Below, one piece after another: positions 1 through 64,000 of a stretch of 64,000 nucleotides of DNA. A program made the position numbers and the translations under genes. Source of the stretch: Octopus vulgaris (Eukaryota); assembly GCA_951406725.2 (NCBI GenBank), contig OX597816.1, positions 101,866,001-101,930,000 on the forward strand, read 5' to 3'. The notes under the pieces were generated by a model. It did no database searches, was not told the origin of the DNA, and saw only the letters and a list, made by a program, of their open reading frames with translations. Numbering within the stretch: position 1 is the first letter of the stretch; each line of letters opens with the position of its first letter.

Positions 1-242
1 CATTACTGTACATATCAGTCAGAGGTTTAGAACTGACACAATTCTGCTTTGGCAGCTGCATCTTGGTATTATCAGTAGAGTTCATAGACATAAGTTTAGA
101 TACAGGTTTATCCAAATTGGGGCTGTCATGACCAAGCAGTGTTCCATCTGTTGCCATGGTTGCTGCCTCTGCTAGTATACGCATGGACTTTAAGGCATTT
201 TCACTCAAAGTATCCAACGTATTTTGGTCCATACTTAATGTA
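1..242 (-). CDS. CDK5RAP2: Exon running off the window (TLSMDQNTLDTLSENALKSMRILAEAATMATDG...)
   Basis: Polypyrimidine-cag acceptor at 243-245; open in the phase-2 frame required by the exon ending at 23758. Confidence 0.75.
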
Positions 243-3200
243 CTGCAAATTGAAAATAGAAATTTATAAAAGTCAGGAAATAATAGAAAGGAGTCATCGG
301 AATATTCAATCAGAAATTAAATCAAATTTCAAATCACAAAATATTTTAACCATCACTGTGCTGGTTTATAAATCAAATTATATAAACAACTAGCAGTATC
401 GCCCGGCGTTGCTCAGGTTTGTAAGGGAAATAACTATAAAGCATTTTTAGAGAGTTATAGCCAAAAAATAGCCAAAAAATGGAAAAAAATTATGGTAATT
501 TTTTTTTAGTTAAAAAAGGTGGAGTTGCGTCCCCTAGACAGTTTGCGGTTTGTGTTTCTGATTCTCGACCCCATGTCGAATTTATCAATTTTTTCAGAAC
601 TGGGGGAACTTTTCAAAATTTTCGCTTCGTTAGTTTTGAATTATGACATTGGGCTATGTGTGTGTCAAGTTTCATCAGAATCGGTTGAAAGCTGTGGTCA
701 GGGTGAGGGTACAAGCAAACAGACACACAGACAAACTGCCGTTTATATAGAGAGAGATTATCTATGCAGAAACTGTCATATTTTAATATCATTGTTGAAA
801 AATACAAGTCATACTAGTGGGTAAAAGTTTAAATTGCATCCTGTAAGTAAACAACATCACCTGCAACATTATTACATTATGTAGATATTGTAACCAAGTA
901 ATTTGCAGCAAACTAACTAAATTTGACAAAGTTCTTTATGAAATAAAGTCATTTTACAATAAAACTGAGATTAGTAAGTATTATGAAAAAAATGTAATCC
1001 CAGAATAGAGATAGTACATGCTCGTGAATCACTATAGAAAAGTGAGAAAATTAGGACACCATATTACAAGATTTTTCTCAATATCCGCAATTTCCTTTCC
1101 CTATTATGTACTTCTCTAAACTTTAGGCTAATTTCAGTGTGATTATCATTAGTTCAAACTTAGTAATCATACTAATTTCATCCATTCTTCTCCACCATTG
1201 TATGTTCTTTCTCTTCAATGTGGAAAATAAGAATTTGTTTTGGTCAAGATATGAAAGAAATCATGACAGAATGTGAACAGTTGTCAGCACAACAGATAAC
1301 CCATACAATTAGGTAGCATAATAGATTACAGCTTAAGAAACTAAGGACTATTATATCATCACCATTTCAACATCCACTTCTCAATGCTTGCATGGGTTGG
1401 ATGGAATTTACTGAGGCAGATTTTCTATGTTTGGATGCCCCTCCTGCCACCAACCCACTCTGTTTTCAAGGCCTTGTTTCCCCATGGCCAGACATATTCT
1501 CACAGAATATTGGAAATATATGGCACTGCTTGTATGTCAGTGACAATCATTTTACAACTATTACACAATGTCAAAACAAGGAGTAAGACACACACACACA
1601 CACATATATGCATGACAGGTTTCTTTCAGTTTTAGCCTATCTAATCTATTCATAGAGCTTTGGTTGGCCTGAGGCTATAGTACAAGACACTTGCCTAAGG
1701 TGACAGCAGAGGAACTGAACCCAGAAACATGTGGTTGGGAAGCAAACTTCTTAAGACACATCTATGCCTGTGCCTAAATAGATACAAATAAATTTTACAA
1801 AGTCACAGATCTTTGACATAAATAACAAAGAATTTTACCAACTTAGTTTACCACTGCAAAAACATACACACACACACACAAGTTTTACAAACAATTATGA
1901 TTATGTTAGAAGTTGAAATTCTTAAACTAAGCCTCAATCATAAATATAAACTTAATGCTAACTCTTCTTATAAAACAGCTAAAATGACTATACTAACACC
2001 AACTAACGACATACAATAATTTCTGTTCTACTAACATGCGCATTTCATATGCAGTATATTGCTATATTTTGCAAACGTACCTCTGAAAAAGAAAAGATCA
2101 TGATATGATACACAAATTTTATGAAAAGATTTGAAATGAGCACTTATGCAAGAAAATCTTTTGAAATAAAATGCAGTGTAATGAATAATATAAAGCACTG
2201 CATACAGGGTATAACTAGCTATACCTCTCCACATTCCCTATTAGCACTTAATTTGTCTTTAGAATTAGGAGTGTTTGTTCTAGTTTCATGAAAGTTGTCA
2301 ACATTTCAATTGGCTATCTGGTATGACACTTCTTCAACAATAATTATCCAGTGCAATTCCTCATTATTCAGGCATCATAATGGGAGGGAAACAAGAGTAG
2401 AGAGAAATGGAATGGTGGTGGTAGGGATCAAGTAAAGACAAATCTAATGTTTTCCCTATTTACATGAGTGTCATATCATCAACATCCTTGTTTAACATCC
2501 ACCTTTCATGCTGGCTGGCATAGGTAGGACAATTTGACAGGAGCTGGCCAAGCAGAATATATATGTGCAAGTTCCCATTGCTACCCCAATTTTAATGCAA
2601 GCACAGCTGATCAGGTTTTCTCCTGTGTCATGTCTCACAAATTGCCATGGTCCTTTGTCATCATCTTCATGTAATGCAATACCTTGAGATCACTCTTCAT
2701 CCCAAGCCTTCCTTTGTCTCACTCTTCTACAGGTTCCATACTTGACTCTTCTTTGTACAGCTGTCATCTTTCATACACATCACATGCTCATATCAATACA
2801 GTCTCCTTTCTTGAGTGCTACATCTGATATCTTCTTTATCCAGGTTTTCTCTCAGCTCATTTATACTCCATCATCCATGTATACTAACATTATACCTCCA
2901 GCAGAGCACTTTCACACCATTTCTTTTTGGTATTTGCAAATCCTCTGTATTCAATGTCCATGTCTTGCTACACTGCATCATCACATTTTGTACCCAAGCT
3001 TCAAAAAATTTACTCTTCTCTCTAAAGGAGAAGTCCTTTGTTGTCAACAGAGATAATAATTCCCTGAACTTCCAGTCTGTTTTTACACTAGCTACTATGT
3101 TTTTCAAAAAACCTACCCTTACTGCTACTGAGCTTATCTACCTGACACAAGCTATCAACTACTTGGCAGCTGCTTGGGCAGTTAAGCCAAATCTATTTCT

Positions 3201-6200
3201 CCATGTACTCTAAGTACTTACTGCTAGCTGGCCTGTTACACCACTACATCTCTCCTCTCATGCATCCATTGTTTACACTGGGAGCATCTCATGGAATCTC
3301 CTCTTAATCTTTTTATGCATGTCAAGCACAATCATTTCCTTGACTATAGCAGGGCACACTGTCTTCTTTCATACTTTCCTCCTTAAAATATATTTTACTC
3401 GGGTAAATGAAGCTATAATTCTCCACAATGACTGAGTAGTTTCACCTCAACAGAAAATCTTATTGAGATGAAACATGCCAGTCACTGTGAAGAATTTTAC
3501 TATCTAATCCCTCAATAATATATATACTGTATCATCTTCATCATTTAATGTCTTCTTTTCCATGCTTACATTGGTCAAACAGAATTTGTTACAGCATGTC
3601 TTCTACAGCCAGATGTCCTTCATATCACCAACCCTCACCTGTTTTCAGGCAAGGTAATATTTTCCTTCGGGGAAAGAATGGAAACAAACAATATTTGTAT
3701 GATGAAGCACATTTACAACCATGATGTGATATCAAGATAAGGGCATACACAAACAAATTATGTGTATGTGTATAGGCCTTTTCCAGTTTCTCTCTACCAA
3801 ATCCACAAAGTTTTGGTTGACCTGGAGCTATAGTAGAAGACACTTGCCAAAGTGTCATACTGTGGGATTGAACCTAGGACCACATGATTAGAATGCAAGC
3901 TTCTTATCCACACAGCTTAAAAAAAGTGACATGCATTTTTTTTCTGTAAATATGTATTGTATTTTACCAAGAACACGCCTAAATAGATTTGTAACTATTT
4001 CCATGCCTTTTTACATGCTACCCTTACAACACAATAAATTTTAGGAAAAGAAGCCTCACTATTATTTCATTCCTCAAACATTTCTGTAAGGCTTTATTTT
4101 TCATTAAAAAAAAAGAGAAAGACCTAATTTAAACAAAAAACACCAGGAGTGGCTGTGTGGTAAGTAGCTTGTTTACCAACCACATGGTTCCGGGTTCAGT
4201 CCCACTGCGTGGCACCTTGGGCAAGTGTCTTCTACTATGACCTCGGGCCGACCAAAGCCTTGTGAGTGGATTTGGTAGACGGAAACTGAAAGAAGCCCGT
4301 CGTATATATGTATATATATATGCGTGTGTGTGTTTGTGTGTCTGTGTTTGTCCCCCTAGCATTGCTTGATAACCGATGCTGGTGTGTTTATGTCCCCGTA
4401 ACTTAGCGGTTCGGCAAAATAGACCGATAGAATAAGTACTGGGCTTACAAAAGAATAAGTCCCGGGGTCGAGTTGCTCGATTAAAGGTGGTGCTCTAGCA
4501 TGGCCGCAGTCAAATGACTGAAACAAGTAAAAGAGTAAATGAAAAGGAGCAAAAGTCTTTTTATCAGTTAGTTTTCAACCTACACAAACGGGTCTTTATT
4601 TAAACACACTAACATTATACTGAACTATTTAATATTCAATGAATTCTATGACTTACATAAAATAAATACATATATTCATATATATGACCTATAATTATTA
4701 TAAGGATTCCACAATATTTCTAAACATTCTCTCTCCATACATACACTCACTATCTATCTATCTATCTATCTATCTAAACACACACACACACATTCATGAG
4801 TATGTGTCTGTAAGAATATATACACTGAATTTTACTTTAGCATAATGAAAGTTCTCTAGATACAGTTTTTATTCTTTTCAATTCCGCAGAACTTAACTGC
4901 TTTCAAGTATGTACATGTGTATATGTAAATTTTCACACACACACACACACACAAAGAAATAGTTAAGTTTTTCAGGAAACAGTTCTAAAGAAAGTCAAAA
5001 AGTTTTTTTTTTTAATCTATTATTAAAATGAACAACAGGACAAGAGACAACTTCTAGTGACTTTTTGATGTGTTTTTTTTGGGAGGGGGGGATTTTTTTT
5101 TTTTACTTCTTTAGAGTAATGGCAGCAGAGAAAGAATAAATGGGCGGGAGTTTGGTAAGCAGGTTAAAGAAACAATTAGAATAGAATTTTATAAATGAGT
5201 GGTGAAATGTCAATAAGCAGAGAAAGAAATCAGAAATACCCTGAAAAGAAGTACATAATATAAATGATAATATAGAACTGAAATCAACTGTGTTTACCTC
5301 GATATTTGAGGGAAGTGAAATAAAGTTTAGATACTTTAATACTGCTTATACTGGTTAGCCATTGTGAATTCCACTTGATACAGCAGCAGCAGGAAGTAAA
5401 ATAGTCTGGCGAGATGGATGTAGACACAGAGGAGAGGAGAAAGATGTGCGTGTGTGTTTGTTGAAGGGAGACAGTAGAGGGAAAGTGGAATATTAAAACA
5501 AACTATCCTTTAATTCCTGTCTTCCTCCTTCTCCTCAACCTCCTCCTACTACTACCACTACAACTACCACATCCTCTGTTAGAAAGGATGCTGGTATTGG
5601 TTAAACTCTAAAGCAGTGGAACACTACTATGATGACTACTGCACCTTCTCTCACATGTGACACATTCACTGTTGGCCTACATATATAAGTGTCCCAAATA
5701 AGACCATTTTATTTTATCTGAGTCACATATTAACAGCAAAGGAGGAAGGCAAGCACATACATACAAAGAAAATTTTAGTGAACAAAAAAAGATGAAGTTG
5801 ATATGTTCCTTTCAGACTTTCAGTAAACTGCAAAAACTTCTTAGGGGAGTGGACAATGGAATGGAATATTACTACTATATTTGACAATATGTCATCCTAA
5901 CCAAAAATATAATTGACTCTTACTATTATTACTTCAACTAACACCATTCTGTTACTGTGCTAAAGACCAAAATAACATCTTTGTGATGAAGAGAAAAAGA
6001 ACGCACTGGTTCCACATGTAAACATTGCAATCGCCAACAACAGTAAAAATGTAAATAAACGCCAATATAGCTAGTAAAACTGTTATAATTGGTCAATGAC
6101 TAACCAAACCAAAAAATTGCATGAAAACAGAGAGTCAAAGGGAGAAGAGCAATAAACAGTAAAAATTAAAAATTATGTAACCTTAAAGTTTTTGTCTGTA

Positions 6201-9200
6201 AGGTGGAAGTTTGTAAGAATGGATGTAGGTGCTATCAAAAAGTATAGGGTTTTAGATAATCTGTCTTAAAATTATTCATAAATTAACATTTATATTATTT
6301 CACACATATACACATTCAAATTAATTACATGTACATATTCAGATTAATTTGTACACTAATTTACAGAATAATAATAATACTTCAATGAGAAATAGAGAAA
6401 TTATTTGTATGTATGCATATGCATACACAAAAATACTTGGTTTAATTGTTTTGATCTTTTTGTCAGGACACTTTGAATAGAATACTTTTCAATGCTTAAA
6501 CATTAAAAAAATAATTTGTATTTTAATTTTGTTTGAACTAATGAATTAATAATCCAAAATGTCAATTACGCAGTCTTCTCTAATTATGCTCCCAATAAAA
6601 CAATTGCTCCAAATTTGCCCAAACCATCCCACATGGAAAAACTATTAGAAATAGTTTATTAGAAACTAAAACCAATTAACCACATTTCTCATATATCTTT
6701 CTACTAGTTTTAAAGCTCAGTAAAACACTTTTTTAATGAAATACAAGCTTCCCTTAGCAACAAACAAGACAATTAAAACAAATTAATGAAGTTAAATCAG
6801 ATATGGCAATTTTCAAAAAAAAAAACTTGTTCCTATTTTCAATGCTTTTTAGTCAGTTTTAGTGTGTGGCTATAAGCCAGCGCTCTGCAACTTTTTTCAC
6901 TTGCAGTATATTTATACTCCTTTCAAAATTCAGCGACAAACCTGAACTAAAAATATAACTGAAAGTATAGGGTAAAACATTATATTCAGGTTACACTGCA
7001 GCACACCTAGCATCGTCTTGTGGCACACCAGTGTGCCACAGCAAACCAGTTGCAGAGCACTGATATAAGCTATAATCATTTTGTATCTAAGTATATTTCA
7101 GTACAGTAGTTACAGCCTCACATTCACAAGTTATTAATTCTTGATATATGTGGATAAATAACATAGAAATGTTATAAGTCTATGTTGGTGTACTACTTAG
7201 AGCTATGCTACAAGTTATGGCCAGCTTTATCTACTAGTTACTGATATAGACTCACAGCAGCCAACTTGACTCTGGTCAATGTTTTACATCCAATCAACAA
7301 CACTATGTATGTTCTGCACTGTGATAGTTGATTCTAAATGGCACTTTTCACTTTTCTATAAATATAAGGAGGTACAGCTCAACACTGAAAATATGTGATA
7401 AACTATTTATTATTATTATTATTGTTCAATGTAATCAACTAAGCCCGTCTCACAAAATTTCAGGCCTTGTGCCCATAGCAGAAAGGATTATAATAATTAT
7501 TATTATTGCTGTTGTTGTTATTTTGTTTTGTTTTTACAGCTTGCACAGCTGCTCTGAAATCCACACATGTAGGTTGGAAGAGAATTACAGGCTTGTCAAG
7601 TTGATTTGCTCTAAATATACTTGGAAATTTCAGTGAGGGGTGGGGGTCACTAATCAAAAATGGATTATGCGACTTCCATACTATACTGGCATAATATAAG
7701 ACTTTCTGAAAGGAATACATGCATTTCTTTACTTCAGAAATTAAAATTTTGTTTCTTTCTTTTCTTTTTCAATTTCCTAAATTATTAGAAATATTTATAA
7801 AGTAGATTGACAGGAAAAAAACCAAAAAAAACACTAAAAAAACACTAAGTGAAAGAAAAATTCCATCTGTTATTGTCCTATATTATAGGATAATATATTG
7901 TACATACATATATTCTATACAATAATATAACAGTACAATTAGTACTAATAAATGTCAGGTTCAGAAATAGGAATAAAGAAAATTTTAAGAAGTAACCAAG
8001 TTAAAAATGACGTGGCCATGAGCTGAATGAGGGCACAAAGATAGCTTTCTGCTATTAAAACAGAAAGGTATAGAGCTGACTGATGAATCTTACCATTAAT
8101 ACAACAACCCATCATAGATACCATCCTTAAAAGAAACAAAAATTTCACATGTTTAGATAAGCTGAGAAATGCTTGGATACACATTAAAGAACCCCAAATA
8201 GATCTGAACTCAAGTTCTGCAAGCTGATTAAGCAAGTGTCTTAAGCATTTAATCATTTCACTCTTTTATGACCCTATTTTTAATGAAATATATAGCCCAA
8301 GTGTTTCAATTCATTATGAAAATAATTATTTGTAGAGATTTAATAAAACAACTAATTTTATCATCTATTGGTACTTTAAACTAGCATTTGGAAAGTTTAA
8401 CATAAATACGAACACATTAAAATAAAGGTTTTGTAGTACAGAACCAAATGTGGTCTTAGGTAAGTTAGTATGAAAAGTGTCACAGGAATGAGGAAAATAA
8501 CTGAAGATATAAAATGGTTACTCAATACTATAAGGAATACCACAGAAAAGACCTACCTTTGCAAGGAGCCTATTTGATAAGTTCATATACATAATATATT
8601 TATATTTTATAATTTCAGATGCAGATTGGAAATGAATAAACTTGTAATGATTTGTAAAGTTTACAACTTCCAATATATATAACTGCTCTTTGCATTGAGT
8701 GATTTTCCACACTACATTTATAAATGTGTGTGTATATAATGAACTTTTGTACCTCAGATAAAAAAACAGCTTAGCTAGTTTATTCTTTAATATTATTAAT
8801 ACACATATTCTTAGAATTTACCACACACGTTGAATTAAAAGACTATGACACTGATTAAAGTAATTCCAGCAGTGATAATATTAATTTCTGACCAAACCAA
8901 TGTCACTTACCATCAAAGAAGTATGAGTCAATACATGTTAGTTATAGATCATTTACCAGTCAAACAAATATAAAAGAAAATAGTATCAGTATTATGAAAT
9001 AAATATAGAGCTGACAAAATTTCTCATTTTAATCATTAGGTTTCAAATAATTTATCAAGTGGGAAGGAGGAAGGAAAAGAGAATATGTAAAGAAAAAAAA
9101 GCATAAAAATACAGAAATTATAACTACCTCATACTTAACATAAAAACTAGATTTAAAATGACAAGTAAAATATATAAAACTACCAGTGATACCTGGCCTT

Positions 9201-9701
9201 GCTCAGGATTAAAACGGGATAGCTTTTTCATTGTTTTACTTGTTTCAGTCATGTGACTGTGGCCATGTTGGAGCACCGATGCATATATATATATATATTA
9301 CTCTTTTACTCTGTTATTTGTTTCAGTCATTTGAGTGTGGCCATGATGGAGTACCGCCTTTTAGTTGAAGAAATCGACCCCACCACTTATTCTCTGTAAG
9401 CTTGCTGCTTATTCTATTGATATCTTCTGCCAAACCGATAAGTTACAGGGACATAAACACACCAACATCAGTTTCTAATCAATGGTGGTGGTGGGGAGAA
9501 CAACAAAAAGACACAAATACACATGATATATATATATATATGACAAACTTCTTTCAGTTTCTGTAAACCAAATCAACTGACATAGCTTTGGTCAGCCGAA
9601 GGCTATAGTGGAAGGCACTTGCCCAAGGTGCTACGCAGTGGGACAGAACCCCGAACCATGTGGTTGGGAAGCAAGCTTCTTAGCACACAGTCACACCTGT
9701 G

Positions 9702-9791
<90 letters not shown>

Positions 9792-12700
9792 CAAATGAAT
9801 ATGGTACTTAAGCCAGAGGCACCAGAATTTTGTATGGTATTATCCATATAAATCCATGGGGTGATTATAATCAAAATAAGCAACAAGTATATCTTCTGTA
9901 ATTTAGTACGATTGTTTCATGCTACTTCATTTTATTAAACATTGTCAGTATTACATCAGTTTTAAAATGTTGAGCAATCTTCAGCCATTTATAGAAGTCT
10001 TCCATCAAACGGACAATACATATACTTATCTCCATTTCGTTTGCCAACATTATAAAGAGGGTAGATATGCAGACAGAGAGGTTGATTTGATTGTTAAGAA
10101 CATGACAGTAACAATCAAATCAACCTCTCTGTCTGTATATCTACCCTCTTTATAATGTTGGCAAACGAAATGGAAATAAGTATATGTATTGTCCGTTTGA
10201 TGGAAGACTTCTATAAATGGCTGAAGATTGCTCAACATTTTAAGACTAATGTAATACTTACGATGTTTAATAAAATGAAGTAGAATGAAACAATTGTACC
10301 AAATTACCGAAGATATACTTGTTGCCTATTTTGATTATATATATGTACATACATATATATATACACACATATACATATATACACACACACACACATATCT
10401 ATACATATTAGACCCAGGAAGAGGTAGACCCAGGAAAACCTGGGATGAGGTGGTGAAGCAAGAGGTAGACCCAGGAAAACCTGGGACGTGGTGGTGAAGC
10501 ATGACCTTCGAACTCACCAAGGAAATGACTAGAGACTGAGACCTATGGAAGTATGCTGTGCGTGAGAAGACCCGGCAGGACTAGTGAGACCATAACCCGT
10601 GGCCTCTACCTGGGATGTAGCCAGTCGACTTATGCATACCTTTCCTTCTTGGGACACAAAAGTCCACTTGTGAAGACCCGTTGGGGCAAGTGGAAATCAA
10701 ATCAGATATCAGAAATCAGAACCAAAATCGAAGTTGATCAACATCAATGGAAATTGCAGCTGTGATACCAATGCCGGTGACACGTAAGCGAACCATCCGA
10801 TCGTGGCCGTTGCCAGCGCCGCCCCAACTGACCCCCGTGCCGGTGGCACGTAAAAAGCACCATCCGATCGTGGCCGTTGCCAGCCTCCCTGGCCCCTGTG
10901 CCGGCGGCACGTAAAAAGCACCAACCGACTGTGGCCGTTGCCAGCGCCGCCCCGACTGGCCTCCGTGCTAGTGGCATGTAAAAAGCACCATCCGATCATG
11001 GCTGTTGCCAGCCTCGCCTGACCCCTGTGCCGGTGGCACATAAAAAGCACCATCCGTCCGTGGCCGTTTGCCAGCCCCGTCTGGCACCTGTGCAGGTGGC
11101 ACGTAAAAAGCACCCTCTACACTCACGGAGTGGTTGGCATTAGGAAGGGCATCCAGCCGTAGAAACACTGCCAGATCAGACTGGGCCTGGTGCAGCCTTC
11201 TGGCTTCCCAGACCCCAGTTGAACCGTCCAACCCATGCTAGCATGGAAAGCAGACGCTAAATGATGATATATATATATATATATAAGATACAAATATATA
11301 CATATATGTGTGCGTGTGTTTGTGTGTGTGTATATATATATACATACACACACAGACAAACATGTATATAAATACATAGTGGAACTAATATATATATATA
11401 TAGTGAAAGTATTAAAACTGAAAGTATTACCTCACATTACAATAGAGATGTTATTGTTTCTCTTTTGACAAGTAATACTGAAATAGTGTAAGAGATAAGA
11501 GATTGCTCCGTTGAATATCTTTTTGGCCCATGACACTGCATGGACCCTAAGTAAGATACGTGTAAAATTTGAATGAAATCAGTTGGATAGTTCTCAAGTT
11601 TTAGCGATGTACACATACACACACACATTCTCAGTTTTATATCTAAAATGGGATAATCTATTCAAATTTAAAATTTATTATTGTATAAATCTGCAAACAG
11701 AAACATGAAATATAGCTTGTTTTCAGAAAAGCAACTGAAGAAAGCCCTAGCTGATGTATTGACCAGCATACTGTGCACAGTCATCATCATCATCATTTAA
11801 CATTTACTTTTCCATGCTTGCATGGGTTAGATGTAATTTGTTGAAGCAGATATTCTGTGGCTGGATGCCCTTCTGGTTACCAACTCTCACCTGTTTCTAA
11901 GTAATGTAATGTTTTATTTTAGTTTGACGTGTTTTTTCACAGAGAGCTGGAAACAAACAGCCTTGCTTGATGATGCTCATTTACGACCATCATGTCATAT
12001 CTAGATAAAGGTACATATACATGCATATTTATGTGTGTGTGTGCGTGCGTGCGTACAAGTGAGTGAGTATGTATATACAATGAGTTTCTTTCAGTTTCCA
12101 CTGACTAGATCCACCCATAAAGCTTTGTCAGCCCAAGGTGATGCAGTAGATAACTTTTCAGTTATCCAGATTTTACAACTTCTGCATATTTTCCAGTGTA
12201 GGAACAGCTGTGGATGTAATCAGTCTTCTTTGATATTTCCAGATAGTTAAAGACAATGAGATTGCCGGTTTCCTCATATTTTCTACAGATCCTGCATTAT
12301 GGTATCTGTTACATTCTTGGTGACACAATGATGATAGGATCTGCTTATTATTATTATTATTATTATTATTAATATGATGATGATGATGATGATGATGATG
12401 ATTAAGGTGGTGACCTAGCAGAATTGTTAGCACACTGGGCAAAATGCCTAGAAGCATTTTATTCACCTTTACATTCACAGAAGTCAACTTTGTCTTTTAT
12501 CCTTTCGGGGTTGATAAAATAAGTATCAGTTGAGCACTAGGATCGATGTAATCAACTTAGCCCTATCCCTGAATTTGCTGGCTTTCTGCCACAATTTGAA
12601 AACATGATTAAGGTGGTGAACAGATAGAATCATTAGCATGCCGGACAAAATGCTTAGTGGCATTTCGTCTATCTTTACATTCTGAGTTCAAATTCCACCA

Positions 12701-15700
12701 AAGTTGGCTTTGCTTTTCATTCTTTTGGGGTTGATAAAATAAAGTACCAGTCATGTATGGGGGTTGAAGTAATTAACTGCCCACCTCCCACAAATTTTCA
12801 GGCCTTGTGCTTATAGCAGAAAGGATTATTGTCATTATGATTATTTAGAGCAATGGATGATAAATTCATTAAAAAGCATTGGACAAAATATCTTATAGTA
12901 TTTGTTCCGACTCCTTACATCTTCAGTTTAAATCCCATAGGATCAATAAAATAGTCAAATATTAGGATCAATTTAATTAACACCTTCCTTCAAACTCATG
13001 ACCTTATGCCAATGTTAAAAATTATTGCTATCAGGAGCAGAGAAGTATTGAAGTGAAAGAAATGGTACAGTGCCAAATCAAGTGACTTTTGGTATTTAAT
13101 TATATCTCTTGATACAGAGCTTAAATCCTCAGATTAACTTTTAAATCCTTCAGTGTCAAAAAAATCTCGTGCCAGTCATTGACTATATTCCTTCCATATA
13201 ATTTTGTGGTTTCTTGCCAGAATTAAAATTTACAGATGGAACACAATTTTCAGCCCCAATTTTCATACATCAAGGGCAAGCAGTCTTTTTAACTCACATA
13301 GACTAAATATGGTAACAAAGCTAGACATGATCCTGTTTCCTTCATACTTCGAAAAGTGCACATTTATCTGAAACAATATCAGCATTCTGAGTTCAAATTC
13401 CACCAAAGTCGGCTTTGCTTTTCATTCTTTTGGGGTTGATAAAATAAAGTACCAGTCATGTATGGAGGTTGAAGTAATTAACTGCCCACCTCCCACAAAT
13501 TTTCAGGCCTTGTGCTTATAGCAGAAAGGATTATTGTCATTATGATTATTTAGAGCAATGGATGATAAATTCATTAAAAAGCATTGGACAAAATATCTTA
13601 TAGTATTTGTTCCGACTCCTTACATCTTCAGTTTAAATCCCATAGGATCAATTTAATTAACACCTTCCTTCAAACTCATGACCTTATGCCAATGTTAAAA
13701 ATTATTGCTATCAGGAGCAGAGAAGTAGTGAAGTGAAAGAAAGACCTAGGCTGCGTTCCCCCAACAGGTGCTCTCCGCCTTGGACGACCTGGCCCAAAAC
13801 CCAGGCTCATCAAGCTGTCTTTTCCAGACCACGCTGAGGCAACCGCATACCATCTGGCCTCAGTTAAAGCTGGGCGTGAAAATCCGACGACCCTCCGAAC
13901 ACGCCCAGGCTTACCATCCGATGTACGTCCGAAGCTACGTGTAGCGGCTTCCCTGAACCGGAACTCAGCTCTACAGGAAAGCTTCAGTCTTCGTGAAGAT
14001 GGACAAATCTGGAGATTTGTTAAGACGGGTGAAACGTGGAAGAGAGATAACAGCTGGTCTGAGTGCTCTCTACCCACAATGACTGACACTAAAAAAACTA
14101 CAGCAACTCAGGGAAACTAAACCTGAACAACCTGCCATCCTCTACACACCATCATAAACTGCAAGCAGGGTACAAATTGTTGTCCTTAAATGCTCGCAGT
14201 TTGTGCAACAAAATTCATTTGTTCAACGCCTACGTTGGAAGTATTGACCCTGACTTCATCACTGTCACGGAAACATGGGCGCATTCCTTACTCTGTGATG
14301 GGGTTTTCAACATCACTGGGTACAACCTCTTCCGCAAGGACCGCATTAACCGCCGTGGTGGTGGTGTGATGGTCTACGTTCGTTCAAATTTTTCAGTAAT
14401 TCCTTGTGCCGATTTGAACGAATCACAAGAAGAAGTTTTTTTCTGTGATGTACGTATGACCATGTCAACACTCCTGCTTGGTGTTGTTTATCGTCCCCCA
14501 AATTACCATCGGGACACACAGCTTTGCGATATCCTCCGAGCTGCTGCCAGGAAAACAGCCACTTATGTTTTCATTGCAGGCGATTTCAATCATCCTGAGA
14601 TCAATTGGGAAACCTTCCATTGGCCACAGAGTGCAAAAGTTTTTGTTGAGCTTGTACTGGACTCAAACTGGTCACAAGTAGCCACCTCTCCAACAAGAGG
14701 CGACAACACCTTGGACCTGCTCTTCACCACAACTCCTGAAGCGGTTATCAATTGCACTACGGAGGAACCTCTAGGTGACTCTGATCATGCTATGATCATC
14801 GCCAATCTGGCTCTTGCGGGCAACAAAAACCTGAACCATCTCCAAACTGCTTCCTTCGATTGGAAGAGAGCAGATTGGAACCTGTACCACACTGAACTAC
14901 AGCACCCAAACTGGCGTGAATTCTACAACTCTGGAGATGTGAATACTATACTCCAGAGTATCCTGGACTCAATATGGGCAGCATGTGCAGCATCAGTGCC
15001 ATGTAAACAGAAAAAGAAGAACCGCCCCAAAAGTGCAATTTGGGAAACTTCAGCGGTCCGACTTGCCAGGAAGGAACGTCGAACTGCTGAACGGGATTAC
15101 AAGTTGCATAAATCAGACACCAACAGGAAGAAGCGGAATAAATCTTCCAACCATCTCAAGCAAGTGACAAAAAAAGCAGTGCTTGAATTTGAACAGTGCA
15201 TAGCAGCCAATCCTGACAGCAAGGTTTTCTGGAAATATGTGCATTCGAAGCAGAGACCTCACTCTCCAGTGGGCCCTCTTCGCAACCCTCACACAAACCA
15301 GATCACTGACGACCCCAAGGAATGCGCAGAACTCATTGCCGAGTGCTATGCAAACATATTCACTGTTGAAAGTCAAAATGTACCATCTTCACCATCTCTA
15401 ACAGCAAATTCCATAACAACTATGGAATTTACACCTGCAATGCTGCGACGTCACCTTCAAAATAAGCGCAATTATGCCTCCCCTGGTCTTGATGGAGTTA
15501 CATACCTGCTTCTCAAACGTGGCAGGTACTTCCTTTTACACCAGCTCTCTACTTTCTTCCAGTACTGTCTCAACAATGGTGCTACTCCGGAACAGTGGAA
15601 AACTGCCAGTGTCATTCCTCTGTTCAAGAAGGGCGACCGCACATCACCTGTCAACTATCACTCAGTCAGTCTCACTAGCTGTATTGCAAAACTGATGGAA

Positions 15701-18700
15701 TCGTGTGTCAGAGAAACACTTTGGAACTTCTGGAGCTCACACAGTCTCATCCGACCCTCACAATATGGATTTGTCCCTAACTCCAGCTGCAGTGATCAGC
15801 TTGTCGAGTTCCTTGAGGACATTACTCAGATCATTGACAGTGGCTCATGGGTGGATGTTGTCTACCTCGACTTTGCTAAGGCTTTCAACTCTGTGCCACA
15901 CAAAAGGCTTATGGTGAAACTCTCTGCAATGGGTGTGAGGGATGACCTTTTTAACTGGTTGAAGTCCTTCATTCTCAACCGAAAGGAGGTAGTCACAGTT
16001 CTAGGACAGCATTCTACACCATATGAGATGTCATCGGGTGTACCACAGGGATCTGTCCTTGGTCCCCTCTTGTTTGTGGCATACATTAATGACATAGATG
16101 CAAATTTAAAGAATGCCACAGTATTAAAATATGCAGACGACATCAAGCTGTACCTTGAAATCAAGAGGACAGATCCTGTTGTCTACAGCTCTTTCCTGCA
16201 ATCAGACCTGGACACAATGCAGCAATGGATCACAGACTGGCAACTGAAACTGGCTGTGGACAAGTGTACCACCATGCATTTTGGGAGAAAAAACCCTGCG
16301 TCCACATACTCCCTCCACAACACTGATATCAAGAAATCCTCTTGCGAGCGTGACCTAGGCATCACTGTCAGCAGTGATTTGCGTTGGACAAAGCATATCT
16401 CTAAAATTGTCAAGAAGGCCGAGGGTGTCTTGGCATCACTCAGCAAGACTTTTGTTAGCCGCTCTCCAGCCATCTATTTAAAACTGTATACAGCTATGGT
16501 ACGACCACACTTGGAATTCGCATCATCAGTTTGGAACCCCTATCTTGCTCAGAACATTGACCTCCTGGAATCTGTTCAGAGACGTGCAACCAAACGCATA
16601 CCCTCCATCAGACACCTACCATATTCTGAGGGCCTTGTTTCCCTGGGTATGGATTCACTGAAGCTCCGGCGTCTGGCGACAGACTTGGTAAACACCCACA
16701 AAGTTGTCAACCACCTCACCAATAACAACACTGAACACCTTTTTGATCTCCATGTGTCTAACACACGTGGACATGCCTACAAAGTCAGAAAACAACACAG
16801 CTCCCATGACTTTCGGAAACATTTCTTCACACTCAGAGTTGCTGAAGCATGGAATAAACTGCCTGCATCAGTTGTTGACTGCCATGACACTGCATCCTTT
16901 AAGGCCCTCATGCTTTCCGAAATCCGTCGAAACTACACCTGATTATATATACACTTTCGATGAGCTGTAGTGCACCTGAGCACTGTACACAATGTTTATT
17001 ATTATTAAATGGTACAGTGCCAAATCAAGTGACTTTTGGTATTTAATTATATCTCTTGATACAGAGCTTAAATCCTCAGATTAACTTTTAAATCCTTCAG
17101 TGTCAAAAAAATCTCATGCCAGTCATTGACTATATTCCTTCCATATAATTTTGTGGTTTCTTGCCAGAATTAAAATTTACAGATGGAACACAATTTTCAG
17201 CCCCAATTTTCATACATCAAGGGCAAGCAGTCTTTTTAACTCATATAGACTAAATATGGTAACAAAGCTAGACATGATCCTGTTTCCTTCATACTTCGAA
17301 AAGTGCACATTTATCTGAAACAATATCAGCATTATTAAATGTCTTTAAAGCTAAACTTCATTCTTATTCTTTTCCCCAGTTGTATTGTCATGGCTCTCAA
17401 AATCATTTAGAAACAACTATTAAAGTGGCAAACTAGTAGAATTATTAGCATGCCAGACAAAATGTTTGGCAGCATTTCATTTATCTTTATTTTTTTAATT
17501 CAAATTCTGCCAGGGTCGACTTTGCCTTAATGGGGGGTGGGGGTGGAGTCAATGTAAGTAACTAGCCCTTTCCCTGCAAATTCCAGGCCTTGTGCCTATA
17601 GAAGAAAGGATTATTATTATTATTATTATTATTATTGTGCAACATTTGATAGTTTCAGGCAGATTTCTATTGCATCAACTGCTACACCCTTGTGCTGCTG
17701 AAAAGTGTGTAGCATTGTGTGTTCTTGCTCGTGTAAGGGGAGTACAGACTCTTCCTAGCACAGTATTGCATCAGTTTCTTTTGTTATGGGATTTGCCTTG
17801 AATTTCTTGTATTAATACTTGTATTGCATACTGTGTATGTCATGCAAGTCATGTTCTTCTGTTGGGTATCTGACTTGTAGAATACATGTTGTTGAGGTTG
17901 TTTTTATTGGACATTTACTGTATAAAGTGTGTCTTGTGTTTGTGGATTGTTTTATTTGAGTAAGCTATCAAATTGATATCTTCCATAGGATGTGGGCTGT
18001 TCCTAGCAGGGATATTTTTTGGATAGTGTGTAGTGTTGAGGGTGCCAGGTAAGACTTCTACATTTTTATTCATTTTTTTTTCTATCATACTCAGTGCTCC
18101 ATCTATTACTGGTACTGTTTTTACCTTTATGCCTCACATCCTGAATACTTCAGTTTCAAGATCTTTGTACTTTGACAGTTTCTCCACTTTGTTTTTGGAC
18201 AATATTTTGGTCAGAAGAGACTGCAATGTCTATCAGTAAGCAGGTATTTTTTTTTTCCAATCCTTGATTATTATGCCCACATGATTAGTTTCGATTTTTT
18301 TAGTTCGTTTGAATAGGCATATCCCAGATGATTGTGCTCTGGATATTGTCATGTACCTTGTTTGACATATGTTTATACCATTACTAGTTAATTTTTATGT
18401 TGTAGTGTTTGCACATTGTTCACTGAATATAACTACTTACTTGGTTATATTGCCCAGTGGATATAACTTTAGCAAAGGCAGCAAGCTGGCAGAATTGTTA
18501 GCGTGCCAGGCAAAATGCTTAGCGGTATTTCGTTTACCACTATGTTCTGAGTTAAAATTCTGTCGAGGTTGACTTTGCCTTTCATCCTTTTGGAGTCAAT
18601 AAATTAAGTACCAGTTAAATACTGGGGTCAATGTAATCGACTAGTTCCCTCCTGCCAAATTTCAGGCCTTGAGCTTTTAACAGAAAGGATCATTATTATT

Positions 18701-21700
18701 ATTATTATTATTGTGGTGAGTGGATAAAATCCTTACCACAGACAAAAATGCTTAGCATTTCATCTGCCTTTACATTCTGAGTTCAAATACCACCGAGGTT
18801 GATGTTGCCTTTCATCCTTTCAGGGTCAATGAAATAAGTACCAGTTGAGTACTGGGGTCAATGTAATTGACTTATCCCTCCTCCATAATTTCAGGTTTTG
18901 TGCCTATAGCAGAATGGATTATTATTATTAAGGTGGTAAGCTGGTAGAATTATTAGTACACCAGACAAAATGTTTCCCAGCATTCTGTCTGTCTTTGTTT
19001 CAAATTCAAATTCTGCCATGGTCAACCTTGTTTACATCCGTTTTTTTGATGGAGTCAATGGGAGTCAATGTAATCAACCAGCTCTCACTCCTAATTTCAA
19101 GCCTTGTTCCTATAGAAAAAAGGAGGAGGAGGATCATCAGCAACCAGGTGAAATTGTTAATGGCATTTCATCTGTCTTTATGTTCTGAATTCAAATTCCG
19201 CCAAGGTTGACTCTGCCTTTCATCTTTTCGAGGTTGATAAATTAAGTACCAGTGAAACACTAGGGTCAATGTAATTGACTAGTACCCTGCACCACAAAAT
19301 TTTAGGCCATGTGCCTACAGTAGAAAGGATTATCATCATCATCATCATTATTATTATTATTATTATTATTGAGGCAGTGAAGCTGGTGGAATCAGAGCGT
19401 TAGGAAAAATGTCTGGCAGTATTTGTTCCAGCTTCTTACATTCTGAGTTCAAATCCTGCCATGATCAGCTTTGCCTTTCATCCTTTAAGGGTTGCTAAAA
19501 TAAAGTACCAGTCAAGTACTGGGGTTGATGTAACTGACTAATACCCTCCTCTCCCAAATTGTTGGCCTTGTACCTAAATCAGAAATCATTATTCATCATC
19601 ATCATCATCAGCAGCATTTAATATCTGTTTTCCATGCTGGCATGGGTTGGACAATTTGACAGGAGCTTGCAAGATGAGGAGCCAGAACAGGTTCCATAGT
19701 TTGTTTTGGCATGATTTCTACAACTGGATGCCCTTCCCAATGCCAACCACTTTACAGAGTGTACTGGCTCAGTAAGTTCTGAGTTCAAATCATGTCAAGG
19801 TCAACTTTGCCTACATCATTTTGGGGTCACTAAAATAAAGTAGCAGTCAAGAACAGGGATCGGTATAATCAACTTGCCCCTCAAAAGTCATTGACTTTGT
19901 GCCAAATTTAGAAATTATTATATTAGCATCCATTTTCCATACCAACATAGAAAGGCTGAATTCTTTCTCTCCAAATTCCCAAATGGAACAGTTATCTTTA
20001 CAGTTGTATAACTTTCTGACTAATAATCATTCAACTTGCTTCAAGTTGAAGCAAGCAAAGTAAAGTACCTCACCCAGGGACACAACACGATGGCTGCTAT
20101 AAGGTTTTTTAACTTAAGACCTTGTGGATGGTATTAAAGCACCTTAACACCATAGTCATTATGTTTCTCTCAAATGAATGACAGCTGGATTCAAAACTAG
20201 TTTCAGGTCAAGTGTTCTGGTGCATTTCCCAACTATGTTACCAGCTTGAAAATGGAAACTAAAACATCTAACAAGATCACATTTATCTTGTTCTGTTTAG
20301 GTACTACATAGTTGAAATCTTGGCAAACATCCAGCTTACTAATATGTATATCTTCTTGGTTACTTACAGGAATATTTAACATAAAATCATGAAGTGACTT
20401 GTACAAAATGTTCAGATTATAAAAAGACAGACAGCATGTTACTAGATTAATTAGTTCAACAGCAACATGTCATGGATTCAAAATATTATCTTGATTATTA
20501 AGAGAACAGGGAAACACTGGTTCCCTATGTAAACATTACAAAAACACAAAGCTAGCAGCAGAAAGAAAATTCGGCTGCAATAAATCAAGCATGTAAATAT
20601 AATCATATAAAAAAACAGCACAGTTTGCATAATTTTACAGAAACTGCATATGTCAAATACAACAGAATATTTATCTATATATATATATAACAAGATCTCA
20701 GAGCACATGATATATATATATATATATATAAAACACAAGATGTGTGTCTGTCTGTATGTTTGTCATGTCATTATAACTCGAGATCCACTCAACCAATTTT
20801 AAAGAAACTTTACACATGCATTACATAGGATCCATGGAGTGTTATGGGCCAAAATCATTTTCAACTTCTTGCTTAATGCAAGCCCAGGGGCAGGTAAACT
20901 GCATTTTTAAAGCATTTTTGCTGTGTTAAGCCCCGTCACTTGAAGAGTATCCAGTTGCTTTCCTTCAAATTTGCAGCAAACATTAATCAGGCTCCTTGAA
21001 TTGCTGTTGACTAAAAAAAAAAATTTCCAATGCCGACTATGGGCCCCCACCAAAAATGCAGATTAATCAGATTTGAGTGTAGTGCATTGGGTTTTCTCTT
21101 TGTTTTAGGCCATTTTCTGGTGATAAAATATTGACACTACCTATGTAGCGTATAATATTTCAGAAAAACCTTTTGTGTTCAATTTGGCAGAGGAACATTA
21201 AAATTTTTGTCAGTGCCCTGTTGATGTTTCATGTTACCATCCCACACACCACCTGGCCATGTGCGTGTGTGCATAGCTGGGTAAAGCCACAACAAACCCA
21301 TTTATCCATTATCCAGAAGTGCCCTGTTGATGTTTCATGTTTCCAATCCTGTGCAATACAGCATGGCCCAGCAGCATGTCTGCTTTCTATGTCATCCATG
21401 CCTGAACTATATAATGCAAAATGTTCTTACCCCTCTTATTTGTCCATGACAACTTTTTTTTTTCAATTTGACAGCAACTATTTAGCTGAGCTTAAAGAAC
21501 ACAATCAGTTAACAGTGCAGGAGCTAACTCCTGAAATGCTTCAAAATATATTTCACAATGCTAAGGAGAGATTTGAAGTATGCAGGGATACAGACATGTT
21601 GAAAATTTTCAATAAAAGTTTGATGTAAGATTTATAAATCTATTTGTTTTGGTAATAAACATAAAATTCTGCCAGTTTTTTTTTTAATTTGCTCAATTTC

Positions 21701-24700
21701 ATTAAAACATAGTTAATTCCGGAACACCCTGTATGATGTAGCATTGTTAGTTGTTGTGTTGCTTGAGTAAATATTAAAATCAAAGGTCTTCTTGCCATAA
21801 ACATCCCATCTTTTTGTTAAGCATACTGTATCAAGGAGTATATTATCTAAAATGTATCTCTCCTTTATAGGTGTGGCTGTGTGGTTGAGAAGCTTGCTTT
21901 CCAACCATGTTACCTTGGGTTCAGTCTCACTGTGTGGCATGTTGGGCAATTCTCTTTTGTTACAGCTCTGTGCCAACTAAAGCCTTGTGTATTATATAAT
22001 TGCCATTACAGTATTCACATATAAAATAACACATACAACTCGCTTATTATTGTCATATAATAAACAAACAGAAGTTCATGTATGAAATTGATCTTTTTTC
22101 TATTTCAATTATTACATGTTTTTTTCTTATAAAATATACACATACAGGAGGAGTAAATCCATATATATATATAATAACACTTTGAATGTGGCTCCCATGA
22201 AAGAGTAAAAGTAATTACCTGATCAACAACGGGTATTACTGCTAGTAATTTATAAATTCTGGATAATTTATATAAGCATTTCTTTCTGAACAGAGCAACT
22301 GAAATGGTACAACCTCGGCAGAATTTGAACTCAGAATGTAAAGGTAGATGAAATACCACCAAGCATTTTGCCTAGCATGCTAATGTTTCTGCCAGCTCAC
22401 CACCTTATTTAAAAGTATTAATACAAAAGCTATGATTCACCAACATTCTTCACTCCAATTTCAGCCAAGTTGTGCCATTCCTCTATCATCTATATAAATA
22501 GTTATTTGCATTCAATATCCTAAACCAAGAAAGGGTCCACTTAGACTTCAATCTTAAGAGCAACAACATACACAAATAGTATGGAAAACTGAGCATTCCT
22601 AAAAATATAATTTCTTTTCTTTGTGAATTTATTTGTGAGTGCACCAACCAAATGCAATCACATAAATCTGTGTACCATAGTTAGGAAATCAGTTTGAGTC
22701 CAGATTTTAACTTTGTTTAGACTCAGATCAGCCCTTACAGAGTAGAACTATAACCAAGGTATGCTATTTTTTACCATTCCAACTTTTTTCTAAATGCACA
22801 GAACCCAGGGAAACTTTATCTAACAAGTCCTTTTTAAGGTTGAGAGTTATTTAAATGACAGCAGATTGTAATTTCTAGCAGACTATCTATATCTGTTGAA
22901 AACAATGAAATCAGATTTCTCGAGATAGCACATTTTTGTGTGTTGGATCCACAAGTTTACCAAGGTTAGTCAGAAGCTGTTTTTGTTTTTTTTTACCAAT
23001 TATATTCCTTTTGCTCACACCTGTTCTCACAATTTGCACTGAAGGAGCCAATGAGGAAGTCTTTACATCAAACATAGGCAACCTTTTTTGAGAAATGGGG
23101 CACAGACATAGCTCATCATCAGACAGGCATCACTACTAAAACCTTCATGTTAATGTTTTGTTAGGCATACAATTCAGAGAGCCCTATGGACTGCAGATTG
23201 CCCATGACTGCTCTACAGTCACATAACCTGCTAGGAATAGAACCAAATCTCAAATTACACTCAAGAATATTACAAGAAAAGGAAGGACACTGGATGATGG
23301 AGTCCTTGATGAACAAAAAGATGGGACAGACATGACTGAAACACCTTTGACCATAAGTTTACTCAATAAGGATTGACCTGGAAGTAAACAACATTTGTGC
23401 TGGATAAATAGCAAGTTTTATCTCTACATCAGTTTTAGTGCACATTTAAGATTGCAACAAATAAATTTGACAATTGTAATTTCACAAGGAAAGTAATCAA
23501 AGTTGAGATATTTTCTGCCCTTTGATTTCCCAATTCTCTGTTACCACCTTGTTATATCACCTTTTAATCTGCAGCAGAGGGTTGTAATTAAGAACAGAGT
23601 CTCGAAATATGAAAATATCTAATTTTAAAGAACCATTTCATGATGTTGATATGAAAACCAGTTAATAATTTTTTAAATTAAGAAAACAGAAAAAAAAAGG
23701 TAACTGATTAGGAAAAAATAACTTTAAAGGTATGGTACGGAAAATTTAAAAACATACGTTTGTTGGTGTTTATCAACACTGTCATCAGCAAATCCTCTAT
23801 CAAATAGTTGGTTCTCTGGTGACAAAGCATCATCTGCTAACGCATTATTGTTGGAATTGCCATTTCTGTTTACTCCATAGGGGCCTGTCATAAAAACCAA
23901 AGAAGAAACTTGAATTAAAAGGAGTCAGTGTATGAGGGAGAGAGATATTTTTTATATTCACTGTTCCAACCAGCATGGGTGAGAGAAGTTTGCAAAATAT
24001 CTACTGCATGTCAGTCATTGAACCAAATAGTTGTGTAACCCCAGGCCAATTTTATACTCAGAAAACTCTCAATCAAAGGCCTTCAAATGTTGACCACTTT
24101 GCCTTTTAAGTTGTACAGAGTGAGTGAAAAGTAGCACCCAGTTTCTGGGAAATCATGCCTTTCTTTGTTGTTTTGCAGGATATTATGGACTGTTTTGAAA
24201 GTTACTAAATCTGGATCATGTATCATGTTGTTAATACTCTTTGATCCCAACCTGTAAAACAAGAATTAGGAGTCAAAAGTATCTCCCAAATGGGAAGTCA
24301 TACATATTAATCCTAAAACAGGAATGGAGTGCTACTTTTGACTCATAAGAGAGAGACTACCTTATCTTATATATCCTTTCTTTGTTTAAGATGCTAGAAT
24401 GTAACTGTAGGGAGATTTGATTCCACTTAATCAATCAGTTATTAAGCTTTTTATCTTATCTTTTCTTTACTCTGGTTTGTCCAGGAGGAAAGGGCTGTAC
24501 TTAAAGCCTTTGCAGGTTCACTTGGACAGATGAGAGGCAGCTATTTTCAACAAGTTTGGCCAAGGCAAATAGGCTTGCTTAAGGAATACAGTACAATGAC
24601 TATAGTCATTGGAAATAAAACAAATAAAAGGGCAAGGAGAAAAGTAGTAAAGAAACATAAAGAAAATTTCAAGTGGAAGGAGTGATAGGAAGAGAAATAC

Positions 24701-26777
24701 AAGGAAAAGGAGAGAGAGAAATACAAGAGAAAGGAAAGGCAGAAAAAGAAAAATACAAGAGAAAGGAAAGGCAAAAGAAAAAGAGAAATACATGCAAAAG
24801 GAAACAGAAAAAGAAAAATAATGAATAAAGAGTAAAGAAGGTGATAAAAAAAGCAATAGCTTACCTTGTAAGAGAGACTGAAGACGCTGTGACACAGCAA
24901 ACAATTTATTTAATTTCTTCTTTAGTTTCAGCTGATGAGAAATATCATGGACACAGTCTTCAATCAGTTTCTCAATATCTGACAAATACAATGCGAGTTG
25001 CTTACTGACATTGTAGCTCTCAGACAGATGCTTCAGCAGTATTACCACTTCTGAGATAGTGCAGTTAGCTGAAGTCATCATTGATTGTTGCGGGCTTTTT
25101 AAGAGTTTACTAGATATTGCAGAATCATTATTAGCAGACAGAAGTAAAGTTTTGCTCTTTCGTGGAGAAGATTGTGGAGCAGGTTGGCTGGCATTAAGAT
25201 CAGTCAAATAACCTGATAAACACTCCTTACCAACACCAGACAACCGTTGTTCATTCTTATGAACAGCAAGTTCTGACTGCAAAGAGTTGATTATCTCAAG
25301 GTCTCGCTGAATCTGATCATTTAGTTCAGCCACTTGGCTCTTTAGTCTATGTACACTCTCTGTACACGCAGGTTGTTTACAATGAAAATCCAACTGAGTG
25401 TCATTAATTGTTTTAACCTGACCACCACCAGTTATCTTACAAGGAGGACAATCTTTGGAAAAGGGTGACTTTAAATATATACTTTTTTCTGAAGAATTTC
25501 GTGGAGATTTCCCAGTTTTCTCAAGAGCTTTTTTGTACCATTCAACCTCATTATTTTGCAGATTAATCACAGCATCCATTTCTTTTATTTTATCTTTTAA
25601 TTGCAAAACTTGAGTTTCTGAATCAAGCGGTTCATCCAATTCTTGGTAAGACTGACTTTTTAAAATGCTCGAGTTTCGTTCCTTCTTACTTCTTGAACGC
25701 CTATGATGTGCAGAGTTTTCTTTGTCAAAGGAAAATGAAGGGCTACTTCCAGCAATATAACCAGTTTTCATACATCGACAGTATCTTCGCTCTTCTCGGA
25801 GTTTGCGAATTTCTTTAGCCATGTGGATTATCAACTCTGGTTTAAAAGGTGGCTCTGAAGTATCATCTTGACTACTTATGGAAATTTGTTGTTTTAAAAT
25901 AGAAATAGTATTGCTGGCTTTGTTTAATTCCATTTTCAAATCAACTACTTCTTTTTTAAGTTGGTTTACGTCAGGAACATGTTTGGGGTCAATTTCTCCA
26001 ACATGATCTACCAGTCCTAGTTTTGTACGAAGTAGTTCATTTTCTTTATTCTTCTTATCAAGAAGTGTTTGTAAGACATCTAGTTGTAACTGGAAATGTT
26101 GCTGCTGCAGTGAGGATTTTGTTAAACTGTTGTTCTGTTGGGACAATGGCTTTTGTTCCGGATAAGATAGAGAAATGGATGGATTGCCTGAACATGACTG
26201 TTCATCTAATATAAATTGCTGAAGACTATGGCTTGTTGCTGGAGTGCTACAAGAGGTTGATCGAGTGCCAGACACCTTGAAATGTGATTTATTACCACTT
26301 ACAATAGGTTTAGGTAAACTTGCACCCAATTTTGATAGAGGCTTTGTAGTTTGACCATGCAAGTTAGCTATTTCCTCACTGCCACTACCATAGGTTTCAG
26401 TTGGACTCACATCCTGGGCTATGGACAAAGGCATTACTGGCACACCATTACCTGTAACATAAAAGAAACAAAATATTTACAATACTTAACAATAGTTACT
26501 ACAAGTGGTGGGTGTTGAAGGAAATACTAAGTAGTGGAGGCTATTCTGTGTGCCCTTTTTCTTGTATGTTTTTCTGCAGTAGTGATGGAATGATGGCACC
26601 GTTTTGTCTGAATTAGTACATTCTATGTATTGAGTAGTTTTTTTTTTCTTTTGTACATCTCCCCCAAACACATTTGGAATACCAATGGAGGGGGAAATAA
26701 AAATACTCAATAAAGGAGTAAATGCAGTAGAGTTTATTCATTTAAGCTGATGATTCACTTAGTTATAAACATATATG

Positions 26778-26815
<38 letters not shown>

Positions 26816-29800
26816 TATAATACAGACAATCAAAACTAATTTTACTAGTCAATTAATCAATCAAGAAATGAGTTTAATTCAAGAATGCAAGAGCTGATTT
26901 TGTATAATGTTATATCAATTTATTATTTTAGAATTAGTATGTAATATTAGAGTAAATTGAGGTAAAAATTAGCCAAAGCAATAGACAATAGTTGAATAAT
27001 TAAGATCGAAACAGAAAATTCCTGTATAACTTACTTGAATGGTCAAGAGACTGGCTGGATCGGTGATGAGAATCCAAGTCAGCTTTGAGTTGTCTAAACA
27101 TGTTTGAGCGTAGTTTATTATTTTGGTCAATTCCTTGCTCTAACTGTTGCCTTAAATTCTGTAGAGCTAACAATTCTCTCTCAACATGGCTGTACAAAAG
27201 AAAGATTAATGTGTGTCTATAATTAACTGCAATTTTCTTTCTTCTACATTTAACATTATTTTTACTGGTATTTATTTGCAGATGAAATATAAGTAGTAGT
27301 GTTACAATTACCTTGGCTCTTCAAAGGCACTTTTGCGTAGAGAAACCCAGATATTTTGTTCTGTTAGTAATGAATCTCTCAATGCTTTCATTTCTTCTAG
27401 CTGCTGCTGCATTAATTCCCACATCTGCTAGGGAAGTGGTAAAATTTACAATTAATTTTATTAGACCAAACAAATATATATTGGATGCGTAACTTGTATG
27501 TAAAGTAAAGTACAAGTGGCTGGGCAGAGGAGGAAAGGATGAGATTAGATCTCAATATGTTAGGTTTCATTGTTGTTATGATGATGCAGGAAAAGGTGAA
27601 TGGAAGTTTTCTACGCTTACAGGCCCCACCTGAGTATAGAACATTGGACAGTTAAACAATGATAGTGATGATAATGGTGATGATGATGATGATATAGCTG
27701 TTTAAACTGAATTTAAATCACATCAATCTCAGAGAGACTACAAAAGTTCAAGGGTGCAGACCTTCCTCCGGATTGTTATCACTTCCTCCACTTCAAAACT
27801 AGAAGGAAGGAAGGATCTCCATTGGTCATGAATGACCATTAGATTGTACCTAGAAAGTTGCCCTCCAAGGCACTAATCAGAGTAGCACAGGGTACTTAGT
27901 GCTAATTTTAAACAACATAAATTCCTGAAAATGATAGAGAACAGACAAATGTATTGGAGCAAAGGCCATGGCAGTGAGAAAGTTGAGAATATCAATTTCT
28001 AACATTGGCATAGAGTTATAAATTTGTAGGGAAACGGACTAGTGAATACAGTTAACTTCAATATATAACAAACACCTATTTTATTGACCCTGGAAAAATA
28101 ACATTAAATAGTGATAAGTCATATAATCCAGCAAATCACCATTTCAGCTCCTTCACTCTTCATGTAAAGTCACAATAATAATAATAAGTACTAGTCTTTT
28201 TGAGTATCATAATTTATGAAAATTAAAATGAATAATTAAGATTACTGACCTTCTGATCAGATTCTTTGACACTGCTGCGACAAGGTGAACTAGCTTCAGA
28301 TGCACGATCTCTCATGTGAACATATTCTTTCCGCAGTTCCAGCAATGCTTGATTTTCTCGTTCAAGTTCCATCATACGTCCTCGCATCTTTTCCTATGAA
28401 CAAAAACATAAAATATAATTTGACATAAGATATGATTTAAAACTAAATTCTCACAAGTCTTGATTTTGTGAGGCTACTATCCTCTGGAAATACAAATTAG
28501 CAAAATACTTTTCTAGAACTCAGCAATAACAATATAAGAAACATAATATGCAAGTCCTAAAGCCATACCAAAAAGCTAACAGTTGCAACCTTATTTTTGA
28601 TAATGATTTAAAATATATTTTTGAGAGAATAAATAATAAAAAACACAAGGATAACAAACAAATATTAATATTACAAGAATGTAATGTAAAATTAGTGGCA
28701 AATTTTGCCCAAAGTGACTTCACTTGTGATGGATTATCACAAGAAATATTAGCATTAAGATAAAATTTATTGTGATATTGCATGTGTACTTTACTGCAAG
28801 TTGTTGGTCACTGGTGGAAAGTTAGTTGCAGAAGTGTGACTAAATGGAATGAGAAAAGGAAGAAGAATGTAATTGATTGAAGAGATGATGGTTGTAGCTA
28901 GCAAAGTTTAAACCATTCTAACAATGAGGATCAATCAATTTCTGTGAAACAAAACAACCAGTGTAATGCAGGTGACTATTTAGATCAGAGAATGAAGGTA
29001 ATAACAACTTAGTAGAATTCTAAAAAGACATATGGTCAAAAGTTGCAGTAAGGTAAATGTCAAATTCATCTCCTAAAACAAAATTTACTGAGAAAAATAT
29101 TAATCTGGATTAGATTGATTATATTTTTAACAGCTTATTTTGTACAGCTGGCAACAGTTATAGAGTTCAGATAAAGAACATTTGCCCCAATAGTATGCTG
29201 ATATCTATATTTGAAAAAAAACATGCTATCATAGCAAAAATGGGTATAAAATAAAAGAGAGGTAACAGCAAAAATAAGTTGAAAGAATTAAAGCCAAGAA
29301 ACTTGAATTTTTAATGATGAAAGGAAAATTTTTTTGAACTGTATATCCATAACTTTACAGGAAATACCATTTGAAGAATTTATCTTCATGTAGAATAAAC
29401 TAGTACAGGTCAATCTGGTACAGACCAGCTATCTTCAAAGAAAAACATCTAAATTTATGTTTCAGCTACATTTTTTTTTTACATGACAATTCAGTGTCAG
29501 GGTTTTCTGTACTAGATGAGAATGAATAAAGATAATTATGATAAGGAAGAACACCATCATCAACATCAAAACATATGCACACACCATTTACATGCTGCAG
29601 GAAAATTAATTTCAAATTACAAATCAAACAGTTGCAGGGAGCCCTGTTTTTTAAATTTTGATAATGTTCCTATAGTAAAAAGAACTTACAGTATCCATTC
29701 GAGCCTTATGTTCAAAGTTCCATGCAGTAAAGAGTTCCTAAAGAAAAAGAAGAAAAGGACAATGATCAATTAACTTATTTCAAGCAGTAATCAACAAATC

Positions 29801-32800
29801 AAAAATAAATTTTCCTAAAAGTTAGTAGACCCAAAGGTAATAATTTTTATGAGATGAAAGTTCTTGGAATAGGATTAACTTCCAAAAGAACACAGCAATC
29901 CATCGATTTCAATCTGTTCTTCTGAAGACTAATTAATATATTTACGTAAAACAGAAATCTATAAAGTTATTAAATATATAAAGGCTGTTATACTTGTGAT
30001 TTAAGACAGCAGAAAATGTTTTTATAATGTAGATTTTGTTTTATAATAGAGTATAATCAGAAAAGGGAGGGTAGTGCTCAAGACCTCTGAAATTGGTAAG
30101 CAGAAGAGAGGAATACACCAAAGGCACACTAAGGTATTGAGGTATCTTTAGATTGGAGACATGTACCAAATGTTTGCAACTTGGTTAACAGTAATCACAG
30201 GCCAGGTGGTAACATTAAACCAAGAAATGGATTTATTAGTTTTATCACACCCAAATAACTTTAGTTCAATGGGTTTCTGCATGGTTTCCATCTATCTACG
30301 GTTTTGGTCAATTTGAGGCGATGGTGGAAGATACTTACCTTAGGTGCTGTGCAGAGGGATCAGAATAATTAATCACATGACTGTCAGTGCCCCCACTTTA
30401 TTACATTTTACTTACATAAACACAAACGCACAAGTGTGCATGTGTGTATGCAAGAGCACCAACAATGATGAAAATAGAACACAACAGTATTATGCCTTAC
30501 CTCTTTAGCCTTTTTAAGTTGTTCCTCAAGGTTCTGTAATTTCTCATTAACTAAAATAAAATAATAAACACTATATAAAATATCCATTGTCATCAGTTGA
30601 CAAGAATTATAATGGTAATTTAAAAGGTTTCAGAAGCTTTGATTGTTCTACATTCATTTTCTATGCTAGCATGGGTTAGATGCATATATTACTGAGACAT
30701 TGTTCTCCAACTGAGTATTTTTCTTGTCACTAATCCATGATTTTTAAGCAGGAAATAAATTTAATAATTTGTTTGATCATGGAGAAAAGTTCAAGTCTGC
30801 CTTGAGCCTATGTTGGTCTCTATAATATTTAAATGACTTAAAAGCTCCCCTCTTAGCAGGTCACTAATCCATTGCAGGGACATTCCATACCATGTTCAAC
30901 TATGACTGGTTGTCCTATGTTTTCATCATCATCATCATCATCATCGTTTAACGTCCGTTTTCCGTGCTAGCACGGGTTGGACAGTTCGACCAGGGTCTGG
31001 GAAGCCAGGAGGCTGCACCAGGCTCCAGTCTGATCTGGCAGAGTTTCTACAGCTGGATGCCCTTCCTAACGCCAACCACTCTGCGAGTGTAGGGTTAGGA
31101 TTATATATATATATATATTTGCCAAGAACAATGTGTTCTGACATGAGAGGGAATAGTTGGTATTAATTAATCTTAATGGTGGTTAAAAAATATCATTGAT
31201 CTTTATCAGATTTGAACACTGAAAAACAAGGCACAATGAAGTAAATACTTTAAAACATCTAGTTACCAATTCTGCTTTCTAACTATTTGTATAAATTTAA
31301 AAACTAGAAAATGATCTTGTATTCAGCAAGTATTTTTTAAATCTTGGAATATTAATACACAGTAAGTTAGCTAAAACCTTTCTCTTTCAACTTTTGAAGT
31401 TTATTACTGGTGTATCTTATTAGTGAGTTCCAACTTCAGATATCATATCCCATTGAGTTAAATGAAAATCTTACAGACTTTTATTATCAGTGATAGCTAC
31501 TGAATACAGACTTTGAGTTTTATTTAGGCAAAAGGACTTCTTATGTTAAAAGAGGTCGAGCAAACAGCAGTTTGTAAGTATGTAAAACGTAATATATTAC
31601 TGATGCATATTTTCTTAGGTCTCATAAAAGATATAGAATTGAAATCCCACCAGCATTTAAACTCAGAAACTAAAGCACTTTACTCTAGCCCCACGGAAAT
31701 ACTTTAGTCCTTTTTCAAATTTCTAGAATCTTGGAGTTAGTGTTCTTAAATGGTTCCAGCAGTGTGAAGTAGATGTGTGCCATATCTTTCCTTGGATAAG
31801 ATATAAATCTATCACAAATGGTTTTACATGGGGAAGACATTAAACTTGGCACTTCAAGCCAATGAACAGTTTATCAATTTTATATTGTTGCTATTTACAC
31901 TGATGAATGATTTACTGTGGTAGCTTTCTACAGCAATGTAGCCTCAGCAGTTGTGAGCTAAATGTAATGAACCATGAACTCACTAACACTGGCTAAATAT
32001 GAATGAATCCAATACTCCACTGACTATCTACAGTCTTTGGATTATGTTGAGCATTTCAATTAGAAATAAAAACGTGCAACAAAAACAATGAAAGACTTAC
32101 CTTCAGGAACAGAATCATTGTCTTGGTACTTCCGGAGTTCATCCTGAATATACTGGAATTCTATAGACATTGTTTGTTGTTTGGCAGCTTCTTGTGAATT
32201 GGATTCCTGAAGTTGACGGATGAGAGACTCTTTCTGCTGACAGCTATCCACCAGTGTCTGAAGCAAGCATCATTATATAATACATTGTTAATGAATTCTA
32301 AAGATAGATATCATATATTAGTTATAACAGTAAACTATAAAACACATTTATGTTAAAACTTCAGTTCAATAGTGAACTTTATATTTTGAGGTGACCATAC
32401 TTGGGTGCACTGAAGACATATATCACATATATGTGCACACACACACGCATAAACATATTGTTTTACTGGGGAGCATTCCTAATCTTGTGGGCTCATGGGT
32501 GCTGGTGCCATGTAAAAAGCACCTGTACTGGTACCACATAAATGCACCCATGCTGGTGCTGTATAAAAGCACCTAGTACAATCTGTAAAATGGTTGGTGT
32601 TAGGAAGGTTATCCAGCTGTAGAATCCATGCCAAAACAGACATAGAACCTGGGCAGCCCTTCAGCTAGTCAGTTCCTGTCAAACAGTCCAACCAATGCCA
32701 GAATGGAAAATGGATATTAAATGATGATGATAATGGTGATTGCACTCAGCCAGCTTGGTTGGGGTTGTACTTGGGTACCACCATCAATGCAGCCTGCATT

Positions 32801-35800
32801 TAGCATTTATTTGGTAAATGATATTTGATGCCTGTATGCTCAGATGTGTCTTGCTGTGTGATACTGATCAATCAGCATCTTTTAGAGTAGAATACTTTTT
32901 GACATTTTTACTATGCAGAATCTTATGATTTTGTAGGAGGCTACTGAAGAGCAAAGTCTGGCCCAAAGTTTTCACACTGTTACCATTTTAGCAATATGTG
33001 TAAGAAATGTTACTCTATTAGCACAGGGTTTAACTACAGCACATTTAAAGGGGAAAAAAAGCCTCCTATATACCTTTATTGTTTTATCTCTATCTTCCAG
33101 TGAAGAACGCAACTTTTTCAATTCTGTTTCTTGCATCTTTTCAATAAGTGCAGAATTAGCTTCTAAAGTCTGCAAATAAGAAAAGATATCAATAAGAAAA
33201 GACTTTAAATGAAAAAAATTAATAAACAGCTCAGTTGATGATATTGTTATAATGTAAATAGATTGCTGTTGAAAGGAGAAAATAATCAAAATTCACCTCC
33301 CCGCCAGAAGGTTTAGAAGTCAGAAACACATGATGCTGAAACACATACTGTAAAACAACTTCTATACATACAAATTCCATCAACTTGCTATTATAGTTCA
33401 ACATACCTGAATCTCATAATCTTTGCGGCTGATTTCCAAGCGTAACTTCTGCAGTTCCCTGATTTTGTCGGCCATCTCTAAGTTCTGTTTATCAATTAGA
33501 TTCTGAATAAAAAAAAAATTAAAAAATATTTTTCATAATTGTTTCTACTCCACTGTCACAGACTACAAAAAACAAAGACAAACTATGCTTCAATAATTTT
33601 AATGATAAAGATGGATGAAACCAAATTCATTGATAATCTTCAAGGGCCACCTTTTAAGTTACAATGCAACTTAATTATACTAGGAGTCCTACCAATAAAA
33701 TCACTGGTATCAAATGATTTGCCACTAAGATTAGTAAATTCAATTTTAACCTCAGGGAATGTGTGTGTGTATATATGTATGTATATATATATATTTAACC
33801 AATAAATGACAATGTGAGATTGTACAAATGATGATGTTAATATTCCATACAGATTTAGCATTAAGCCATTTCAAGCAGTATCAGTAATTCAGTGATAACA
33901 ACTGAGATTAGTAATATCAATTAATTCATTAGTATTTCAGTGACATCTCATTCTAAAAATGTAGTTTAGCAATATTGCTTCTGTTTATTTCTTTATTTAT
34001 TTGAGTTAGCATATATAACATCATTTTCAGTTACATTTCCAAAACTGACAGATTCATAATAGATTAAACTCTAATTTCATCTCCCAGAATACTGAAAACT
34101 AACACTATGATATAGTTATATACAACTGAAATTCAAATCCAGATAGCAATACATTACCTATTGAACTATAGTTATAGTTTAGATGAGACAAAACTTAAGG
34201 TAACTGTAGGTACATGCCACTTCACCAGATGTTCTCAGCTCCAAAGCTTACCAATTTATCAAATATGTTACGGAAGTAGAATATGTTAAAAAATTTTTTT
34301 TATAAAACACACACCTTGATATCAGAATCTTTCATTTTCAACTTATCAAGTAAGTCATGTGAAGACTTTTCATTACCAAGAGCTGACTTTTTCTTCTCTT
34401 CCATCAGTTCCTACACAACAAAAACAAAACAAATGAAAAAAGTTTCGTAAATATATTTTTTTTCTTTTATATTATATAGAGTCTGCCAGCAATAATTCCC
34501 CTCTCTCTAACTTTCACACCCCACTTATATATATATATAGGAATTAACAGCAAGAACAAACATTATATCAGGGCAGTATGTGTTCTTTACACTTGTTCAG
34601 CTAACCCCAGTTTAGACTAGAATGAAAAGACCTATGGTCAAAGGTAATACAGCCATAACCACAGTAATCTAGCATGGCCATAGTCATGACAACTAAAGCA
34701 AACTAAAGAACTATCCAATCTTTTTCAGAGAGTATAACTAGGATAACATTCGTTCCTTTTTGAAGGTGAAAACAGCTCTACCAGACTTCTCTCTTTCATA
34801 CACAAACACATTATATATAATTATCATAAATGGTTTTAGTTCTCACCTGTAAAAGTTGGTCTTTGGCTAACATCCGCTTTTCCAGTTCAACAACTTTGTT
34901 TTCTGAATCTGATACATGCAAACGTAAGGACTCCTAGTAATAAAAAGATAATTTAGATTTATTTTTAACAGCTCACTCAGCAGAATACAATTTTTTCAAA
35001 CAAATTAAATGAAATAATATTTATTACCGTTTTTACATCCAGTTTCTTCTATTTTTGCATGGTTTAGATGGATCTTCTCCAACAGCATTTGTCAGAGTCA
35101 TTTGTTACCCCCTTTGTGAGGTTCAACCTCTTGAAATTGTTTTCCATCACTTCTGCAGGTTCTTTTTATGTGGATCTCTTGCACCTTTTTAATCAACTGT
35201 TATCCTCCACATGCATCACATGCCCATACGATTTGCACCCCATCATTCAGTGCACACCAACATTACACAGCCAGTGGAACATAGTCATTTAATTTTTTTT
35301 CCAGCCCAGCCTTCACATGTCCTCCACATTCAATGTTCATGTTTCACAACCAAGCAATGATCACACAAGCATCATACACAAGCATCATACAATTTACTCC
35401 TCATTCAGAAAAAGAAATTCTTTTTTTGTTAGTAGAGATAATAGCTCCTTAAATATTTTCCAGTTAATTTTAAATTCTGCACTTTCAGAGCTAGCTCTAC
35501 TATTAGTTAGATCACCTATGTAAGAGAAGCTATCTATAACTCCTATGGAACCTTCTGAGCATTTGAAAGAATTGTAACAACTCCAGTGTATCTGCCACAT
35601 AGGGAAGCTTTGTTTTCTGTTAACCTGCTTTTAATCCCATTATACCTCTTGTGCATGATCTCTCACATCTATATTACCAAGAGTGTGAAGTTTTTCCAGA
35701 GTAAGTAGAGTAGACATGTAGATTTTAATACTTGTGTATGAATTGTTGCATAGATTCTCATGTCCAAATTTTAACTACTTAAAGTAGTTTTATGGATGTT

Positions 35801-38800
35801 ATGCAGTACTTCATATAATTGCCAAACTTAATACCAGGAAAAGGTGCAAAAAATAAATAAATAAATAAAAAGACACTAGTGCACCAGATTGAATATTTTA
35901 TCCCAATCAATATAGCAGAATACATTCACAAGTCTCCCATACATTACACACAAAATAAAACAGTAATGCAAACAGTAACAAGCAGTTTTCTGAAAATTCA
36001 CTTCTTCATTATGTAGTGAATGCAATTAATTATTGATTCACCAGGTTTTTGATTAATCTAGAAAATGACTTTACCTCTAAAGCATTGTTTTTAGCTGTGA
36101 TAGCATTCTGGAGGTGTTGTATTAAGTCATCTTTCTCCTCCATTATTCGGGAATGGTTCTCAGTCTGCTCCTGCAAAACAATTCGATAAATTTCAATATC
36201 AAATAGTCTTTTACATATTAGCAATAACATTTTAAATCTTACAGAAGGATAGAAATTCTGTTAAATAAAGAAGTATTGACTCAGTTGGGGGAAAATACTA
36301 ACACAACAAAAAAGAGAGGTACTGACAATGTACAACAAGGAGAGATTGAAATATCATAATAAAGAGATATAACACATAAGATTTAAAAAGTCTTGAGACA
36401 TTAAACTCGGCAGTATAAAGAGATAATTATACAGCAAAGTAAAATGACATCTGTTCATTAAGAAGGGAATTATATATCTTCAATTAAGTAAAGAGATACC
36501 TACTGATCTATGAAAATAAGATGGATTTATAGCAAAGAAAGCCTATGGTGTATAAAAGGATGTTATATACAGTAGAAGCAAATATTTTAGATTTAAATGA
36601 ATTCATGTAGCAATATGTTGTGCATTGATTGTAAAGATTGTTTTTGACTAAAAAGAATGATAACACAAACCCATCAATTCTATTGAATATAGTCAACTAC
36701 AAGTAACAGAAAACTTCACACTTACCTTGTGAACATTTTGAGCAGCTTTGAGGGCAGCTGAAAGTTTGTTGATATTCAAATCCTTCATTTTACTTTGTTT
36801 TCCAATCATCTAGCAACAAAAGAAGGTAAACCCAAAACATGTTAAAATAAGCAAATACATAAAAAGGAATAAATAACCACATTTCTCAAAGGCTTTAAAA
36901 AATATTTCCCATGATCATGTCAAATGCTAAATTTTAATATCTTAGGGTATTTAAGGTTCATAGTTTAATGATAAAATATGTGTGTGTGTTTAATTATTGC
37001 TATATCTAAACAATATCTCTTATATATGTTTAGACACAAGACAATCTATCCACAAACTATTTAATTAATGACAATAAATTGAGTTGGTTCACATTTTAGT
37101 AACATAGAAAAAAACAGGTTTTGTTTGACTAATTTAAAGATGACACATGGTATTAAAAATATAGTCTTCAGAGGTGCTCAATAGCTCAAAGACTAACAAA
37201 ACCTATAACACTTATTTTTTTACTATTCTTTGAAGTATTGCTTAAAAATACAAGATTAATTATTTGAATAATTAGCAAATGTCTGAATTTACTTAAATCC
37301 AACACCCTTATATGTGAACATAAAAACATTTGAAGGCTAGACCAAAAATGAAACAGGAAAAGAGAGAGCAGGAAGAAAAATAAAATTAAATAATATCATC
37401 AATAGTTGCCATAAATATCAATATGTAAATAAATGCATGATCAAACTGACTCCAAGAATTGCATGAACTTACATCAATAGTTTCTTGTGCACTCAGTAAC
37501 ATATGATTAGCTTTTTCCAAGTTGCTGTCTCTTTCTCGCAGAGCTAGACGTAGCTGTTGAATTTCCATGTTAAATTCTTCCTCAAGATGAATTTGATCCG
37601 ACAGAGTTTTCTGGAAAAGAAAAATGCATTTATTTGTTTGCTAATAATTAATAATTGTTCACTTCAAGTTTTATCATTTATATCAATGATACTATCAGTG
37701 TAATAAAATTATGAAAAAAAATTTAGCTAACAAATCAAATTAGCTGGTGTTGGTTGAGACAGTCAACTGTTTATTTCCTCTAAATATAACGCCTTATATC
37801 TATGTAAGAAATAAATATAATAGATATGTGCTGGTGCCATGTATAAAGCACTGGTGCTAGCACGCAGTAAGCTCTGTAAAGTGGTTGGCATTAGGAAGGG
37901 TATCCAACAATAAAAGCTGTGTCAAAATAGATAACTGGAGCCTGATGCAACTCTCCAGCTGACCAGCTCCTGTAAACTGTCTAATGCCTGCTCACATGGA
38001 AAACAGATGTTAAATGATGATGATGGGATGAGATAAAATAAGGATAATGATGATGGGATGAGATTAAAAAAAAACTACCTGTAAAGACTCTTCTTTTTCT
38101 TTTAACCTCTCCTCAAGACTTTCAATAACTCCACTTTTCATCTAGGTAAAATAAAAAATAAAATAAAAACAAATATATAAATAATGAAACAAAAATAAAA
38201 ATTCTTTCACAGAGTAGATTTCCAAAATTTCCCAATTACCATGAGGAAGACTCTACACCGACACATAGAAAAAACAGCTACAGCCTACAAAGCACACCCT
38301 ATTGTTTTAATATGAAGGACACATTGGCTAATGTAGTTCTACCTATGCATAAATACAGGATGTGCGAATGGAAAGCTTTTGGCCATGGTCTGTCCAAATA
38401 ATGGTGTTAAACATAACAATTACAGCAAATACTGCTTTTTGAGGTTATTCTTCTTTTCATTTCACTTGTTGAGTCAGGAAGATGAGATCCTCTGAGATTG
38501 GTAAGTTTGATGCCATTAATGTTTCATTTAAACTGTTGCAGGTCAACACCTGCTGGAAAGACTTGAACAGGAAAATTCCAGAGGGGTGTGTAGGGGCTGG
38601 GTATAATGGTTAGTGAGGAATATAGGAGGTTAAACATCCTAAGTGTGATAAGTTGTCATTCAATGTCAAGACAAGCATACACACACACAATGGGCTTCTT
38701 TTAATTTCTGTCAACCAAATCCACTCACAAGGCTTTGGTTGCTGAGGGCTACAGAAGACACTTGCCCAAGTTACCACATAGTGGGACTGAATCTAAAATC

Positions 38801-41800
38801 ATGTGGTTGGGAAGCAAACTTCTAAACCACATAGCTACATCTGTAGAAGTAAATATTTGAAAATAATTTGTCTCTAGAGACAAGGTCAATCAACTAGAAA
38901 ATTATAATTTCATAAATTAATTTACTTATACAATTAGGATGAGAAGAAATAAAAATAAAAACACTAACTTACCTCATCATTATTATTGCGTAACAGCTGC
39001 AGGTATTGGTGGAGTTGTTTATCCTTCTCCTTTAAGTTATCTGATAACTGCTGGATTAACATGTCTTTACTATGTGACTGGTGTTCTAAATCTTCAATCA
39101 TTAACTAAAGGAATTAAACAAGACATACAGCTTATGAATGCATTATACAATCTATCAGTACATTATATAATATCACAGCATCAAAACACATGAACTGCAA
39201 GTACATAAAATGTCAATACCCCATGCAATAAGTGAATACATCATACAATCTTGAGAACATTGTACATTCTATGAATGCATCACACAATCTGAATACAACA
39301 TAAACTCTGCTAGTGTACCATACAATCTGTGAGAAGTATATCATATAATCAATGAGAGCATCATATAATTTGCTAGTGGCACGTCATACTATCTGTGAGT
39401 GCATCATATAATCTTATTTCTTTATTGCCCACAGGAGGCTAAACATAGAGGGGACAAACAAGGACAGACAAAGTGATTAAGTCGATTTCATCGACCCCAG
39501 TGCTTACACCAAGCAACCTGTGAGTACATCATACAATTTCTGATACACTATCCAATCTGTGATTTCACATTACTATCTGATTACATCATACAATCTGTGA
39601 AAACATTACACAATTCACTTAGTTGTACATCATACAAGCTGTGGGGACATCATACAATCTCTCAGCACATTGTATAATCTAAGTCAAAAAATCCATAAAA
39701 GAACTAACAAACATGTTTATAAATATAAAAATTACACAACAGAGTAGACAATAAAAACAGTGCCTAAAGAAGCCAGAATCTACCTGATATTGATCCATTT
39801 GTTGGTCTAATTTCTCTTTAGCTTCTCTTTTCTCACGGAGCAGTTGATCTTGGAGTTGCTGAAAACAAAGAGAGACAAAAAAAAATAGAATTAGAAATTA
39901 TTGTAATATATAATGTTGTTGGTATTTAGCTTCAGGTCAAGCCTGATTGTGCAAACTTGCATTCAAAGGAATTTCAACAGAGATTAAGTACCTTTCATGT
40001 TATTGTGGGGATATTTATAATTACTATTACCTAATGTATCCTTACACATTTTTGAGGGACATCTGCAGAAGCCAAACAACCACAATTACAGAAATCAAGT
40101 CCCTAGTTGATTTCTGTAATATAATGTTATTTCTAGATTTGCAGAAATGGCTGAGTGCAGCACAATACTGGAGTGAATGCAACTCAGTTTAAATAGTTTC
40201 GTCCCTCTCAGTTCCAAGAAATCTTGCTACACTAATCTAAAATTAGACAAGAGCATCTTCTGGGGGGCAGTTATTAAAATGGAGTAGGGGAATCTGAGAG
40301 TGTGCGCTAGTTTATATAGGGTGGGATGGTGGAGGAGGGGGAAGTGTTGGCGAAGCAAGTGGTTATCAAAACACAGAGAAAACAGAGAGAAAGGGGGCCA
40401 GAGTTAGGGTGGTCAGGGATAGAACACGAGGGAGAAAAATATTCTTTTGGGATTTTGGGTAACATAATTTAATGAAACAGCAAATGCTGATAATAGTGAA
40501 ATAGAATTGAAAAATCTTAGAATTTTTGGTCGACCAATCTGTGAAAAAATTAGAGAAATAAGTGATGATGGGACAAACTTGAATAAATGAATAGGTGACG
40601 AATAGTATATGCATGTGAAGGAACCTAAGTTTGTTTTAAGACAACAGCAAAGAAGACGAAACTATGTTTACATGGTAAAGAATTATAATCAAAGGTTATA
40701 GATTTATTTTTATTACCTGCACAGCATCTTCACTTTGTTTCAAAGCATCTCGTGTCTTTGTAAGCATATCTCGGAATGAACTGAGTTCCTGTTCTTTTTT
40801 CTCAATGGAATCAACCAAATTCTTACAAAATAAATTAAGAAAATTGCATTGATAAAAATATAAAATAAATTGCAAAGTAAGTATATGAGCATTTTCTGTA
40901 ATTGAAGAGCACAGAAATGTTAAAATTTCAAGCTAATATCTACATTCAATGATTTGAATGACCTTGGTTAAAGGATTAAGAATTTTTAAATACAGCCATG
41001 AAGGCTACTGATTACACTCTTTCACCAAGAGAGAACTGTCCAATAAACATGTATATATCATTAGTACTATAATTACACAACAGAAGTGCAAAAATACTTC
41101 AGAACCAGAAGAAAAAAATCACAGTATTTCTGAAATCAAAGCCCACAGAGTTGACTTTAGTTTTCATCCTAATCTTATCTTAGGATTGGTATCACAGATG
41201 CACTAGGTTCAATTTAGTCAACTATACTGATACCCTGTGCTTCCAATAAATGTGTGGGTTTATGCAAATCTGTGAATATACTATAGTCAGTAACACTGCA
41301 ACAGACCAATGCAGAGTTTAGTACATCTCTTTATGTGATGTGACTAAAGATGACTGCTTTTCCACCTTCCAAGCAGCCAACAAGTGAATATTGACATAAT
41401 TGTAGTCTTCTAAAAGTTGATGGTCATATGACAATATCAGAAATCCTCACTGCTAAAGACATCATGGTATGTTATACTCTTAGTCAAAAAGAGCCTGTAG
41501 CCTGATTAGTTTCAGTTGAAAACGCAGCACTAATGCCCACAGAAAATATTCCATTCATTTCAAAAAAATCTATCATCAATAATAGTGGTAGATGATGTAG
41601 TTCATACATAAGCTCTTGACAAAGCAACCCACTTTCCATTCAAGATCCTTTTAGACTTATGACAATGAATTCTTGTAAAAAAAACCTTGGCAAAAAGGAA
41701 AATATGATTTTATCTGCCTATCCCAACCACAGAAAAAAAAGGAAACTTTTTTCTTTTTGTAATTAAGAGACCAAAAAATGATCATAGTTGTAATATCAAT

Positions 41801-44800
41801 ATCAAAATATATATATATATTAATTCATCCTTTTATGTTTCAGTGGAATACCAGGCCAAATGTAATCAACTAGCCCCTCTCCACTCCAAAGAAATATCAG
41901 GTCTATCTTAAAAAGAATTACTAAAGCTAGTGAGCTGGTAGAATCATTAGCACACCAGACACAATGCTTAGTGGTATTTCATCTGTCTTTATGTTCTGAG
42001 TTCAAATTCTGTCAAGGTTGACTTTGCCTTTCACCCTTTCAAGGTTGCTGAAATAATGACCAGTTGAATAATGAGTTCAATGTAATTGACTAGAGCCCTC
42101 CGACCCAACTTTAGGCTTTGTGCCTATAATAGAAAGGGTTATTATCATTGTTAATAAGGCAAGCTGGAAAAATCATTAACATATAAAAAATACCTAGTGG
42201 CATTTCTTTCAGCTTTATGTTCTGAGTTCAAGTATTGTTGAGGTTGAGAGTTAACAGGTGTGATGGCAATGTGTAGCTATAAGTTGTAGAACATGCACTA
42301 CATTAGGATGTTCAGGCAAGTATCAGAGTTGATCATCATCATCAATGTTCCATGCAAGCTGTCACATTAACTTTCTTCCGGCTCACTAGAGAAGTCCTTA
42401 CATTATAGTCTGGACTATCTGAAGGACTATCCACACAAAAAGGATAACTCTCATGCTTGGTTTACAATAATACAAATGTGAGCCAAAAGACAATAAAGCT
42501 CATGATTGACAAACCCAACTGCACAGTAGCTTCAGTCAATTTCTATATCATCAATTGCTATCCAACAACTGAATTCCATCACACTCTACCAGGCAACTAG
42601 CAGAAGCCAATGTGCAAATGTCCAACATAATGCCTGTCCTAACATGTCATGCAAGCCATAACAACATCAACCATGTTTTTGTCAGCCTTTCTCTTAAGCC
42701 TACCCTCTGTAATAATCTCAGTTGTCAGAATGTGTGATGCTCACCTATAGCTGTAAGATTGCTGAGCTACACAATAATAAGTAGAGAGTGGTATGCAAAC
42801 ATTCAAAACACTACTGACCCAACAAGGCTACTTGGTTTCTGCTTGAGCCACCTCTTTATTAACAGGCATGATTATTCAAAATGCTATCTTATTTTCACAC
42901 ACATGCATGCATTCACATACACACCCCTACAATATTCACACTAGATTTACTTATGATACAAAATATGAAAGTTATTTATTGTGTAATCAAACCAACCAAG
43001 CACTTCATGCATGACATGCATCTCATAGAAAACATTTTTTTCAAGTGTCATACCTCTACAAGAGGTACTCATTTCTACAGCTGAGTGGACCAGTGCAATG
43101 TGAAGTGAAGTGTTTTGCTGAAGAACACAATGTGTTGCCTGGTCCAGGAATCGAAATCGTAATCTTACAATTGTGAGTCCAACACCCTAACCACTAAGCC
43201 ACACGTCTCCCAGGAAACCATATCAACCACTTAGTCACCACTTCCTGCAAACTTCCCATGCCAGCTCTTCTCATTATTTTTTAGTTTCTCATTATCCTGG
43301 TAAGAGATACCCAAGATTGAATGTAGTCAGAATTATTAGAACATTGAAAAATTATCTTGAATTCATTCCAACAGTTTGTGTGTTTAGCTGAAATATTACT
43401 GAGTTAAACTTGTAAACATCAAAGGTGATTGTTACCCCTCTACAGCAAGACACCTGTTTCTGTCTCTCTGTCATTATCTGACACAAAATCACCTCCTCCA
43501 ACGTCCCTTCCCCTCTCAAAGGTTCTTTGTCTTGCAAGTTACTTGGTGACTCTGCCAAAACTGGTGCCATATAAAAAGCATTTAGTCTACACTGTGAAGT
43601 GTTTAGCATTTGGAAGAGCATCCAGCTGTAAAAACTGCCAAAACTGACCTTGCCAGTGCTGGTGCCATGTAAAAAGCACTCAGTCCACTTTGCAGGGTGG
43701 TTGGTGTTAGGAAGGGCATTTAGCCATAAAAACGATGCCAAAACAGACACAGAAGTCTGGTGCAGTCTTCTGCCTGGCCAGTTCCTGTCAAACCGTCCAA
43801 TCCATGCCAGCATGGAAGGCGGATGTTAAACAATGATGATGTAAATTCATCTTAACTACAGTTTAGTAACTACTGTCTACCACCCTCTTCCATATTGGCA
43901 GATCCATTGTTTATTTTCTTTGTGGTGTCACGAGTTCCTACTCTCTTGATCTAATCATCACAGTCTTAGTTACCATTAATCATCACTTGTCATCACATTG
44001 TTCATTGAGCATGCATCACTGATTGTGACTGTGTCACTACTAATGCATACAGTTGTTTGGTCTTTGTACTTACATCTCTCCTTCCCTTTTAAAAAGAAGT
44101 ATAACAAAACAAAGCTAGTCCTGTTTATTCCTTCCCTACCCCTGAAGGGAAATAACAAAGTCACATTTTGGGAACGTGTCACATAAAAATCTGGAAGATA
44201 TCCTTGTTGTCAGAGATTAGAAAGGTATTGTAATTAAGACCATATTTTCATTAATATGCATCCCATCAAAAACTACACCTTCCTTACACTGGACATTTTT
44301 CCCCACTTATTTTCTTTCTCTACGTAACTCTACCTTAAAACATAATCCTAACCATACAACAAAACACTAACATTAACCATAGATCAAATGTTTTTTTGAA
44401 GGAGTATAATCTGTTTAATATTATCAATTCATGAAAAAAAAAAAAAATGTAAATCAAAAATGAAAAAGTTGCAGCTGGTTGTTTACTCCAAAATAGATAT
44501 TAAGACATAGCAAAAAATTTGTAAAAAAATGGAATTTTAAAATTTATATATTTTTCGGAATCATGAAGAAATATTCTCTGAAGAATAGAAAAAATAGAAG
44601 ATAGAAATGTCAGATAGGTGGGATTCATACTGCATAACTCTGTAAATATATGTTGTTTAAATTATATATATACACATATGTGCTGAGTGGTTAAGAATAC
44701 TTCATAACCACATGTTTTCAGGTTTGTTCTATAACACCTTTATTAACAATATTTAGTTAACACAATAAACTAGAATTTCTTTGTATCTAAGACCATTCAC

Positions 44801-47800
44801 TTCATCAAATATAGGTAATTTCCAGGTTAAAAAGTGATTTCTTATAAAATGAAACTATCAATGAACGAAAGTAAAATAGTTGACAGTAAAATACCAGCTA
44901 GATTATATAAGCATCCGGTTTGATGCTATAAGTGTTGAAGTTGGATCCATCATTTTTTTTTTTATATTAAATTCCTTATTAATGGAACTAAAGCACTTTA
45001 AAAATCACATTTTTTGACCTAGAAAACACCTACGTTTGACAAGGTAAATATTTTCACCGTGACGGACATGAAGAAGTATCAACACATACACAAACACTCA
45101 TATAACAGGTATCTTCAGTTTCTGTGCATTCACACACATATGCCTGCATGCACGCTCACAAACACAGACAAGCATGTGACATATTAAAAAAAAATAATGC
45201 ACATTAAGTAGCAACTTTGTGTGATTATATCAGTCAGTCCATGATACTTTTTACTATTAAATAATTAGTTAACCTCCCACCTCTTCTCACTCTAAACACA
45301 CACAGTTACACACAGACAGGTATGGACAGACATATGCTAACATACAGCTAAAAACAGTCACAGAAAGTGAGGCTTAGCAATCTGACAAATGTACATTAAT
45401 AAAACAAAGATTGGGGTTGATACAATCAACTAAACCTTTCAAGATAATGTGCCAGTATGGCAGCAATCCCAGTCACTGGAACCAGAAACCCTTGTGAGTG
45501 TACTTGTTACATTTTATCTTTAGTGCGTGAAGTTGGATGACAAATCTGTCATGGTTCATTAAACAAAATTAGTGGTATTCAAATCTTGTGTACAAACACA
45601 GGAATATATGATGTATAGAAAATCATTTTGTGTTTGATTATATTATTATTATTGTTATTATTGTTATTTTACACACTAAACTACTGATATTAGTTTTTAA
45701 GCCTTTATAACTATTAACTACAATATTTTATATTTGCTAATCATGATTAATGTTATTAACTTTAGTCTGATGAACAGCTTTTCTCCATCATTTAACAAAA
45801 CCAATATTTTTTATCATTTTTGTTTACTTACCTGTCTGTTACCTTAGCAAGTGAAAAAAAAAACAATTGGCCACCATAAACTGACCCTAATCTGACTAAT
45901 CTTATGTTTAGCATACATGAAATACATTAGAAGAATGCTAATTTTTATGCAGAGAATTATGAAGGAAGAAGCATTAGATATTACCATTTAATGAAATGAT
46001 ATGAGTGAAATAAGGGGAAAAGGAATATGAAACTTAATGAGAAAATTGCAATTAATTTAAATGATGAATAATAGTAGTAATAAAAAGAAGGGAGGTACTT
46101 TCAATAAAGATGATGAGGTGGTGATAGTGATGAAGGAAGTAACAGAAGTAGTATTATTAATGGCAGCATACACCAACTAAATCTAAAGATGCAGTTATTT
46201 TAGTAGCAGCAAAAGATTGAAGCAGAGCAACACCCAAGCCAGAAAAAAGGGGACAGATGATGGACACATGGTCAGAGTAAATCTACCTGATTGTTTAGCT
46301 CCTTTTCGCGAACATGTCTTTGTAACTTTTCAATAAGCTCATCTTTTGAAAACATGGTACTGTGTTGTTTTTCGATGTCCTGGTAAGTGGTGATCAGTAA
46401 AGCCACATCAGCACAGCAACATCAAAAAACAAAAAAAATAACAACAGGTATCTCTCTCTCTCTCTGTCACGCACACACACACACACATACACAATAAACA
46501 GGAGTGTTGAGTTGGGCAAGTTAAAGTTAATGAAACAATTCAGCAACAATTATAAATACAACCATGCAAATGTAACTGAATGTACAGCAACTGAATGAAT
46601 TAAAAAACCAAAACAGCTTCAGCTATACCCAAAAGTCTGAAATAAATGGAGTTTTACTCAGCAATTCAATAAATGTTTTAAACGTATTTCTACCATTATT
46701 TCAAAAGCTATTGTTAATTCATGGAAATTATTTCAACAAATGCCAGTATTGTCTTCAGTCACATGCTCACAGATAAAGCAGTGAGGAGAGGGACAGCTCT
46801 AATGTTTGTGAATAGTTTAAATTTGACGCATATTATACAAACTCTAGTTGTTGCTCTATGAATAGAATGATGCTAAATTCATAGGTTCGTTACAAAAACC
46901 TATCAAACCAATGAAATAATCCCTCTTACTACCTTAACTCTTCAGTAGTTTAAAAATAAAAATTCAAATTTTAATTATTGCTCCAACACAGTTATTCCAA
47001 TTGTTATTTACTGTAAATGAATTTTTTTTTTATCAGAATAACTTTGATATGGCTGAATCTTACTTTGTCTTTCTGTCTTCAGCCAGACAGAAGCAATGTG
47101 GTGTTGTTGGCTGAGTAGTGAACTGAATGTCCGAATACTGCATTCTACCCACTGTATGTGAGGTAAATATCAATACTAAGATGCCTCAAAACACAGTTGG
47201 TGTCAATTTAGCAATGTTTTTGGTTGTCCTTAAAGAGAAGAGGTGCTGTCCTATTTGAAAATAGCACCTTGTGTGACCACCTGTCCTTACATATGCTTTG
47301 TAGGTGAACCAATATTATCTTCTCTCTGATAGTATCTTCAATATCAGACAGAAATGGCTCTTCAGTCCGGAAAAGGCTTTCTATCAGTATGTTCTATCAG
47401 TATGTTCTGCAGGAAGACATATCTGATGGTAATAGTGTCACTACCATTTGCAAATGAGGTAGTTTAATTAACAAATGTTCACACTATAGGTCTCACTACT
47501 ACAGAGCAGTACACTACAACACAAACATTGTGAACATGCTCTTCAACATGTAAAGATAAACACCAGTTACTAGAATAGGAAACACTTAATAGAATTTCTT
47601 CCAAATAGAACAAAATCAATTTGTGACAGTACCAGATCAATCATCAGAACACTAACTGGGGTGCACCAGAACACTAATTGGGGTACCTAATGTCCACCAA
47701 ATCAAACCATATTTTCCAAAATATTTAAATTTACTTTACTGGGTTTAATATGTAATTTTAGATACAGCAAAAATGTTTTGGCATCGGTTAATAGTTTCAA

Positions 47801-50800
47801 AATCAAAAATAAACAAAAATTAAAATCACTACATAAAAATCTAATAATAGGAGAATGGAATTGATGAAAAATGAATATAATATGTGCATTCATAGCTATA
47901 GCCTAAGAAGGAGTGAACACTTGATATTTCATTATAAATGAAATGTAAATATTTTCAAAGACTCTTTCACTATTCTCTATAGAAATTATATAAACTTTCA
48001 TAATCAATTTCACTGGCAACTACATAATATTTATCATTATCAGTATAATATTTATGTTTTGGTTAGCATGAAATATTATGCAAATATTAAATTGGATGAT
48101 CAACTTCTTAAGTATTCTTCGAATATACTTAATGTAACTTTGATAGTTGTAGTTACAAAGTACTTTTTTTTATAATCTAAAATTAAATTTTGGGTTTTTT
48201 GAGTCATTTTAAAGAAAATTCTTGTAAAAATTATAAAAGTATAAGTAGAAATAGTGGTTCTGGTATTGAAAATGATCAAAGACTTCTAAGATGTCAGCCA
48301 GATAGAATGAATGCACATACAGATGAACACATGAAGCACGCATCTCACCTTGAAAGATGACAAGATTGTAATCAACTAATGAATTAGATAAAGGAAACAA
48401 AAAAATCAAAATTATAACAAAAAAAAAACAAAACAAAAAGAGGTTCTACCTAATTGCTGTGAAAAAATATTTAAGCAATAACAACAAACAAAATGAAAAG
48501 ACAATTAATTCAAACTCAATGAAATAAATAACATCAACAAGAACACCAACAATCCAGGTTCTGATACCTTTTGATTTTAATAGATTAGGAAAAGTTTTTA
48601 AGATGTTTGCAATAAAATGTTTCATTGTGAAAACCAAACTATGATATTTAATTTAAAACAAATATATAAAGTTATTTCTAATGTTTAATGTAGTACAACA
48701 TCAATTAGATTAATAAATTAAATAATAACAACAAGCTTTTTAATGTAAAACTAAAAAATGTTAATTAATAAGAAAGTCTCTAAATTGCCTTAGACCACAG
48801 ACGGCCATACAAATTAATAAACAAGGCTACTGGTAAGATGATCAACAGCTCATAACTTACAAATGACACTGCACCGTGTTTCTGGCAAAGATACTTAAAA
48901 TTCTTAGTTCAATCTAGTAGCTGTTTTATAGTATCTACTACTTAGTAGATCTTATAGAACAACAATGAGCATTGGAAACTAATATTTATTAGATTCTATT
49001 GTTTCAACCAATATTATTATCTAAGACACTAACATTTAGAAAGAGAAAAATTACGTTGCATACTGCTGAGTAAGTGAATTAATTCTATATGAGAATAGAA
49101 TAATTTAGCCATGGTCTAAAATATTTGGAGTTAACTTGTGAGAATATGATGAATCTGATTCAAAGTACCCCAATTTCAAATGAGTTTGATTTCTTCAGCA
49201 CAGATGACATCAGAACCAAACATATTGTCTTTAGACTGTTTGTATAGTACCTGATATCTGTAGTTTTCTTTGTGAATACACACCACTGGTTGATTTATTC
49301 CAGTTATTGACTAATATACAAACAGTTTGATTGAGAGAATGATGAGTGCTTCTGGCTGTGCTAACATGACATACGACTCCAGTAGGAGTCATAAGTCATG
49401 GAAGTCATAAATTTCATCACTTCAATAATTAATAATTTAATTTGATTTACATTAATTTGTTTTAATTCTCTGCTTTTGACCACTTTAATCCCACTCTTAC
49501 TCTTTTTTTTTTGTGCAAAATATAGACAGGAGTTTTGTAGCAAGTTTGAATATTTGCATATTTTTATAGCTGGATATGCTTCCAACTGCTAATAAAGGCT
49601 AAGAATGATTTTCACCTTTATTAAAAAAGATTCGTACTTTATTAAACATTGTTAGGAAATACAAGACTAGAAATGCTTATTAGTTTGCCAGTATAGCTGT
49701 CTTTATCTTGTATCATCTCCCCAATGAGGCTTAACTTTTTGTGGCCTAATCATGCCTGGATTGCAGGTGTCTGAACATGCAATAATAAAATTGATTACAA
49801 TAACAATGTTTATAGCAACAATACAACAATAATTTGGAGTAAGAGGGTAACAACAAATACAAAATGAACTGAAGATTTAAAAGTAGTCATGAGAGGGAAT
49901 GAGGGAATGATTATGAGGATGAATTTAATTGATGACTTTGAACTTGCTTGAAGATAGTTAACTAATTGGACCAGCTCTACATCTTTAAAACTATAGCCAA
50001 CAAAGATCTCTTTAATTAACAGTTCTGAATCATTAAATGTGAAAGATGGTTTGCATAAGGTAATGTGTAAACATAAAAACTAGACCTGTCCCTTGATAAT
50101 ATTAGTAATTTTAAAAAGAGTTCATTAAAAGCATATTACAAGCTTTCCTTTTCCCAAGAAAGCAATATAAAAAGCATAAATAATGTAGAGTTTTGTTTTT
50201 CTCAAGACAAAAGAGAAATAATATTGTCATTTGTAAAGATCACCGCAAAACTATTCTTTATATGGTATAAACTTCAATATTGTGAGATTTATGTATGCTG
50301 AAATTTTAAAACCATTACAGCTAATTTAAAGCACTGCCATAGAACTAGCAACTTCTATTGCTGCCATTCTCTTTAAATGGATCATTTATAGCTATTTTTT
50401 TTAAAAAAAGATAAAGAATAATTCAAGTCCATTTGTAATAAATGTCCTTATCAGACTCCATAGCATAATACCGAATATTTTACATCAAACATTGAGAAAA
50501 ACTGATACAAACTGGGACACCTGAAACATTATAAAAACAATTTAATACAGTTCTATATTTAAGAGATGAGGAACTATGTACATTATTTACATCATTTACA
50601 TTTGATGGATATTTGTCCTCATCCTGTTTGTTGTTAACACGTTTCAGCTGATATACCTCCAGCCTTCATTAGGTGTCTTGGGGAAATTTCGAACCTGGGT
50701 TCTCATTCCTAGGGTATTTTGAATGTTGTTGTTGTTGTTATTATTATTATTATTATTATTATTGTTGTTGTTATTGTTCAGGTCACTGCCTGGAATCGAA

Positions 50801-50863
50801 TTCGGAATCTTGAGGCTACTAACCCCAAGATTCCGAGTTTGATTCCAGGCAGTGACCTGAATA

Positions 50864-50907
<44 letters not shown>

Positions 50908-53900
50908 AATAATAAGAACAACAACATTGAAAATACCTTAGGAATGGGAAGCCAGGTTCGAAATTTCCCCAAGACACCTGATGAAGGCTGGAGGATATAT
51001 CAGCCGAAACGTTGTGTTAACAACAAACAAGATGAGGACAAATATCCGTCAAATGTAAATAATGTAAATAAAAACAATTTAATTCTTCACTGAAATCTTC
51101 TACTATAAAGTATAGCTAAAAAGAACAAGGTTAAATTGTTTATAGCTATATTAACAAAATCAAAATATTTCCTTCTAAAACAATACATTATGTATAACAA
51201 ACATATGGATTATAAATCTAAACAGGAAGGACAAAGTATCTTACTTTGTGTTTCTGCAGACTAACTTCATATAATTCCTGTCGAGTTTTGTTCAGATCTT
51301 CTTTGTCTTTGAGAATATGTTTCTGCAGTTCTTGTATCTGGTAAAGGTGAGTCAATTGAACACTGCTAACTAATATGTCAACATATAACTTGTGTTATAT
51401 GCAACATATAACACATTATACACACATTGAATATAATCTGCTATTTATGCAATGTAAACAAACGTATTGATAATATCAAAAATAATAAGCATGAAAAACA
51501 TTTTAAAAAATAATTTATATCAAAGTCAATAAAAATTCTCTTCACTTTGTCATTTTTATACACATACCACATAACAATAGAGCAATCATGTACGTTTATG
51601 GTGAAGTGTTTTGAGTCCATATACAAGTAGGTAATGATATAATCAGATTCTTGAAACTTCACTACTACTGAAATACATGGACATGCTTACATACATTGCC
51701 CTGAGGCACAACTCATAGTCTGTAATAAGGAATGAAATTATGACTGTGTGGTTAGTGACCCAGTATACTTAAGTCTCACTACCACTAAGCTTCATGTAGA
51801 TTTGATGAAACAACTAATTTATAAAACAAAGAATATTACTATTTCAATGCTTAACAACAACTGATAATGTAGGTGTGTAAAATAAAATCAGGTTCTAAGA
51901 TGCTACTACAGACCATAAGTTCAGATCTAGTAACTGTCATTGTAGTGTATTGCTAAACAAAAGACTTAACATTGCCAGTTTCATTTACCTATCAGGAAAT
52001 GTACAAGTTGTTTATTAGAAAAACAGCCTCTCCTAAATAAACTATCCTGCTCATGGAAAAATGAAAGTAAAACAGTAGGTGTATAGACATAATTATATAC
52101 TGATTAGATTACTAAGGCAGAAGTATTATACACAAATATGTACCTCATTTCGTTTTTCTTGCAGATTCTGGGTAAGGCCTTTAATTAACTTGTTCTTTTT
52201 GAGGCCATTAGTTTTTTCAGTCTCTAATTCACTTTCTACTTTCTTCAATTGTTGTTCTAGGAGCTAACAAAGAAAGAGAAAAAGATATTTAGAATATAAT
52301 ACTAGACTCAAAAAATATCAATAATTCAAAAAGATTAATTTAAATGTACTTGTATCAAAATTATTGCAAAATATATGAATTTGTTTGTTGCATTGACGAA
52401 TGAATGCAAGAAAGTAGATCAGTGTATTGGAAGACAAAATAATGTTGATAGAAAAAGAAAATCAGTTTGTATTCCAACTTTAAAAAGCCTTATCATGAAT
52501 GCAATATGAGAAGGAATGGCAATAACCAGAGCTTAATAACTGTTCTTGCTTTGAACTTAGTGAGTGTTTACAACTCAAAGTATAATTGTCATAAAGACAA
52601 TCATATGAGTCACATTTTTATGTACCTTCTAATAAACATAACAGAAATAAAGATATAATTAAAAAATGAAAATAAAATAAAAAAACATTGACTTACAGCT
52701 ACAGAGTCTCCCTTTTCATTCATAGATGTATTCAGCTGCTGAATCTCTGACTCCATCTTCTTGATGTTTTCTTGTTTGTCATCTATCATATCCTGAATAG
52801 AGAACATGTATTATATTTACAGTGTTCTTTCTTCGAATAGTACACAAATGTAAATGCATGTGCTTATAATGGTCTTACTAGCAGAAATATATACAGTCAT
52901 GGTCAAAAGTTGGGAACATAGGTCTGAAAATTAGAATTTTTATTTTAAATGCCTGAAGTTATATTTAATTTGCAATATATTATTACTTGGCCAAAAAGTT
53001 TGGAACATTGGTTTGAAAAATGGAATTTTTATATTAAATGCCCACCAAAGTCATATTTGAATCAAATTGTACTTGGTCATAACAATTTGAATTTTTTAAA
53101 AAAATGTTCCAAACTTTTGGCTACAACTGTGTGTGTGTGTATACATATATATATATATACACACACACACATACATGGTCTGATCAATAAGTATCTGGAC
53201 TGTTGCCATAGTAATGAAGCTAAAGCACAGAGAGTGAAGCCACTTGGCACAGATTGACCCTGAACTCTGCCGTGCATGCACACTAAGTTTTAATGTTCTA
53301 GTTCACATCCACTGTTTACAGTAGTGCTTGGAAGGAAGGTGTATAGTGTGTGATCATCGTATTGACCATGACAGAAAGTCGAGCAGAGAATCTGCATCAA
53401 ATTTTGCCAAAAGCTCAGCGATACCTGCTCAGAGGCCTACAAAGTTTCAAACACTTTTCATCTTTCTCAACACAGTCAAGGAAATCTTGTGCAACTGAAA
53501 CCTAAGTCTTTTTGGTCAGCTGAAAGCAGTTTTTTTGGCACAAACTTGGCAGGCACACATCTTATACCCCAATCTCCAGTGATAATGGACTGAACTGAAC
53601 CACAACTAATCTGTACATCTGCTAACTCATGGATAGTGATTCAACGATTTTCCCTCACAGCTGCATGCACATCTGCGTTGTTTTTCCCAGTTTTGCTGGT
53701 TGCAGGTCTCCCAAAACATTCATCAATATTGACATATTTTCAGTCATCTTGGAAACATCTGAACCACTTGTACACTTGTGTGCGGCTCATACACTCCTCT
53801 CCATACACTTTCTGCAATTTTGCATAGGCCTCTGAGCAGGTATCTCCATGAAAACTTTCTCTGTCATGGTCAATGTGATGATCACATGCTACACACCTTC

Positions 53901-56900
53901 CTTCCAAGCACTGCTGCAAGCAGTGGAAGTGAGCACAACAGAGTTCAAGGTCAATCTGTGCTAAGCAGCTTCACTTGTTGTCATCATCATCTTTTACATA
54001 GCCAGTTATATAATTGGTGATTTGAAATAAATAAACAGTAATGTTATATATGCAGAGGTTTTTGATTTTAAATAAAAATCATCAATAAATCAAATCAGTG
54101 TAGAATGTAGCTCTTTTTGTGCTACCAGTATTTTTAAAAGTAAGAGTTCAGGATCTAATCTACAACACAAACAACACCTTCTTGACAGATAAGATTATAT
54201 GAGAATGTTTGGCTAGAAGTGCTTACCCAGGCAAAGAAACAAAGCATATAAACTATAAGTGCACTTATGAGATAGAAAAGATGACTGAAACAGACAGAGT
54301 GAAGTAGAATGTACATCAGATGAAAGACAGTTGCAGAAGAATGCATTAGAGTAAGAATGGCTCAATTTGCATCCTGTGTATTGCAGAATCATAGGATAAA
54401 AAAAAAAGTTGAAGGTGAAAAAAGACAGTCACAGTGGGTGGTTTTTAAGAGAAGAAGAGATGGAGATGTTGGTATAGAGGATTTTCAAATAACTAAGGTA
54501 CTTTAAGATGAGGATAAAAGTGAAATCAAGTTATTTGAAATTACCAATGAGGAAATTTCTGGAAAAAAAAATAGTTTAGTCTGGATTGAAATGTGTGATT
54601 GGGGCCTTGTAAAATAACTACTGCAGATTCCAAATTAGACTCAAAGAAAAAAATGTAATCTATGATTTTGCTGAGGAAGATGATACACTTTACTGATTAA
54701 GTATGATTGTAGAATTTGTATACTAAATAAACTAGAAGGGTTGTGCCAGTAAAAATATTTACCAAACATTAACACGTCACCAAAATTTTTTTAAAATCTG
54801 GCTGTGAAATGAAACCTAGGAATATATCCTAAATTCTTGACTGCATAGCACAAGTATCAAATAAGCAGAAGTTAAACTAATAAGGGAGTCTCTACATGGT
54901 TGTTGGATCTGCTATGAATAGCAGCCAAATGACTCATAGATCACAAAAATGGTAGGTTCTGTGGAACAATACAGTCCTGGGGATACAAAAGGGTGAGATT
55001 TTCATGGCTGGAACATCTTTGTTGATCTGTGGTTAAACAACAATATATCAGATTCATGAATTTTTATGAGATTTCATTTGATGTTTGTCATATATATGTG
55101 CATGTGTGTGTGTGTGCTTTTTTGGGGTAGAGTAGGGAGATCTAATAGCTGGCTATACTGAAGTTATTTTTTAGTTTAATTGTAGGTAACCTAATAGTCC
55201 AAAGGTTTATTCTATAGCAAGACTGTTTTTAAACATATAAAATATACTTCAGGATAGTATATTCATGTGTTGTAGGTGACCCAAGAAAGCTATCTACAAG
55301 TTTAACCAAATTATTCAAATTTATTTTTTGCGTGTGTATGCAGGTGTACATTTTTAGTATGGGAAATGTTATCAAGTCAAAAGGAAAATCCTTCAAAAAA
55401 GGTAAGAATCTATTTTATACATGTATAAAGTCCTGTCTACATTTCCCCTTTAACATTATACTTAAATGTTGAATAATGGAAATTTCTGATATCAAAATAC
55501 TTTCATCTGCCAACACAACCATCATATTTACTAGCAATCTAAACCAATGATAATGAAATCACTGGCAGAAATTTCATAATTTGAATGCTTAATCAAATGT
55601 TTTATTAATGAGTGGATAATGTCCTCAAACCAGACCTGATTAGTTCCACCCAATTCATCCTTATCATATCTTGTTCATACACATTATATCAGCCTATGCC
55701 ATCGATGCTCAGACAATGATTTGATTTCTGATGGCTCTAAAGTTAATTTCTCACAAAAAAAAAAAATCAGCAAAAATAAAAGTTTTTAGATAAAAATAAA
55801 TAACAGTGAGTTAATTTGTGGAGTATAAAAATTTGTTTCAGGCTTGACTTTCTTTGGAGAGAAAAAATATATATAAAGCGAAAGTTTGGTGTTATTAAGA
55901 AGTAAAATTAACCAACAATATATAATTTCCTAATATTCCCCAAACAGATGTGGAAAAAATATTAAGTAGTTATTAGCTTAGCAAATAATCCTAGTGCAAA
56001 AAAGGTGACAAATCATTAGTTGTTATTGGATAACAAGAAATATTCAAAATAATGTTAGCATGAGTAGCATGATAACCCGCACACCAAAGCAATGTGTAAT
56101 GATATGTGATTTATTTATTTAAAAAAAAAAAAGTGATAAAGGCTTGAAGCAGCTGCAGCTATTCACTGTCACACAAAGCAATTAACAGACCTGGTAATGA
56201 CTTTCTAACAGAACATCGTCACTTTTAATCTGTTTAGTAGCTTCCAAGACCTGTGACAATTTCTGAGAGAAAGGAAAAATAAAAACTCACAAAAAAAAAG
56301 CAGTATAAAACTATTCAATATTAAGTGTAATTTATAAGAAAAGAAAAAAATGCATTTACAAATTTAAACAAGGTGTAAAATATTGAAATCACAACATTCT
56401 GTGAAATAAAACAATTTATTAGTCATAGCCTTTTATAAATAAATAAATGTGTGCAAATGAAATAGTTAATTTTTCAGACAGCAGCAAAACAAATGAAATA
56501 AAACACCCACATGCTTGCATCAGTTAATGGGGGTGTAATCAGTCACAACAGCCAATTAAAATTGGGAATCCCTCAGTATATTTTCTCTTTTATTCGAACA
56601 CTTGCTAATAAGTTAACCCAATATGTAGATGGAGAGGTTTGAAAAATATTATTAGTGATTTATGTGATATATTTATATATATACACACACACACACACAT
56701 AAGATAGTTGAAGCTTACTTGTAATCACTGGACCTAACAAATTAAATGTGCATCTCTCTTAGACCAGATAAGGACCCACCTTTGGCCATGAATGACCATG
56801 GAATTAATTGCACCTAGAAAATTCCCCTTCAAAGCACAAGTCGGAGCAAGGTTGTTTATGGCAAACTAGCAGTTGCCCATGCATGCCAGCCTCCCCACCT

Positions 56901-59900
56901 CATGCTACCAATGTTGTTCAAGGGCAAAGCAAAGGCCGATAGAGCTTGGCGCCAGTGATGTCGCAACTCATTTCTACAGATGAGTGAACTGAAGCAATGT
57001 GAAATAAAGTGTCTTGTTCAAGAACACAACCACAACCTGGCCCGGAAATCGAACTCACTACCTCATGATTGTGAGCCTAATGCTCTAACCACTGTTATGT
57101 CACATAACAACTGGAAATTCAACTTATACTAATTTTTATAATTCCTTGAAAAAACACCCAACAATTTGAAGTAATCTAAAAAAAATGTCATAAAGATGCT
57201 GGATTTTGCTAAGTGCCAGTTTTAAATTAATTTAAGGTGATATTAAAAATAAGCCTGGTAGTAAAGCTGATGTAGAAATTAGAATAGAGGAACAATACTG
57301 TTTAAAAAATTCTGAGATTACTGTTTCAAGAATCAAATCTTTCATAGGTTGATATAAATTTAATTTCTTTGGAACTGTTAAAACATAAATACCAGTTATA
57401 TCAACTAAAAAGTACAGAATAACTATTATGTAGAAGGCTAAATTAACTAGTTGTTCAGTGATCTAAAGCCTTAAGCCTCAACTCTGACAGAGCATTTTCT
57501 GATATGCCTATAACAGAGACTTAAAGAAAAACAGCTGCTCTCTTTCAGAAGGTTTCACTGCAAAAAGAGCCATTGATTACAAAATACTAAACACCATCTT
57601 TTCAATAAAATCCATGACTGACAAAAATCCTTTTGTAATCTGGAAATAGTATACAAAAGGCAGTAAAGATGAAAAAGAAAAACAAGCAGGGTGTGAAAAT
57701 CAAAGACTGTCAAAAACATGCAAGATAAAGAAAAGTTAAAGAATGTAGAATAAACTTACTTCAAAGTCTCTTTCTCTCCTTCCTAGAGTCTTTTCTAACT
57801 TCTTAATTTTTTCAATGTAGTTATCTTCTAAGCGATGTTTGGATTCAAGTTCACTTCCTAATTGGTCCACCATTCTGCATAAAACATAGAACAAAATGTC
57901 AAAATTTGGTAAGCAGCAGACAATTTATTTAAAACCATAAAATATTATTAGATAGACATAGCTAATCAAGTCAACGGAAGCTCTGCCTTCTGACTAGTAC
58001 TGTATATTACTTCCATAGCAAAATCATTTAACTATCACTAGTCCATACTGAAAATAAATACTACTTCACAATAGTAAGAATAAATACTATATAATTTATG
58101 AGCATATCATGGCTCAAATCCTTTCATTGGCCTGGAGATGATAATAGGAAATTACTTCATTGCATCCTTCTTTGAATTATCATCATCATTTAACATCCAC
58201 TTTTCCATGCTTGTATGGGCCAGATAGAATTTGTTGAGGCAGATGTTCTAGGCCCTTCCTGTTGCCAACCCTCACCTGTTTCCAAGGAAAGTAATACTTC
58301 CAATGACCAAAGACATTTTTCAGAATATTTGAAATGTGTGACACTACTTGTATGACAGTGACACTCATTTGCAACAATCTTATGATGCCAAGACAAGGAG
58401 ACTCAAACACTACACACACACACTGCCATATATACATACACAATGGTCTTCTTTCAGTTTCCATCTACCAAATCCACTCATAAGGTTTTGGTTGGCCCAG
58501 GGTTTTAAAACACTTACTGGACAAACATTTACTTGAATTAGATAATCTTAAACTATTGATTTACAACACTGATTTCAATTACCTGACTAGTAATATTTTA
58601 AAGCCAATTTAAGAAAATTATATCAAAATATACTTCAAAGTTTAGTAAATTGTACTTACTTTTGGAGATCTTGGAGGTCTGAGTCTTTATTCTGAAATAT
58701 AATTACAGAAAAGAGTTATAAATTGAAATTGAAAAAAAAAAAACCTTGATATTTTAATGCTAAACTATTTCTAATGACTATAAGTCAATCAACCAACCAA
58801 TTAAGAGCTAAGTTAATATAACCATTTAAATTATACAACCCATGGTATAATTTTTACAATCCATACAGATAAGCAATTTAAAACTGCAGTATACAAATAT
58901 TTCCACAAAATATATGCTTGGTTCTTATGTGTGAGCGAAAGTAAAATGAAAATATTAGAAATGAGGGTGAGCAAGTGATTGCTAGTCAAAGTAAACTAAA
59001 ACTAAAGATATATTGATCCTAACATTGGCCTAACTATAAGTATTTATCAATGGTAACATTTAGGAAACAAACATTTGAACCAGCATGAAAACTAGCATCT
59101 AGCATAACAAAACTGCAGTTACACTTAAAACTTCATTGATTTGAAAAATACATATAACAAAAATAAGAGAAATAACAAAAGAAACTTACCAAACCTTCAT
59201 GCATGTGTTTTTGATTAACTTCAGCTGTCTCCTTTAGTTTCTCTGCTTGGTTATGAAAATCAGCTTGTAACCGAGTAACAGTTACATCTGCATCTTCAAG
59301 TTTTTGCTTAGCTAGTGCTAGTTCCTGTTAAAAAATAATACATGACATTGGTTAACACAAAAACATCTTCGTACATGTCTTCTAAGCTATGTTTGGTAAG
59401 GGAGTTAATTTGCAGTCACATGTTTGAAACAATGTCTTTGCTGAGCTGAATCCACTTTTATACAGCTGAAATATTGATGACTGCTGTCCTACATTAATTC
59501 ACTGATGGCAGAATGATTTACCTTCTCCGTATCTTGCAGCTGTATCAGTAAATTCTCTTTATCTTTGGTCCATTCTTTTTCTTTACTCTCTATTGCTTTC
59601 TTTAAGTCTTGTTGGTGGGAGTTTGAAAGACTCTCAAGAGCAAGGCTGAAGAGAAAAAAAATATGATTATGCTGGATTTCTTACATAAGCAAAAGGATTT
59701 GCATTTATAGCAGAAGTAAAAATGAAATTATGTGACAATGAAAGAAAGTATTAGCATTGTAAGTGAGAAAATACACAGGCCAGAAGAGTAACTTTTCTTC
59801 TACAGGCTCTGTAAAATAAAGAATTCTAACGTAGGTTTAACCCTTAGGTATTGAGATTTCTCTATCAAATGTAATGCATATTTATTCCCATTGCTTTTAA

Positions 59901-62136
59901 TTAATCATGCATTATCTCGTACATTTCAATGATGTGATTATTGTAGGGTAGGCATGAGAAGCTAGATCTGGACAGTGTGAACATAAAACTGGTAGAATAT
60001 TTGGGCCAGATACGGCTGTTTAAATGCTTATGGGTTACTGATTGAAGTTTATTGAGGAGAAATACAATAATATAGTGTTGCTGCTTTTATCATTGTCACT
60101 GAAAGCATTTAGACATGCACATTACTAAGAACTCTTCTTACTATCTTCATTAACAGAAACAATATACACATTTTTTTTCTTTTCTCAACCTTTGTAGAGT
60201 TTTTAAGTATTTAAAGTCAAATAGCAATGCTTAAGTTTCTTTTTGGCTAAGTAGAAATAGCCTAAGGGAAAAAGAGGTCATGACATTAATGCTTATCTGA
60301 AAGATATAATAATGGTTTCAAATTAAGATTGAAACTGTTGTGTGGTTTTAGCATGTCAGGACCTTCATAACTTCTCTTTTTTGCTCTTCAGTGCAAAAAG
60401 AGAATAGATATTTTAGCCATAAAAGAAAAAGAAAAAACAGATAAGTATTAATTCAAACAGAAAAATGACTTACTATGCTTTTTTCAGTAATTCTTGTTTT
60501 TCCAAAACGTCATTCTTTAAACTTTCTACTTGTACATTTAATTCTATGTTCTAAAAACATACAAAATACTTTATCAGGTTTTCTACAAAATTCAGCATAA
60601 TTACATAATAATGATTTTTAACATAAGCACACAGAAGGAGTAGGAACAGGTAATTAAAGAGACCCTAGCATTTGATTGCAGGGATGACAAGCCAAGACAA
60701 CCACTACAGAATACAAACTTAAAACATAAAGGGGAACAACTAAACACTGCAAATCATTTTGTCTACTTTGGCAATGGCTGCATAAAAATGACTTTTTATC
60801 CCAAAAGCATTAATTCTTTTTTTTTTTTTCTGTTAAAAAAAAAATGTTTGAAATAGCCCAATGTGTCATTATTATTTATTTTATTAATCTTGGAAGGATT
60901 AAAACCACAACTCTGAACACAAAATTTAAGTTCATCACCATCCTCATTTAATGCTCATTTTCCATGCAGGCAAGAATATGTTGAGCTCTAGTGTGTGCTT
61001 TGGCATGATTTCTACAACCAGATGCCCTTCCTAATATCAACCACTATACAGTGTTTATCACTAGCTGTGGAGGGTATATAGCAAATTGGAGGATGCTATG
61101 AATTTATTATAATATTATTATAGTATTGTTGTCTGGCACCTGTGTCGGTGGCACATAAAAAAACACCATCCAAGCGTGGCCGTTCGCCAGCCTCGTCTGG
61201 CACCTGTGTCGGTGGCACATAAAAAACACCATCCGAGCGTGGCCGTCTGCCAGCCTCGTCTGGCACCTGTGTCAGTGGCACATAAAAAAACACCATCCGA
61301 GCGTGGCCGTTCGCCAGCCTCGTCTGGCACCTGTGTCGGTGGCACATAAAATCACCCACTACACTCTCGGAGTGGTTGGCGTTAGGAAGGGCATCCAGCT
61401 GCAGAAACACTGCCAGATCTGACTGGCCTGGTGCAGCCTTCGGGCTCCCCAGACCCCAGTTGAACCGTCCAACCCGTGCTAGCATGGAAAGCAGACGTTA
61501 AACAATGATGATGATGATATTAAATATCAAATGATTCATAGCATATATAAATTAGTAAAATATAAAATATTTATTTATACATAAAAATAGGGGTGGCAGC
61601 ACTGAGGGTATTATATGGCCATGAGTGGGGGGAGTGACAGGGGCAAAAAGTTTGTGAACCTCTGTTCTAGAACATAATATTTAATGGAGACATTTAAAAT
61701 AATATTTTTGTTGTAACTTTCTCATGCTTTTATATGATCAAATATATTATACACAGATTAAAAGTCATAGTAATCTTATTTTATTTTACTAGAGAATATA
61801 TTGTGATTTCTTACTGCTGACTCCCAGTCCAGAATAGCAACTGAACTCTGTGCTCAGAGTTAATAAATCATTCCAATGCACCCAATACAATGAGTACACA
61901 GAGAGAGTGAAGGAAGATGAATAACAGTCAATAAATGATATTTGTAATCCAAAATTAGTGATCTTGCCATTTTGCTCTCTTCAACTCAAACAGCAAATAG
62001 ATAAGAGAGGAAGAAAACAGAGTTAATTTACCATTTTAAAAGTATCATCACTGCCAAATTTTTGTCTGCACCGATCTTCAAGGAAATATATTCTTAATTT
62101 CAGGCTAAAGTTTTCTTTTCTCAATTCTTCTATCAA
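1..62136 (-). CDS. CDK5RAP2: Centrosomin/CDK5RAP2/myomegalin (PDE4DIP)-family coiled-coil protein, partial multi-exon gene (29 exons in window; 5' and 3' ends outside)
   Basis: Manually chained GT-AG exons with matching phases give one open frame of about 1,520 codons. The N-terminal exons encode the CM1 signature LIEELRKENFSLKLRIYFLED...NIELNVQVESLKNDVLEKQELLKKA, followed by a long coiled-coil. The symbol is family-level: likely co-ortholog of vertebrate CDK5RAP2 and PDE4DIP. Confidence 0.88.
390..757 (-). mobile_element. Non-autonomous Helitron-like element
   Basis: Minus strand: A|TC 5' end, CTGT/GTGT microsatellite near the 5' end, GC-rich subterminal hairpin, CTAG|T 3' end, no TSD. Confidence 0.75.
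1355..1775 (-). mobile_element. tRNA-derived SINE (family A head, (GAT)n-type tail)
   Basis: Head homologous to 4146-4300; tail homologous to the GGGCATCC...GCATG...GATGTT(GAT)n module. Confidence 0.75.
2475..3330 (-). mobile_element. Degenerate RTE-clade LINE 3' fragment
   Basis: Translation WKFRELLSLLTTKDFSFREKSKFFEAWVQNVMMQCSKTWTL resembles the RTE RT thumb region; stops and frameshifts present. Confidence 0.75.
3530..3915 (-). mobile_element. tRNA-derived SINE (family A head, (GAT)n-type tail)
   Basis: Homologous to 1355-1775. Confidence 0.7.
4146..4539 (+). mobile_element. Full-length tRNA-derived SINE (family A)
   Basis: A-box TGGCTGTGTGG, B-box-like GGTTCAGTCCC, CACCTTGGGCAAGTG core-like segment, internal (TA)(TG) tract, tail ending ACTGAAACAAGTAAAAGAGTAA. 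Confidence 0.85.
6878..7062. mobile_element. hAT-type MITE
   Basis: TIRs CAGCGCTCTGCAAC / GTTGCAGAGCACTG; 8-bp TSD CTATAAGC / ATATAAGC. Confidence 0.8.
9232..9702 (-). mobile_element. tRNA-derived SINE family A with duplicated 3' tail
   Basis: Reverse-complement homology to 4146-4539; tail present twice (9232-9280 and 9300-9360). Confidence 0.8.
9705..9789. repeat. Compound microsatellite (TA)n(GA)n
   Basis: Seen directly. Confidence 0.95.
9866..10339. repeat. Long inverted repeat / foldback (MITE-like), 231-bp arms with a 12-nt spacer
   Basis: 9866-10096 is the reverse complement of 10109-10339 with scattered mismatches; mirrored ORFs appear on both strands in the track. Confidence 0.92.
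10410..10700 (+). mobile_element. RTE-clade LINE 3' end with a 41-bp tandem duplication
   Basis: RGRPRKTWDEVVK...EMTRD.DLWKYAVREKTR C-terminal motif; AGAGGTAGACCCAGGAAAACCTGGGA repeated at 10420 and 10461. Confidence 0.8.
10770..11268 (+). mobile_element. RTE-associated repeat with internal ~61-67-bp minisatellite and (GAT)n tail
   Basis: About 5.5 units of TGCCGGTGGCACGTAAAAAGCACCATCCGATCGTGGCCGTTGCCAGC..., then GGTTGGCATTAGGAAGGGCATCC...GCATGGAAAGCAGACGCTAAATGATGAT. Confidence 0.85.
11500..11645 (-). mobile_element. Helitron-like 5' fragment
   Basis: AAATTTGAATGAAATCAGTTG...CACACATTCTCAGTTTTATA resembles the 5' portion of 390-757; related to 20725-20880. Confidence 0.5.
12160..12345 (-). 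mobile_element. Degenerate R4/Dong-like (RLE) LINE fragment, Zn-knuckle region
   Basis: Minus frame gives CRICRKYEET and, after a frameshift, HWKICRSC; adjacent to (TAA)n. Confidence 0.5.
12404..12835 (+). mobile_element. Two tandem family-B SINEs
   Basis: Homologous to the 18476-19925 units; further copies at 17424-17635 and 41850-42245. Confidence 0.8.
13743..14120 (+). CDS. LINE ORF1 C-terminal fragment (DLGCVPPTGALRLGRPGPKPRLIKLSF...TQGN*)
   Basis: 125 stop-free codons from the 5' truncation point; RLG....PR.I.L.F motif typical of CR1/L2-type ORF1; absent from the ORF track because it has no start codon. Confidence 0.75.
   Translation, partial: DLGCVPPTGALRLGRPGPKPRLIKLSFPDHAEATAYHLASVKAGRENPTTLRTRPGLPSDVRPKLRVAASLNRNSALQESFSLREDGQIWRFVKTGETWKRDNSWSECSLPTMTDTKKTTATQGN
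14111..16942 (+). CDS. LINE ORF2: APE endonuclease plus reverse transcriptase
   Basis: Uninterrupted 921-aa ORF (frame open from 14093) with NARS, TETW, GDFN, LDL and SDH (APE); YLDFAKAF, GVPQGSVLGPLLF and YADD (RT); CR1-type C-terminus TRGH...FF..RV...WNKLP. Confidence 0.95.
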   Translation, partial: GKLNLNNLPSSTHHHKLQAGYKLLSLNARSLCNKIHLFNAYVGSIDPDFITVTETWAHSLLCDGVFNITGYNLFRKDRINRRGGGVMVYVRSNFSVIPCADLNESQEEVFFCDVRMTMSTLLLGVVYRPPNYHRDTQLCDILRAAARKTATYVFIAGDFNHPEINWETFHWPQSAKVFVELVLDSNWSQVATSPTRGDNTLDLLFTTTPEAVINCTTEEPLGDSDHAMIIANLALAGNKNLNHLQTASFDWKRADWNLYHTELQHPNWREFYNSGDVNTILQSILDSIWAACAASVPCKQKKKNRPKSAIWETSAVRLARKERRTAERDYKLHKSDTNRKKRNKSSNHLKQVTKKAVLEFEQCIAANPDSKVFWKYVHSKQRPHSPVGPLRNPHTNQITDDPKECAELIAECYANIFTVESQNVPSSPSLTANSITTMEFTPAMLRRHLQNKRNYASPGLDGVTYLLLKRGRYFLLHQLSTFFQYCLNNGATPEQWKTASVIPLFKKGDRTSPVNYHSVSLTSCIAKLMESCVRETLWNFWSSHSLIRPSQYGFVPNSSCSDQLVEFLEDITQIIDSGSWVDVVYLDFAKAFNSVPHKRLMVKLSAMGVRDDLFNWLKSFILNRKEVVTVLGQHSTPYEMSSGVPQGSVLGPLLFVAYINDIDANLKNATVLKYADDIKLYLEIKRTDPVVYSSFLQSDLDTMQQWITDWQLKLAVDKCTTMHFGRKNPASTYSLHNTDIKKSSCERDLGITVSSDLRWTKHISKIVKKAEGVLASLSKTFVSRSPAIYLKLYTAMVRPHLEFASSVWNPYLAQNIDLLESVQRRATKRIPSIRHLPYSEGLVSLGMDSLKLRRLATDLVNTHKVVNHLTNNNTEHLFDLHVSNTRGHAYKVRKQHSSHDFRKHFFTLRVAEAWNKLPASVVDCHDTASFKALMLSEIRRNYT
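17637..18460 (-). mobile_element. R4/Dong-like RLE-endonuclease LINE 3' fragment
   Basis: IIWDMPIQT, VEKLSKYKDLETEVFRM*GIKVKTVPVIDGALSMI, QKISLLGTAHILWKISI*; 3' end abuts (TAA)n. Confidence 0.8.
18476..19925 (+). mobile_element. Head-to-tail array of about 6 tRNA-derived family-B SINEs with (ATT)n tails
   Basis: Repeated GCTGGCAGAATnGTTAGC...CTGAGTTCAAATTC...GCCTTTCATCCTTT...AAGTACCAG...AGGCCTTGTGCCTATAGnAGAAAGGATTATT units. Confidence 0.85.
20725..20880 (+). mobile_element. Helitron-like 5' fragment
   Basis: ATATAAAA...GTGTGTCTGTCTG...CAACCAATTTTAAAGAAACTT...GGGCCAAAA, related to 11500-11645 in opposite orientation. Confidence 0.5.
21150..21733 (+). mobile_element. Degenerate Tc1/mariner-superfamily transposon 3' part
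   Basis: LAELKE...QELTPEMLQNIFHNAKERFEVC resembles the DDE transposase C-terminus; ends CCGGAACACCCTG-TA. Confidence 0.6.
23069..23210. mobile_element. Old hAT(Charlie)-like MITE
   Basis: CAAACATAGGCAACC / GATTGCCCATGACTG termini; degenerate TSD CTTTACAT / CTCTACAG. Confidence 0.5.
23758..23884 (-). CDS. CDK5RAP2: Exon (GPYGVNRNGNSNNNALADDALSPENQLFDRGFADDSVDKHQQ)
   Basis: 127 nt, cag/gtatgt, phase 1-2. Confidence 0.8.
24640..24840. repeat. Degenerate purine-rich tandem repeat (AAATACAAGAGAAAGGAAAGGC-like units)
   Basis: Seen directly, just inside the intron after the large exon. Confidence 0.75.
24865..26451 (-). CDS. CDK5RAP2: Large 1587-nt exon, Ser-rich segments plus coiled-coil
   Basis: Lies within ORF 24518..26443; cag acceptor at 26452-26454, gtaagc donor; phase 1-1, matching both neighbours. 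Confidence 0.88.
27035..27189 (-). CDS. CDK5RAP2: Exon (HVERELLALQNLRQQLEQGIDQNNKLRSNMFRQL...)
   Basis: 155 nt, cag/gtaagt, phase 2-1; LRxQLExGIxxNxxLR resembles motifs of myomegalin/CDK5RAP2. Confidence 0.86.
27312..27427 (-). CDS. CDK5RAP2: Exon ((Q)MWELMQQQLEEMKALRDSLLTEQNIWVSLRKSAFEEP)
   Basis: TAGCAG tandem acceptor (116 or 113 nt), gtaatt donor, phase 0-2. Confidence 0.83.
28250..28393 (-). CDS. CDK5RAP2: Exon (EKMRGRMMELERENQALLELRKEY...KESDQK)
   Basis: 144 nt, tag/gtcagt, phase 0-0. Confidence 0.85.
30501..30550 (-). CDS. CDK5RAP2: Exon (NEKLQNLEEQLKKAKE)
   Basis: 50 nt, tag/gtaagg, phase 1-0. Confidence 0.82.
30924..31092 (-). mobile_element. 3' module of the (GAT)n-tailed family
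   Basis: Reverse-complement homology to 11120-11268; older copies at 19593-19768, 32495-32730, 37830-38025 and 43550-43842. Confidence 0.8.
32101..32257 (-). CDS. CDK5RAP2: Exon (TLVDSCQQKESLIRQLQESNSQE...DNDSVPE)
   Basis: 157 nt, cag/gtaagt, phase 0-1. Confidence 0.86.
33074..33169 (-). CDS. CDK5RAP2: Exon (TLEANSALIEKMQETELKKLRSSLEDRDKTIK)
   Basis: 96 nt, cag/gtatat. Confidence 0.85.
33407..33502 (-). CDS. CDK5RAP2: Exon (NLIDKQNLEMADKIRELQKLRLEISRKDYEIQ)
   Basis: 96 nt, cag/gtatgt. Confidence 0.85.
34315..34410 (-). CDS. CDK5RAP2: Exon (ELMEEKKKSALGNEKSSHDLLDKLKMKDSDIK)
   Basis: 96 nt, tag/gtgtgt. Confidence 0.83.
34847..34933 (-). CDS. CDK5RAP2: Exon (ESLRLHVSDSENKVVELEKRMLAKDQLLQ)
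   Basis: 87 nt, tag/gtgaga. Confidence 0.85.
35030..35700 (-). mobile_element. Degenerate RTE LINE fragment
   Basis: DSFSYIGDL...WKIFKELLSLLTKKEF, homologous to 2475-3330. Confidence 0.7.
36075..36170 (-). CDS. CDK5RAP2: Exon (EQTENHSRIMEEKDDLIQHLQNAITAKNNALE)
   Basis: 96 nt, cag/gtaaag. Confidence 0.85.
36726..36809 (-). CDS. CDK5RAP2: Exon (MIGKQSKMKDLNINKLSAALKAAQNVHK)
   Basis: 84 nt, tag/gtaagt. Confidence 0.83.
37473..37610 (-). CDS. CDK5RAP2: Exon (KTLSDQIHLEEEFNMEIQQLRLALRERDSNLEKANHMLLSAQETID)
   Basis: 138 nt, cag/gtaagt. Confidence 0.87.
38079..38141 (-). CDS. CDK5RAP2: Exon (MKSGVIESLEERLKEKEESLQ)
   Basis: 63 nt, tag/gtagtt. Confidence 0.8.
39135..39680. repeat. Degenerate ~20-bp minisatellite (CATCATACAATCTGTGAGTA), interrupted by a SINE 3' fragment at ~39414-39505
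   Basis: Recurrent CATACAATCT cores at roughly 20-bp spacing. Confidence 0.75.
39784..39858 (-). CDS. CDK5RAP2: Exon (QLQDQLLREKREAKEKLDQQMDQYQ)
   Basis: 75 nt, cag/gtagat. Confidence 0.83.
40717..40821 (-). CDS. CDK5RAP2: Exon (NLVDSIEKKEQELSSFRDMLTKTRDALKQSEDAVQ)
   Basis: 105 nt, aag acceptor, gtaata donor. Confidence 0.82.
43060..43205 (-). mobile_element. tRNA-derived SINE (family D)
   Basis: Minus strand: GTGGCTTAGTGGTTAGGG...TTTCGATTCCTGGACC...GTGTTCTTCAGCAAAACACTT; homologue at 56775-57092. Confidence 0.75.
46287..46379 (-). CDS. CDK5RAP2: Exon (DIEKQHSTMFSKDELIEKLQRHVREKELNNQ)
   Basis: 93 nt, cag/gtagat. Confidence 0.82.
50636..50677 (-). pseudogene. Degenerate hammerhead ribozyme copy
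   Basis: Minus strand reads GACAC CTAATGA A GGCTG...CAGCT GAAA C GTGTT: G5A, C11.1U and a 3-nt deletion at the cleavage site. Confidence 0.7.
50973..51018 (+). ncRNA. Minimal type I hammerhead ribozyme
   Basis: GACAC (stem I) CTGATGA A GGCTG-loop-CAGCC (stem II) GAAA CG TT GTGTT (stem I'); palindromic AACGTT at stem III. Confidence 0.8.
51245..51337 (-). CDS. CDK5RAP2: Exon (IQELQKHILKDKEDLNKTRQELYEVSLQKHK)
   Basis: 93 nt, cag/gtaaga. Confidence 0.85.
52144..52263 (-). CDS. CDK5RAP2: Exon (LLEQQLKKVESELETEKTNGLKKNKLIKGLTQNLQEKRNE)
   Basis: 120 nt, tag/gtacat. Confidence 0.85.
52697..52792 (-). CDS. CDK5RAP2: Exon (DMIDDKQENIKKMESEIQQLNTSMNEKGDSVA)
   Basis: 96 nt, cag/gtaagt. Confidence 0.85.
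52894..53129. mobile_element. Tc1-like MITE
   Basis: TA-CAGTCATGGTCAAAAGTTGGGAACAT ... ATGTTCCAAACTTTTGGCTACAACTG; internal third copy of the TIR motif at ~52987. Confidence 0.75.
53174..53975. mobile_element. Mariner-derived foldback remnant (two inverted 5' ends)
   Basis: + strand EQRICIKFCQKLSDTCSEAY; - strand MSRTQVYKWFRCFQDD...GRPATS...AKFVPK; 53233-53440 is inverted at 53825-53975. Confidence 0.8.
56191..56262 (-). CDS. CDK5RAP2: Exon (KLSQVLEATKQIKSDDVLLESHYQ)
   Basis: 72 nt, strong polypyrimidine-cag acceptor, gtctgt donor, phase 0-0. Confidence 0.7.
56775..57092 (-). mobile_element. tRNA-derived SINE (family D), near full length
   Basis: GTGGTTAGAGC...GAGTTCGATTTCCGGGCC head on the minus strand; shares body with 43060-43205. 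Confidence 0.75.
57760..57874 (-). CDS. CDK5RAP2: Exon (MVDQLGSELESKHRLEDNYIEKIKKLEKTLGRRERDFE)
   Basis: 115 nt, cag/gtaagt, phase 2-0. Confidence 0.85.
58178..58502 (-). mobile_element. 5'-truncated SINE (family A, (GAT)n tail)
   Basis: Homologous to 1355-1775. Confidence 0.7.
58660..58691 (-). CDS. CDK5RAP2: Micro-exon (NKDSDLQDLQ)
   Basis: 32 nt, cag/gtaagt, phase 0-2; required to keep the frame into the next exon. Confidence 0.78.
59190..59324 (-). CDS. CDK5RAP2: Exon (ELALAKQKLEDADVTVTRLQADF...HEGL)
   Basis: 135 nt, cag/gtaagt, phase 0-0. Confidence 0.85.
59522..59645 (-). CDS. CDK5RAP2: Exon (LALESLSNSHQQDLKKAIESKEKEWTKDKENLLIQLQDTEK)
   Basis: 124 nt, cag/gtaaat, phase 2-0. Confidence 0.85.
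59841..60034. mobile_element. piggyBac-like MITE
   Basis: TTAA-CCCTTAGGTATT ... AATGCTTATGGG-TTAC termini. Confidence 0.6.
60474..60550 (-). CDS. CDK5RAP2: Exon, CM1 second half (NIELNVQVESLKNDVLEKQELLKKA)
   Basis: 77 nt, tag/gtaagt, phase 0-2. Confidence 0.9.
61131..61519 (+). mobile_element. Same family as 10770-11268, with ~63-bp minisatellite units
   Basis: About 3.5 tandem units, then a near-identical 3' module and (GAT)n tail. Confidence 0.85.
62032..62136 (-). CDS. CDK5RAP2: Exon, CM1 motif (LIEELRKENFSLKLRIYFLEDRCRQKFGSDDTFKM)
   Basis: 105 nt, cag acceptor, gtaaat donor; matches centrosomin motif 1. Confidence 0.92.
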
Positions 62137-64000
62137 CTGAAAATATAACAAAGATTGAAAATAATATTGAGAGAAAAAAAATATAAAACTAAAAACCAAA
62201 CATACAATAGTTGATCACTTTTGATACATCATCAGTTTCTTAAGTGTGTGTTGTTAACCTTTCACAAATTAGGTGAGAAAAGCAAAAAATGCCCTCGACC
62301 TTTCAGGTTCTCTGATATCAATTTTCATTCTGCTATTTTTATTAATGGTGGAGCAATGAAAAATGCAAGGCATTTTTCAAAGGTATGACCCTCTCCATAG
62401 AAGGTTGGTCATACTTTTGGAAAAAGTTTAAAGAAAAAAAAAAACTACAACTGTGATGGTGGTATATTTAGTAGCTCACCAACAAAAGAAAAAGTGAGAA
62501 GTGATGCGATTAATGGAGAGGAGGCAGCCATCAAAAGCCTCTCCTTCATGACTTTCAATGAAGAAGACTTCCCCTTCACCCTATTAGCAATGTATCCACT
62601 ACAACTCCACAACAATCAATACTGAGGAGAAAAGGAATAGCAGTAATCATAACAGCCTATCAAACAGCCACATTATCAACAATAACAAACTGCTGAGTAA
62701 CATCAAAACGAACTGTGACACCATCACCACCACATGAGAAAGAGCCATTGTCAATTTTATAGGCATAGAAGTGCTGTCAGATGGTCTGCAAGGGATGCAT
62801 GGAGAGCAACTAAACTGTTCTACATGTACTTGTTCGGTGTCTTAACACTGCTCACTTGTGTAGATATGTCAAAAAAGTTGTTGTCATGTGCAGGATGAAT
62901 CCAGCCATTAGCTGAGACCATTGTCTAGATCATCTTACCACCCTCCTATGGCTGGAAAGGGGAAACAGTTTCCTTCTATCAAGTGGTTGTAGTGAAAGAA
63001 GTTATGTGTCAAAAAATTACTTTAAAGGATTGAAAACAAATGAAATCGAGGGTGGAGATCTAAGTGCTCTTCTCCAGCAAATTTGTTGAAAGGTGGGCGA
63101 GAGTGGCAAATATGACCATGTGAATGAGTTTACTTGCAGTATGCACTTGTAAGCTGTGGAATACAGCTGGGAAGAGTACCCCCTCTTGATTTTGTAGGGT
63201 TTACTTGGTTAACCTTGGGTGGTTCTTGTCTCCAACCTGTTACAGTTCTGTTTTCATTGATAGTGTACTGTTATTAGTAATTGCTACTTTCACCTCATGC
63301 AATGCAAACCTTTGCTGTTTCATATCTTGTACTGTTGAGGCTTTTGAGAATATATAGAACTAGGATATACACTGGTATCAGAAAACTGCAAAAATTCATT
63401 AAATGAAGCAATTTATCTGATGAACAGTAACAATAATTAATATATTTCAAATCAAAAACTGATCTTTACCACTGTCTATGAATTCCTTACTAAGACCAAA
63501 CATTTTCTCTTTATTCCCAACCATTACCAGAATATGGCATTTAGTTTTATTTATTTTAGAACAAGATTTTTTGAGAGATTTCTCTCTTACTTGAAAGAAT
63601 GTTTGTCCATCATATATACTTTTTTATTGTGAACTCAGCACTTCAAGCTCAGGAAACATGACTTTTTTACAGTATGAATTTATGAGAGTTATTTGCAAAG
63701 TGAATTATGTGACGCTGAGGGTATAACAACAAGAGAATATGAACCAATGACACAATGGCCAGTAAGTTGTTCATGTAATGCTAGCAACTCTCAAAACCCT
63801 TTATAATATATACTGAGAAAGACAATTTAGCCAGCAACAACATTAATAACAAATTATTCCAGTTATTATCTAAAAGTGAAGAATTTTATATTTTAAGAAA
63901 TATATTTTGTTGTTACAAAAAATAGAAATTAAATAAAATAATCAGTGAATATATAAAAAAGAGAAAAAAAAACAGACAGATTAAATACAAAACATAAGTT

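Follow-up and report, generated by a model that had tools for sequence, protein, structure and literature searches.

The palindromic sequence at 50547-51067 of the window (the whole 64,000-nucleotide stretch of Octopus vulgaris DNA that was analysed) is probably the result of one old insertion event in which two copies of one unit, both clipped at the 5' end, came to lie head to head. The unit itself likely represents the terminal repeat (pLTR plus tail) of a Penelope-like element (PLE), with a Pol III-type head. The palindrome, the tail and the hammerhead are known traits of Penelope elements, which makes the locus itself unremarkable. A tRNA-like Pol III head which opens a Penelope terminal repeat was not found reported in the open literature (Repbase, Dfam and subscription papers lie outside this scope), and such a head is present on the Penelope-type repeats of two related octopus families. 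The features of the locus are as follows.

50531-50546, no strand: left copy of the direct repeat, exact over 16 bp, likely target-site duplication
50547-50815, minus: left arm, a 5'-clipped unit from head position +39 to the tail end (family loose ends at 50543-50548)
50547-50582, minus: 36-nt tail of the Penelope type (30-40 bp), in the left arm only, homologous to the tail of a sister-family contig (L004)
50636-50677, minus: broken hammerhead, sense in the host pre-mRNA, without match to the strict descriptor
50724-50778, minus: left-arm (AAT/AAC)n spacer, with approximate limits
50813-50825, plus: head-to-head junction, a 3-bp stem and 7-nt loop equal to the anticodon hairpin of the tRNA-like head
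50813-51067, plus: right arm, a 5'-clipped unit from head position +29/+30 to the tail-less end (family loose ends at 51066 and 51071)
50813-50857, plus: 3' part of the tRNA-like head with B-box-like motif, A box absent here
50860-50925, plus: right-arm (GAT/AAT/AAC)n spacer, with approximate limits
50944-51071, plus: open frame from the ATG at 50944 through the hammerhead towards the tail, the same frame as in P0007 and the sister family
50955-50963, plus: second GTTCGA motif, GGTTCGAAA, upstream of the hammerhead and also in the sister family
50973-51018, plus: intact minimal type I hammerhead, predicted cut after 51013
51068-51083, no strand: right copy of the direct repeat, 16 bp
51245-51340, minus: exon of the host gene (centrosomin/myomegalin-like), upstream of the intron

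The whole insertion is bounded by the two exact 16-bp direct repeats, a pair with a chance of about 1e-5 over 60x60 offsets, and an exact 16-mer on each side in AT-rich DNA is the kind of target-site duplication found with PLE (EN+) insertions. An earlier note on this DNA had correctly recognised an inverted repeat of ~490 bp, but had placed its limits at 50583-51071 and overlooked the 36-nt tail and the 16-bp repeats. The intronic position given there agrees with the exons on both sides (51340-51245 and 46385-46287) of a minus-strand gene, which is the octopus centrosomin/myomegalin-like gene. No further copy of the family was present in the 64-kb window, and no empty target site was seen among the 15 of 229 joints listed for contigs mapping onto the region.

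The order of the unit is tRNA-like head, trinucleotide spacer and minimal hammerhead, and the two clipped copies overlap at the anticodon hairpin. An inverted 5'-truncated copy beside a direct copy is itself a mark of PLE (EN+) insertions. Outside the microsatellites, about 180 aligned columns of the two arms contain 12 substitutions and 2 indels, which is a drift of about 7% since insertion. The arms share 3 nt at 50813-50815, one of the three being mutated; the loop of the junction corresponds to head positions 32-38, and the match of the right arm continues to 51071 via 4 nt common to the target repeat. The (GAT)n spacer and the second motif described before for the right arm were both found. 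The tRNA-like "centre" of the same description is not a separate feature; it is two clipped heads meeting at the anticodon loop. Because an inverted copy, a one-sided tail, a palindromic junction and a target duplication are the published marks of PLE insertion, we regard the palindrome as the product of one insertion event and not, as was thought, as the element, and by analogy the same four features support the suggestion that a Penelope-type RT mobilised it. A miRNA precursor was rejected, as the matches to microRNA models in the Rfam scan merely reflect the long hairpin.

The sequence belongs to a very abundant family. There were 19,804-43,314 contigs per run mapped onto the region in all four runs, so the element is multi-copy, as predicted, and not single-copy. 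The summed contig depth reached about 1e6, compared with about 50 in the flanks; this is not a copy number and only suggests a family size of 1e4-1e5 copies. Family copies stop at two places, 50543-50548 and 51066-51071, and then pass into unrelated flanks (loose ends with a median of 245-255 letters and an agreement of about 0.4, 4/4 runs). A 30-40-bp tail at one end together with two fixed 3' ends of the family is again characteristic of PLE (EN+). Exact DNA patterns had no match in the metagenome, viral or prokaryote collections. A gapped pattern of the core matched a similar core in three animal-like contigs that are unrelated (L001-L003), and the flanks of this family were absent from all three. 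One of them (L002) has a decayed upstream frame which, judged by its motif, presumably resembles the endonuclease end of a PLE.

The earlier claim of a complete minimal type I hammerhead at 50973-51018 was borne out. It consists of a 5-bp stem I, CUGAUGA, an extra A, a 5-6-bp stem II and GAAA, with a palindromic ACGU where stem III would be. The extra nucleotide 9/10.1, the G10.1-C11.1 pair and the palindromic 15.2-16.2 also match the Penelope type that had been proposed, so that a hammerhead, as a motif, lies in the terminal repeat as in PLE (EN+). The core positions C3-U4-G5-A6-N7-G8-A9, G12-A13-A14-A15.1 and U16.1-H17 are complete in the right arm and fail in the left. Of the hammerheads expected in both arms, therefore, the right one is intact and the left one is broken: G5 is changed to A, 3 nt are lost at stem III and the cut site, and 10.1-11.1 is a G-U. 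A strict descriptor of the minimal hammerhead, composed after the motif had been seen and according to the features in PMC4209133, gave one match in the window (50973-51018) and none in 300 simulated 64-kb sequences that keep the dinucleotide make-up of the window. The Rfam hammerhead models, recommended before as a check, gave no match at the locus.

Between the intact copy of this family and L004, only N7 differs in the first core strand. In the count of covariation, which used four sequences and excluded L001-L003, stem II was paired in 100% with one two-sided change, and 246 of 500 shuffles were equally high. Stem I has only 3 bp in the sister family B, and stem II pairs are often broken in its copies by a peptide proxy. 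In folding models both hammerheads are predicted to be buried in a ~200-bp hairpin of a read-through RNA, and cleavage by the right one is predicted to need dimerisation or the help of protein. A dimer hammerhead fold can be drawn at a predicted -20.7 kcal/mol, the lowest-energy dimer being at -28.6. Because the A box is absent and the read-through hairpin would bury both hammerheads, the copy at this locus is likely inert as a mobile element. In the one PLE that has been reconstituted in vitro, the hammerhead acted with help from protein and insertion did not require it (PMC11167929).

The tRNA-like 3' half noted before in the right arm was confirmed, with G53 at 50837 and T54 at 50838 when the head is taken to begin at the position equivalent to 50785. 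The complete head is seen in the family, where loose ends in 4/4 runs add 28-29 letters with an A box at exact tRNA spacing; we take these motifs to be A box and B box by their consensus. A and B boxes at tRNA spacing, as in tRNA-derived SINEs, thus occur at the family level and not at this locus, and in terms of sequence they favour the tRNA/Pol III-type head suggested before. Head and hammerhead were also linked in another copy (P0050). ARAGORN gave no tRNA and Rfam no tRNA match at the locus, and a functional tRNA was rejected. Family contigs were present in two runs guessed to be RNA (X10, X17), which does not indicate the polymerase or the strand. The head would serve as an internal Pol III promoter and would allow SINE-like copying.

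The octopus tRNA-derived SINEs OK, OR1 and OR2 were reportedly described by Ohshima and Okada in 1994. Compared by description only, they are similar to the unit in tRNA-derived head, octopus origin and high copy number, and the head may already be catalogued as one of them or in Repbase or Dfam. No hammerhead or Penelope link of OK, OR1 or OR2 was found in the literature searched. OR2 is classed as a CORE SINE in the accessible part of PMC4758252, and octopus repeat annotations are about 40% SINE (PMC8967140).

The frame that starts at ATG 50944 is open to the tail end and alike in both families, and as read from the sequence it is likely the start of a PLE ORF. Sister family B has 74% identity to this family over 116 nt, from the hammerhead and beyond. 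We identified 81 B-type among the 104 proteins examined, excluding P0022 and P0039 as unrelated repeat proteins. An automatic sort, with eight rows reassigned by eye, divided the 81 into 39 tail-carrying, 26 tail-less, 4 partial and 12 unclassed proteins (by eye). Two of the 39 tail-carrying proteins (P0102, P0110) continue past the tail into one common ORF of ~80 residues, and P0110 has the textbook PLE layout: inverted unit, direct unit, ORF. The common ORF presumably represents a Penelope N-terminus, judged by a motif; it had no match in the Pfam, Atlas, PDB or viral scans. In this family, none of the five proteins that reach the tail end (P0007, P0034, P0052, P0054, P0075) share a continuation past it, and no longer proteins were recovered with P0001 as query, in a weak search that also missed P0025. 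No RT-bearing protein was present among the 95 + 11 protein matches, which link no RT or endonuclease to either family. The supplement of PMC8557442, as far as accessible, held no match to the family motifs and no Poseidon N-termini.

Because the sister family with a similar head reads into a common ORF, the unit is likely the terminal repeat of a PLE rather than a separate SINE. An unlikely alternative is a true non-autonomous SINE, in which a tRNA head was fused to a Penelope pLTR and tail, has no coding master of its own and is moved in trans by a related PLE. The complete head in the family, the very many short copies, the solo B unit L004, which starts exactly at its own A box/B box head, and the lack of read-through found for this family would all suit it. 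So would the absence of an internal TTTT terminator from both arms and the B unit, a weak point in T-poor strands, and non-autonomous PLE derivatives bearing pLTRs do exist (MRC1; PMC8557442, accessible part). Against it stand the sister family, of identical layout, running into an ORF, and the frame kept open in both families. Moreover, a C directly precedes the head in 6/8 loose-end lines for 50813 and 50814, and because this C is unlike random AT-rich flanks the repeat apparently reaches beyond the head on its 5' side. The 3' end is also not the simple repeat, poly(A) or LINE-shared end of SINEs; it is a hammerhead and a Penelope-type tail, and the microsatellite is internal. Of the non-coding Pol III/SINE-ribozyme hybrid proposed earlier, head and hammerhead are thus retained, and the free-standing non-coding SINE gives way to what is probably the terminal repeat of a coding PLE.

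How Penelope elements make inverted insertions is listed as an open question (PMC3846280; PMC8557442, accessible part). Published insertions have an inverted 5'-truncated copy with a 30-40-bp tail at one end (PMC8557442, accessible part), or head-to-head pLTRs with a palindromic junction, a 31-bp tail and an 8-10-bp target-site duplication, where pLTR and tail encode the first ORF residues (PMC3846280). The length of the tail corresponds to the spacing of two RT start sites; both strands are cut and extended, and the cut prefers ATT (PMC11167929). The PLE insertion at the locus probably formed by a similar route. A master copy would be transcribed through head, spacer, hammerhead and tail, and a GIY-YIG/RT protein, as in PMC11167929, would nick both strands of the AT-rich target 16 nt apart. 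Each nick would prime a cDNA, one at the tail end and one 36-40 nt further in; the one-sided tail would arise because the second cDNA starts at the inner RT start site. Both cDNAs would halt in the head and be joined through GGG/CCC pairing (3 bp) in the anticodon stem, and this would give the junction observed, with its loop in the right-arm sense. The product seen is flanked by the 16-bp duplication, and the top-strand nick falls in AT^T. This model of joined cDNAs is built on one junction.

Other routes to the palindrome were weighed against this one. It is rather doubtful that one cDNA was copied from a palindromic master RNA, or that it primed itself on an antisense template as proposed for Adineta, although palindromic junctions were taken as self-priming in PMC3846280, the junction is a natural hairpin, and a palindromic template would explain tail and loop with one RT. 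The 5' truncation would have to hit the second fixed end of the family (51066-51071) by chance, the RT would have to traverse a ~200-bp duplex, and short primer-template matches stand at both ends (4 nt on the right, 1-2 nt on the left), as would be expected if each end had been primed. Fold-back of a single cDNA is incompatible with the loop orientation and the left-arm tail taken together, by direct reasoning on the sequence; with a 52-nt head reference, probably too short, no fold-back joints were listed. Spread by circular RNA from self-cleavage, as in retrozymes, with the pair as a two-hammerhead processing unit, is very improbable. It could draw on a joint that returns from 51059 to 51014, immediately 3' of the predicted cut (2/4 runs, 2 contigs each), on another that leads from 51046 to where stem I begins, and on the tandem hammerhead-to-tail units common in family B, but these joints are few and flagged "between: not known". 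The hammerheads lie on opposite strands, so no single RNA carries both in sense, and with the left one broken a two-ribozyme processing unit was rejected. In metazoan retrozymes the repeats are arranged head to tail and carry canonical type I hammerheads (PMC7229834), whereas the locus is head to head with a minimal hammerhead. A DNA-level foldback element (MITE) with the arms as terminal inverted repeats would also give a long inverted repeat with target duplication, but we rejected it as extremely improbable: the arms are unequal by the tail, most family contigs pass from the end of one arm into unrelated flanks, a tRNA head, a microsatellite and a hammerhead are present in the unit, and the centre of the palindrome is a truncation point.

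Going beyond the insertion of PLE terminal repeats at this locus, we tentatively propose an octopus Penelope lineage with a tRNA-derived Pol III promoter in its terminal repeat. It would yield a coding RNA and also a short Pol III RNA with all cis signals (hammerhead and two RT start sites), and the junction at the anticodon hairpin would have been left by a dimeric RT that primed two cDNAs from the two nicks and joined them by 3-bp annealing. If true, a retrotransposon acts as its own SINE, which would explain part of the octopus "SINE" burst. If the head works, the boundary between SINE and autonomous element is blurred, and part of the annotated octopus SINE content may be Penelope-driven. 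The clean anatomy (two fixed ends, an exact target repeat and a 3-nt overlap at a natural hairpin) offers a countable test of inverted PLE insertion.

Among known systems, the minimal type I hammerheads described for PLEs of metazoans (Cervera and de la Pena 2014, PMC4209133, accessible part) share with the locus the core, the extra base after 9, G10.1-C11.1, the palindromic 15.2-16.2 without stem III loop and a 5-bp stem I; stem II has 7-8 bp there versus 5-6 bp at the locus. Opposite-strand pairs 100-700 bp apart are also described in that part, and cephalopods are not named in it. The schistosome Sm-alpha/Sj-alpha repeats, in the accessible part of PMC6765202, resemble the unit in having a Pol III-type promoter and then a hammerhead in a short repeat, but they are tandem with canonical hammerheads active in vitro, and no Penelope tail or inverted insertion is described there. 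Chlamydomonas MRC1 (PMC8557442, accessible part) is likewise short, forms pLTRs and has a 3' end common with autonomous PLEs; it differs in belonging to another PLE clade, and no tRNA head is described in that part. The closest anatomy is that of Penelope/Poseidon-type insertions (Adineta Pen2a/Pen2/Pen3a, PMC3846280; Poseidon_Ac, PMC11167929; PMC8557442, accessible part), which share with the locus head-to-head 5'-truncated repeats, a palindromic junction, a one-sided 30-40-bp tail, target duplication, an AT-rich target, a hammerhead in the repeat and a frame opening in it. Unlike them, the locus has no ORF; its duplication is 16 bp versus 8-10 bp in Adineta, and a tRNA-like A box/B box head opens the octopus repeat, while a TATA/Inr-like promoter is described for the Adineta pLTR (PMC3846280). 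Stretches of (AAT/AAC)n are present in Adineta, as at the locus (PMC3846280).

The locus is real and works like the insertion of a Penelope-like element (PLE). All the features listed in the earlier note were found in the sequence of the window, and the inverted repeat it placed at 50583..51071 was recovered, but not those limits: the real bounds are set by an exact 16-bp direct repeat at 50531-50546 and 51068-51083 (chance about 1e-5), with two head-to-head arms in between.

Arms of the insertion, between the direct repeats
50547-50815, minus strand: left arm
50813-51067, plus strand: right arm

At its 3' end the left arm exceeds the right by 36 nt, and the loop between the two has right-arm sense. 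Outside the microsatellite, 12 substitutions and two indels separate the arms over about 180 columns. The insert ends have letters in common with the target, four on the right and one or two on the left. The right junction was also present in run X14, which carries another organism label and has flanks 3-4% different, so the insertion is older than the split from that organism; no empty site appeared among the 15 of 229 joints (contig jumps between two positions) shown.

The repeat unit of the locus (family A) is multi-copy, with 19,804-43,314 contigs aligned per run in 4/4 DNA-type runs. In all four, these contigs piled up on the arms and exited at 50543-50548 and 51066-51071 into unrelated flanks. 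Contigs of four more runs aligned to the centre carried about 29 extra letters 5' of 50814, including an A box (4/4). Counted from that head start, the 7-nt central loop takes positions 32-38 and a G-T positions 53-54, which is tRNA spacing by tRNA numbering and the A/B-box consensus. With the A box and this spacing, the tRNA-like head of the family is complete; the locus holds it as two clipped copies (cut at head positions +29/+30 and +39). By eye, pairing in its T and acceptor stems is partial, as in SINE heads. A C directly before the head in six of eight loose-end lines (contig parts leaving the reference) hints that the repeat may continue 5' of the head. P0050, one of the protein matches, has the head and the hammerhead in a single frame. 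At 43144-43166 the window briefly matches the B-box portion of the head, probably through another tRNA-derived repeat.

The hammerhead at 50973-51018 (plus strand) comprises stem I, CUGAUGA, an extra A, stem II, GAAA, C-G, U-U and stem I, with a predicted cut after 51013. A strict descriptor matched only there in the window and nowhere in 300 simulated windows. In the rows listed (32 more lie outside the listing), loop 2 is the one place where the family's majority letters depart from the right-arm hammerhead. The Rfam search proposed in the earlier note did not report a hammerhead at 50973-51018, which we ascribe to the missing stem III. The architecture fits the minimal PLE type, inactive as a monomer and of low activity as a dimer (PMC4209133). 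In the four sequences compared, stem II is fully paired and one of its pairs changes on both sides, being U-A in family A and C-G in the sister family B; the proposed covariation was not above chance, as 246 of 500 shuffles scored as high. Many B copies have decayed stem pairs. Some family A contigs jump back from 51059 to 51014, the base after the predicted cut, or from 51046 to 50973, the start of stem I (joint depth 1523 in run X2). It is possible that they are tandem units starting at the hammerhead; hammerhead-to-tail tandems are many in family B.

The published PLE hallmarks are a copy that is inverted and 5'-truncated, and a tail of 30-40 bp on one end (PMC8557442). In Adineta, head-to-head terminal repeats (pLTRs) meet in palindromic junctions, the tail measures 31 bp, the duplications 8-10 bp, and the ORF starts within the pLTR (PMC3846280). 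Insertion of the anole element involves cutting and extension of both strands, preferably at ATT; its tail corresponds to the interval separating two RT start sites, and its hammerhead, which is assisted by protein, is dispensable for insertion (PMC11167929). For the present pair, the top-strand nick would have primed one cDNA, begun at the tail end, and the bottom-strand nick another, begun at the second start site, and their 3' ends, GGG and CCC, would anneal. Such a join would explain both the loop sense and the left-arm tail. Its rival is a single cDNA copied off a template that was itself palindromic or antisense beforehand (PMC3846280), and one junction does not decide between the two. 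A single fold-back cDNA was rejected: folding on the anticodon hairpin would make it a right-arm cDNA because the loop is in right-arm sense, and a right-arm copy cannot carry the tail found only on the left arm. No joints were listed for contigs aligned to the locus centre, a 52-nt reference that is probably too short.

The frame from ATG 50944 is open through hammerhead and tail, and a search with it returned 95 proteins. After removal of two unrelated ones, about two dozen belonged to family A, including the O. bimaculoides entry P0007, and the rest to family B. The B peptide as query retrieved 11 longer proteins, among them P0102 and P0110. These two, of 39 tail-carrying B proteins, continue beyond the tail into a shared stretch of ~80 residues, which presumably resembles a Penelope/Poseidon N-terminus and has no match in Pfam, Atlas or PDB; P0110 has the order inverted unit, direct unit, ORF. 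A shared continuation was seen in 0/5 family A proteins reaching the tail end, which says little at a rate of 2/39. B units were also found in two DNA contigs.

Family B units, both with repeat-rich animal-like flanks inside bacterial metagenome-assembled genomes
L004, 3995-4346, minus strand: B unit
L005, 3998-4910: B unit split by a ~570-bp insert

The L004 unit shows 74% identity over 116 nt; its tail is homologous, and it begins with a separate A box/B box head. Host contamination likely explains both units in bacterial assemblies.

The unit of family A is probably the pLTR of a PLE. The Penelope link of the earlier note stands on the inverted copy and one-sided tail; its SINE is less favoured, and a separate SINE is rather unlikely. 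That an octopus Penelope element serves as its own Pol III SINE is a tentative suggestion. Octopus tRNA-derived SINEs were reportedly described in 1994, and the family A head may already be catalogued, perhaps as OK, OR1 or OR2 or as a Repbase or Dfam entry. About 40% of octopus repeats are annotated as SINE (PMC8967140), and OR2 is a CORE SINE (PMC4758252). Schistosome SINE-like repeats already combine a Pol III promoter with a hammerhead (PMC6765202), and metazoan retrozymes carry canonical hammerheads in tandem (PMC7229834). No report of a tRNA-headed Penelope repeat was found in the open-access literature searched. The Octopus bimaculoides dystrobrevin beta isoform model P0025 (XP_052825882.1) opens with an in-frame piece of the family A repeat, either an exonisation or an annotation error.

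The host intron belongs to a gene on the minus strand that shares 97% identity with a protein of Octopus bimaculoides.

Host gene
62139-2, minus strand: match to XP_014774428, which bears the name thyroid receptor-interacting protein 11-like, over about 30 exons

Because its product has Cnn_1N and CDK5RAP2 coiled-coil domains, of centrosomin type, the gene is more likely a centrosomin/myomegalin relative than thyroid receptor-interacting protein 11-like. The locus copy is probably inactive. The A box is absent there, and in the predicted plus-strand fold of the whole locus the other arm is paired to 41 of the 46 bases of the hammerhead. As the host gene lies on the minus strand, its pre-mRNA has the broken hammerhead (50636-50677, minus) in sense and the intact one (50973-51018, plus) in antisense, one case in which chance is not excluded. 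The minus-strand fold is predicted to form 202 pairs, and such a pre-mRNA hairpin of ~200 pairs would likely be a substrate for A-to-I editing. A 949-codon open frame at 14093-16942 (plus strand), in a long host-gene intron, resembles an endonuclease-RT non-LTR retrotransposon, by eye a CR1/L2-like one.
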